Notes under the pieces: model-generated
The model's database searches: none
What the model was told of the DNA's origin: nothing
Seen by the model: the letters and a program-made list of their open reading frames with translations, nothing else
DNA from: Eledone cirrhosa
Taxonomy: Eukaryota
DNA: 64,000 bases
NCBI GenBank assembly: GCA_964016885.1
Contig: OZ024743.1
Span: 358,670,001-358,734,000, forward strand
Direction: 5' to 3'
Translations under genes and position numbers: made by a program
Shown here: positions 1 through 64,000 of the stretch, one piece after another
Layout of the letters: each line of letters opens with the position of its first letter
Position numbering within the stretch: the first letter of the stretch is position 1

Positions 1-835
1 CCTTTGTTTGGCATGCCAGCTCAACCTTTGTAATCGGTTAGTAAATAAATTACGTAAAAACATTGTAAAGTCTTGTGATGCTATTACCACAGCCATAGCC
101 TTTAAATGTGATATGGAAAGATCCTTTCCAGAGTTATTATCACAACAGCAACAGAACCTGGGACTTACAGCCGAACCTCAATTCAACTAACATTGCCATA
201 TATCAAAACCATACCTTTCCAGCTGCCACAACAACCCATATCAATATTATTATTCTTATTGATATTCCTATTATCGTTCTGCTAAACTGGTGACTATTAA
301 ACTGCTATATTGGTGACCCCTGTTGATGCAAATACTATTATCATCATTTTAAATACAGCTAAAACTCCCTATATACACAACTGTATTTTTGTGGTAATCA
401 AATAATTAAAAAAGGCGACAAGATAGCAAAAGCATTGCTGCAGAGAACCGCCAACGACACCTGCGGTATCAGCCATACCACTCCATGGGAATCCATTGTC
501 AGACAGGTGCGTTCCATCCAATTTTGCAGAAGAAAACAGCAACTGTCTGGCTACTGGGAACACGAGTGGTTTTGATGGTGACCGGCACAGAAAGGAAGTT
601 TAAATCCCAGTATATGGTCAAAGCAACAAGGTTATCACTACCAATAAAGAAAAAGGGGCAATTTAATCGATTGTTCATATTCCAAGTTCAGATTCAGTCA
701 GGTTCAACTTTTTCTATTATCAATTCAAGGGTTGATAAAATAAGTACCAGTTAATTATTAGTTTTAATTTAAGTGACTGTATTCCGATCCTCAAATTTGT
801 GAGTTTGTTCCTATGTTAGAAATAACGATATTCTT

Positions 836-1067
836 TTAACCCTTTAGTATTTAAACCGGTCATATCTGGCCAGAATTCTCTCACATCTTTCTGTTCAAAC
901 CGGCTGTAACCGGCCACTCAGTATGAGTGGCTGGTTATTGTTCTCAAAATGAATAATATTAAAATCTTATAGATTTGATATCATGTGAGATAATTATGTG
1001 AGGTAAAGCCTTTACTGTGAAAATATAATAGTAAATATATAAAGTAATGTAAATACTAAAGGGTTAA
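836..1067 (+). mobile_element. piggyBac-like MITE (copy 1 of 4)
   Basis: TTAA flanks and terminal inverted repeat CCCTTTAGYATTTA...TAAATRYTAAAGGG; same internal sequence as the other copies. Confidence 0.75.
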
Positions 1068-1196
1068 ATTGTGTGGAACTGCCAAAACTGACTTACTTTT
1101 TGATATTTTTAAAGTTGAAAAATATCAGGGGTGAGGAACCATCTTGGTACCAAGGGTGAATTTCAAGTGCTTAAGAACCTGTTGAGATGCATCTGT

Positions 1197-1332
1197 GCTG
1201 ATAAAAATAATTGTTTCTACTTTTGGCACAAGGCCAGCAATTACCCAGTGCATTACTGGTACTTTATTTTATCGACCCCGTAAGGATGAAAGGCAAAGTT
1301 AACCTCGGCGGGATTTGGCTGATAAAAATAAT
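1197..1332 (-). mobile_element. 5'-truncated tRNA-derived SINE with 15-bp TSD
   Basis: Reverse complement of the SINE 3' half, flanked by GCTGATAAAAATAAT at 1197-1211 and 1318-1332. Confidence 0.8.
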
Positions 1333-2917
1333 GAAGCTATTTATTTTACAAATTCTTTGGTATGCAAATTACATTAAATAATTATTTTGCTTCTAGTTTG
1401 AATGCAGGCAAGAGGTTCTCACCCCTACTGTAAGTAGTTGCTTGATCTATTAGAAACAACAAGTCAAATCACTCACTACCATTTTTTTTTTTAAAGGGAA
1501 GATTGGATAGTGTAGTCAAAAGTACAGTATATGAATAAAAGAAAAGAAAGCCTGCAACAAAAAGAAAAAAAATGCCTTTCGTTACAAGTATCATACCTCC
1601 TTCATTACTATCATAACCATCACCAATACTATCAACACTTATATAGCCTGACTACTTGGTTTAGCTAGCCTTTCCTTGGCAGTAGGATAGGAAGGGGATT
1701 AACGTTAGCTATACCAACCGTCTTATTCTTCTTAGAATACACGTAATCATAATCTCACATATGTATGGTCCCGTAACTCCTGATGGTCGTTTCTTGGGCA
1801 TTTTAACCTGGTGGAGCTCATCCCTCTCCATGCGTGAGTACAGCAGATTTCTTCCAGAGAGAGGAAGAATCGACCCCAGTACTAGACTGCTACTTTTTTT
1901 TTTATCAACCTCGAAATGATGAAAGGCGAAGTTGACTTCGGCGTGATTTGAACTCAGAAAGCAAAGAGCCGGAACGAATACCATAAAGCATTCTTATCCG
2001 ACGTTCTATCCGCCTATAACCTCACATATAACATACTACTAAAATGATATATACATAATTTTTACAGATAAAAAGAAATATAATAGTAACATTATGATGA
2101 CTACCACCATCATCACAATTACCGCCATCGTCACCACGATTGGCATTGTCCTCATCAATAACATTTAATGGTATTTCATTTTCAGCTGACATCTAAAAGA
2201 TTAGTAAAATTAAATCTCAGTCATAATGTGGTATCAAAGCTGCATCCAAAGTCTGCCAATTTTATCACTTGTTGAAACTAATTATCTTGAATAACTTAAA
2301 TAAAATTATCTGGCCGACAGAAATACACATACCCGCAAACACATCGACAGATAAAGAAGGAGAGAGACAGAGAGGGAAAGGAGGAAAGAAAATAAAGGTT
2401 TTCTTCTGTTGGTATATGCGAGAGAGACCGATTAGTTTGTTCCCTCCCAGAGATATTTTTAGCCAATAATGGACTGTAATTAAAACTTCTGTTAATATTA
2501 ACGATAATAGGATATCAAGAAAAAAAAAAGTTTTTTGATCATTTGGAATTGCCAAATAAACGATCGTTCCTGATTTCTCATAGAGTTAAGTCTGTAGAAT
2601 TTAGCCGAGAAAACTAAAATAAGGAATCAACGACTGCTGAAATGTCAACAACCTATTAAATTTACTCACAAAACTTTGACGAACCTCTGTAGCAGGGAGA
2701 AGTTAAGAAAGAAAGAGCATATGATTCAAGTTTATTACCATGAATAACTCACACGTGTTTACGAACTGGGAACATACCGTTACAGGTATCCTGTATGCGG
2801 TTTTCGGTAAGTTCTATTCATCCTTATTTTCAATATTAAATGGCATATGAAGCTACCAAGTCTATTAGTTTTGGAATCTGTGGGAAAAAACCCCTTGTTT
2901 ATTAATTTATTAAACCA

Positions 2918-3090
2918 TCAATTCGGTCACACACCATAAGAGCCATCGGGAATTTTTGAGGCAAACCAACACGCTCGCAGCATTATTGCGGGTGATGGCG
3001 AGTCTAAGGCACTGAAACAACTAAGCAGTAATGCTGCAAGCGTGTTGGCTTGCCTCAAAAATTTTCGATGACTCTTGTGTGACCGATTGA
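2918..3090. repeat. Imperfect inverted repeat (MITE-like hairpin)
   Basis: TCGGTCACAC..AAGAGCCATCG..TTTTTGAGGCAA..AACACGCT..GCAGCATTA mirrored downstream. Confidence 0.7.
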
Positions 3091-3205
3091 CGCACTTAGT
3101 GTTGAATTGATGTTTTTTTCTCTCTTTTCTCGCTTCGATAATATATTCTTGTGTATTAAGGTCCTTAGCAACAATTAATTGATTTCATTAATTGATTACA
3201 TTACT

Positions 3206-3615
3206 GGGCGGTGGATTGGCAGTATCGGTAGAGGGTCGGACGCCATGCTTTGACGCATAGAGTTACGGCCCTTGCCATTCTGAGTTCAAATCCCGCCGAG
3301 GTTAACTTTGCCTTTCATCCTTACGGGGTCGATAAAATAAAGTACCAGTAATGAACTGCGTAATTGCTGGCCTTGTGCCAAAAGTAGAAACAATTAATTG
3401 ATTATATTACTTCTATATATAACTCGGGCGGTGGATTGGCAGTATTGGTAGAGGGTCGGACGTCATGCTTTGATGCATAGAGTTATGGCCCTTTCCATTC
3501 TGAGTTCAAATCCCGCCGAGGTCAACTTTGCCTTTCATTCTTACGGGGTCGATAACATAAAGTACCAGTAATGTACTGGGTAATTGCTGGCCTTGTGCCA
3601 AAAGTAGAAACAATT
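3206..3615 (+). mobile_element. Two tandem full-length ~190-bp tRNA-derived SINEs (conserved central GCCTTTCATCCTTACGGGGTCGATAAAATAAAGTACCAG, Meta-domain-like)
   Basis: A-box-like TGGCAGTATCGG and B-box-like GAGTTCAAATCC; 3' end GGCCTTGTGCCAAAAGTAGAAACAATT; more than 12 copies in the window. Confidence 0.85.
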
Positions 3616-3768
3616 ACTTCTATATATAACTAAAAGTTTATATAGTTCGTTGACTATTCAACGAATTCAATTTTACAATAGATTAGAAGCACTCGACGGT
3701 TATTTATCTGGAGTATCTATAATATTATTCAAAATATTAATAACTGAGAAATATTATCATAACCAAAG

Positions 3769-3839
3769 TATATATTTTATTATACATATTTCAAAGGTAC
3801 AATGGTGTTTCAGTACGTTTTCATCAGATAAAATATATA
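3769..3839 (-). ncRNA. Type I hammerhead ribozyme motif (Penelope pLTR)
   Basis: TATATATTTTAT-CTGATGA-AAACGTAC..GTACCTTT-GAAA-TATGTA-TA-ATAAAATATATA; 12-bp stem I, intact core. Confidence 0.75.
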
Positions 3840-5081
3840 AGAGATTGGTTAGACGACATACCACTAAGGTATATATATTGAACTACTTTTTTGTCACAAC
3901 CTCCCAAATTACCAACCCCGTATCATTTTGTCTTTAGAATTTTAAATTTATTGCAATACGTTTACCTTAGACATGTTAATCTCCGGATTTACCAATATTA
4001 ATATAAATTTTTAGGCATAACCGTCAACATAATATTACAAATAAAAAGAGAGAAAAAAAAAGAAAAACACACACACATACACACAACCAGGTACACACAT
4101 CTAGGACCACATTCAACAAAAGGCAGGCGAAAAGAGTTGACAAACGAACTACTGCCAGAGCGAAAGATAACAATGCTTCTAAAAAAAAAAAAAAAAAATC
4201 TAAAAAAATGCTTCCAAGGTTAGAAAAAAAAAACAAACTTTTGTCAGATATGCATTTATTCATACACATATATAATAAACTAATCGCTATATAGTGTTCC
4301 AAGTATCATAATTTATTTCAAATATGAAATATATTACAACTTATAGATAAATATTCAACCATCTTATAAGAACCCCTATCTCTTTGTCTTTGATGCACAA
4401 AACAACAAAAATATGTTCTTTTAATTTTCGTGAACTCTTGACATTAGGGCCCGAAATAAGAACACGAAAACATCTCAGTTTCACCGGATCCATTGAATTA
4501 AGGTTTGGGTTAGTGTTTCTTTCATGGCTTCTTGTATATTTATGTATAAGCGGAGCATGTGAAATGAATTCGGCGAATGTGACGAGATATTCTTACGGTT
4601 TATTTCGAGCTCCTTTTATAATTTTGAATTATTGAAGTTAGAATTTATGGATAAGGGGAAATAATAGTTTTGTTTCTATTGTTGCGTCGGAATTGTAATC
4701 AGGAATCGAAACTCACAACTTAATTTCAGTAATATTAATCCTTAAGAAATGCAGCTGGTTATGTAGATTTCTGATAACAATCTTTACCATTTATTAGGAT
4801 AAACACACGCATGTTGTTATTAACATTGCTTAAAAGGTTTATTCTATATCAACAGTGGAACTATATCAGCGACCAGGTCGCAGACAGTACGACGAAAATT
4901 TTGATAGCAGGAAATAAATATAAAGTAAAAAGATTTTGTGTATTTTTAATAACTAAAATGTCTCTTCCACGCTGTTCCACGCTCTTTCACTTGCCAAAAA
5001 GTTCGAAATCTACATTATCAACAATTACTGTAGAAACTACTAATATGTAAATGAATCCATATATATATGTATATATATATA

Positions 5082-5256
5082 TATATAATTACAACAGTGA
5101 CATAAACAGGTACTCGAGTTTCATTCAGCCTGTCACGAGAAAGATAAAAACAAGATCTTTGTTTTTATTTTTCTCATGACAGGCTGAATGAGTTGGGGCC
5201 CAGAACCCAACAAAACTTGAGTGCCTGTTTATGTCACTGTTGTAATTATTTATATA
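5082..5256. repeat. Fold-back element adjacent to (TA)n with a decayed hammerhead
   Basis: AATTACAACAGTGACATAAACAGG ... CCTGTTTATGTCACTGTTGTAATT, centre AAGATCTT. Confidence 0.8.
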
Positions 5257-5319
5257 CTAAACTCGTCCTATGGACTGAGTGCTCTTACTCTTGGATATTT
5301 CCACTTACCTTTTACTTCA

Positions 5320-5352
<33 letters not shown>

Positions 5353-5769
5353 CATCATCAACATCGTCTTTACGTCAGTGGGAAAATAATTTTTCCTGTT
5401 TTTTTAAATAAAAAAAAAATTATATATATTTTTTTCGTGTGTTATCAACTGATCTCGCAGTCGACTTCTTTCCATGAAAATGGAAGGGATGGGGTTGCTG
5501 TCCCTCCGACCTCCTTCCTCAGAGTTATCTTTAGCATTTTTTTTTTCGTGTGTTATCAACGAATATGACCTCCAAACCAATTGGAAATGACTAGCTTTGT
5601 AGAAAATGTTAAAGGAAAAGGGACGGAAAGAGCATCAGAGTTTCACAGATTTACACCTCCTCCCGTTTGGTGGAAAATAATTATTTTTCTTCGTTTTTTG
5701 CTGGTGCTAACAACAAATCTGACTTCCAAGATGTTCATATTCAACTCTTCCATGGGTCCCAGCCACTAG

Positions 5770-6810
5770 AGTTTCTCTGCATTTATTTATGCACTCTCAC
5801 AGGCACCAACGGTTCATTCCGTATCTACCACTCCTTCGCCTGCACCTCTACCCTTGTTTTCTATGCCCTCCGGTGTTCCTTTTGCGGATCCTTATACATT
5901 GGATAAATGGGACGCCGTTTTGCTGAATATTTGAGGGACATACGACTCAGTATGGATACTCCCGTCACCCGTTATTTCCATTCCCCAGGTCACTCTTCCC
6001 TACATGTCTCAGTCCTGGGTGTCCTTTTACATCATGGATCGCAGGCCTCGCGCACCAGGACTGAACATAGTCTGATTTTCAGCCTTGGGTCCTGTTTCCC
6101 CCTTGGACTCAACTCCCTTCCCCAATTTCTTTAATATTACACATATACGTTCGTGCTTACTTCTCTACTCCTTGACCCCATCATGTTTACCCTGTCTGCT
6201 GTTTGTCATCAAACACGCGCTTGTACATTCACCCCGAGATTCCTGTGGCTTTTTTATGGTCAGGAACATATACTCTTTCAGCTGATACAGACCAACGAAA
6301 TACGCACACACACCTCTACTTTTCCCTTCACAGCACTGTATACACACACACTCCCTTATATTAACATACTTTTGCTCACAGCTTCATACTTACAAGCACA
6401 CACACAAACTCTTTTACTTACATATACACACACATATCCACTTAGCTTCGTATGGGCGTATAGTAACACACACACACACACACGCACACATATAGCTCTA
6501 TATACAAAACGTTTTTTTTTTTCATTTCAGGTAGAGGCGCTCCATCATCCACTTTTCTAAAAAAGTATATCATACACTAAACACCAGTATCAAAGAGATG
6601 GATGGACCTGTTATTTATATCTAAAAACATTTTGTCCGATTCTGCCCTGTCGTTCCTTCGATCTTTCTAATTTCTCATTCTTTTTTCTGATGAAGGACTA
6701 GCGTCCGAAACGTTAAGACACTCTTCCTGCTATTTCAAGCGTTAAACTAATATATTCCTTCCATATACTGTACCGTTTGTGTTGTTATTTCTGTTTATCT
6801 TTTACAAACA
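5770..6810 (+). mobile_element. 5'-truncated Penelope-like element (Neptune-type GIY-YIG remnant + 3' UTR/pLTR)
   Basis: FACTSTLVFYALRCSFCGSLYIG*MGRRFAEY...PVTRYFHSPGH...RTRTEHSLIFSLGSCFPLGLN (GIY-YIG with a stop codon); hammerhead core at 6683-6718; ends at a (TA)n tract. Confidence 0.75.
6683..6718 (+). ncRNA. Minimal hammerhead motif
   Basis: TTTT-CTGATGA-A-GGAC TAGC GTCC-GAAACGTT-AAGA; palindromic AACGTT in place of helix III; the second copy has stem I TCTT/AAGA. Confidence 0.6.
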
Positions 6811-6813
6811 TAC

Positions 6814-6847
<34 letters not shown>

Positions 6848-6852
<5 letters not shown>

Positions 6853-7040
6853 AGTAAGTAAGACCCCGACGGCTGAGCTCAAGCCGTTTCGACGGCTAAT
6901 TCTGTACTGAATTAGCCATCGAAACGGCTTGAGCTCAGCCGTCGGGGTCTTACTTACTCCTATTACCCACTCTACTACCCTAAGTATTGAGTACTTTGGT
7001 GCGTTATGGTCCACCTGGTTCCTTACCACTTTTCCCTCGC
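6848..7040. repeat. Fold-back element in (TA)n (copy 1; copy 2 at 51288-51481)
   Basis: Palindrome 6848-6963 plus unique tail TTACCCACTCTACTACCCTAA...CCTTACCAC. Confidence 0.85.
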
Positions 7041-7924
7041 TATATATATATATATATATATATATAACGATTTTTTGATGGTCGAGTTGGTAGCTGATGA
7101 TGTGGTGTTGATTCATTTGTTACGTGTGTGGTCACTGTTATGTGATGCAGTGTAATCAGAGGTTGCACGTGTGCAGGTAAGTGAGTAAGAGTTCATAAAG
7201 ATGATGATGATATGATAGTTCCTTGATCACGCAGAAAATGAATATATACGAAATATGCACAAGAATTATGGATGTTATTTGTTTGTTTGTAAAAGTAGAA
7301 TTAATGTCGTATTTACCAAGAAAACTTCATGAACTTCACTGGTTTGATTGAGCGAGAGACCAAGAGATAGAGATTGAGTGAAAGAGAGAGTGTAAGAGAA
7401 AGTAAGAGTCTGTGAGACCCCAAGAGGTCTCTAGAGAGCAATGGTTTACATGTTTACTTTATCAAGAACTGCTTCGAACTGCTGCCTGGTTGATCTAAGG
7501 CAGGCTATTTATCTATGTCGCTTCCTCTGTCCCCAAGCCTTGAGAACGAACAAAGAGCTGACCTCTAGAGACGGCCACTCTCAGACCTGTTGGCACCTGA
7601 AAGCAAATAACCCAGTTAATGACCGTTAAATGTCACCTAGGGGTCAAGGTGTGGAGAGATTTTGGTACATATGTATAACTGAAATCAAATAAACCTTGTC
7701 TTATTGTGCTTTTGCAATGATAAAATGCATCCAGTACACTCTGTTAAGTGTGTGGTGTTAGGAAGAGCAGTCACTCATAGACACTATACCTAAAGAATGG
7801 AATGTATTGACCAAGTCATGGTTCATCAATTTGGTTAGGAGGTGAATAACTTTAAGTACTGACTTAGTCTGTATCGGCCTGTCCAACCTGTGTTGGCATG
7901 AACACAATGGACATAGAATACCAA

Positions 7925-8452
7925 TAATTGTTTCTACTTTTGTCACAAGGCCATCAATTAGCTAGCCCCAGTGCATTACTGGTGCTTTATTTTAACAACC
8001 TCGACAGGATTTGAACTCAGAATGTAAAGGGCCATAACTCTGTACTGCAAAGCATGGTGTCTGACGCTCTACCGATACTGCTAATCCATCACCCTTAGAA
8101 TACCAATAATTGTTTCTACTTTTGGCACAAGGCCAGCAATTAATCCCAGTGTATTACTGGTACTTTATTTTATCGACCCCGTAAGGATGAAAGGCAAAGT
8201 TAACCTCGGCGGGATTTGAACTCAGACCGTAAAGCATGGCGTCCGACTCTCTACCGATACTGCCAATAATTGTTTCTACTTTAGGCACAAGGCCAGCAAT
8301 TATCCAGTGCATTACTGGTACTTTATTTTATCGACCCCGTAAGGATGAAAGGCAAAGTCAACCTCGGCGGGATTTGAACTCAGATCGTAAAGGGACGTAA
8401 CTATGCTGGAAAGCATGGCGTCCGACCCTCTACCGATACTGCCAATCCGCCA
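7925..8452 (-). mobile_element. Cluster of three head-to-tail copies of the same SINE
   Basis: AATTGTTTCTACTTTTGGCACAAGGCC ... CTACCGATACTGC repeated three times. Confidence 0.85.
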
Positions 8453-9049
8453 ATAATGATGTATATTCACACACACACACACACATATATATATATACAT
8501 CATCATCATTTAATTTAAGTTTTTCTTGATATAAATATATCCTCATCATTTAAGAATGATGACATAGAAGAAAGAGAAATTGTGGTCCCACCCCCTCCAT
8601 CCCCACAACAAAACAGTGAAAAGCTGACTGTTTAGTTTTTATTTGTTATTATTATTATCCAATATTTTTGGTTGAAAAAAGTATTTAGTTCAACTTTCTA
8701 TCCCAAATACTAATTATTATAGTATTTAACTATGCTAACATGCTAGAAATATTGCTAATTAAGTTATATATACAATTGAATCAATCAATGGATTAAGAAT
8801 TAACAAACTAAGCCGATCTATACATACATACTCATATACATAGAGTGGTAAATATATACTGTGTTTATTGTTTGTTGCAATATGTGAGACTGTGTACATG
8901 TGTATATACAGATCAATGGGTTTATATATCATCATCATCATTATCATTTAATGTCCATTTTTCTTGCTTGCATGGGTTAGATGGGCTGCCATGTTATGAG
9001 GCAATTCAGGTCCGGAGAACACATCTTACTCATACAATAAAAGGTAAAC

Positions 9050-9625
9050 ATAAATAACAAAAATAACAAAACAAATGGCATAATACATGGAAGGACTATA
9101 TTAGTTTAATGCTTGAAATAGCAGGAAGAGAGTCTTAACGTTTTGGATGCTAGTCCTTTATCAGAAGAAAGAGTGAGAAATTAAAGAAGAAATAAAAAGA
9201 TTGAGGTGACGGGCAGTGTTGAAATGGAAAAAAAATTTTTTTTAGAGAAAAATAACAGGTCGATTCATGCTGTCATCTCTTGGAAAACTGATGATGCTGG
9301 TGTTTTGTGTATGATATACTTTTTTTGAAAAGTGTATGATGGAGCGTTTCTATCTGAAAGAGAAAAAAAAAACCTTTTGTATATAGAGCTGTACGTGTGT
9401 GTGTGTTATTATAAGTCTGTACGAAGCTAAGAGGACACGTGTATGTATATGTAAGTAAAAGAGTGTGTGTGTGCTTGTAATTACAAAGCTGTGAGCAAAA
9501 GTATGTGTATATAAGGGAGTGTATGTGTGTACAGAGTTGTGAAGGTAAATGTAAAGGTGTGTATGCGTTTTTTGTTGGTCTGTATAAGCTGTAAGAGTAT
9601 ATGTTTCTGACCATAACAAAGCCAT
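9050..9625 (-). mobile_element. Second copy of the 3' UTR/pLTR of the 5770-6810 Penelope family
   Basis: Reverse complement of about 6245-6800, with a decayed hammerhead at 9133-9168. Confidence 0.75.
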
Positions 9626-9695
9626 ATATATATAACAAATTTAATATAGAAATGGCTTCTACAGGACTAGAAATGTTTCATTCGAAGGAAATCAG

Positions 9696-9748
9696 GGCTT
9701 TCCTGATGATTTAGTTTGAATGAAACAGTTCTAGTATTGTAGAAACCA
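9696..9748 (+). ncRNA. Hammerhead-like motif within a fold-back element (related copies near 36110-36290 and 40300-40350)
   Basis: TTTC-CTGATGA-TTTAGTTTGAAT-GAAA-CAGTTCTAGTATTG-TA-GAAA. Confidence 0.5.
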
Positions 9749-9972
9749 TTAATATATTGAGAACCTTACTTACTGTGGTTATCCCTGATTAAACCTGGGA
9801 CTCTCACACACACACATACACACACATATATATAAGCAGAAGGGATATTCAATTTGTTGGTAATTCAACAAATATAAATGTTTATAACTGATTCAGAGCA
9901 CTCGACATATTTTCTGGAGTATAATATACAATGGTATTAAATAAATGGAAACTATATTTATAAAACCATATT

Positions 9973-10033
9973 TATTCTATTATATATATTTCAAGGGTAC
10001 CAACATTTTGGTACGCTATCGTCAGATAAAATA
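9973..10033 (-). ncRNA. Type I hammerhead motif
   Basis: TATTTTAT-CTGACGA-TAGCGTACCAA AATG TTGGTACCCTT-GAAA-TATATA-TA-ATAGAATA. Confidence 0.7.
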
Positions 10034-10601
10034 CGAAGTGTGTTTTATAAATTTTGACATAACCAAGGAGAATATACCTTAACGGTTCAAGTTTTCCTTG
10101 GATAGTGAAGGGCTAAGAGAAGAAAAGTCAGATATTTCAAATTATTAAGATGAGTATGCAAATGAGGTTTAGGTAAAAGGGCTGAAAAAAAACCCCGTTA
10201 TTTTAGACGCTATGGAAAATTTAAATAATTATGATAAGTTATTGTATGCGTAGGAAAGAAGAGAAAGGAATAAGAGCTAGCATTTACGTTAATTTGTGGG
10301 AAAAAAGTGGAATATGATTCCAGAGTTTAAATTTTAATTTATTATGGAACGGTACTAATGAAGTAATAGATTGGTTCAATAACATAAAATTAAAACATAA
10401 CAAAAAATTCATTCAAATGGATATTGTAAATTATTACTCCTCTATTACCCCTAGTTTACTTAATAAGGCACTTATCTACGCGTCTAAACATACAGACTTA
10501 TCTAGTGATGAAATGAATATAATTCTAAACGTAAAACACTAATTGAATTTAATAATCATCTCTGGACAAGAGCCGACAGAAAAAACAATTTTGATATCAC
10601 T

Positions 10602-11741
10602 ATGGGATCATCTGACTCGGCGCAACTTACGGACCTCGTTGGATTATTTATTAATAATGTACTGCATAGGAAAACGCCAGAGATGACCGGAGGTTTATAT
10701 CGTGACGATGTGTTGCTTCTAACTGAAAACCATAGCAATAGTGAAATTAATAGGAAAAGAAAATCCATAATACAATTTTTCAACAACTACAATCTTAAGT
10801 TAGAAATAGAGAATAACTACAAAATCGTTAACTTCTTAGATGTAACCTTAAACCTTAACACAGGTCTTTACTATCCTTTCCATAAAATTAACGACAATCT
10901 AAATTATGTAAGTTTCAATTCTAATCACCCTAGAAGTATTAAAAACACTATTGTCAATAGCGTCCAACAACGGATTTCACGCATCTCCGCTAATAAAAAT
11001 ATTTTTGATGATAAGGCTGAATATTATAATGAAGCTTTACATAGAGCAGGATACTCAAATAGAATTAAATACATAGATAACAATAACATGACATATCATC
11101 CTAGTATTAACTTAAACACTAAACCAAACAAAAAAACTAGAACTAGAAATATTATTTGGTACTCTCCCCCATTCTCATTAAGCGTTAAAACATCTTCAGC
11201 AAAGCTATTCTTTAAAGCACTAGATAAATGTTTTTCTAAAGCCCACAGATACCACTCTATTTTTAACAGACACTCTATAAAACTATCCTACTCTACTACT
11301 ATGAACATAGCACAAAATATAAATAGAATTAATAATATAAACTTAAATTTAAACCCTAACCGAACTAACCAAAATAGCAATAATAATATTTCTAACAACA
11401 ATATTCTGAATAATAGTACCGTTCTGAACAACAATAACTCCAGTAAATGTAACTGTAGAATCAAATCAAACTGCCCTTTACAAAATAATTGCTTAGACAA
11501 AAACGTAGTTTATAAATGCACAGTTAAAACTAGAGACAAAATGTTTAACTATGTTGGTGCCACTTCAACAAAATTTAAAGAACGCTGGAATAACTATAAT
11601 CATACATTTAAGAGATCTGATAAAAAATCTTCTACTTCACTTTCACATCTAATTTGGAATTTAAAAGACAACAATATAGACTATTCAATATTTTGGAGAA
11701 CGATTTCGAAAGCACCTGCATACCGAAATATGGCTTTTTAG
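10602..11741 (+). pseudogene. Penelope RT/GIY-YIG ORF fragment (379 aa; frameshifted upstream, deleted near the C-terminus)
   Basis: YRDD catalytic motif, FLDVTL, thumb SNHPRSI, CNCRIKSNCPLQNNC, NVVYKC/YVGATS; LEEMVTIL continues in another frame. Confidence 0.88.
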
Positions 11742-13504
11742 AAGAGATGGTCACCATTTTAAAAGGCTGCGTTGTTTTACGATTTAGAGGGGAGTTCGTT
11801 TCCCTAGCTTGGCTGCTAGAACATCTCTTCTATTTGTTGTTAGGTGTAGGTAAACAATTCAGCAAAAAGAACATACCTCGAGATTATATGTACATGACCA
11901 TTTTAATCAGAGCAATAAACAAAACAGGTTATCATATCAGTTGCTCCTTGATTGGTAATTCGTAATTATCATTTCGTGGCGGTGTTCAAATATCCCGTGA
12001 CCGCATGGTGTGATATCGCTGTTTCGCCACAGTGAAATGCGTCTGCTCGCATCAACACACAAAGTTGAAAAGGGAGTGTATTCAGCTACTGACGTCAGAA
12101 CTAAGGGCAGTTATCGACTGCCTCCAAAGTCAAAGCTAGGTGGCGTGATCTTTTACAGCTTTATCAAGATTCTGTAAATTGTTCATCGAAGAAATTTTTA
12201 TATAATTAACTGTCAAAACTCTATTAATCTCAGAACAGAATTATTTTCTTCTTGCAGACATCGCCAAAATTCTACGTTCAGAACTATTTTTAATTTATAA
12301 TATTCCTATACAACTTCAAAATGATCCTTTTTAAAAATTTAAATGTAAATTTTTAAATATTTTAAATATTTTTAAATATTTTTAATATTTCTAAATTTTT
12401 TTAATATCTCTAATATTTATAATATTTTTAATATATATATTTGATATTTTAATTTCCGACATTATTTTAATTCTGACATTATTTTTCTAAGGACACCCCT
12501 CTAAATATATGTTTTAGATGTAGATTGATAATCTTTAAATGACATTCTGAAAATTTATCCTTTTTACGATAGATCTTCGAAAAGCACATTACATTTTTCC
12601 TCTCTCTTTTTGTTATTCAAATATTCACACATCTTTCGACTAAAATAATGGATCTCACACAAAATAATATATAATTTTCTCTATATATTTTGAGTAAATC
12701 ACTCATCAAATTTAACGGTTAACAAACAAGATTGGAGTTATCTTTCCTTTCTCAATCGTGCAAACATAAACATATGTTTGATAATCTATATAACTTCATT
12801 AAATTAACAATATTCTGAAAACATTTTCAATGTTGAACAAAATTTTTGAATCCACAAATTGTTCTACTCTCACAACTTGAACCACCTATTTTTAAGTAAA
12901 ATACAAAATCAACATCCTTCGTAACTCATATTTGATATATAAACAACTTATAATTGTAAATTATCTCTATCTCTATAATACTAATACATACGCAATTATT
13001 AATCTATATAGATATTTATATACATATAACCTATCGTAATAAGATAAAAATACTCACAACTGTAATTCTTCATATAATCTAATTGATTATATATACAATA
13101 TTATAACTCATAATATAGGTAATTAAATTTAAATTTAAACTCTGGAATCATATTCCACCCCAACCCCCCAAATTAACGTAAATGCTACATCTTCCTTTCT
13201 CTTCTTTCCTACGCATACAATAACTTATCATAATTATTTAAATTTTCCATAGCGTCTAAAATAACGGTTTTTTTTCAGCCCTTTTACCTAAACCTCATTT
13301 GCATACTCATCTTAATAATTTGAAATATCTGACTTTTCTTCTCTTATCCCTTCACTATCCAAGGAAAACTTGAACCGTTAAGGTATATTCTCCTTGGTTA
13401 TGTCAAAATTTATACAACACACTTCGTATTTTATAGTCATTTACAAGACTCCCAATACTGGAATTGAATAATCAAGACCGTAGTTGTATGTCATATATCA
13501 AATC

Positions 13505-13575
13505 ATATATTTTGTCTGATGAAGACGTACTGAAAAAACAACACAGTACCTTTGAAATATATATAATAAAGTATA
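13505..13575 (+). ncRNA. Type I hammerhead motif
   Basis: ATATATTTTGT-CTGATGA-AGACGTACTG..CAGTACCTTT-GAAA-TATATA-TA-ATAAAGTATAT. Confidence 0.72.
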
Positions 13576-13635
13576 TATTTTGATTATGAGAATATTTTTC
13601 ATTTGTTAATATTTTGAATTATATATATATATATA

Positions 13636-13933
13636 TATGTAAGAATATTTTCGAAACAGCGAGCGGGTTTGAAATTATTATAAATGTAAGCTATCGCCGT
13701 ATTTTGACTAAAGAAATTATTTAGCCTGATAGTGGGGTTAAGAACCCTCGGAGAAATGGAAAAAGATGAGTATTGACGTACATGTACGCCAATACTCATC
13801 TTTTTCCATTTCTCCGCGGGTTCTTAACTCCACTATCAGGCTAAATAATTTCTTTAATTTCTTTAGTCAAAATACGGCGATAGCTTACATTTATAATAAT
13901 TTCAAACCCGCTCGCTGTTTCGAAAATATTCTT

Positions 13934-13937
<4 letters not shown>
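13636..13937. repeat. ~300-bp palindrome between (TA)n and (CA)n, related to the 39558-40272 family
   Basis: Arms are reverse complements around GTACATGTAC (about 13783). Confidence 0.85.
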
Positions 13938-14071
<134 letters not shown>

Positions 14072-14403
14072 GTAGTATACGAAGCTAGTTGAAGAGAATC
14101 AACAAAGCCTATATTACTGAATGGTATAATTAGGTTTGTATTATTATTATTATTATTAAAGGTGGAAAACTGGGAGAGGGCACTTGCCTTGGTGGTCAGG
14201 GTCATTGTGGCCTTTTACTGGGCTTTCTCCACAAATGTCCCTCCGAAGTCTCCCCCCCTATTGGGGAATTTTTCATTGTTATTTTTTGTTACATCCTCTG
14301 TTTTTGTTTTTTACACGCAGAAATGCCCATTTGTACCGTCCTGTATTGTCCTGCACTGTCCTTAATGTCTACTTTATGTAAACCCTTGTGGTTAATAAAG
14401 AAA

Positions 14404-14453
<50 letters not shown>

Positions 14454-14483
14454 GTATTATCCTTATTATTATTATTATTATAA

Positions 14484-14690
14484 GGGTGGGGGTTTGGCAG
14501 TATCGGTATAGTGGCAGACACCATGCTTTGCAGCATAGAGTTATGGCCCTTTGTGTTCTGAGTTCAAATCCGCCGAGGTTAACATTGCCTTTCATCTTTA
14601 CGGGTTCGATAAAATAAAGTACCAGTGATGCACTGGGGTAATTGTTAGCCTTGTGCCAAAAGTAGAAAAATTATTATTATTATTATTAAA
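14484..14690 (+). mobile_element. SINE copy inserted in an (ATT)n tract
   Basis: Same consensus as 3206-3395. Confidence 0.8.
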
Positions 14691-15131
14691 TTATTATTAT
14701 ATATAAGGGAGCTTATAGATCGGACAACACACTGTTTTTCGTGGGGGTAAGTTTTTATTAATTTTCGTATTCTGAAAGATCAAAATACAAAAAAAAAAAA
14801 AAAAATGTTTGCTCATTGGACTCCGGGGAAATGTTCTGACAAAAGCTGTGGAAGCTACAGAAATATTCCATAAATATTTCCAGAGCAATCTCTATTTAAA
14901 TTTTACATTTTACGTTTACTTGCCTCCCATTGCAAAATGGCCTTCAAATTTTGAAAAGAGAGAAAAAGGGACAAGTGAACTATGAACTTGATACATCTCA
15001 CTGCCTCCCGCCACCACAATAACATCTACACTCTCTCCCCACCACCACCACATTTACATAAGTCATTACCCTATCTACACTAAGGTGTCTGATCTGTTGC
15101 CAAACTCCTTTCTCTGTGTTGAATGTGTGTG

Positions 15132-15162
<31 letters not shown>

Positions 15163-15236
15163 ATATATATCACTGATCTGTTGCTAAATTCTTTTCTCTG
15201 TATTGAATGTGTGTGTGTGTATATATATATATGTAG

Positions 15237-15299
<63 letters not shown>

Positions 15300-15309
<10 letters not shown>

Positions 15310-15810
15310 AATGTATATATAGTGTATTTTGCAATACACTGTATGCTTAATTAAAAGCATACAGTGTATCGAAGACCTTATGCTATTGTTTTAGAGTAGT
15401 GACAGTCTCACTGACTTTAATTTTCAGCAAACAGGGGAGATAAAGCTGACAGGGCCCTGTTTCGCATTTTTTGATGCTTATCAAAGCCAACTACTCCTCC
15501 TGTTTGCTGAAAATCATGGATGTTTGATTCTTATAGAATTCTAGTAAATAACCAGGAACTGATTATACAGAGCGTTGCCGGTCAAGCAGAAATTGAAAAT
15601 TAGAATTGGTGCTCTAAAATAGCTATATATATATGAATGTATATATAGTGTATTTTGCAATACACTGTATGCTTAATTAAAAGCATTTCGAAGACCTTAT
15701 GCTATTGTTTTAGAGTAGTGACAGTCTCACTTACTTCGAAATGCTTTTAATTAAGCATACAGTGTATTGCAAAATACACTATATATACATTCATATATAT
15801 ATAGCTATTT
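15300..15810. repeat. Tandem-plus-inverted repeat element in (TA)n (related fragment at 27550-27665)
   Basis: GTGTATTTTGCAATACACTG...CAGTCTCACT recurs about 326 bp apart, followed by an inverted terminal copy at 15735-15810. Confidence 0.75.
15443..15488 (-). ncRNA. Hammerhead motif, U3-A8 core variant
   Basis: GGCT-TTGATAA-GCAT CAAAAA ATGC-GAAA-CAGGGCCCTG-TC-AGCT. Confidence 0.6.
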
Positions 15811-18710
15811 CAGGCAAACATCTTAGTTATAATCTTTTCTGGGTAGGTAAGGATGATGGGTTAGGGGGAGTAGGCATTTTCTTGAGCTGGATCAATAAGA
15901 CAATAGAGGTAGTTTGAGTTAATAATCGAATAATTAAGCTTAGATTAGTTGTAGGCAGGAGACTACTGACAATCATCTCTGCCTATGCTCCCCAAGCAGG
16001 CCTAGGTAAAGAAGAGACAGACTCCTTTTACGAGCAACTATTACAAACAGCTGCAATGACAGAGGACGGAGACATCGTTATGCTAGCAGGGGACTTCAAT
16101 GGTCATATTGGACAGCCCTAGGATGGTTACACTGGGGTACATGGTGGGCACGGTTACGGCTCAAGAAATGGAGAAGGAGTGAGACTTCGTGAATTTTGTG
16201 ATGCAAGTACACTGACCATTTGCAACACTAACTTCCAGAAACCTGCCAACCACCTAATAACCTACAAATCAGGCGACCACATAAGCCAGATTGACTTCTT
16301 ACTAGTTAGGCAGCGGGACAGGCAGATGGTGTCAAATACCAAGGCATACCCTGGGGAAGAATGTACCCCCACAGCATAGGTTAGTCATTAGTGATATCTC
16401 AGTAAGCAAGAGATGGAATGAGACATACAGGAAGGTGTGGAGAAGAAAGGTCTGGAAGATAAATGACCTTTCACTAAATACAAATTTAGGAAAGCTCTTC
16501 AAGATGTGTATGACGAAAAAGAAGATGATTTAGAGTCGTATGACATAGATGATAACTGGAATTTCTCACGTGACAATTTACTGCAGGCTACAACCAGACA
16601 GAGAGTGACCTGGTGGTGGAACAGCACAGTAAATAGGGCTATTAGAGATAAAAGACTAGCATGGAAGGCTTGGAAAAAGGGTGGGAGTAGAAAAGGATAT
16701 ACAGCCGCAAAGAGAGAAGCTAGATGTCAGGTGTACATAGCACGCAGGGAGGCTGAGAGTAGGAGGTTTGCCAATGTTCTGCGACGGGAAGATCAGAGGC
16801 GTGCGGTGTTCCACATTGCAAGGCAGTATGTCAATGCAAATCAGGATGTTGTTGGAGATAAATGTGTCCGGAATGATGCCGGTGTACTTAGTGTCACGAA
16901 TGATCAGAAAAAGGAGGCCTGGAAATGTCATTATGAGAGACTGATGAATGTGGAGAACGAATGGGAGAGAGAGAAATTACCCTCAGTAGATCAGACAGAG
17001 GGACCAGCTATTGAGATTGATGAATATAGGGTCCAAGAGGCGATTAGAGAAATGAAAAATGGTAAGGCTGCTGGACCATCGGGAATAGTTGCTGAGATAC
17101 TGAAGGCATCAGGGGACGTAGGCACTAAACTGGTTGCAAGCATCATCAATCAGGCTATATATGGTGGTGTCATACCCAAAGACTGGTGCAGCAGTATTCT
17201 CATAAATTGCTACAAAGGTAAAGGGGATGCTCTGCAGAGGAGCAATTATAGGGGTATAAAACTGATAGATCAGGTTATGAAAGTGGCAGAAAGGATATTA
17301 GCACAACTAATTAGAGAAAGTGTCAAACTAGATGAGATGGAGTTTGGTTTTGTGCCTGGGAAAAGTACAACAGATGCCCTCTTCTTGGTGAGACAATTAC
17401 AAGAGAGGTTCTTAGAGAACAATAAGCCTCTATACTTAGCCTTTGTTGACCTAGAGAAGGCCTTTGATAGGGTACCCCGATCTGTCATCTGGTGGTCCCT
17501 AAGAAAACTAGGTGTTGAGGAATGGCTTGTGAGGACAGTGCAAACTTTGTACAGAGGTGCTGTCAGTAAAGTCAGGGTAGGAATGGAGTTTAGTGAGGAA
17601 TTCCAGATACAAGTAGGAGTACATCAAGGTTCGGTCCTCAGCCCGCTCTTGTTCATTATAGTCCTCCAAGCCATAACAGAGGAGTTTAAGACTGGCTGTC
17701 CATGGGAACTTCTCTATGTTGACGATCTGGTTCTTATAGCAGAATTAGTAAAGGAGCTAGAGAATAAATTCTGGCCATGGAAAAAGCAGTTGGAAGCAAG
17801 AGGGCTGAGAGTGAACCGAGCTAAGTCAAAAGTGTTGATGAGTAGAAAAGAGGACAAAACTCTGATTCCATCAGCGAAATAGCCATGTTCGATATGCAGA
17901 AAAGGAACTGGCATAAATTCTATAAAATGTACACAATGCAGATCCTGGGTACACAAGAGATGTAGTGGGATAACAGGCAAACTAACAGGTAGGGAGAAAT
18001 ATGTATGCAGTAGACGTACAGGGAAATTAGACAGTAGAAGTCGCATTGATAGACACATTTTTCAAATGCAGGCGGGTGCTATAGAAGTGGTGGATAGCTT
18101 CCGGTACCTAGGAGATAAGATTAGCATGGAAGTGGGGTGTTCCGAGGCCATAGTATCTAGAATAAGGACGGGTTGGAAGAAGTTTAGGGAGCTGTTTCCT
18201 CTGCTGACGAAGAAGGGTTTCTCCCTGCATACAAAAGGCCGGCTATATGGTGCCTGTGTGAGAAGCGCGATGCTGCATGGTAGTGAGACCTGGGCAGCAA
18301 CTACAGAGGATGCGCGATGGCTGGAGAGAAATGAGGCAAGCATGCTCTGTTGGATGTACAATGTCAATGTGCGTGAACGACTCAACATGGATGTGTTGAG
18401 AGAGAAACTGTGTCTGAGAGGGATAGAATGTAGTGTACGAGAGAGAAGACTGCGGTGGTATGGACATGTGATGCGCTTGGAGGATGACCGATGGGTGAAG
18501 AAGTGCCAGGAAATGCCAGTTGAAGGAAGACATGGTAGAGGTAGACCACGAAAAACATGAGCGGAGGTGGTGAGAATAGACCTCAGATAGCTGAAGCTCA
18601 CGGTGGGGATGACGAAGGACCGTGACAAGTGGAGAGATGCTGTGCTGAATAAGACCCATCCCACCCTTGCAAGCAGGGAAAAGCGGACGTAAAATGATGA
18701 TGATGATGAT
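15810..18710 (+). mobile_element. RTE-clade LINE, near full ORF but disrupted
   Basis: APE endonuclease (SAYAPQ, AGDFNGH, SQIDF), RT (AFVDLEKAFD, GVHQGSVLSP, LYVDD), Cys-rich CxxC..CxxC..HxxC, RRLRWYGHV..GRPRKT, (ATG)n tail. Confidence 0.93.
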
Positions 18711-19749
18711 TGCTTGCCCACCTTCCTAGTTCCAAGACAAAAGTGCCTAGTCCACACTGTAAAATGGTCATGTCGGAGATACAACAAAAAGTGCCCAGTT
18801 CACACTGTAATGTGGTCGTGTAGGTGACATGACTAAATGCACCCAGAAAACACTGTAAATGTGATTGGCGTTAGGAAGGGCACCTAGCTGTAGAAAACAT
18901 GCCAAAATCTGCCCCGGGTGAGATAAACATGGTCCTTTGACTTGATTCTCTCTCTAAGGGTCAGCCCATCTTACTCATGCTAGCGTGGAAGATGGACGTT
19001 AAACCATGATGATGATGAGACGTACACACACATAGTATAGGTGATTCAGTGAATTACTGGTCATAGTATCAATATGAGCATTCAATGTTTTTTGTTTATT
19101 CTCCAAGCCTGATGAGCAGATCAATGCTGGAGTCAGGTCCATAACTTCCATGGGTCACCTTGAGCCAATCATCTATGAAATGCATGTAACAGGTCGATAA
19201 TCAATAAAAACATGTAAACAAAACTCTATCGTTTTTTTCTTATTATATATATGCATATATACCAATTACACCTTACTTAATTACACCTTTCAAAGGTGAT
19301 GACACATGACCATGACCTCTGGCGTCACACAGTAATACAGAGTACCCGACCTCCCATGGGTACAAGCTGAAGCATATAGACAATATGCCCCCACAACTGA
19401 AAGGTGGTCGTGGAGGTGCCACGGCAAAAAAGCACCCAGCACTCACTGTAAATGAGGTTGGTATTAGGAAGGGCATCCAGCTGTAGAAATCAAGCCAAAT
19501 CAGTTCCTGTATAAGCAAGGCATGGTCAGCCGACCAGACACAACAGGACAACCCATCTAACCCATGCTAGCGTGGAAGAACGGACATAAAACGGTGATGA
19601 TGATGATGATGATGATGATGATATGAAAGAACCTAACATGCATGTAAATCCCCTGATTATGAACAAGTGGTCATGCAATCATACCCCTTAGGCTCATGAA
19701 AATAGAAGACACATGCAAACTCCTTATCATCTAATGTGGACCTTAAAAT

Positions 19750-20445
19750 TTTCCACTATCAATGTCAAAACAATGAAAGGTAAACATGGTAATTGTGGAG
19801 ATTCTAGAAAGGAGATGAATAGAAATGTGCTTTGTGCAAGAAATAAGGCGGAGGGGTGCTTGTGCTAGACTCATTACAAGAAACATTGATACAAATTCTT
19901 TTGGGTGGGTAACAATAATGGGGTGGGTAGAATAGGAGTAGTCCTCATTAAGAGATGGGGAGGCTAGATAATTGAGGTAGTCAGAGTGAATAATTTGACT
20001 AGCCTTGTGCAAAACTACTGCCCAATGCTATCTGTATACATCCCACAAGCTGCACTTCCAGATGAACAAAAGGACCATTTCTAAGAGGTCATACTATAGA
20101 CTACCTCAATGACAGATGACAGAGATCTCATTATCGTAGCTGGTCACTTCAATGGACATATTGGGAAATATCATAACAGATTCCCTGGCATACATGGAGG
20201 CTACAATTATGACACAAGAAATGAGGAGGGGATTAGGCTTCTGGAGTTCTGTGATGCTCTTGACTTAATGATCTGTAATACAAACTTCAAGAAACCAGCC
20301 AGCCACCTAATTACCTACCAATCAGGGGTGCAGACTTCATCTTCACCAGGAAAAGGGACAAACAAATGGTTGTAAATGCCAAATTCTTCTTGGGGAAGAA
20401 TGTGCTTCTCAACATAGATTAGTTTTCAGTGACTTTACTACATGG
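19750..20445 (+). mobile_element. RTE endonuclease remnant
   Basis: AGHFNGHIG..NEEGIRLLEFCD..CNTNFKKP; frameshifted. Confidence 0.75.
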
Positions 20446-20449
20446 AGCA

Positions 20450-22350
20450 GCATAGGACGTCATGGAATGGGAAAATGCAATAAAAATGGACTTCTCCTGT
20501 TACAGGTGTGCCAGGAATCTTGTCATAGGTCACACATGGTTCTGACAGATGAACAAATACAAGGGGACCTGGATGCACCCATATTCACGTCATTGGCATA
20601 TTATTGATTATGTCATTGTATGACGTAATGATTTGTGGGATTTATCAGATCTATCCATTTTATGAGAGGGGCAGAATGCTGGACAGACCATTGGCTCCTA
20701 AGAGCAATTCTCTGTTTTAGTATTCGGAAGAAGATGAAGCATAGTTGTGTCAGGGTGCAGAGACATATAAATGTTTCACAATTGGCCTGCCCAGAGAAAT
20801 GAAGGGAATCTCAAGAAACAGTTCAGCAAATTGAAGGAGAAGTGTAAGGAGCAACAGCTTGATTTGTATAATTACTTTATTGATCTCACGAAGGCCTTTG
20901 ACACAGTCAATAGGCAGGCCCTTTGGGGTATACTCTTGGAACATGGTTGCCCTGAGAAGTTTACAGGGTTTATTTATTCATTGCATGATGATGTGAGAGC
21001 ATGGGTGAGCTACTAGAACTTTTCTCAGTTGAAACAGGTGTAAAACAGGGTGATCTGCTCGCCCAGACTTTGTTTGTCATCCTTTTTGCCATCCTTTTTG
21101 CTGTTGTTTTGCTAAAAGCATTCACCAACGCTGATGCTGGCATATATCTACGTTATCAAACAAGAAGGCTTTTTAACATCTGACAATTTCTTGCTACATC
21201 AAAAACATATATCACACTGATACGTGACCTTCTTTATGCAGATGACTGTGATCTTGTTAGCCACACAGAAGAAGACCTTTAACTCCTTATGGATTGCTTC
21301 TCGGCAGTATGTGATGAATTTGGGCTGACAGTTGGCATGAAAAAGACTGTGGTGATGTATCTGCATGCACTCGGAAAGCCTGAAAAAGACAGTGGTGATG
21401 TACCAACATGCACTTAGAAAGCCATATATTCCACTCTCCATATCTATCAAAGGGAAAATATTGGAAGTTATGGATAAGTTTGTCTATCTGGGGAGTACTC
21501 TCTCCAGCACAAACATCTCTGACGAAGAGGTAAGATACTGGCTGTCTAAAGCTTCCGATTCTTTTGGTGAGCTGGAGAAGTGCCTGTTGTCATAGTCACA
21601 TACCAGTGTGTACACAAAAGTCAAAATGTATCAGGTCTTGCTCTATGGATGTGAGACATAGACAACATATTCGAACATTTCCAATGACAATGCTTGTGCT
21701 CCATCCTCAAGATCTCATGGAGATCTCATACACCAGATACTGACGTGTTGCATTGGGCCTATATGCCAAGTAATGAGAGCATGATCATGAAACAGTGCCT
21801 AAATGACAGCAGAATACCCAAGCAAGTTTTGCATGGCAAACCGTTGCATGGCAAACACTTACAGTGCAAACTACACAAGCGCTTCAAAGACTGCCTGAAA
21901 GATACCTTGAAGAAAGTCAACATGAACATGGAAACATGTAAAGATCTTGCAATCTATAGAGCCCAGTGGCGAAATTTCATTGCTATCGGTGTTGAGGAAT
22001 TTGAAAAGAAGTAGAGGGCCTATGCTGAAGTGAAGCGAGCAGCTAAATATATGCGGGATGTTAGTCCGCTCCCAGAACAAGGTTTGAAAGGAACTCTTAC
22101 CCATGGGAAATGTAGATATCTATGTATATCAAAGACTGGGCTATTAAACCATAGCAGACGCCATACTCATATAAATAACACCTTTGAGAACCCTGTACAC
22201 CTTGATTTTATATGTGGCATCTGCACCAAAATGTGTTACTCTGCCAGTGGGCTAACATCGCATCACAAGGGGTGCCATGCCAACCAGATTAAGCAGGTGG
22301 GTAACTTGACTGCACACTGTGTGGTATGGCATGTAAGTCACTTCCTGGTT
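20450..22350 (+). mobile_element. Second RTE-type (BovB-like) LINE remnant with C-terminal zinc fingers
   Basis: FIDLTKAFDTV, GVKQGDLLA, LLYADD, FVYLGSTLS, RIPKQVL, CGICTKMCYSASGLTSHHKGCH. Confidence 0.85.
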
Positions 22351-23299
22351 TAATGAGTCATCTAAGACAACATCAGCAACAGCAACATCATAACATGTTT
22401 TTGTAGTTGTCTGTATGTCCTTTTTTTTTCCTTCATTCTAAGAAGAGGCCATACTCGGACACAAGTAGACTTTCAACTACACACACACACATATATATAT
22501 CATCAGCATCGTTTAACGTCCATCTTCCAAGCTAGCATGGGTTAGACGGGAATTGTCCCACTTGAGGCAAGATTGATCAGGTGACCGTGTCTCGCTCGTA
22601 TAGGATTGTATCTGGTAGGTTTTCTACGGCTGGATGCCCTTACTATATATACATATATATGTATATAGTTGCAGAAGATAAGGTGTTTATATGTGGATGT
22701 TATGCTGTAACTTCTTGAGGATAAGCCGGTTCAAAAGCAATTCACGTCAATAGTTTATCCCAGCTAAAAGTTGGTGATTAGAAGTGATGGAGTATTTATA
22801 TATTAAAAGTAGTTAAGAAGCGGTTACTTCACCATAATTGCTTTATTGCATGATATATCTTTCTGTTACATGGTTATGCATGTGACTTCATCAGATGCTC
22901 ATACAATCACAGGTGCAGTTGTGCAATCATGGGATACATTCCTGTTCATGTATTATCATCCTGTTGTGATGCTAGCAGACACATCATATAATCATCCGTT
23001 TATTCATTCCAATTCTTTAAAATTTAATTTTAAATATTTAAAATTATTTAAAAAAAAAGTTACATAAAACAGTAAACTTTAGTAAACCTAAATTTTTTGT
23101 TAGAATAAAGCTTCAATTTAAAAAAAAAATTTTCACATTTTTATTCATCTACATAATGGCAAAGAGTCAGTTGGCTCAGTTTCCTCCCTACTTTCTCGAC
23201 TCTATACAACAAGAAGCTTCAAAGAGAAAAAGAATATTATTATTCTCAGAAGATAGAAGCCACAGTTTTAATTGAAAATCAAAACCAAAGTGAGATGAA

Positions 23300-23730
23300 C
23301 AGTATGAGTGGAGGATGAGATGTCCTATTCTGAAGAAATTGTTCTGTTTCCCATGTCTGTTATTTTTGTCAACATAAGAACTAATGAACAACTACCAGTT
23401 ACTGCGATTTGAACAATTTGATTACAGCTTTGACAAGTCACAAAAAATCTTAGAACTATCTGAATTCTGTAATTACTCTGAAAACATTTGGCAGATAATG
23501 ATTCTGACCATACCTGCTATATCTTCCTGTGAGAGATCGTTTTCTTCATTAAAGCGAGTAATTATATGAGGTGTTCTTAAAGTGAAGGGAGATTGAGTAA
23601 TTTGGTCTTCATTTCCATGAATAAAGACCTTTTGAAGAAGATGAAGGTTGAGCATGGTGCTGATACATTTTATAGTTAAGTGATCGATGAATTTGACAAA
23701 AAGAAATGAAGAAATGAACTGATTTACAAA
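23300..23730 (+). mobile_element. hAT transposase C-terminal (dimerisation domain) remnant
   Basis: LTIPAISSCERSFSSLKR motif. Confidence 0.65.
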
Positions 23731-23989
23731 TAAATTTTAGATATTTCATTATTTGTAGGTTTTATTTTCTAAGATTTCTCTCGTAACCAATAAGGGTTAT
23801 CATAGCAGGCTCATGGGGAGACATCAAGTGCAATGGAGAGGGGTATCAAGCTCCAAGTCTGGCCTGTATGTAGAAGTACATTTTCTCGCATTGAAATTAG
23901 TTCATATCACATTCACAAACAAGAAAAACAAATAATTTTCTGGAGGTGGTGGGTGGTGGTAGTAAGGTTCCACTGCTCCATTCTCCACC

Positions 23990-24465
23990 ATAGTAATTGG
24001 CCTGCATCATGGACTGCATGCACTGCTTTCCAAGTCACCCTTCACCACTGGAGTCTTTTGCATTGCTGTATAACACCAGAGATCTTGATCCTATGTCATT
24101 GCCTTTATAATTGTGCAAGGTTAGCTTTTATCACCTCATCTCAAGTCTTCGTTGGTCTTCCCTATTCTTTAGCTTTCATAAACTTTGATAGTCCTGTACA
24201 TTTTATACAGCTGTCATTTTTCATATGTATCACATCTCCTTGACAACGCAATCTCCTCACCTGCACACTGCATCTGATCCCTGTTTTGCCCAGTTTCTTT
24301 TTCAGTTCATTTATGCTTTGCTGTTCAAGTATTACATCAGAGCATGCAAACTTGATTTCTTTTCCTCTGCACAATGTGCTCAGGTTTCACTACCATGCAA
24401 TGTTGCTGTTCGTATACACACATCATATAATTTGCCCTTCATTTTGATGGAAAACCTTTTGTAGC
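23990..24465 (-). mobile_element. RTE 3' fragment
   Basis: KGKLYDVCIRTATLHGSET; GIRCSVQVRRLR. Confidence 0.7.
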
Positions 24466-24483
24466 TGACAACAGTATATATAA

Positions 24484-24554
<71 letters not shown>

Positions 24555-24770
24555 AAGAGGTCCTCCATCGCTTCTTATGATGAATGATCCAGTTGATTCA
24601 ATCAATGGAACTGTTCATGAAATTACTGTATAAATGGCTGAGCATCCCACAGACACATGCACCATTAATGTAGTTCTCAGGGTGATCCAGTGTAACACAG
24701 TGTGTGATGACGTTGGTCTCTTGAATTACATGTACAAGTCATTTTTGCCAGCTGTTTGGACTGGAGTAAT

Positions 24771-24952
24771 TAATTGTTTCTACTTTTGGCACAAGGCCAG
24801 CAATTATCCCAGTGTATTACTGGTACTTTATTTTATCGACCCCGTAAGGATGAAAGGCAAAGTTAACCTCGGCGGGATTTGAATTCAGAATGGCAAGGGC
24901 CGTAACTCTATGCGTCAAAGCATGGCGTCTGATCCTCTACCGATACTGCCAA
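24771..24952 (-). mobile_element. SINE copy
   Basis: Reverse complement of the 3206-3395 consensus. Confidence 0.8.
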
Positions 24953-25402
24953 CTGTTCACACCTGTGTAGCGTTAGCTGGCCTCTAATGAGGGTCATGTT
25001 ACTGTTCACACCTGTGTAGGGTTAGCTGGCCTCTAATGAGGGTCATGTTACTGTTCACACCTGTGTAGGGTTAGCTGGCCTCTAATGAGGGTCATGTTAC
25101 TGTTCACACCTGTGTAGGGTTAGCTGGCCTCTAATGAGGGTCATGTTACTGTTCACACCTGTGTAGGGTTAGCTGGCCTCCAGTGAGGGTGATGTTACTG
25201 TTCACACCTGTGTAGGGTTAGCTGGTCTCCAGTGAGGGTCATGTTACTGTTCACACCTGTGTAGGGTTAGCTGGTCTCCAGTGAGGGTCATGTTACTGTT
25301 CACACCTATGTAGGATTAGCTGGCCTCCAGTGAGGGTGATGTTACTGTTCACACCTATGTAGGGTTAGCTGGCCTCCAGTGAGGGTGATGTTACTGTTCA
25401 CA
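24953..25402. repeat. Minisatellite, 9.2 x 49 bp
   Basis: Unit CTGTTCACACCTGTGTAGGGTTAGCTGGCCTCTAATGAGGGTCATGTTA at an exact 49-bp period. Confidence 0.95.
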
Positions 25403-25752
25403 ATTAATGTCAAATAAAGTGTCTTGCTCAGGGACACACAGGGCTGCCTTTTCCAAGAATCGAAATCAAGACCTTACGATCATGCCTCGAACACTCTAAC
25501 CACTAAGCCTTCACATATATTATCTATATATATATCTATATATATACATATAGATTTATATATATATATATATACAAAAAGGATCGATCGACTTCCGTCA
25601 AATCGTACCGAGGAAACAAATGTTTTTTGTCGGTCTTTCCAATTGCTAGTACTATCTATCAGTTGCAACTCCAGGTAGAAGGAACAACGTGAAATAAAGT
25701 GTCTTGTTCAACGACATAACGCATCGCCCGGTCGAGGAATTGAACTCACAAC

Positions 25753-26749
25753 ATCATCATCATCATCATCATCAACGTTTAACGTCCGTGTTCCACGCTT
25801 GCATGGGTTTGGACGGGGGTAGTCCCACTTGAGGCAAGAGTGATTGTCTTGCTCGCATAGGACTGTCTGGCAGGTTTTCTACAGTTGGATGCCCTTCCTA
25901 ACACCAACCACATTTACAGTGTGGGTCTGGGAGGTTTTTACCGTGTTGCCTACACGGCCACATTACAGCGTGGACTGTGTGTTTTTTTGTCGTGACACCT
26001 ACACGATCTCATTTGTTTCGGCCTCGATGGCGCGGCACCAACATAACTTTACATAGAACGGGGTGGTGTGGATCGGGTGGGGGTGGTGGGACGGGGTGTA
26101 TTTGTTAGAGATGCCTACTGGCTGGAGTAGGTTTTACTATATATTTAGGTAAGGCGGGTCTTCTCTGTTACTGAGTACCGCCAAAGGTCTCGGTCCAGTG
26201 ACATTGTCTTGGAGAGGTGTAAGTGTGTGATGTCGGAGTTTATCAGCTCGTCCCAGGTTTTTCTAGGTCTGCCTATTCCGTGACTACCGTCTATCTTTAT
26301 TGCCCTGCACTTTGTTATACAGCTATCGACTTTCATGCGCATCACGTGTCCATACCAACGTAGCCTTCTCTCGAGTAAACAACATCTGATCCCTCTTATC
26401 TCTAATTTATTCCTTAGTTCGTTTATGCTTTGCCGTTCACGTATATTACTGTTACACATCCAGCGGAGCATGCAAGCTTCGTTCCTCTCTAGTCTGCGTA
26501 TATCCTCTGCACACAATGCCCAGGTCTCACTGCCATGCAGCATTGCTGTTCGTATGCAGGCATCGTACAACCTGCCTTTCATTTTTAGTGAGAACCCTTT
26601 AGCAGCTAATAGTGGTATAAGCTCTCTGAACTTTTTCCAACCAGTTCTGACTCTAGCTACAGTACTTTCAGAGCACCCTCCCCCACTGCTGATTTTATCG
26701 CCCAGGTAACGGAAGCTGTCCACTATTTCTATAGAACCCTCTGCGCAAT

Positions 26750-26750
<1 letters not shown>
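25753..26750 (-). mobile_element. RTE 3' end (5'-truncated) with 3' UTR and (ATG)n tail
   Basis: 192-aa ORF 26145-26723 DSFRYLGD...RRLRWYGHV...GRPRKTW. Confidence 0.9.
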
Positions 26751-26799
<49 letters not shown>

Positions 26800-26855
26800 G
26801 TGAGGTTTTTTTTACAAAATGAAAAATAATCGAGGTGTCCTACACGAGTGAAAGT

Positions 26856-27506
26856 ATAAAGAAAAAGAGATGAAATCGAAAATGCAACTGGAGTCTTATT
26901 TTAAAAAAAAATATATATATTTATTTGGTTCCTTTACCGGTTTCGCAGTTCTTCTGCTTTTCAAAAGGTGAGTTGAGATGGAGGGTCTGTGGTTTTTCTC
27001 ACATCTGGTTGGTCTCTGAATGTTACTTGTTTTATATGGAAAAAGTGGCTCGAAATGCCAGGTTTTTCGAGAAGTAATTTCATTGGTTTGTCAATAATTA
27101 TAATAAATTTCGCGCCAGTTCGCGTTACAATAGTTCTTCACATAAGGGGGGGGGGGGGGGGGGGGGGTTGTCACAGGTTGTTTTTTCATATATGAGTGAC
27201 AACCTGTGACAACCCCCCCCTCTTATTTGAAGAACTATTGTAACGCGAACTGGCGCGAAATTTATTATAATTATTGACAAACCAATGAAATTACTTCTCG
27301 AAAAACCTGGCATTTCGAGCCACTTTTTCCATATAAAACAAGTAACATTCAGAGACCAACCAGATGCGAGAAAAACCACAGACCCTCCATCTCAACTCAC
27401 CTTTTGAAAAGCAGAAGAACTGCGAAACCGGTAAAAGAACCAAATAAATATATATATTTAAAAAAAAAATAAGACTCCAGTTGCATTTTCGATTTCATCT
27501 CTTTTT

Positions 27507-27513
<7 letters not shown>
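26856..27513. repeat. ~660-bp near-perfect palindrome flanked by (TA)n
   Basis: Arms of about 320 bp, spacer 27181-27199; mirror ORFs 26989+ and 27379- give near-identical peptides. Confidence 0.92.
26931..26968 (-). ncRNA. Minimal hammerhead motif, U3-A8 core variant (twin at 27400-27437, + strand)
   Basis: CCTT-TTGAAAA-GCAG AAGAA CTGC-GAAA-CCGG-TA-AAGG. Confidence 0.62.
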
Positions 27514-27554
<41 letters not shown>

Positions 27555-27662
27555 AGAATTGTCGCTCTCCCCTTGTTTGCTGAGATTAAAGTAAGTGAGT
27601 TTGTCACTACTCTAAAACAATAGCATACGGTCTTCAAAATGCTTTTAATTAAACATAAAGTG

Positions 27663-27719
<57 letters not shown>

Positions 27720-28278
27720 TTATTAAAACAACAGATTAAAGTTTAAGCAAAGAATCGCTGCTTTCACCCTTAACGGGATCTTCTGAAACTAACAAAGTCA
27801 ATCTGTAAACGCAGAACTGGATATTTCAAAAAACGTTGCAACCGGAGGAAGACAGGAAGACGATACTTTGGTTCGTGGTAACGTTCGCTGGCAAAGAACG
27901 GGAAAAAACGAATAATACGTCATTAATAGGAGCGGTGAAAAACAATTACGCGCAAAGACAAAACCACGTATATGGTATAAAAGAGGTCGTAGACTAATGT
28001 TTTCTTAGGTGGTGCATAGAGACGTTCTCTGGCAATGAACGAAAAAACGAAGATAATAAGTCATATGTGGAGCGTGAAGAACAAAAGCACGCAAAGACAA
28101 AACCACGTAAATGGTATAACAGAAGTCGTAGACTAAGATTCTAACTAGGAGACCAAATGAATCTCCGCTACAGAGTTAAGAACAAAGTAAATAAATACAA
28201 TACAGAAGAAATAGAAACAAATAAATACATACACGCAAACAGATACGTACATACACAAGCATACGCAAAACCTTATAC

Positions 28279-28427
<149 letters not shown>

Positions 28428-28506
28428 CACACACAGACACCATGCATTTAAATGTGAAAGTAAGACAGCTCTACTTAACATTGATCCATCAAATCTGTTG
28501 ATTATC

Positions 28507-28523
28507 TAATTAGATTTTAATCA
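28507..28523 (+). promoter_or_regulatory. P3/RCSI-like paired-homeodomain site
   Basis: TAATTAGATTT matches TAATYNRATTA at 10/11 positions and is followed by TAATCA; about 240 nt upstream of the TATA box. Confidence 0.35.
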
Positions 28524-28743
28524 CTATATATTCTGCCTTGATCCACACTCCTCATCCCAGACCTTCCATGTCATTCCCCCTCACTCATCTTTTCCACCTC
28601 CCACCAGTTGCCACGTTTGTGTGCATGTATGCCTAATTTACCACCCTGTGTATTACTTTAGATCTGGTATTTATATATTATCTACCCTCCTCTTAACATG
28701 ATCTCCATCCGCTCTTCCTCTCCATCCATCAAATCCTAGACGC

Positions 28744-28784
28744 TATAAATTCTGTGGTCATTACAATCGTGCACACTTCATACT
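28744..28784 (+). promoter_or_regulatory. Candidate core promoter (TATA box plus initiator-like motif) of retinochrome
   Basis: TATAAAT at 28744-28750, 181 nt upstream of the ATG; YYANWYY-type TCATACT at 28778-28784. Confidence 0.5.
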
Positions 28785-28924
28785 GTAAGGTAGTGCAATA
28801 AAGACCTGCTTGCTGTTCAACAGCTTTTCCTACATTTTGCATTTTCTGCTTTCTGATCTGCTCTTTTAAGAGATATCAAACAACTCATTTCTTAAAGAAA
28901 CTTACCATCAAAACTTGAGCAAAA

Positions 28925-29015
28925 ATGTTTGGCACTCATCATGGCGGCATGGCTGGCTTGCATACCTTTACCATGTGGGAGCATTATTTTACTGGTGCAA
29001 TATACTTGATAGTTG
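28925..29015 (+). CDS. Retinochrome coding exon 1 (N-terminus, start of TM1)
   Basis: AAAAATG start; MFGTHHGGMAGLHTFTMWEHYFTGAIYLIV-G; donor G|GTAAGT at 29016, phase 1. Confidence 0.94.
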
Positions 29016-32000
29016 GTAAGTGGTACTTCATTCTGTTTTTTATATTTTATTTATTATCATTATTGTTATTGAGCAAGTGTCTTCTTTGTAGACCCTGTAG
29101 ACACTTTGGTAGATAGAAACCCTATAGTGCCTATCATACACACACACACACACATATATATATATGGATAAGCTGTTAGTAGTTAACTAGTAATCATTAT
29201 TCAACTGCGTACTTCATATTTAAAAATGGTAGAGTGCAGATATCATACATTACAAGTAAGCCCATATAATATATAGCTGTTATCTTATCATGACTTTAAA
29301 CAAATTCATAGCGAGAATCTCATATATATCATCATTTTCATTGTCATCATCATCGTTTTAATGTCTGCTTTCCATACTAGCAAGAGTTGGATGGATCTAC
29401 ATAGACCAAGTCAGTACATAAGCGGGGCTACTGATCTCCTAGACAGGCTATGGATCTGCATCCCGCTTATGTACAGTTTCATGTTCTACCTAATGCACAG
29501 GAGAGGGTGTCATGTCTTTGACACAACTAAGGGTCCACCCAACCCTTTATTTGGCAAGCTTTCTATGACCGGATGCTCTTCCTATCACCAACCACTTTAC
29601 AGTGTGTACTGGGTGAAGTGTGTACATGGTTACCAACACTAGAGAGGTTGCCCTACCAAGGCATGAATGATGGGTCCTCTTGATCTCCCTTTTTTTCTCT
29701 CTCTCTTAGAGATGAGAACACTCAGTGCTGAAAATGGGAGCTGTAATGATAGCGATAATATCTAAGAAGTGACAGTGGAGGGGGATAGGTGGAGTGCAGG
29801 GAGTAGCTACTAGGGAAGTAAACAGCAGCTAAGGGATGAATACAGGAGGGGACATGTAGTGATGGTGCTAGTGGAGGGAGAATGTGTGGGGTGTATAAGA
29901 GTGAGGAGAATGGCTACTAGAGTATGATGGAGAGGGTATCTTAGAAACTTAAGAGGGCAGTGGCTAGGAGTGAGTGTTGGGGGTGGGATGGCATGGGGTG
30001 TGTGGTGAGAGTTGGTGTAGTGATGTTGAGAATAGCTGTTAGTGAATGCTAGTGGAAGGAACGTGCATAGGGATAGGTCAGTCCACATTATATGCTGTAG
30101 GTCAGGTCTTCTTCAGCACAGCATAGTGCTAGCCCTCGCACTCCTTAGTCATTTCTGTTGTGAGGTTTAGTTTTTTTAAAGTTGGTCTTCACAGTCTCAT
30201 CACCTGTCTTTCTGGGTATGCCTCTTCCATGGGTTCCAGTCACTGGGGTTTCTCTGCATTTCTTTATGCAGCTGTGATCTTGCATGTGCATCGCATGTCT
30301 ATACCAAGGAAGTCTTCTCTCTTCACACTACATCCAATACCTCCTATGCCAAGTTTTTTCCTCAGTTTGCTTATGCTATGTCACTCATGCAACCACATAT
30401 CCTGCAGATCACACCTTACTATCTTAGAAAGAAGAAGAATCATGTCTTGAGGATAATGTGGTCGTGGATACATTATACTTTGAATATGCATAAACATGGC
30501 TTGAACCTGCTCAGTCATGACTAACCTGGGGCTGAACAACAATATCGACAACAATAAATAGTCTGTTTCATCTTGCTGAGGCTGACTCTTATTGTTGTTC
30601 ACTAACTTGAAGATGTTGGTGGTATTGTGAACAGATACATAGTACAACAAAAATCACAATAAGTGTTTTAAGGCCATTGTCCTTACTAACGAAGGGGTTA
30701 GTCTTGCAGGCCTAATGATAGGCTCCATATTCATCATGTGGTCCTTCTTGAGGCAATGTCTTAGAACCAGATGTTTTTGTTGGTTCCAATCCTTTTAGTC
30801 ACTTCTTATGACTCACAGGGATTCAATGTAATGTATCCCTGTGTGTTGTTGAAGAGATACACAGGAATAGGTAAAAACTATATAGATTAAAGGACTTAGC
30901 TGAAGGTCAGAGAAGGAATATAAATTCTCCACCAGATGGAGATTTTTTTGTGGTGTTTTTTTTTATTTACAGAGAACCAAAGTAAGCCCCAATCCGTATT
31001 TCATTATTGAGTGGTTGACATGGCTGGCCCTAGGGTTGTTGGCACCTTTACACATATTGTTTTAAAAAAAGAGTTTCACATGGAGGGGAAACTGCAAACA
31101 TAGGAATTGTGTACTACAATGAGAGCAGTTCAAACACAGCATTAGAAATTAAAAATGTCTTCAATAATGTAACTAGGATAGAGAGACAGTATTTATGTTA
31201 TTGGCATTGATCTCGATAGCTCGAAGGGTGCCATCGATTTCTTGCAGATGTAATTAATTTCAAAGTATTTTCACACATCTCTTTTATTTCATTTTATATA
31301 TTATTTTTACATTTTTCTTTTTGTATTTTGAAAATGCCAAACAAATGACATGGCTCCCTCTAACACCTGGTGCCTCAGATGACTGCCTGATTGCCAGTAA
31401 ATTCAGCTAGCCCTGGAGGCTGGTAGTGGCAAGAAAATCCTATTATGAAACTGGTTGCTAAAACAGGGAATTACCCATGTTAATGGAAAAATAAAAAAAA
31501 AAAATATTGCTTTGTGTATTCAGTTTAGAATAAGTACACCATATTGTGAGAGGTGACTAAAAGAATTCACACTAGAAAGGACATTTGACTGAAATATTGC
31601 TTTAAAAAGGAGCCCATGATGAACATGAAGCCTTTCATGGGGCCAGCAAGGCTAAACCTTGTTTTATTTATTTATTGACGATGTTTTATTTTTATCTAAT
31701 GAGCTGTACTCATGTTATTTAGATTTTAGCTACTTTTTAAAGACAAACAATGAAGGAGAAGCAAGATAGATGATTCTAGAAAAATGTCTTTCTACATACT
31801 AAGACATATACATCCACAATACTCACATACTCTCACTTCACTTCTCCCTCTCTCTCATATAAGTAGATAATCCATTTAACGATCAACATAAGTAGATAGA
31901 TGGAGAGATTATCCTCTTTTTGGCTTATTTACAATAATATACTTCAAGGTCATTTACACCCACACTTATTTCATATAGGTCATACCCGGTAGATCCACCC

Positions 32001-35000
32001 AGAGGAAATTTAAAGGTGACATGTAAAGGATATTTGTTTAGACATAGGTATGACTGTTTGGTTAAAAAGTTTGCTTTGGTACCACATGTTTTGGGTTCAG
32101 TTCCACTCTTTTGCATCTTGGGCAACTGTCTTCTTCTATAAGCCTGGACTGATCTATGCCTTGTGAAGGAATTTGGTAGATGCAAACTGTAAGGAAGCCC
32201 ATCAAGACATAATGAATTAGTTAATTAAAATTATCAATGTGTTAAATTAGTTAAACAAAATTATCAATGTGTAGACCAATCGATGGCAATTATGCAACTC
32301 CATCCAATTCATCATCATCATCATTATCATCATCATTATGATCCTCATAAAAGCACATTCATTCTGCTGTTTATCCTCAGAAACATTGCAATGAAAGGAT
32401 TAACAAAAAAGGTATCAAGCGATATGAGACAAATGATAATCAATTCCCAGGGTATTTGTGAACCAGGAATGAACCCAGTATCTGTTCATTATGAATGAAA
32501 CTGTCGATATCCTAATTCATATAATAATTGATGGAAGTTAGTTGGATTTCAATGTGGTTAAATTTTGCCTTTTTCTTTTTAAAGCACATTTATCTAGAAC
32601 TTCATTAGCCAATATAGTCTGAGATAACATCATCATTGTTTTACATTGGTTTTCCATGTTAACATGGCTTGGACAGATTGTCAGAGTCTGAATAACCATA
32701 TCTTATTCATATGTTCCATATTTTGGAATGGTTTTTACAGCTGGATTCCCTTTCTAATGCCAACCATTTTATTGTGGTACTAGCACTGTTACTATGCTGA
32801 GTGTATTGGGTACATTTTATCATGTCCTTCGTTATTTTTTAAGATGATAAGTTGAAATTTGAGGGAAATTTGGCTGCCATGTTTTGCAGGTTAAACTACC
32901 ACAAGAAGACTTGTTAATGTGGTATTCTTTTCTTTTATTGGTTTCAGTCATTAGACTGCAGCCATGTGAGGACACCACCTTGAAGGAATTTAGTTCATCA
33001 TATCAATCCCTGTACTTATTTTTTCAAATCTTGTATTTATTTTATTTTTGTCAGAACAGTAAGTTATGGGTCACATAAACAGAAGCACAGATGTATGCGC
33101 ACACATACACACATTCCAATACAAGAGACCCACCAGCACGTACAAACACTGCAACACAAAAAATAAATGTGTAAGTGACCAGAGGCTACAGTGTTGGTGA
33201 TTGAACAGAGACAAACAATATTGGGTTTGTGAGGACTCTTCAGTCTGGATAAGCATGTGACAACCTCACTAGTGCTGATGTCTTGATAAAATGCACCGAG
33301 CACACCCTGTAAAATGTTAAAATGCACTGAAATCTTACTGCCTGCTTAAAAGCTGTATGCATTTTGATTCTTCTCGCTATCTTGATATTGTCTTATAGTA
33401 TTCATTATTTTTTGTTCCAAAGATTTCCTGAAGAGATACGGGAGGGGATAAAGCACCTATAATGGAGATAATTATTGAATAATAATCTCCAGTTGCTCTG
33501 CAAATGGATGTGATATTCTTGCCATATTCAAATATTCATAGGGATGTATGAATAAATGATAATTCCTTATCCTTGAATTTCTTACAATTTTGAATTTTAA
33601 ATGCTCTGCTACTTGAACCATCCTTAACAAAAGAATATTTTAATGACCGATATCTTAATCATCCAGATTTTACTCCAGAGAGACAGAGGATAGCAAAGTG
33701 CAATGAGCTTATCTCATCTTACCAAATAAAATAGTGAAGTACCACATATATTTTATATATATATATATACACACACAATATATATACATATGTATGATGG
33801 ACTTTCATACAGTTTCTGTTTACCAAATTTCTCTCACAAGGCATGGGTTAAACTGAGGCCATATAAGGAGATACTTACTCAAGGTGCTATAAAGTATGAC
33901 TGAACCCAAAACCACTATTGGAAAACGAACCACCCAGCTATATCTAGCTGATTAGCCAGTTTAGATATCATATGTTAAAACTACCAAAGATATAACTCAG
34001 ATTTGACATGCTATATCAGGATGCATCTGTTGCCACCCATTTGGTTTCTATCTCAATTGTAGCAATCCAAGATATATCATCATCATCATCATCATTTTAC
34101 ATCCGCTTTTCCCTGCTTGCAAGGGTGGGACGGGAACTGATTCTGGCTTGATTTCTACAGCTGGATGCCCTTCCTAACACCAACCTCATTTACAATGAGT
34201 GCTGGGTGCTTTTTTTTTTTTTTTCTGTGGCGCCTACACGTCCACTTTACAGTGTGGGCTGGGTGCTTTTTTGCTGTGGCACCTCCACGACCACTTTGCA
34301 GTGGAATGATAGGGACCCCAGTCCTATCATCTCATTTCTACAGCTGAGTAAACTGGAGCAATGTGAAATAAAGTGTCTTGCTCAAGGAAACAACACATCA
34401 CCTGGTCTGAGAATTGAACTCACAACCTTTCGATTGCAAGGCCAAAGCTCTAACCACTAAACCATGTGCCTCTACCTTATATTCAGAAATATACACACAC
34501 TCAAATCTATGCATAAATATATATGTTAAATTTAAATGTAGTGAAGGATTGGAGACGAGTAGAGAGGACCAAATTTACATAGGGTAGGAAGACCTTTTGG
34601 TCTTGTCAAGAACTTGACAATCTTTCTAGTACTGGTGGCATGATAAAATGCATACTGCAAAGTTGTAGTGCTGGTGCGTCAATAAAATATGCACCCAGTG
34701 CAGTCTGTAAAGTGGCTGGCATTAAGAAGAGCATTCAGCTGTAGAAACCAAGCCAATATATGGAACATAAGACTTGTTCAACCCATGCCACCATGGAAAA
34801 CAGATGTAAAATGAGGATGATGATGATGATGATGTACACACTTATATATTCATGTATACATCTGTCCCACCATCTCTGTATCACTTTATAAAGTTAGAAG
34901 ACTTTCAGTTAGTATTTAGCTATTTAGCTAACACACAGATTTCTTATATATATATTCGTACACACACACATACACATATAGATATATATCAATTTATAAC

Positions 35001-36041
35001 TCTATAAAATTAACTGTCTCTAATATGTAGGCAACTCAATGAAAGGACAAAATATATTAATAAATTAATAAACTAATTATTCACTCAGAGAAATATTAAA
35101 ATATAAGCCCAAATACCATTTTTGGGGTGGGTGGGTGGATACAAGTCAAATCAGCTAAAAAAAGTCAATTTTAATTTATATAATGCCCCAACTATAGTTT
35201 CTGATAGTCAAGATACAACACCGGGAATTCCAAGACATTGGAATAGCTAATATTGGAAAAATTGAAGTTTCTTCATCAAGAGGTGAATTCTTCATAAGAA
35301 TAAGGCGACAAGTTGAAAAAAATTTCATACATACCATTTCACTGAAAGATTTTATGGTGAACAAGGTGTTGTATCATTAAATTATCATATGAATATACTC
35401 CACCCAAAGGGACAAGCTGAATATATATCATACAAACCATGCCGTCTGCAGACCACATGGTGAAGCAACGTGATGCAACACTGAATTACTGTATAAAACA
35501 TTTTTACTCAATGTATTAGTACAATACGACGGGCTTATATCGACGCTAGAAATAGCAGCAAAAAAACCTCTAAATGTCTTGGAATGTCTTGGAATATCTT
35601 GGAATTCCCGGTGTTGTATCTTGAGTTTCAGAAACCATGAGTTAGAATTTGACTTTTTTTTAGTTGCTTTGACTTGTATCCCCACTAAAAATGAGATTTG
35701 GGCTTATATATATAGAGAATGTTACAAGGATTCCCCAAAGAAATCTCTTCCAGCATGTCCCTTTGACCATTGCCTGTGGTCTGATGTGGCCTCTAAATGG
35801 ATGACCTGGTGACACACATTCCATTAGTCTGTTTCCTGGCTTTATGGTGAGGACAAGAGGAGTTGGAAGAAGAAACATGGCAGAGCAACATCAAGCCCAG
35901 AACAGAATTTCTCATCTAGCTGCTGCGGCTGGGCTTGTCTGTCCTGAATTGGTTATGTCTGCCATCAGTAGATGTGGGCACGCACCTTCATAAATCTTTG
36001 TTAGTAAAGGTAAGCCATGATATATGTACACATACACACAA

Positions 36042-36073
<32 letters not shown>

Positions 36074-39000
36074 GTGTGTGTGTCTGTGTGTATATATACC
36101 TTTATTTTATATAGAAATGACTTCTATGTGTATGTATAAGATATTCCTGTTGATTCCATATGAAATGAAACAGTTCTAGTGCTATAGAAGTCATTTCTAT
36201 ATAAAATAAAGATGCCTATACTCTACTAACGTATTGAGTACTTTTTTAACTGTGATCACCTCCTGTTACTCATCGGGAATCCACCCATTCATCATCATCA
36301 TCATCATCGTTTAACGTCCATATTCCATGCTTGCATGGGTCTGGACGGGAGTTTTCCCACTTGAGGCAAGAGTGGTTGTCTTGCTCACATAGGACTGTCT
36401 TGCGGGTTTTCTACGGTTGGATGCCCTTCCTAACACCAACCACATTTACAGTGTGGGACTGGGAGGTTTTTACCATGTTGCCTACACGGCCACATTACAG
36501 CGTGGACTGTGTGTTTTTTTTTGTCGTGACACCTACACGACCTCATTTGTTTCGGCCTGGATGTTGTGTCACCAACATAACTTTACATTGAAAGGGGTGG
36601 TGTGGATGGGGTGGGGGTGGTGGGACGGGGGGTGTATTTTGTTAGAGGTGCCTACTGACTGTAGTAGGTTTTACTTTGTATTTAGGTAAGGCGGGTCTTC
36701 TCTATTACTGTGTAGCGCCAAAGATCTCGGTCCAGTGACATTGTCTTGGAGAGGTGTAAGTGTTTGAGGTCGGAATTTATTCAGTTGTCCCAGGTTTTTC
36801 TGGGTCTGCCTACTCTGTGGCTACCGTCTATTTTTATTGCCCTGCACTTTTTTATACAGCTGTCGTCTTTCATGCGCATCACGTGACCATACCAACGTAG
36901 CCTTTATATATATATATATATATTGGAAAATGTGTTAGATCCTTGGTACAGTTAGGTACATTTGAAAAAAAGGAAAATAATGATTTCACTTGTAGTTGGT
37001 ATTCTATAACAATTTAATGTTGTAATTTTACAATTTTACTGTGTAGATTTAATAAGTCTTTTGTTAACTTTGGTGGAAATAAAAAAAAAAAATCTGGTTA
37101 ACTTTCCAGAGAAATGTTACTATAGAAGGCTAATAAATGTAGAGAATGAATAGGAGGAAGAGAGACTACCCTCAACTTACCCAACAGAGGGACCAGTTAT
37201 TGAAAGTGACAGTTATAGGGTCAAAGAAGCAATCTAGGAGATGAAGAATGGTAAAGTCGCGGGACCATCAGAGGTAGTTGCTGAGATTCTAAAAGCACCA
37301 GGAGAAGTGGGAACTGAACTAGTAACCCACATAATCAATCAGGTAATACAGGACGGTGTCATACCCAATGATTGGCACAGCAGTACAATTATAAATAGCC
37401 ACAAAGGTAGAGGTGCTGCTCTAGAAAGGAGCAACTACAGAAGAATAAGATTGATGGACCAAGTTATGAAAGTGATGGAAAGAGTTCTAGCACAGCTAAT
37501 TAGGAAAAGAGTAAAATTAGACAAGATACAGTTCAGTTTTATACCTGAGAAAAGTATTACAGATACCCTCTTTTTAGTGAGACAACTACAAGAGAGTTCT
37601 TTGCTAAAAATAAGCTGCTATATCTAGCTTTTGTTGATCTAGAAGAAAACCTTTGACAGAGTACCTCAAACTATTATCTGGTGGTCCATAAGAAAATTAG
37701 GTGTAGAAGAATGGCTTGTGAGAGCAGTGCAAGCCATATACAGAGACACTGTCAGTAATGTGAGAGTAGGAAGTGAGTTCAGTGAGGAATTCAAAGTGCA
37801 GGTAGGAGTTCATCAGGGTTCGGTTCTCAGACCACTGTTGCTCATCATAGTTCTCCAGGCCACAACAGGGAATTTTATGACTGGCTGTCCACAAGAACTT
37901 TTCTATGCAGATGATCTGTTCCTTACAGTTGAATGAAAGAACTAGAGAATAAGTTCTGACTATGGAAACAGAATTTGGAATCAAAAGAGCTGAGAGTAAG
38001 CTTAGGCGAAACTAAAGTGCTAGTAAGTAGGAAAGAAGATAGGATCTTGATTCTCTCAGGGAAGTGGCCTTGCTCAATATGTAGAAAGGGATAAACTCTA
38101 TATGATGTACACAATGTAAATCTTGGGTACACAAGAGATGTAGAATAACAAGTAGACTAACAGGAAGGGAAGACTTTGTATGTAAAAGATGCACAGGGGT
38201 AATTGAGGGGAAGAGTGTCAGTGATATAAACCTTTTCCAATCACATGAAGGATCCATAGAAGTGGCTGATAGCTTCTATGTAGGTGACCTAATTAGCAGC
38301 AGAGGAGGGTGCTCTGAGAGCACAGTAGCTAGAATAAGGATAGGATGGAAGAAGTTACTCCTACTGCTGATAACAAAAGGTTTCTCCCTACATATAAAAG
38401 GATGGGTTATGACGCCTGCGATGCTGCATTGAAACATGGGAGTGACTGTAGAGGACATGCATAGACTGGAGGGAAATGAAGCAACCATGCTTCGTTAGAT
38501 GTGCAATATAAATAAAAGAGAAAGGCAGAGGCTGGATGAATAAGGGAGAAACTAGATTTAAGAGGAATCTGAAGTGGAATGCAAGAGAAAAGACTGTATT
38601 TGTATGGACATGTGATGTGCATGAAAATGATGATCGCCGAGTGAAGAAGTGCCAAGAAACCCCAGTGGTAGAAAGCTGCAGTAGAGCTAGACAAAGGAAG
38701 ACCTGTGCAGAGGTGGTTAGAACTCATCCCAAATTGCTGAGACTCACAGAGGAGATGACGAAGGAATGTGATGAGTGGAGAGATGCTGTGGAAAAAACAG
38801 ATGTAAAAACGATGATGATGATGATAATGATGATTATATATGTAATGGTTTCTTATATAGGCACAAGGTCAGCATATTTTGGGGAGGGGGAAGTCGATTA
38901 AATCGACCCCAGTGCGTGACTGGTACTTTATTTTATCGACCCTGTAAGGATGAAAGGCAAAGTTAACCTCGGTGGGATTTGAGCTCAGATCATAAAGAGC

Positions 39001-42000
39001 GATAACTCTATGCTGCAAATCATGGCCTCGACCTTCTACCGATACTGTCAATCCACCATATAAATAATAGAAATGAATATGCTGGTTTGCTTCCCACACC
39101 TAACAGTAAGTTTCCTTTACATATAAGTAACAATTCTAAATATCTAGTAAAAGATGATAATGGGTGATAATGGACAAAGCCATAGACTTTTAATTGGTCA
39201 GTGGGAGGCAGGGAATGAATGTGAAAGTGGGTGCGTGTGTGGGGGCAAGTGAACTGGTTGGTGTGATTGGTAGGGGAAGTGGTGGATGGAATATACATAT
39301 GTATATAATTACAAATGTACATAAATATACATACATACAAATGTATATCACTTATGCAGGTGCTTACATATATGTAAATAAATATGTATGTATATACACA
39401 AACACACATATGCATATAAAAGACATACAAAGAAATATATTAAAATAATATATAAATATTTAAAAAGGGGGAGAGGATGGTAGTGCAAACAAGAGGTATG
39501 CTTCAACATGTGCACATGGGAAGGCGGGTCTTATGTAGAAGTCATTTCTATATAAAATAAAGATATATATAGCTTTCACCGTATTTTTGACTAAAGGAAT
39601 TTTAGCCTGATAATGGGGTTTAGAACCCTCAGATAAATGGAAAAAGATGAGTATTGACGTACATGGGAGTCGAACCCACATCTTTGGTTATCACGACCAG
39701 TGTGCTACCATTACACCAACACATCACCCATCTCTTTCCATTCAAATTAGAAGCTACATTCTTAGCGAGTTTAAATGGCAAGTAAGTATGTTTTGAAACA
39801 GTGAGCAGGTTTGAAATTAGAAAATAGAATAGCTTTCACCGTATGTTTGACTAAAGGAATTTTACCCTGATAATGGGGTTTAGAACCCTCAGATAAATGG
39901 AAAAATTATCAGGCTAAAATTCCTTTAGTCAAAAATACGGTGAAAGCTATTCTATTTTCTAATTTCAAACCTGCTCACTGTTTCAAAACATACTTACTTG
40001 CCATTTAAACTCGCTAAGAATGTAGCTTCTAATTTGAATGGAAAGAGATGGGTGATGTGTTGGTGTAATGGTAGCACAGTGGTTGCGATAACCAAAGATG
40101 TGGGTTCGACTCCCATGTACGTCAATACTCATCTTTTTCCATTTATCTGAGGGTTCTAAACCCCATTATTAGGCTAAAATTCCTTTAGTCAAAAATACGG
40201 TGAAAGCTATTCTATTTTCTAATTTCAAACCTGCTCACTGTTTCAAAACATACTTACTTAAAGATATATATATTTCAGACAGAAAGTTATTTGTCACTAC
40301 TATGGCTTCTACAGGACTAGAACTGTTTCATTCATATGAAATTATCGGTATATATATATATATAATAATAATAATAATAAATGTGGAGACTGAAATCCAA
40401 AGAGGGCTCGATAAGGATAAATATATATCGAATATATAAGAACCCTAGAGCAAATATTTATTAAAATAACAGATTAAAGTTTAAGCAAAGCATCTCTGTT
40501 TTCACCCTTAATGGGATTTTCTGAAACAGGTTTCAGAAGATCCCGTTAAGGGTGAAAGCAGTGATTCTTTGCTTAAACTTTAATCTGTTATTTTAATAAA
40601 TATATATATATAAATTATAAAATTGTAAAATTATCAAATTAAATTGTTATAGAATACCAATTACAAGTGAAGTCATTCTTTTCCTTTTTTCAAATATATA
40701 TATATATATATATACATTGATATATACCTGTAGTTTGGAGCCTATTTGGTATAAATACTAATGTAGTTATCTGGCACATAAGAGATATTATGAGACTTCG
40801 TTGGTCAGTTCTAGTATATATATATTTAACCTTGAATATAAATACTACCAACTGAATGTCAAATGTGTGTCTGATAATGTAGTATTTATTCTATTTATAT
40901 CTGGGTTTACCCCAACTCTATAATTTTAGCTATTATCCCACTTTTGTTCAGCTTATGTCATTAAAATGTAACAGTGAGAGTATTATTGATACAAAGATAC
41001 TGATAAATATACATAAAAAATTTGATTGATAATCTGGGATCAATACTGAACCAGTTTCATACAGAAATTACAAAAATTCTTATGCTTAGTCATGTAGAGT
41101 GTAAGGTAGGGTACAACATTGTCAGTATGTAATTTATTGATGTTTCACCTGCTCATGCCATTGAATCATGAATATACAGTATGCAGGTAATCAAAACATG
41201 AAACTTATGTTATAATGATTGTCATCTCTGTTCATCTGTCACAGCGATGATGTCGCTGCACCATTTCTAAAGAATTGTTTTTATGAGTTAAAAGCATGTG
41301 TGCAAAAGAAAAGTTTTATAGTCGAGGTTTTTTTTATATTTACGATAAATATTCTATTTGCCAGCTACATCTATATCTCACCATCTCTGTTTATCTCTCC
41401 TTCTTTCTCCCTCTCTCCATTTTCTTTCTCTCCCCCTTTCTCTTTCTATCCCCATCTCTATATATATATGCCTACCTCCCTTCTGATTACTGAATGCTGA
41501 AGCTGGTGCATTACTGCACCAGCTCCTGCAATTCTTGCACTACTTCAGCCTCCAGCTTTCCATCACTCATGAACACAGCCCTGGGATACTTGAACTTCTC
41601 TACCTGCTTCAGTGGAACTCCATTTAAATGTAGCATGCACTGCATAAGCTTCCTTTAGAGGACAAGTATCTCAGTTTTCACAACACTGATTTTCATTCCA
41701 GCTAAGCAGCACTTGGCATTAAACCTATCGAGTGCAAATTGGAGATCACTTTCTGTTGAGTTAAGTAACACCATGCTGTTTATAAAATTCCAGCCAACTG
41801 ATTTTACATAAGCCAGTCATAATACAACTCCCAACCTGGCTGTGCATGTAAATCCTGTTAATGTAAATAATGAACAGGAGAGGTGACATTACGCACCGTT
41901 GACGGAGTCCGACTCCCATATTGAATGGTTTCAATTTAGCACCGTTTATCTGAACACAAATACTCAGGCATTCATATAGAGATAGAGCTGTCCTGCTAGG

Positions 42001-45000
42001 GAATGGATCATAGGTGGTAGATAGTGTATGGCCACCAGATATGATGACTAGTTGTGATATAAACGGGCGACTGCCTGACGAATAAGCAACCCGGATTAAC
42101 AGCCATGGCATGCCCAATCCTCTACAAAGTGGATGTTGACAGCAAATGGACTGCCTGACAATTGGCATGCGTCCCTTCAACAAAATGTGAAAGAGAAAAC
42201 GCTCCAGTATGGTCAGACGTGGACTAGGACAAGGCACAACAGTCAGTCGGTAGTAGAAGACCGATGTGATGTATGTGTTCACCACATATGCATGACTTTC
42301 AGAGATAGCTTCCTATTAGCCCATTTCTGTGTGGGAGTGGCCACCCTGCTCATCACTTTGTCCCAGTTTTTATCCATTTGGAAGTCTGGACCAAACCAGA
42401 ACCCGAGCAATTTAATCAATCTGTCTGACCAGTGCCTGACGATGCTGTTGGATGGTATGGACATGCCTTTTCAGGTGCTGAGCTGCAGGCCCACCAACTT
42501 TTCCTGGTTAATTTTTACTCCTGCTACTGCTTCGTATTCCCTGAGAGGTGTCAATCAGTGTCATCGTCGGCAAATGCTGACATGGATCTCCCACATCCTA
42601 GTTCATGCAGGATGCCTCCCAACATCTCCAATCTGTGTAGTAATAGCTTGAGATTCAATACATATAAAAGGGATGAGGGGGGACAACCTTGGCGGATTGA
42701 GCACATGACGTTGAATAGTCCCAAAAGGTGACCCTTCACTCTAACCACAGAGCAGATGTCACTGTGCATTGCAGTGATCCAGCCTCTGAAAAATGCTCTG
42801 AAGCCGGCTTCTTTGGGGACTACCATGAAGGGGCGATGGTCGATCCTATCAAAAGCCTTTGATTGATTTAAATTGATCAGGGTTTCACCCATGCCAGATT
42901 TCTTAGTGACTCACTCTAGGATGTATTGCATGAGGTGGAGGTTGCCATGGATGAATCTGTCCAGAATGGCGCATGTTTGCATCTCTTCTGACAAACCACC
43001 GACGACAAGTGCCAACCTCATCACTAATTATATATATTCTATGGGCCAGAAATTGTCTATATGGTCATTTCTCAGCAGTGCTACCAACCTTTGGCTCACA
43101 GAACTGGGAATTCTTCTGTTCTACTGCCAGTAGGTGTAGACATCTGCAAGGATATCGCCAAACAAGTCTGGCATGTTTGTGAAAAACTTGTAGAGCAGAC
43201 CATCCAAGCCAGGCGATTTGCCTCTAGTGCAGCTGGCGATTGCATCCCATATTTCCTTGGCTGTTATCAGTTTTTTGCAACACTCGGCCTCCCTTGCCAA
43301 GAGTCATGGTAGGCCATCGAGGTAGGCTTTGAAATCCATTCCTTGATCCAAGCTGTCACCGCTCCAGAACGAAGTGTCACTGAAAAACCGCACACATCTG
43401 CTTGGGATAAAGTACCATGCACTAATTGTAGTCTGCCAAAGACCAATTTATCACTTTGTTGCCATGCCTTGCCTCTGTCACTCGAACCCATTGAATGGCT
43501 TTTGTCTGCTTGTGTCTAAGACCACGTGCCTTAGCTCTGACAATGCAGCCTTCATGCTTATTATTGAAGAATTGGTCCAGGGCTAATCTCGCTGCAAGCA
43601 TGTCAGCTGTGATACCTTTAGTAAGTGCTTCATTTAATTTTCTAACTAGATCCCCCTCTACAGCCTTACTAAACATTATTGATTCTGCTAGTCCCAGACA
43701 GTCCCGGCATGCATGCAAGATACCGTTTCAGTCACCCACTAACAGTAAAGAACCAGACGCTCTCTCTCTCTCTCTAATAATAATAATAATTACTATTATG
43801 GAGGCATGGAGGCACATGGCTTAGTGGTTAGAGCATGGGCTTGCAATCGGAAGGTTATGAGTTCAATTCTCAGACCGGGTGATGTGTTGTTTCCTTGAGC
43901 AAGACACTTTATTTCACATTGTTCCAGTTTACTCAGCTGTAGAAATGAGATGGGGTCCCTATCATTCCACTGCAAAGTGGTCGTGGAGGTGCACGGCAAA
44001 AAAAGCACACAGCACTCACTGTAAATGAGGTTGGTGTTAGGAAGGACATCCAGCTGTAGAAATCAAGCCAGAATAAAGTTCCCGTCCCACCCTTGCAAGC
44101 AGGGAAAAAGCGGACGTAAAATGAAATGATGATGATGATGATGATGATTCTTCAATCATTCACAGCCCTCAGCCTACCAGGCAGTGCAATTGGTAGAAAC
44201 TCCACCTTAGTTTTCTATAGAGTTTTGGTGGCGGGTAAAAATGACGACATTCTTGGGGAGACTCTAGGGGTTGATAAAAATCAACTAATCACTCTTTTCC
44301 AGAGGACTTTCAATTCAGGGCCCATGGATAACTTCCAGAAATCCCTGGCTTGGTAGCATTGCTAAGGAGCTTTGTCAGTTTGAGATAAACTCTACAGGTA
44401 TGGAAGTGCTTTCAGCCAGGCTGGTCTGAGATGTGTGCAGAGCGACGAAACCATCCTGCATGCACTCATCTACTGTCCAAGTATTGCTGACCTGTGGGTT
44501 TATGTCAAACACCTGCTGTAATGTGTAGGACAAATTTGGCTATCAACTGAGTCCATCCTGTCTTCCTTTAGAGGAGAAGGATAGGCAGTTTTTATTTGTC
44601 TGGTGGCCATGCCAAAAGAGGTTGTGTGGTGGAAATGCCTGAATGGTCTGAAGACAAGCATTTTCCTCTTCGTTGAAACCCCGTTTAACTTTTTCAGGTT
44701 TTACCTGAAGAGAAAAATCAGGGTGAAGAGGGAAATGCTGCCTTCCAACCGGGTTTTAGAAAGGTTGGTGAGAGAGGCAAGCATGTCCAAAACATAATTA
44801 CAGACTCTGAGAGTTTTCATACTTTATACAGCACCATCATGGCCACCACCACCAACAACAACAATACTGCTACCAACGCCTAGGAAGAAAATAAATATAG
44901 CGTTGCAGCAAAGACAGCCACAAACAGCAAGGTGGATTTAGTTACCTTCAGAGAAACGAAGCGTTTCATTTAGGGACAGCAACAAAGTCCAAATAGCAGT

Positions 45001-48000
45001 GCCGGAAGATGTAATTTCAAATGTACAGAAATGTACAATCATTTAGTCAGGAAGTTCTACAGGTCTTAAAGGAGATATGGACAAAAAAACAACAAAAACA
45101 CTTTTGTCTTGAGAGAAAGAGAATACAAGACGATGGAAGGGAGATTTGCATCAGAAATCAAAGTGAAGGCGCACACCACAACAGGCACTGCAGACACCAA
45201 CAACATCCCGACCAAAACAAAATCCACATCCACAACAACAAACGCAACCCCACTCACTAAACAGCAATAAACATAAACAACCAAACCCTAAACAACTACA
45301 TACGCATAACACAAGCATTTCAGAAACACATCACATAACACCCCCAAACATCGCACCACACACATAAAAATTATAAACATAGATAAAAAAAAACATATCC
45401 AAATTTAAAGACAAAATTCCCTGAAGCAATTTGGGAATACTGAAAGACACTCTTTAGAAGGATATACATAATCATACATGTAAACAAACCCACAACTGGC
45501 CAGGGGGACGGACAGCTGTCCTTCCCCCAAAAGACTAATGTAGGTGGCCTTTCCCACTTTTTCCTCTTCTTCATTGAACATGGCTTTGCTCAAGATAGGC
45601 AGTATAAATGCACTTGGGCTGGGTCACCTGCTCAACGACCTTAGATTGTTTAGTAGGTGACCCTGTTTACATAGATGTGGTGGCTATCAGCAAGACCAGA
45701 ATTTCTGATGCATGAACTTTTGCACCCATCTTTGGTGGTTACGAGGTGTACGCATTTCCAAGCCATCCTGGATCTGGGGGGCTGAATCACTGTGTTATTA
45801 CAGAAAGGCCTGGATCTCACAATACAGATTATCTTCCTGGATCCAGAAGGTAAGTTGGTGGTGCTGGACGAAACCATAAATCTGTGATCTGTGTGGTCAA
45901 TCTAAATAGGCTTCATAGACAGGGATCTGATTACTGGAGGCTGAACACATCATTCCCAGCGTATAAAGATTACAAAGACCAGATTAGTGAATTAGTTAAG
46001 TGAGCATTGATGGAAGCAATCAACCACAAATAGTGATTCACTCTGAAAAAGTCTATTAGAGCAGAATCAATAAGGTTTAGTAAGGCTGTAGAGGCAGATC
46101 GAGTTAGAAAACAGCCAACATGCTTGTGGTGAGATTGGCTCTGGACCAATTCTGGGCCAATTCTGGGCCAATTCTTCAATGCTAAGCATGAATGCTGCGT
46201 TGTCAGAGCTAAGGCACATGGTTTTAGACATGAGCATATGAAAGCTGTGTGCGTGTATATATATATAGAGCATCATCATCATTTAATATCCGCTTTCCTT
46301 ACTATATATAAAGGAATTATCAAAGTCGCATTTGCATGATGGCAACATGAGTCTATTTATATGATTTAGCCCTATCAACATTCACTGATACATGAATACA
46401 TGAACGGAATTCATTGTTTCAGAGGCAATTAATTATTCAATTTAGAAAGGACTGTGAACAAGAAGCATAGATGTGTGAACCTCATAACAAATACCTAGGA
46501 AAACACACACTCACACACATATGTATTTAACTCAAATGGTAAAACTTGAAGTCCCACTCAAACTTAATATGCTCAATATGTAAAATAGAATTGTGTCCTT
46601 TCATTTGTGTTTGTTGCTCTCTATATACAACCCAAACATAAACACACACACACATACATATATATATATTCATTTATTAAATTAATGACTCTTACAAGAC
46701 TAGTTCTGTGTACTTCTTTAAGAATTCACTTGAGTTTATAATATAAATGTGTGTGCGTATGTCACAACATTTATGTATATATTTGTGTGTATGTGTGAGT
46801 GGTTCTACTTATGTTTGTTTAAACTTCATGAAATTAATCTTGTGGGTGTGAAATAGATGAAGATAAAATACTCTCAGTAATCCCAGGTGCATTCAACCAG
46901 TGACAGCAACATAGAGTAGAGAAGGGGCTTAAGTCAAGTTAATGACCTGACAACCTTTCTAGTGCTGGTGGCATGATAACATGCTTTAGGATTTCTTAAT
47001 TGCAAAATAAATACTGTAAAGTGGTTGATATTACAAAGGGCATCTAGTCATAAAATCCATGACAAACAAAAGGTTGAATGGTCATTAACCTTTTAGCATT
47101 TAAACTGGCTGTTTCCAGCCAGAATTCTCTCACCTCTTCTGCTCAAATTGGTTGTAACCAGCCTCTCATACTTATGTTAAGGTATTGTTCTCAAAATAAA
47201 TAACATCAAAATCTTGTAGATTTGGTATTATGTGAGGTAAAGTGTTTACCATGAAAATACAATAGTATATATAGAGTAATGTAAATGTTAAAGGGTTAAG
47301 TGATGATGATGATAATGATTATAATGATAATTGTGATAGAGAAAATCAAGATTCAAAATTCAACACTTTTAATATCATTTTATATATGTTTTCCTTGTTT
47401 ATAATTATTTTTCTTTGTTTTATGGAACAGGTGTAATGGCATTTGCAACAAATGGACTTGCAGCAATTGTTTTGGCAAGACAAAATACACAACCCAGAAG
47501 GAAGTACAGCGTATTGATCTACTTTCTGCTGACCAGTGCCTTGGTCAATATTGGATTTCCTCTGAACTCATCTTCTAGTATTGCTGGAAGGTAAGCTGGT
47601 TGAACCCTTTCATTACCATATTTCTAATGAAAGATACTCCCTAAAATTTTCAAATCATTTAAAAAATACTGAAGAATCATCGTTTAACGTCTATCTTCTT
47701 CCATGCTAGCATGGGTTAGATGGGAATTGTCCCACTTGAGGCAAGATTGATTGGGTGACCGTGTCTTACTCATATAGGACTGTATCTGGCAGGTTTTCTA
47801 CGGCTGGATGCCCTTCCTAACACCAACCACATTTACAGTGTGGACTGGGAGCCTTTTTACCGTGTCTCCTACATGACCACTTTACAGCGTGGACTGGGTG
47901 CTTTTTTTGTTGTGACACCTCCATGACCTCTTTAGATTGGACTGGATATTGTGGTACCAACATAACTTTACAGAGAAAGGGTGGTGTTGGGGACAGTGGG

Positions 48001-51000
48001 AGGATGGAGTAGGGGTAGTGGGTATATTTGGTTAAGAGGTGCCTACTGACTGTAGGTTAACTTTGTACGTAGGGAAGGCGAGTCTTCTGTATTAATTAGT
48101 AATATAAATAACTTTGTCATTATTAAGCTGGTTTTTGGAGCATAACTTAACAAAAGTGCTTACATAAAATAATGATGAAGGTTTTGGGATAGATAAACAC
48201 TTTAAAATAAACAGCATTTTGGTATAAGAAAGGTTAAATTGATCTACATTTCAAGTGCTTTAGGTTAATCAGTTTCCCAAAACAGTAGTTTGTTGGGGCC
48301 AAATTTATTTGTTTTACTTCTCTTCAGAGTCAGTAAAATATTTTACCAGGATATTTTACCAGGTGCAGGCATAGCTGTGGAGTTAAGAAGTTTGCTTTGC
48401 AATCTCATGATTTTAGGTTCGGTCCCACTACATGACACCTTGAGCATATGTCTTCTACTCTAGCCTCAGATTGACCAATGCTTTGTGAGTGAAATTTAAT
48501 GGATGGAAACTAAGCTGAACCCCACAGTAAATATAAGTATGTGTGTGTGTATGTATGTATGTGTGTGTGTGTGTGTGTGCTTGTTTGCAATGGGTGCTCA
48601 ATAAACAAAAATAAACATTCTCATTTCTCCTGTTTTCTATTGAATGTAAATAAAACAGCTTTCTTTTTTAACCCTTTAGCATTTACATTACTCTATATTT
48701 ACAATTATATTTTCATGGTAAAGGCTTTACCTCACATGACATCAAATCTATGAGATTTTGATATTATTTATGTTGAGAACAATTCCTTAACATCAGTATG
48801 AGTGATCAATTACATCTGGTTTGAACAGAAAGAGGTGAGAGAATTCTGGCCAGATACAGCTGGTTTAAATGTTAAAGGGTTAATCATATGTCTTCTTGGG
48901 ATGATAGAATAAAGTACCTTACCAATCAACTATCTTATTCATTGGTCTGCTTGATTAGGGCTCACATGAGGTTAAACATCAACAGCAATGTAGTTTTGTT
49001 TATTAGAATGAAAATATGTGACCTAAATTTCCCCACTGAAGTTTCTTGTTATACAACTTAACAACAGCATCAAGCATTTGAAGGCCCCACGATAGTCTTT
49101 ATACTTATTATGAGAAATGCTCTTTCTGGTACCCACCCTTTTCCTGTGATGAATAATTTGTTTTTATCAACTTCATAGAATGCTGGTAAGTTAGACATAA
49201 GTAAATCCTTATTCTTTGTATTTCTGCAGATGGCTTTTCGGAAATTTTGGTTGCCACTTTTATGGATTCATTGGATTTGTTGTTGGAATTTCCCACATAT
49301 GGATGTTGTTTGCCTTCTGTGTAGAACGATACATTGCTACCTGCCATAGAGAATTCTGTGAGTATTTTGTTGCATTTTTGGATTACACTGTACCCCGAGG
49401 TTGACCAAGGCTTTGTGAGTGAAATTTGGTTGACAGAAGGTATGCTGAAGCTTGTCATATATGTGTGTCTGTGCGTGCGTGCCCCCCCCCCCACTCATAT
49501 ATATATATATATATTCATTGATTTGATTGTGATGAATACAGGTGTAAACTGTGTTCAATACTCAATATGATACTGTGAGTCGCAGAGGAAGCTGTGTCAA
49601 CACAAAGAATAGAAGATGACTGCTACCTGGTGTCAAGTGGGATCGCAGAGTATAAACACTAAGAGATAAATACAGGGCTGCTCAGTTCTTTGAGAACATG
49701 CCATTTAATAGCTCTAACTTATTATCATTTCTTTTCAGATAAATGATGATAAACATCAGCCTGACTTAGCAAATGAAAAGGTATGCAGTAATCATTGCTT
49801 TAAAGGCAGAACATAGTGATTTAGAGATTGCTCCCTTTCTGAAAGTTGCACAGATTTTTGTTGTCAAAGTTTGCAAAAAGCTGGAAGCCACTGATAGGGA
49901 GTCTACAGTAGTAGCCAAATGTAAAACACCTGCTAAGGGCCCTAATACCATCAGAATATTGAAATTTGCAGTAATTATCGATAAGAACCCCAGACAGCCA
50001 ATTAGTGCCATTGCTAAGGAGCTCATGGTTTCGAGGCACATTATCAGAAGAATTGTGCACGAGGACCTTTGATACAAGTGATATGAGATGTGAAAAGGCT
50101 AATTCATATCTGCAAAGACAAAAGATAATTGTCTGATCCATCAAGAGCTTGGAATGCTTTGGTTTTTCTCTGATGAGAAAAACTAATTAGAACCAATAGG
50201 TCAACTGAAGGAATGACAGATGATTATGTTGAGACACTAAAGATGTTCTTTTGGTCATGTAGATAAAGTTTCAAGTGACTGTGAAGGTTTTCAAAATTGT
50301 GAGCAATGAGAGAGATATGCCTCCTCACTTCTTTCCTTAGGTCAATGTTGCTGACTATAAGATGTTGGAGAGGGTTGTGAGTCCTTGGATAGAGAGCATG
50401 AGCAAAGGAAGAATGTCTATCTACAACAAAACTCTGTGCCATCTCATAAGATCAAGACTACCCAAGAATGGATGAGTTACCATCTTCATGATCATGGCAC
50501 CCGTAGCTCTACAGACCACATGGGGCATAGTCGAGAGGGAAGTCAATCAATGCCCCCATAACACTATAAAATCTCTGAAGTCCACCATAACTAACATAAT
50601 GTCCAAAATAGATAAAAATCATCTGATTCGGGCGTATCAATGTTTCAATTACAAATGGTAGATTCATTAAGAAGATGAGTTAAGAAGCATTTCAAGATTA
50701 TGCATGCCAATCATTTCTCAAATAAACTTCTTCTTTCATGGCTTACATGTCTTTTACTAAATTCATGTAATTGTCCTCAAAGAACTGAGCAACCATGTGG
50801 AGCAGGCATGGGCAACCTTTTTCTAGCATAGGATGTGGCTTTTCATAAGTTGGGCTGCACTACTAAAAAATTCAAGGCAGTTTTGAAATTAGGCATGCCA
50901 TTCAGAAAGCCAAATGAGTTGCATGCAGCCTGTGGGCCACAGTTTGACATGACTGATGTAAAGGGACATCAGTTTAATATATGCATATTTTCATTACTGG

Positions 51001-53816
51001 TGTTTCACTTGTTATCTGGCTCAAAACTATTCACAATTATATAATGATTATGTAATGATAGAGTTCTTCAGATGAGAATAAAGATCAGAGTGTTGTTAAC
51101 TGCCAATATTTATATTTGCCTGATGATCCTATGACTTACAGAGTTGAACCTTATCATTACATAGTCATTATGTAATTGTGAATGCTTTTGAGCTGGATCA
51201 TGAGGTAGACATGTGTAGCAAAAATAAACATATGTTAAACTGACACCTCTCTCATTGTCTTTTGATATATATATATTTATATATATATATAGGAAAAAGT
51301 ATGACCCCGACTGCAGAGCTCAAGCCATTTCAACGGCTATTTCTGGACGGAAATAGCTGTCAAAATGGCTTGAGCTCTGCTGTCGGGGTCATACTTTTTC
51401 CTATTACCCACTCTACTACCCTAAATATTGAGTACTCTGGTGCGTTATGGTCCATCTGGTTCCTTACCACAATTCCTTCGTTATATATATATGTACATAT
51501 ATATATATATATAGTCTGGAACAAGCTATTGAAAAGGTAAGAGATCAGCCGTCAGGCCCCAAACTTTATAATATAGCCATACTCTATTAATCCAAGTACC
51601 GAGTACTCTGTTGAGTAATGGTCTAACTAGATTAAAATTGGTTATATATATATATATTGATTAAAATAACAGGAGGCCGGACTTGTAAAGTTACATTAAA
51701 GTTTTATTGTTGCAAAAACACTATATATATTTCAATGGCCAGGTTGCATAAGATCCTGGCAACATCATCAGGTGCGTATTGCATAATTATTTACTCAATA
51801 AAGGAATTATGGCAAACACAAACAGAGAAAATAGAGAAAATATTTAATTCAAAGATGGCCTACAAAGTAGGTGTTATTGTTGCCACAGACCATCTCTGAA
51901 AGATGGATGAGTTGTGTAAAGTGACTGCTTTTCCTACTATTACATCATGGTTAACTATACGGAATGACCAGTTCTATCCAGTGGTAAACCACTAAACTTC
52001 AATGAATATATATATATGTAATCATCATCACCATTTAACGTTTATTTTCCATGCTTGCATGGGTTAGATGAGCTGTCACTTTAGGAAGCTAGATAGGTCA
52101 GGAAATCACGTCTTGCTCATATGATCTGTATATATATAAATATAAGAGAGTTTTGAAGTTTGCTTGAAGCGTTGTGGAATAATAAAAATAGTCGTTTTGG
52201 CAGCCTCAACAATGCAGATGGGTAAATCTCCTGGTAAGAGAATCAGGTGGTAATGAGAGAGAAATGTAAGAGGAAACGTAGAAAGAGACGTAGAGAGCAT
52301 AAAAGAACACTGGAAAAGTGTAAAAAATAATAACACAAGATAGTGGAAGTGATTTAATAGTCCCTATATTTCGGATTTCGCATCCATCAACTGGGGCTTT
52401 TCCAAGGGGAAAAAGTTGTGTCGGAGAGGGACAACACGTGGTCTCCGTTTGCAATCAGGACAAAAACAATGAAAAAAGCAACAGCAAGATGGACAGTCTC
52501 ATCTCCTTAGTCAACTTCTGGAAATCACTACAGTTTCAGTGCATTAAGGTTGACACTGTTTATTCCAGTGCACATTGGGACGTAACAAAACAGGTAGAGA
52601 CAAAGACAGGTCAAGTTATGCTTTAACCCCTTAGCATTTAAACGGGCCATATTCGGCCAGAATTCTCTCACCTCATTCTGTTCAAACCAGCTGTAACTGG
52701 CTGCTCATATTTATGTTAAGGTATTTTTCTCAAAATAAATAATATCAAAATCTAATAGATTCCATATTTTGTGAGTTAATTATGTGAGATAAAGTGTTTA
52801 ACATGAAAATACAATAGTAAATATGAAGTAATGTAAATGCTAAAGGGTTAAGGTGAATTACACAAATATAGATGAAAAAGTAGCCCTTAGTGCGTCAACT
52901 GACAAAGGAGGGAGAGTATGGTGTTTGAGGGCTTAACCAAAAGGAGAGAAATAGAAAAACAGAAAAGAAAAAATATGGACTGTAGTTCAATGTGTAGACA
53001 AGGAAGAATGACACCTTTTCTATGCCTTTCTATTCTTCTTTGTCTGCATGTTGACCTGCAGTCTATATTTTTCTTTTCTGTTTTTCTATTTCTCTCCTCT
53101 CTCTATTTTTTCTCCTTTGACTAAGGCACAAAAACTGTAGTAATTTTCAGAGGTTGACTGAGATGAGACTCTTAGTTTTTCTGTTGTTTTTTTCTTTGTC
53201 TTTGTCCTGGGCATCCCCTCCCCTATTTTCACTTCCAAAACATAGCTATGTGGGCTTTTTTTGAAACTTTAATATACTGTAATAATAATAATATACTCCC
53301 GTATGAGCAAGACAAGGTCAGCCGACCAGACACTGCCCACAACAGGACAACCCGTCTAACCCATGCTAGCGTGGAAGAACGGATGTAAAACGGTGATGAT
53401 GATGATGATGATGTACATATATATAATCCAGGCCGAAACAAATGAGATCGTGTAGGTGTCACGACAAAAAAAACACACAGTCTACGCTGTAATGTGGCCG
53501 TGTAGGCAACACGGTAAAAATCTCCCAGTCCCACACTGTAAATGTGGTTGGTGTTAGGAAGGGCATACAGCTGTAGAAAACCCGCCAGACAGTCCACGCT
53601 GTAATGTGGCCGTGTAGGCAACACAGTAAAAACCTCCCAGCCCCACACTGTAAATGTGGTTGGTGTTAGGAAGGGCATCCAGCTGTAGAAAACCCGCCAG
53701 ACAGTCCTATGCGAGCAAGACAACCACTCTTGCCTCAAGTGGGAAAACTTCCGTCCAAACCCATGCAAGCGTGGAACATGGACGTTAAACAATGATGATG
53801 ATGATGATGATGATGA

Positions 53817-53863
<47 letters not shown>

Positions 53864-54195
53864 AAAGGTGGAATTGGAAATAGCATGGAAAATATATTTA
53901 AGGATCTGTTATACTTTTTTTCATCTTTGATTCGTCAAAGTGACATTATGGAAAAGAATGAGAGGAACAATTCTTTAAAAAAAACAAGAAGTTTTATAAT
54001 GTATATAAGATATATAAAATATAAGCGGTTTTGATGTATCAGTGTGAACCATCTTATCAAATGTTGAATATTACAATTAAAAAGAATTAAAAAGAATTAA
54101 AAAGAATAAAAAATCTTTAAGATTTAAAATTAAGTGTTGAAAAGGTCTGTTCATCTTTTTTGTTGTGTGTGTGTGTGTGTATACATATATATATA

Positions 54196-54249
<54 letters not shown>

Positions 54250-57200
54250 TTATATTTAATTTGTTGGGATACAACAAGCAAATATTTTTATAACTGATAT
54301 AAAGCACTCAACAAATTATTGGAGTAAATATACAATATATTAACAAATGGAAACTATATTTATAAAACCATATTTATTTCATTATACATATTTCAAGGAC
54401 ACCAAAGCAAATTATGGTGCGCTTTCATCAGATAAAATATAATATAGATCAGTTTTATAAACAAATATTGACGTACCCTTAAAGAATGCGACCATGTCGG
54501 TTGGAGGCTCCCGGATAGTGGGGTTACTAATTTTATTATTGGTCTATTATGCAAATTAGTGTTGGAGAGGTTTAAATCCCAGTACATTTAAATTAAGCCG
54601 TTGGAATAGGGAAAAAAAGAAAAAGAAAAAGAAAGAGCAAACCCAAAGAAGGAAAACAAAAGAAAGAGAAAGAGAGAAAACCCTAAGTGAGAGAGTGTTG
54701 TATTAACGTAATTTATGAGATGATGAAGCGAAAAAATAAATATATAGTGGATGAATTACGCGGAGTAAATAAAGCGTGGATAAATAAATAAATAATAATA
54801 ACCGGAGAATTTTATGTAATGTTTAAATTTGATTAAATGTTTAATTTATCAATTAAAAATGTCAGTTAAATTATTGAGATCTATAAATTAAAAATTGAGA
54901 TCTATATATTGTTAAAAGAATATATACACATATATATATTATTAAAAAAATATTATTAAAATATATGTTATTATTACATAACCATATATAAATTTATTAT
55001 TAATAATCATCAACCAACAATTAATTATTAATTTTTCAATTAATTATCAATAAAAAATAATAATAAATAAAAAATTTTATGTTTAAAATATAGGAATGTT
55101 TCTAAACCCATGGAAATTCAGAGATTTTACCGAAGAATAATCTCTTCTTCGTTATAGCAATACAGCGTGAAGGAAATTAAGTGATTTATTTGTAATTTAG
55201 ATAGCTCTAAGGATTAAATGTTATCAAGGTTAAGATGATAAAAAAAGTTAAGATTATAAAAAAAATCTTATATTATTTTATAGCAAGTTATAATTTTATA
55301 AATTTTATATATTTTATAAATCCACCTGTTATACAGTTGTGACTGTTAAAATATAAGTTTGTTTACTATAATGTCTTAATGTTTAAAGTTTTTCATAAGA
55401 ATATATCTAAAGCATAAACCGTTTATAAATTTGTTTATAAAACTGATCTATATTATATTTTATCTGATGATAAAATCCCGCCGAGGTTGACTTTGCCTTT
55501 CATCCTTACGGGGTCGATAAAATAAAGTACCAGTAATGCACTGGGTAATTGCTGGCCTTGTGCCTAAAGTACAAACAATTATATTTTATCTGATGAAAGC
55601 GCACCATAATTTGCTTTGGTGTCCTTGAAATATGTATAATGAAATAAATATGGTTTTATAAATATAGTTTCCATTTGTTAATATATTGTATATATATATA
55701 TATATATATATATTATTATTATTATTATTATTGTTATTATTGGTAGAGTGTCAGACACCATGCTTTGCAGCATAGAGTTACGACCCTTTACATTACGGAG
55801 TCGATAAAATAAAGTACTAGTAATGCATTGGAGTAATTGCTGGCCTTCTGCCAAAAGTAGAAACAATTATTATTATTATCAGGATTCATATGCACAAAGA
55901 TTCATTGCACAACTTTAGGTTACATGACAAGTATTCATAATGTTTTTCATATAAATAATATTGAGAAATACTTATTTTATCTAATTCTAGACAAAAGAAT
56001 GCCTTCCATTTACTACACTCTGTTAATTGCCATGATGTATGGAATTGGTACTTTCTGGGCTGTCATGCCTCTTTTGGGATGGGGCGAGTAAGTATTCTTT
56101 GACATTTTTTTCCACAAACATAATATTTTGAACGGAATAAACAGGATCATGCTGGTTTCAATGAGAAGTATTCAGTTGTTTGATCAACTCAATTATTTGT
56201 TCATTGAATTAACATGTAAGTGCCTGACTATTTCATAGCCAAGCTGTGACGTTCTATTAATTTATGTATGAATATACAAATAACATTTATAAAATGTAGA
56301 ATTTCCATTAGTCTTGCTAGTTTAAATTATACTCTTTATGGTTAGAACGTTTTCTTTCTCCCCTTCTCTATTAGTATTTCTCCTTCCCCTCTATCTCTCT
56401 TGTTCTTTATCCCTCTCCCTCTCTCACAGACACATACATACTCTCATTTTACCATTATCTTCATTTATTTTACAGGTATGGGGTTGAACCAACTGGAACT
56501 TCTTGCACCATCTCCTACACCAATGCCAATGAAAGTTACCAGTCTTTAATCATGTCTATGGTCATTGTAACTTATTCTTTCCCAATCATCGTATCTTGCT
56601 ATGCTATATCCAAGGCATGGTCAGCCCTTGGTAATATTCCTGACAGTGAGAAGGAAAAAGACAGGGATTTGTTATCTGAAGAGCAGCTAACTGCTGTAAG
56701 TGGCTTGTTTCTTATATTTATTTCATTCTAAATTGGGTAGAGAGAAAGAGAGACACAGGGAAGAGGTAAAAGCATGAGAACCATCCAGTGATTTATTTTA
56801 CTGTTTAGTTAGAGAGGAAAGTGCAGCAACTATGACACTTTTCAGGGCCTCCAAAAAAACTAGTGGGAAGGTGAGATGAATATACTCACAAATCAGTGAC
56901 CTGGCCCAGATGTTTGCAACAGAATAGACTCTGTTGAAGGCACACAAAGGATGTTGAACTGAGAGACAGATTAATTGTAACTCTGGATTTACTCAATCTA
57001 TATTTCTTTACCTGCTAAGGTTAGAGTGATTATCTTCATTGTCATCATTTTACATCTACTTTTCCATGCTGACATGCTTTTAATAGGTTGTTACAGACAA
57101 AGTCAGTACATAATTGAAACTACTGTGCTTCTAGACACTCAATTCAATTTTCAGTGTTATGGAAATTCTTCAATTAGTAGCTTTTTTCTTTCCTGGTATT

Positions 57201-57850
57201 AGCCATCTTTGAGAATTTCTAAAGAATGTGTGTGTGTGGAAGGCACTGCAAAATTACCCCAAAAGATCATGACTTGTTCATCTACCACCTCTTTATTAGC
57301 TCTCTTCTGCTTTAGATTAATCAAGTCAAGATAGAGGGTGGATGCAAGATAATTGGCTTGCATTTCTCCATTTTCACACATATAAGTTTACAACTGGGAC
57401 AAAAGGACAAAGGTTCACATAAAGAAAGAAAAAATATTCTACAAACGTTTGATAAGCAAACATATTTCCTGGATTCTCAAATTTCCTTTTCAATTAGCAG
57501 AGAAAATGCCCTTAAAATGCTTGTGGTGTGTTGTTATAATTAAGATGTTATTTGGAAGATGCATGATCACTGTAATTTTTCTTTACTTCCACATAAACCA
57601 GAATACATTTTGTTTGTATTTCTCTTTCTTTCAGATGGCAACTGTATTTATTCTAGTTGCACTTGTCTCATGGTCTGGATTTGCTTATGTAGCCATCTAT
57701 GCAGCAATAACTGGAGCTGGAACCTCTATTTCCCACTTGGCTGTTACCTTGGCACCTCTCATGTCGAAAGCTGGAGTCATTGTGTACCCAATGCTTATCA
57801 TGGTGGCTAGTGTCCGCAGCATTCCTAAAGCAGAATCCAAGAAGCCTTAA
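28925..57850 (+). CDS. Retinochrome (retinal photoisomerase opsin, RGR/peropsin/retinochrome group), 6 coding exons, 303 aa: join(28925-29015,47431-47590,49230-49357,55991-56087,56476-56695,57635-57850)
   Basis: Exons of 91+160+128+97+220+216 = 912 nt splice in frame with GT-AG introns. Protein: MFGTHHGGMAGLHTFTMWEHYFTGAIYLIVGVMAFATNGLAAIVLARQNTQPRRKYSVLIYFLLTSALVNIGFPLNSSSSIAGRWLFGNFGCHFYGFIGFVVGISHIWMLFAFCVERYIATCHREFYKRMPSIYYTLLIAMMYGIGTFWAVMPLLGWGEYGVEPTGTSCTISYTNANESYQSLIMSMVIVTYSFPIIVSCYAISKAWSALGNIPDSEKEKDRDLLSEEQLTAMATVFILVALVSWSGFAYVAIYAAITGAGTSISHLAVTLAPLMSKAGVIVYPMLIMVASVRSIPKAESKKP. It is 7TM with ERY, C92/C169, E163 and K277. Motifs FTMWEHYFTG, SHIWMLFAF, LSEEQLTA and terminal KKP are recalled from squid retinochrome. 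Confidence 0.96.
34076..34472 (-). mobile_element. Inverted, near-identical copy of the 43801-44148 SINE
   Basis: Reverse complement match over about 340 nt, with a (CAT)n tail. Confidence 0.8.
35101..35709. mobile_element. MITE-like element with ~130-bp imperfect TIRs
   Basis: ATATAAGCCCAAAT...GATACAACACCGGGAATTCCAAGAC mirrored at 35583-35709. Confidence 0.65.
36289..36903 (-). mobile_element. Shorter copy of the same RTE 3' end
   Basis: Colinear with 25753-26365. Confidence 0.85.
37125..38832 (+). mobile_element. Degenerate RTE LINE (RT to 3' end)
   Basis: MKNGKVAGPS.., GVHQGSVL, FYADDL, (ATG)n tail; homologous to 16940-18700. Confidence 0.88.
38845..39058 (-). mobile_element. SINE copy (variant 3' end)
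   Basis: Same central domain and head as the family. Confidence 0.75.
39558..40272. repeat. Inverted duplication of a 260-bp tandem unit with 14-bp flanking direct repeat
   Basis: AGCTTTCACC recurs at 39571/39831 and AGGCTAAAAT at 39911/40171; the arms are mutual reverse complements; TAAAGATATATATA at 39558-39571 and 40259-40272. Confidence 0.85.
40054..40124 (+). pseudogene. tRNA-like Pol III cassette within a repeat (inverted twin at 39655-39725)
   Basis: A box TGGTGTAATGG, B box GGTTCGACTCC, cloverleaf with G:U-rich acceptor stem; anticodon loop lacks U33; TTTTT terminator at 40134-40138. Confidence 0.65.
40455..40603. repeat. Fold-back element; single-arm relative at 27720-27790
   Basis: TATTTATTAAAATAACAGATTAAAG ... 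CTTTAATCTGTTATTTTAATAAATA. Confidence 0.8.
41560..41990 (-). mobile_element. Non-LTR RT fragment
   Basis: GVGLRQRCVMSPLLFIIYI. Confidence 0.6.
42060..43740 (-). mobile_element. Tx1/L1-clade LINE ORF2 remnant
   Basis: LNQSKAFDRIDH, SIRQGCPPSSLLY, SAFADD, IKLLGFWFG, GLGMP. Confidence 0.8.
43801..44148 (+). mobile_element. tRNA-headed CORE-like SINE with RTE-derived tail and (ATG)n end
   Basis: TGGCTTAGTGG A box, GAGTTCAATTC B box, CCTTGAGCAAGACACTTTATTTCAC core; tail CCCACCCTTGCAAGCAGGGAAAAAGCGGACGTAAAATG shared with the RTE 3' end at 18660-18710. Confidence 0.8.
44150..44800 (+). mobile_element. Tx1/L1-clade 3' region (CCHC zinc-knuckle remnant)
   Basis: Translates ..RCVQSDETILHALIYCPSIADLW..; homologous copy at 61970-62460. 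Confidence 0.65.
47085..47299 (+). mobile_element. piggyBac-like MITE copy
   Basis: TTAA-CCTTTTAGCATTTA ... TAAATGTTAAAGGG-TTAA; homologous to 836-1067. Confidence 0.75.
47431..47590 (+). CDS. Retinochrome coding exon 2 (TM1-TM2)
   Basis: Pyrimidine tract + AACAG acceptor; GVMAFATNGLAAIVLARQNTQPRRKY...SSSSIAGR; donor AG|GTAAGC. Not in the ORF track. Confidence 0.93.
48668..48883 (-). mobile_element. piggyBac-like MITE copy (inverted)
   Basis: Reverse complement of the 836-1067 family with TTAA flanks. Confidence 0.75.
49230..49357 (+). CDS. Retinochrome coding exon 3 (TM3, ERY motif)
   Basis: TTTCTGCAG acceptor; RWLFGNFGCHFYGF...CVERYIATCHREF; donor T|GTGAGT. Confidence 0.95.
49673..50797 (+). 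mobile_element. Tc1/mariner-superfamily DNA transposon remnant
   Basis: TIRs CAGGGCTGCTCAGTTCTTTGAGAACA / TGTCCTCAAAGAACTGAGCAACCATG, 5' TA; HTH-like ORF 49773-50072; FSDEK and QQNSVPSH catalytic-region remnants. Confidence 0.85.
51288..51481. repeat. Fold-back element in (TA)n (copy 2)
   Basis: Same architecture and tail as 6848-7040. Confidence 0.8.
52623..52851 (+). mobile_element. piggyBac-like MITE copy
   Basis: TTAA-CCCCTTAGCATTTA ... TAAATGCTAAAGGG-TTAA. Confidence 0.75.
53300..53820 (+). mobile_element. RTE-tail SINE/3' UTR fragments with internal duplication and (ATG)n tails
   Basis: Reverse complement of 25770-26020, with a ~110-bp tandem duplication. Confidence 0.7.
54250..55700. 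mobile_element. Non-autonomous Penelope derivative with inverted pLTRs (retinochrome intron 3)
   Basis: About 54330-54465 is the reverse complement of about 55430-55690 (interrupted by a SINE); pLTR homologous to 9850-10035 and 3630-3840; (TA)n on both sides; no ORF. Confidence 0.75.
55581..55648 (+). ncRNA. Type I hammerhead motif (sense strand of retinochrome intron 3); inverted twin at 54374-54440
   Basis: TATTTTAT-CTGATGA-AAGCGCACCA..TGGTGTCCTT-GAAA-TATGTA-TA-ATGAAATA. Confidence 0.7.
55991..56087 (+). CDS. Retinochrome coding exon 4 (TM4)
   Basis: TTCTAG acceptor; YKRMPSIYY...FWAVMPLLGWGE; donor GA|GTAAGT. Confidence 0.94.
56476..56695 (+). CDS. Retinochrome coding exon 5 (ECL2 with counterion Glu, TM5, ICL3)
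   Basis: TTTTACAG acceptor; YGVEPTGTSCTI...LSEEQLTA; donor CT|GTAAGT, phase 0. Confidence 0.95.
57635..57850 (+). CDS. Retinochrome coding exon 6 (TM6, TM7 with retinal-binding Lys, stop)
   Basis: TCTTTCAG acceptor; MATVFIL...LAPLMSKAGVIVYPML...ESKKP-TAA; Lys codon at 57767-57769. Confidence 0.95.
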   Translation: MATVFILVALVSWSGFAYVAIYAAITGAGTSISHLAVTLAPLMSKAGVIVYPMLIMVASVRSIPKAESKKP

Positions 57851-58254
57851 TTTCTGTAGCATCTATTGAATTCAAAAATATATATACTATAAACTCACTG
57901 CATATGGTGCATTTGATAGTGGATAAATGAATGTACACATATTTACATACATATATAGAGAAACATATAAATATAATTACATTTACATACAGTGACACGT
58001 GGAGTTCATGCAAGCCTTACACATAAATCCAACAGACATATTCACTTAAGCATACACACATGCATACATACATACACACATGCATACATACATACACACA
58101 CACACATAAAAATACAGACAAAGCTAATGACATTCACAAATTGTTTATGGAATATCTTTATTTATGTTGAAGGAGTCTTTAAAAAAACATTAGATTTTTG
58201 TTTTATGTTATTTCTTAAATGTTAAGTTGTGTTTTTGTTGTATCGATATAAATG

Positions 58255-58318
<64 letters not shown>

Positions 58319-58595
58319 ATGAGATGTTACTAGTTAAGAGCAGTAAGACCCTTTTTCAAATTAGTACTCTATACTTTGAGAAAGTAGAGTGGAGATATTA
58401 ATTATAGAGATTCTTTGCCTGTTTCAAAATAATAATAATATATATATATATATATGCACAAACACACATGAATCTATATGTATATATATATATAGAAATT
58501 TCGTATATCTAAAGGTATATGGTATGTTTAATATGTATATTTAAATATATATGTATATGTTTAATATATATATATATATATTTAATATATATATA

Positions 58596-58642
<47 letters not shown>

Positions 58643-59071
58643 TTTATTTGTCACTAATATATTGATCATCTCAATGAAATGATAGCTAAAATATATCTAA
58701 ATCAGAGAAGCATATAAATATAGAACGGGTAGACTGTTAGTAAAGCCAACTAATATAAGAAAGCTTCACTCACATCCTTTCCCTGGCTGTAGTTTCTGGA
58801 ATCAAGAAACAATATTGACCATCTTAATAAATTAAGATGGTCAATACTGGAAGAAGATTCTATCATCTGAGGGTTTCTTTGACGATGATGATATATATTC
58901 AACCACAAGAAAATAAGAAGCATGAGGCCTGGTGTACTTGCTGTATAAGTGATCCATAGGTCTTGTGTTCAAACTTTGCATGAAGCATTGTGTTTAAGCA
59001 AAGTCAAAGCACATCATTATTATTATTGTCGTTATTATTATTTATGTAAACCCTTGTGGTTAATAAAGAAA

Positions 59072-59109
<38 letters not shown>

Positions 59110-59784
59110 TATATATATATATATATTTTGCTTGCCTCTGTATACCCAGTTGTGGGGCATGCTTCATTAGAAAGGCAATTCAGCTGTAAATACAAAATAA
59201 AATAAAATTAAAAAAATGCTTCTTATTATTTGCTCAAAATAAATAATCATTATATAGAAAAATGGCAGATGTGTTTCTTATTTTCCTCTATTTTTGAAGA
59301 AAAGGAGGGAAAATGATAAAAAAACTCACTTTCTTCAAAGATAATATTTGTTGTAAGAGGACTGATTTACTGGAGGTGCCTCCATCAATTTCAATGATTC
59401 ACTGAACTAGAGATGCCACACAATTGAAACTGAAATATCCAACAAAAACATTGAAGCTCTAAATATATACAAAGTAGGCTATAAATTAACTTAATATCTT
59501 ACTCTTATGAAATGTGAATAAAAAAAGAAAACATGGTGATATTCAAACTTTATTCCTGATGTTTGAAATGCTGCCTATTTGCAAGCATGCCATTGTTATG
59601 TCTGAGCATCAGACAAATGCTTTGTTGCATTTGTTCTCATTCTTTACATTCTGAGTACAAATTCCACTGATGTCAACTTTATTTTATTGACCCTGGAAGG
59701 TTGAAAAGCAAAGTACCACTCAAGTACTGAGGTTAATTTAATCAACTTTCCCCTTCTCCCAAATTGTTAACCGTTAGAAACCAT

Positions 59785-59967
59785 TGGATTGGCAGTATCG
59801 GTAGAGGGTCGGACGCCATGCTTTCCAACATAGTTACATCCCTTTACGATCTGAGTTCAAATCCCGCCGAGGTTGACTTTGCCTTTCATCCTTACGGGGT
59901 CGATAAAATAAAGTACCAGTAATGCACTGGGTAATTGCTGGCCTTCTGCCTAATGTAGAAACAATTA
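59785..59967 (+). mobile_element. SINE copy
   Basis: Matches family consensus. Confidence 0.8.
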
Positions 59968-61232
59968 TTATGTTTCTTTATAATTAGTAAATTTATTATA
60001 GCCCACTCTGTATATATATACACAGAGGCAATACAAAAGACAGAATATTCGATTCTGAAGGTAGAGCTCCATCATAGCCATGAGGACTGTGAGACTAACT
60101 GAAGAATTAAAGGACTGTAATTACTCTGGAGACTTTCGCAATGAGAAGATGTCTGCATTGGCTGTTTGAATAGGGGATAACACTTTAGATTCATAATGAA
60201 AAGGTGATGAGTTGAAAACTATCTACCTACCACAACAACAATAATAACATCAGTAACATGATTAACAATGACCATAACAACGTATGAAGGTGCATGGCCC
60301 AGTGGTTAGGGTGTTGGTCATGAGTTTGACCTTTCAACTAGATGGTACATTGTGGCCTTGAGCAATTCAGTCTACACAGCTGAAAAAACGGAATACTGGC
60401 AGCTATAGCTGGGAGTTACCCTGTGATGAACTGGAGTCCTGTCCACATCGTGTACTCTCAGTTGCTTAACACCACATAAACCCAAGATAAGCTCCAGCTT
60501 GATAAACATCTAAGCTGAAGAAAGACTTTAATTTGACTAACAACAACACACCACCACCATTTGTGAGTGGTAAGGATAATAACAGCAACAAGCAGACTGA
60601 TCAGTAAAGATTTTTCTATAGTTTTCTTTATATTTGAATAGCAGCAACATAAAAAAAATCAAAAACAATATTAATAGCAGCAACAACAACAAAACAAAAA
60701 ACAACTATAATTATAACATGTATGACTGTTTGAAGAAATAGCATTCAAAGCTCCCTTCAAATCACTCTCCAAATGGGGAAGGACACATTAGATAATATAG
60801 ATAATGTTGTCCTAGATGTCCCCCATTAAGCAGGTAGCATGTTCAAAACTTGAATACTTTTGACTGTAGGTCTACTTTATTCAGAAGAATAAAAAGAACC
60901 ACATCAACAGATAAAGTATAACCAAATTTACCACCACCCCAATAACATTATTAGCAATAACACCCATGAAATCATTATGCCATCACCCCTGATAAGCCAC
61001 AAACATCAAACATCTGCTCTAACTATGGATATACTACCATAGTCATAAATATATATATATTTATACAGCTGAGAGAATGTTGGCTACATACGTACATATG
61101 GAATTCAATCTTTCGCAAATTACAAATTTTGGGCTTTTAGCATAATGTTTTTCATAAAGTTGAATCTAAATGACTAAAACATGTTAACTCCTGAAGACCA
61201 CTCTTCTCAATATACTGTAACTATTGTAGCAA

Positions 61233-61418
61233 TAATTGTTTCTACTTTTGGCACAAGACCAGCAATTACCCAGTACATTACTGGTACTTTATTTTATTGA
61301 CCCCGTAAGGATGAAAGGCAAAGTTAACCTCGGCGGGATTTGAACTCAGACTGTAAAGGGACATAACTATGCTAGAAAGCATGGCGTCCAACCCTCTACC
61401 GATACTGCCAATTCACCA
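61233..61418 (-). mobile_element. SINE copy
   Basis: Matches family consensus (reverse complement). Confidence 0.8.
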
Positions 61419-61969
61419 ATAATATCAGTGATTAATAACATTAACTGCAACAACATCAACAACAACAACAATAATAATAATAATGATGATTTCTAATTTT
61501 GGCACAAGGCCAGCAATTTTGGAGGGAAGAATACTTTATTTTATTGCCCCTGTAAGGATGGATGGCAAAGATGGTTTCAGCAGGATTTGAACTTAGAACC
61601 TAAAGAACCAGGACAAATTAAGGTAGTTGTCAAAAGAAATGTGATTGGTAACACAATTATTTCTTTATTATTATTTATATTCTGTAGAAGTCAACTTTGC
61701 TGTTCACAATTCTTTGGTTGATAAAATAAAGTATTAGTCAAGTATTGAGATCGATTTCATCAATTGTCTCTTCCTCCTAAATTTCTGGATTGTACTTACA
61801 TTTGAAATTATTTGATTGGCAGAATTCTGCATTTATTCCAGCTCTTTACATTCTGAGTTCAGATCTTGCTGAGGTGAACTTTGCCTTTCATCCTTCTGGC
61901 ATTGATAAAGTACCAGTATCCCTCAAATACTGGGTCAATATAATTGAACCCATCATTATTATTATTACT

Positions 61970-62765
61970 GGCTTGGTAGTTCTACAGGGGCACTTTGCCC
62001 ATTCAGGATAAACTCAACAGGTATGGCCGTGCTGGAGTTGCCAGTATTTGACCCTGTCTGAGATGTGCACAGGGTAACAAAACTATCTGGTATGCTCTTG
62101 TTCTGCATCTATGCATTGCTGATTTGTGGGTTTATATCAAATAGCTGTTATCACATGTGGGACAGATCTGGCTACCACCATATGAGTCTGTCATGAAGGT
62201 CGACCTACTGCCTTCCTTTGGCAAGGAAGACTGGGTAGTCTTCCTCTGTTTGGTGGCTTTAGTGAAGGGAATTGTGTGGTGGGCATGGTTGAAAGGTTTG
62301 AGGACTGGGTTTTCTCAGGCCAAACCTTCATCAATGTCTTCAAGTACCACTTGAAGAGAAAAGTGAGGATTGAGAGGGAATTGTTGCTCTCCAGTAAATT
62401 TTATGAAGGTTAGTTTAGAGTGGCAAAATTGGTGTAGCTAAATGGTCCCACACTAACTATATTGTAGGCTGGGAGAAGGCCTTTGGTGTGTAAGGGTACT
62501 CTGAGGTTGTATGAGCAGTACCTTAAATCCCACAATGTGGTTACTTCCTTTTTGGAGAGCCTTTTGGATTTTATTTTGTTATTCTATACTGTTATTTCCA
62601 TTTATTGTTATATATCTATTAATGTGTTCTTTATTGATATTGTTGGTCTTAACCTTTTACTTGATGTAAATCCCCCCACTCTTTCTTATTTGTTGTTTTC
62701 TTTTGTATCTTACTTTTGTACTCTCCCCAATATCTTGTGCCCATAAGGCCCAATAAAAGGAATCT
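61970..62765 (+). mobile_element. Tx1/L1-clade 3' fragment with T-rich UTR and AATAAA
   Basis: Homologous to 44350-44800; ends CCCAATAAAAGGAATC. Confidence 0.6.
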
Positions 62766-63266
62766 TAGTATTCTCATTTGTCTTATTTTTATTGTGTGCT
62801 CTCACTGCATTTCCAAGCACAGTTGTGTCCCTTAGGTATGTGTAATGCTATGTTTTGGCGTTGATTCTGTATGTTGAATATATTTCTAAATCTTAGGATT
62901 TTTGTTATGTATTTGGTTGTGCTTCCACCAACAGTGGGCGATGGATCAAGTCTCCCACCCAAGTAGGCCACAAAGGGATTTGAATACAGAATGCAAAAAG
63001 TTAGAACAAATTCTGTAAAGCATCTAGTCCAACACTCTAATAATTCTGTCAGTCTATTACTCTAGACTGGTATTTTATTTTATTGACTCTGAAACCATGA
63101 GTGTGGGCCAGGGTGAAGCTGACTATGTGTGCAGATCTCAGTGGTATTTTCAAATATTTGAATGGCATATGTATACATGTGTATGTGCTCAGACCGGTCA
63201 ACTCTCCCCATCTGCTGAGATCTCCCACCCACTTTGGAGTGGGTGAGAGATGTCTTCTCTTGTGAA

Positions 63267-63374
63267 AATCCCCCCGAGGTTGACTTTGCCTTTCATCCTT
63301 ACGGGGTCGATAAAATAAAATACCAGTAATGCACTGGGTAATTGCTGGCCTTGTGCCTAAAGTAGAAACAATTA
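63267..63374 (+). mobile_element. 5'-truncated SINE copy
   Basis: 3' half of family consensus. Confidence 0.75.
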
Positions 63375-64000
63375 TGTAAAATATCCCCAGTTTGCCTTAT
63401 TTTTCCCCGCTTTGAGTCACTTTTTTCCATGGTACTCCTCGTTTGGGGTTTTACAGGTTAGCAGGTCTGGTGTGCTTGTTAGTTTGACAAAGCTTAAAGC
63501 AGCCAGTGATATTTATGTCCTGCAATGTAGCAGTTGATAAAGTTGAGCAGTATATACTATACTTATAAAACAAAATATGGCTTGATGTCAGGAATGACAC
63601 CTGACAATAGAAAAACTGCCCTAAGTTTTATTTAACCTATGCCAGCACGGAAAAGTGAACATTAAAATGATGATGATTCCTTTGTTACAAAATTGTATTA
63701 GAACTTGTTAAATGAAAACAATTTACAAATATTATTTTTAAAACCTTAGGTCCTTGAGAGCAAAATATGCAACCTTCTTTTGATTGTCAGTTATAGCCAT
63801 CACATTTCACTTAACTTGTTAAACCTATAATCTGTAGCTTCATCCCTATTTATGCAATTAATATTGATTAATGATGACCTTGAGAAAAAAAGTATCTGTC
63901 ATACAATATCTCTTCTGTAAATGTCATTTACAGAACAGACAAAAATGTATTCGTACTTACATAAAAATAATCTATATTAAAGATATTTTTTCAAAGTAAA

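What the first reader, a model, noticed from the sequence alone, without database searches (positions are those of the whole stretch)
39558..40272. 260-nt circularly permuted unit containing a tRNA-like Pol III cassette, inserted as an inverted >1-unit duplication
Seen in sequence: the left arm (39571-39905) and right arm (39905-40260) each contain about 1.3 copies of a 260-bp unit in opposite orientations, flanked by the 14-bp direct repeat TAAAGATATATATA. The unit contains a 71-nt tRNA-like sequence with strong A/B boxes and a T5 terminator. It is internal rather than at a 5' head, unlike a normal SINE. Inference: more than one unit per arm fits reverse transcription around a circular RNA or from a tandem source, and the inversion is Penelope-like. 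This would be a tRNA-bearing PLE-mobilised element. I found no canonical hammerhead in it, so processing might use RNase P/Z sites or another ribozyme.
Basis: partly seen in the sequence, partly recalled or inferred. Interest (0 to 1): 0.75.

Follow-up and report, generated by a model that had tools for sequence, protein, structure and literature searches.

The report
tRNA-bearing, ribozyme-free Penelope hitchhiker repeat
This is one copy of an abundant 260-base non-coding repeat that has a tRNA-like fold in its middle and no recognisable ribozyme, and its insertions show the pattern that Penelope-like jumping genes leave, so it is likely a passenger of those elements, copied from a tandem or possibly circular RNA.

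Summary
Two back-to-back arms (337 and 355 nt, 98% alike) of a 260-nt unit lie inside a 14-nt target duplication. The arrangement is not unique. A second, 79-85% identical copy at 13639-13935 is also a head-to-head pair, and both its arms end where the right arm ends. In public runs the family is abundant, has a sharp 3' end followed by (TA)n, and fades smoothly towards the 5' side with no step at the tRNA start. The unit-to-unit joint occurs in three organisms. It is therefore neither a tRNA-headed SINE nor a tRNA gene array. The tRNA-sense strand folds throughout (z -3.6; antisense +0.7), a 19-bp helix closes the tRNA, and a weaker helix is predicted across the unit joint. No hammerhead was found. 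Best reading: a non-autonomous passenger of Penelope-like elements (PLEs), copied by two primings from a multi-unit or circular RNA. The partner enzyme, Pol III transcription, RNA circles and RNase P/Z cutting were not shown. Closest known kinds are animal retrozymes and Schistosoma SINE-like repeats, both with hammerheads. Verdict: new variant of a known kind.

The parts
39558..39571 (+). left copy of the 14-nt target-site duplication (its last 3 nt also fit the arm end: microhomology)
39569..39905 (-). left arm, 337 nt: unit positions 135-260 then 1-211 in tRNA sense; its outer end stops 49 nt short of the family's 3' end
39655..39725 (-). tRNA-like module of the left arm
   Evidence: (43 bits)
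39905..39999 (+). upstream partial unit of the right arm (positions 166-260), equivalent to a pseudo-LTR; the joint to the left arm is at 39905, with 1 nt shared
40000..40259 (+). one whole 260-nt unit; 40259 is the family's fixed 3' end
40015..40023 (+). strand predicted to pair with 40248-40256 of the preceding unit (helix Z, 8 of 9 pairs, probability about 0.4); it forms only across the unit joint or between the ends of a monomer
40035..40145 (+). 19-bp helix W (40035-40053 with 40127-40145; 3 G.U pairs) enclosing the tRNA-like module
40054..40124 (+). tRNA-like module of the right arm; anticodon loop non-canonical and variable in the family
40061..40071 (+). A-box-like motif
   Evidence: sequence; consensus recalled
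40103..40113 (+). B-box motif; no variant among the 40 variant rows shown (72 rows not shown)
40134..40138 (+). T5 run, a possible Pol III terminator, inside helix W; also present in copy B
40151..40190 (+). two hairpins (40151-40163; 40172-40190), stems kept and loops changed in copy B
40197..40241 (+). helix Y, with one two-sided change (T-A to C-G) in copy B
40259..40272 (+). right copy of the 14-nt target-site duplication
39536..39563 (+). target: 3' tip of another repeat family that carries a hammerhead motif; the duplication includes its last 5 nt
13639..13935 (.). copy B: head-to-head pair of two arms of about 150 nt, both ending at the family's 3' end, next to (TA)n and (CA)n; joined at a short palindrome in the tRNA 3' end
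10512..11741 (+). remnant ORF (RT C-terminal part, then a GIY-YIG-like domain) between inverted ends with hammerheads; an example of the enzyme class proposed as partner, not shown to be the partner

Best explanation
This is a copy of an abundant non-coding 260-nt repeat family with a fixed 3' end and an internal tRNA-like fold, likely inserted by the reverse transcriptase and endonuclease of a Penelope-like element (PLE) acting in trans on a multi-unit or circular RNA. Step 1 (inferred): a tandem source is transcribed, likely by Pol III from the A/B boxes of an upstream unit with read-through of T5, into RNA longer than one unit. Step 2 (predicted fold, with substitution support): the RNA folds on the tRNA-sense strand, and helix Z near the joint would mark where copying starts. 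Step 3 (inferred from the 14-nt duplication): the enzyme nicks both strands of a TA-rich target 14 nt apart. Step 4 (arm geometry shown, mechanism inferred): each nick primes its own cDNA, one at the usual 3' end and one 49 nt further in, at a 3-nt microhomology. The left arm cannot be a fold-back copy of the right arm, because it runs from unit position 135 through the joint to 211 while the right arm holds only positions 166-260 upstream of its joint. Step 5 (inferred): both cDNAs cross one unit joint, stop in or near the structured region, and are joined head to head.
For: Fixed 3' end: both arms of copy B and the right arm end at the same place. X1 summed depth falls 3.1-, 10.7- and 28-fold across the bins from 40240 to 40287. 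(TA)n beyond the end: T at 40261 in 151 of 156 X9 reads. 5' truncation: smooth fall of 0.60-0.88 per 12 nt from 40120 to 40012, with no step at the tRNA start. Partial tandem: the exact 40259-to-40000 joint is seen in 4 X1 contigs, 1 X7 contig (organism D) and 35 X9 reads from 10 starts; the 40259-to-40002 variant in 16 X9 reads; a divergent joint in X4 contig 9 (organism B). X9 mean depth at the unit start is 77. Recurrent inversion: opposite-strand joint at 40114/40118, as in copy B, in 2 X1 contigs and 26 X9 reads from 8 starts, with a matching loose end in X4. These are the PLE marks in PMC8557442 (passages): 5' truncation, partial tandems, an inverted 5'-truncated copy, a tail at one end, (TA)n bias. 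PMC11167929 (parts 1-2 of 4) shows a PLE protein cutting and extending both strands and starting inside the RNA at two sites, with hammerhead cleavage not needed. Hammerhead-bearing repeats in this window have the same ends-outward layout. RNA strand and fold: circular fold z -3.55 sense against +0.68 antisense; 58 Watson-Crick, 10 G.U and 1 mismatch in 69 pairs; copy B left arm changes 5 of 79 paired against 15 of 63 unpaired positions (p 0.004).
Against: No autonomous element sharing the unit's 3' end was found in the window, and no genome is held, so the partner is inferred from insertion geometry alone. The 49-nt end offset is longer than the 30-40-nt tail in PMC8557442, is absent in copy B, and makes no depth step at 40210. 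T5 should stop Pol III before the 3' half. Family-wide variants do not clearly avoid paired positions (14 of 35; p 0.10), and 8 of the 14 break a pair when read against this copy's partner, unphased. Helix Z has pairing probability of only about 0.4. The G.U count is partly built in, because the helices were chosen by folding that strand. Summed contig depth is not copy number, and X9 is RAD data whose read ends sit at AATT sites.
Confidence: 0.7

Rival explanations
1. A tRNA-derived SINE moved by a LINE (RTE-like elements are present in the window), with a (TA)n tail, a tandem source and twin-priming inversions.
For: A/B boxes, fixed 3' end, 5' truncation and a 14-nt duplication are all SINE-like. 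A LINE-type RT ORF lies at 16467-17882.
Against: 54 nt of family sequence lie upstream of the tRNA with no depth step at the tRNA start. Units join end to start without tail or duplication in organisms A and D. No 3' sequence is shared with the window's LINE remnants, which end in (TGA)n-type runs. Copy B has two complete 3' ends pointing outward, which twin priming of one LINE-type RNA does not give (recalled mechanism).
Confidence: 0.13
2. A foldback or MITE-like DNA transposon whose long terminal inverted repeats happen to contain a tRNA-like piece.
For: Copy B is a near-perfect palindrome with the same end on both sides, in TA/CA microsatellite.
Against: In the finding the two outer ends differ by 49 nt, the arms are unequal and the centre is asymmetric. 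Coverage decays from the 3' end, direct tandem joints exist, and conservation follows an RNA fold on one strand.
Confidence: 0.08
3. The same PLE passenger, but cut by an unrecognised self-cleaving ribozyme in the unit (for example a degenerate hammerhead around helices Y and Z), which would make it a true retrozyme.
For: Copy B has GAAA just before helix Z, and helix Z ends in GUA, which is the right half of a hammerhead (motif recalled). Hammerheads with variant cores occur in other families of this window.
Against: No matching core lies before the preceding stem. The descriptor scan found no hit with up to 2 core mismatches on the tRNA-sense strand under strict stems, and its best antisense hit (1 mismatch, minimal stems) is matched by 13 of 60 shuffles under relaxed settings. 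Rfam gave no ribozyme at E up to 10, although it also missed the variant hammerhead at 40530-40603.
Confidence: 0.07
4. A tandem tRNA-gene array fragment or an assembly artefact.
For: Rfam and ARAGORN call a tRNA. The locus's own inversion joint was not among the rows shown.
Against: The anticodon loop differs between the arms and from the family majority, and a serine anticodon sits on a short variable arm. The arms differ at six sites, carry a unique target duplication, and the layout recurs in copy B and in reads.
Confidence: 0.02

Closest known systems
Animal non-LTR retrozymes (PMC7229834, passages; bioRxiv 10.64898/2026.07.22.740005, parts 1-2 of 5)
   Same: Non-coding units of a few hundred nt in tandem, AT-rich, proposed to be non-autonomous derivatives of PLEs.
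   Different: Defined by a type I hammerhead in each unit and by circular RNAs; PMC7761336 (passages) says they seem to have no promoter. Here no hammerhead was found, a tRNA-like A/B-box module sits inside the unit, and circles are untested.
SINE-like hammerhead repeats of Schistosoma (PMC6765202, passages; the name Sm-alpha is recalled)
   Same: A Pol III promoter inside a tandem unit, where the upstream unit drives transcription of the next.
   Different: Monomers are released by a hammerhead, which this unit lacks; the passages read report no Penelope-type two-arm insertions for them.
Non-autonomous Chlamys PLEs such as MRC1, and Naiad insertions (PMC8557442, passages)
   Same: Pseudo-LTR partial tandems, inverted 5'-truncated partner copy, microsatellite targets, no canonical hammerhead.
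   Different: Those usually share 3' sequence with an autonomous family, and the passages read mention no tRNA-like module. No shared 3' end was found here within the window.
TRIMp3 elements Helenus, Ajax, Cassandra (PMC10886601, passages)
   Same: A small-RNA-derived Pol III promoter placed inside the repeated part of a non-autonomous element.
   Different: They are LTR elements with a primer-binding site and a polypurine tract; this one is 5'-truncated, 3'-anchored and two-armed.

Membership tests
PLE-type insertion | fixed 3' end with variable 5' truncation | tested here: met
PLE-type insertion | partial tandem: full unit preceded by the 3' part of another | tested here: met
   (joint in organisms A, B, D)
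PLE-type insertion | inverted 5'-truncated copy at the 5' side, 3' ends outward | tested here: met
   finding, copy B, opposite-strand joints
PLE-type insertion | 30-40-nt tail on one end only | tested here: inconclusive
   49-nt offset in the finding, none in copy B, no depth step at 40210
PLE-type insertion | (TA)n or AT-rich target | tested here: met
   151 of 156 X9 reads
Autonomous PLE | RT plus GIY-YIG ORF | tested here: not met
   no ORF of 120 aa or more overlaps the insertion
Non-autonomous PLE derivative | 3' end or pseudo-LTR shared with an autonomous PLE | tested here: inconclusive
   none in the 64-kb window; no genome held
Non-LTR retrozyme | type I hammerhead in each unit | tested here: not met
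   the scan found 5 of 7 control motifs
Non-LTR retrozyme | tandem non-coding unit of about 170-400 nt | tested here: met
   260 nt
Non-LTR retrozyme | accumulates as circular RNA | not testable with these tools
   no RNA holder listed
tRNA-derived SINE | tRNA-derived head at the 5' end | tested here: not met
   54 nt upstream belong to the unit; no depth step
tRNA-derived SINE | internal A and B boxes | tested here: met
   sequence only, consensus recalled
tRNA-derived SINE | 3' tail shared with a LINE | tested here: inconclusive
   none in the window; genome not available
Functional tRNA gene | canonical, conserved anticodon loop consistent with the body | tested here: not met
MITE / foldback DNA transposon | same terminus at both ends of every copy | tested here: not met
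   met in copy B, not in the finding

The most novel reading that the evidence does not exclude
A ribozyme-free class of retrozyme: the tRNA-like module is both the Pol III promoter and the host-nuclease (RNase P) cut site that turns multimers into 260-nt monomers. Helix W then holds the two ends together as a nicked circle for ligation, and PLE reverse transcriptase copies round the circle. Unchecked notes on unrelated tRNA-bearing units in other animal genomes would make it a class that recurs across phyla.
Probability: 0.2. Interest if true: 0.8.

Novelty: new variant of a known kind. Interest (0 to 1): 0.55.

Why it matters
tRNA-derived passengers are well known for LINEs (SINEs) and for LTR elements (TRIMp3), and hammerhead-bearing passengers are proposed for PLEs. 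A tRNA-bearing, hammerhead-free PLE passenger would fill the missing combination. Nine literature searches listed no such description; Repbase, Dfam and most subscription papers could not be checked. A 260-nt substrate with a fixed start of copying is also a small test system for an open question: how PLEs make partial tandems and inverted pairs (template jumping, multimeric RNA or circles). Such families would probably be labelled SINE, MITE or tRNA pseudogene by annotation pipelines.

Tried and rejected
No whole genome is held, so copies could not be catalogued. No RNA holder was listed; this says nothing about expression. A viral-contig scan with an 18-nt D-arm pattern gave 120 loci; the best BLAST matches cover only the tRNA arms, and the 60 tRNAs classified at the match were of mixed types, 26 Gln, so the parent tRNA is unassigned. 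A metagenome scan with a 21-nt pattern gave 5 loci, all chance matches of 21-26 nt. Rfam below threshold gave mostly miRNA-type hairpin matches caused by the inversion, and no ribozyme family. A hammerhead-like three-way junction on the antisense strand was considered and dropped: its stem I has zero pairing probability in the sense fold, and a common variant at 40035 breaks it. X9 read ends at 40031, 40178-40181 and 40221-40224 were rejected as element ends because all are AATT sites. A fold-back origin of the left arm was rejected on geometry. The D-stem was mis-specified and corrected; the paired-position count (138) did not change. Pfam and PDB gave no hit for the ORF at 10512-11741; its PLE identity rests on the ESM Atlas, visible motifs and the flanking hammerheads. 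The supplement of PMC13282606 holds tables but gave 0 matches to an 18-nt piece of the unit; its repeat library and the supplements of the other papers were not seen and may list this family under another label. Look-ups of earlier findings by sequence and by place gave nothing, nor did three word look-ups.

Full report
Observation. The window is AT-rich animal DNA full of microsatellites and mobile elements. I recall its commonest SINE-like repeat as octopus-type, but no call confirms the organism. The finding is as described. The left arm is 39569-39905 (337 nt) and the right arm 39905-40259 (355 nt); they are inverted, 98% alike and built on a 260-nt period. Only six sites vary among the copies. 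The 14-mer at 39558-39571 recurs at 40259-40272 and nowhere else in the window. Its first five letters are the 3' tip of another repeat family that carries a hammerhead motif and lies just left of the insertion, so it is a true target duplication and not only shared TA repeat. Each arm has a 71-nt tRNA match of 41-43 bits, with A and B boxes and a T5 run 10 nt downstream.

A family, not a single event. A second copy lies at 13639-13935: two arms of about 150 nt, 85% and 79% identical to the unit, head to head. Both arms end where the right arm of the finding ends, next to (TA)n and (CA)n. No genome is held, so I laid 4 of the 11 runs listed on 40000-40340. In X1, 9611 contigs were laid, and in X9, 6345 reads. 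Part of these belong to a different repeat at 40300-40335, but depth over the unit itself is about a thousand times that of the flank at 40276-40299; this is not a copy number. Depth collapses past 40259 (3.1-, 10.7- and 28-fold in successive bins) and declines smoothly towards the 5' side (0.60-0.88 per bin) with no step where the tRNA begins. Beyond the end, 151 of 156 X9 reads have T at 40261, that is (TA)n. The exact end-to-start joint is in 4 X1 contigs, 1 contig of organism D, and 35 X9 reads from 10 starts. A 2-nt variant adds 16 reads, against a mean depth of 77 at the unit start, so copies that reach the start mostly continue into another unit's end. A contig of organism B has the same order with a longer, different joint. 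An opposite-strand joint at 40114/40118, as in copy B, is in 2 X1 contigs and 26 X9 reads from 8 starts. The finding's own inversion joint is not among the rows shown (31 not shown). X9 read ends at AATT sites reflect the RAD library and were ignored.

RNA anatomy. Folded as a circle, the tRNA-sense strand scores z -3.55 (1 of 100 shuffles as good) and the antisense +0.68. A 19-bp helix (W) pairs the sequence upstream of the tRNA with its trailer and contains the T5. Two hairpins and helix Y follow. Helix Z pairs the last part of one unit with the start of the next, with probability about 0.4. Of 69 pairs, 58 are Watson-Crick, 10 are G.U and 1 is a mismatch. Copy B's left arm changes 5 of 79 paired and 15 of 63 unpaired positions (p 0.004), with one two-sided change in Y; its two changes in Z keep or gain pairing with this copy's partner strand. 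Against this, the 35 variable positions taken from the rows shown do not clearly avoid pairs (14 paired, p 0.10), and 8 of those 14 break a pair when read unphased. The anticodon loop differs between the arms and from the family majority, while no B-box variant is among the rows shown. This fits a promoter or a structural signal better than a decoding tRNA.

Ribozyme. Rfam found no ribozyme in the region at E up to 10, but it also missed a variant hammerhead next door, so it is a weak test. A descriptor scan that found 5 of 7 control motifs in the window gave nothing on the tRNA-sense strand under strict stems and only shuffle-level hits otherwise (13 of 60 shuffles as good). A half-hammerhead around helix Z remains a minor lead.

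Mechanism. The left arm runs from unit position 135 through the joint to 211; the right arm runs from 166 through the joint to 260. The left arm cannot have been copied from the right arm's DNA, so there were two primings, one at each nick of a 14-nt stagger. Each template was longer than one unit; if both arms came from one linear RNA it was at least 647 nt long (inference). PMC8557442 (passages) lists 5' truncation, partial tandems, an inverted truncated copy, a one-sided tail and (TA)n bias as PLE marks, and reports non-autonomous tandem PLE passengers such as MRC1. PMC11167929 (parts 1-2 of 4) shows a PLE protein cutting and extending both strands at AT-rich DNA and starting inside the RNA at two sites, without needing hammerhead cleavage. 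The window holds a remnant ORF with RT-like and GIY-YIG-like neighbours in the ESM Atlas (no Pfam or PDB hit) between inverted, hammerhead-bearing ends, and other two-armed repeats with TA flanks. I therefore read the element as a PLE passenger (0.7). The partner is not identified: nothing else in the window shares its 3' end. Transcription by Pol III is inferred from the boxes and needs read-through of T5. Circle and linear multimer cannot be told apart from DNA, and no RNA run was listed.

Comparison and novelty. It works like an animal non-LTR retrozyme (PMC7229834, passages; 2026 preprint, parts 1-2 of 5; PMC7761336, passages) but fails that family's defining hammerhead test. It shares the internal Pol III promoter logic of the Schistosoma SINE-like repeats (PMC6765202, passages), again without the hammerhead, and of TRIMp3 LTR elements (PMC10886601, passages). 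It is not a tRNA-headed SINE. Two cephalopod repeat papers (PMC13282606, passages and supplement search; PMC8967140, passages) list SINE and Penelope classes only. Nine searches listed no tRNA-bearing PLE passenger; repeat databases could not be checked. Four unchecked AI notes from other genomes describe units of the same design, and none was found as a sequence look-alike. They are leads, not support.

Verdict. Observation confirmed; interpretation partly supported; new variant of a known kind; interest 0.55. The boldest open reading, a ribozyme-free circle made by host tRNA-processing enzymes, has probability about 0.2 and would deserve 0.8.

Noticed in passing
window 40454-40603 and 27724-27790: A palindromic repeat family whose arm folds as a hammerhead with one change in the core (A at position 4); found by the scan at 40530-40605. 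It may be an active variant ribozyme.
   Followed up: partly
window 26855-27513: Head-to-head pair of 301-nt arms, each with a hammerhead-like motif of the U3-A8 type read by eye (missed by the scan), with a TA run at the right end.
   Followed up: partly
window 9950-13580: Penelope-like remnant with inverted ends, hammerhead motifs at 10025 (-) and 13516 (+), and an ORF at 10512-11741; about 1.3 kb of other sequence lies between the ORF and the right arm.
   Followed up: partly
window 40302-40342, 39536-39563, 36091-36213, 9627-9749: Pieces of a very abundant hammerhead-bearing family (highest depth), with recurrent opposite-strand joints near 40333.
   Followed up: partly
window 54325-55696: Inverted 119-nt arms with matching canonical hammerhead motifs at 54431 (-) and 55590 (+).
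   Followed up: no
window 16467-18560 and 37111-37934: RTE-like LINE remnants (Pfam RVT_1); a (TGA)n-type run follows the first at about 18690.
   Followed up: partly
window 3166-3616 and 7914-8267: Two-copy tandems (220 and 182 nt) of the window's commonest SINE-like repeat, so partial tandems occur in that family too.
   Followed up: no
window 24952-25402: 49-nt minisatellite, 9.2 copies, 97% alike.
   Followed up: no
X1, bins 40120-40155: Depth peaks here at 2-3 times that of the 3' part, which suggests further subfamilies that share the tRNA 3' end and helix W but differ downstream.
   Followed up: no
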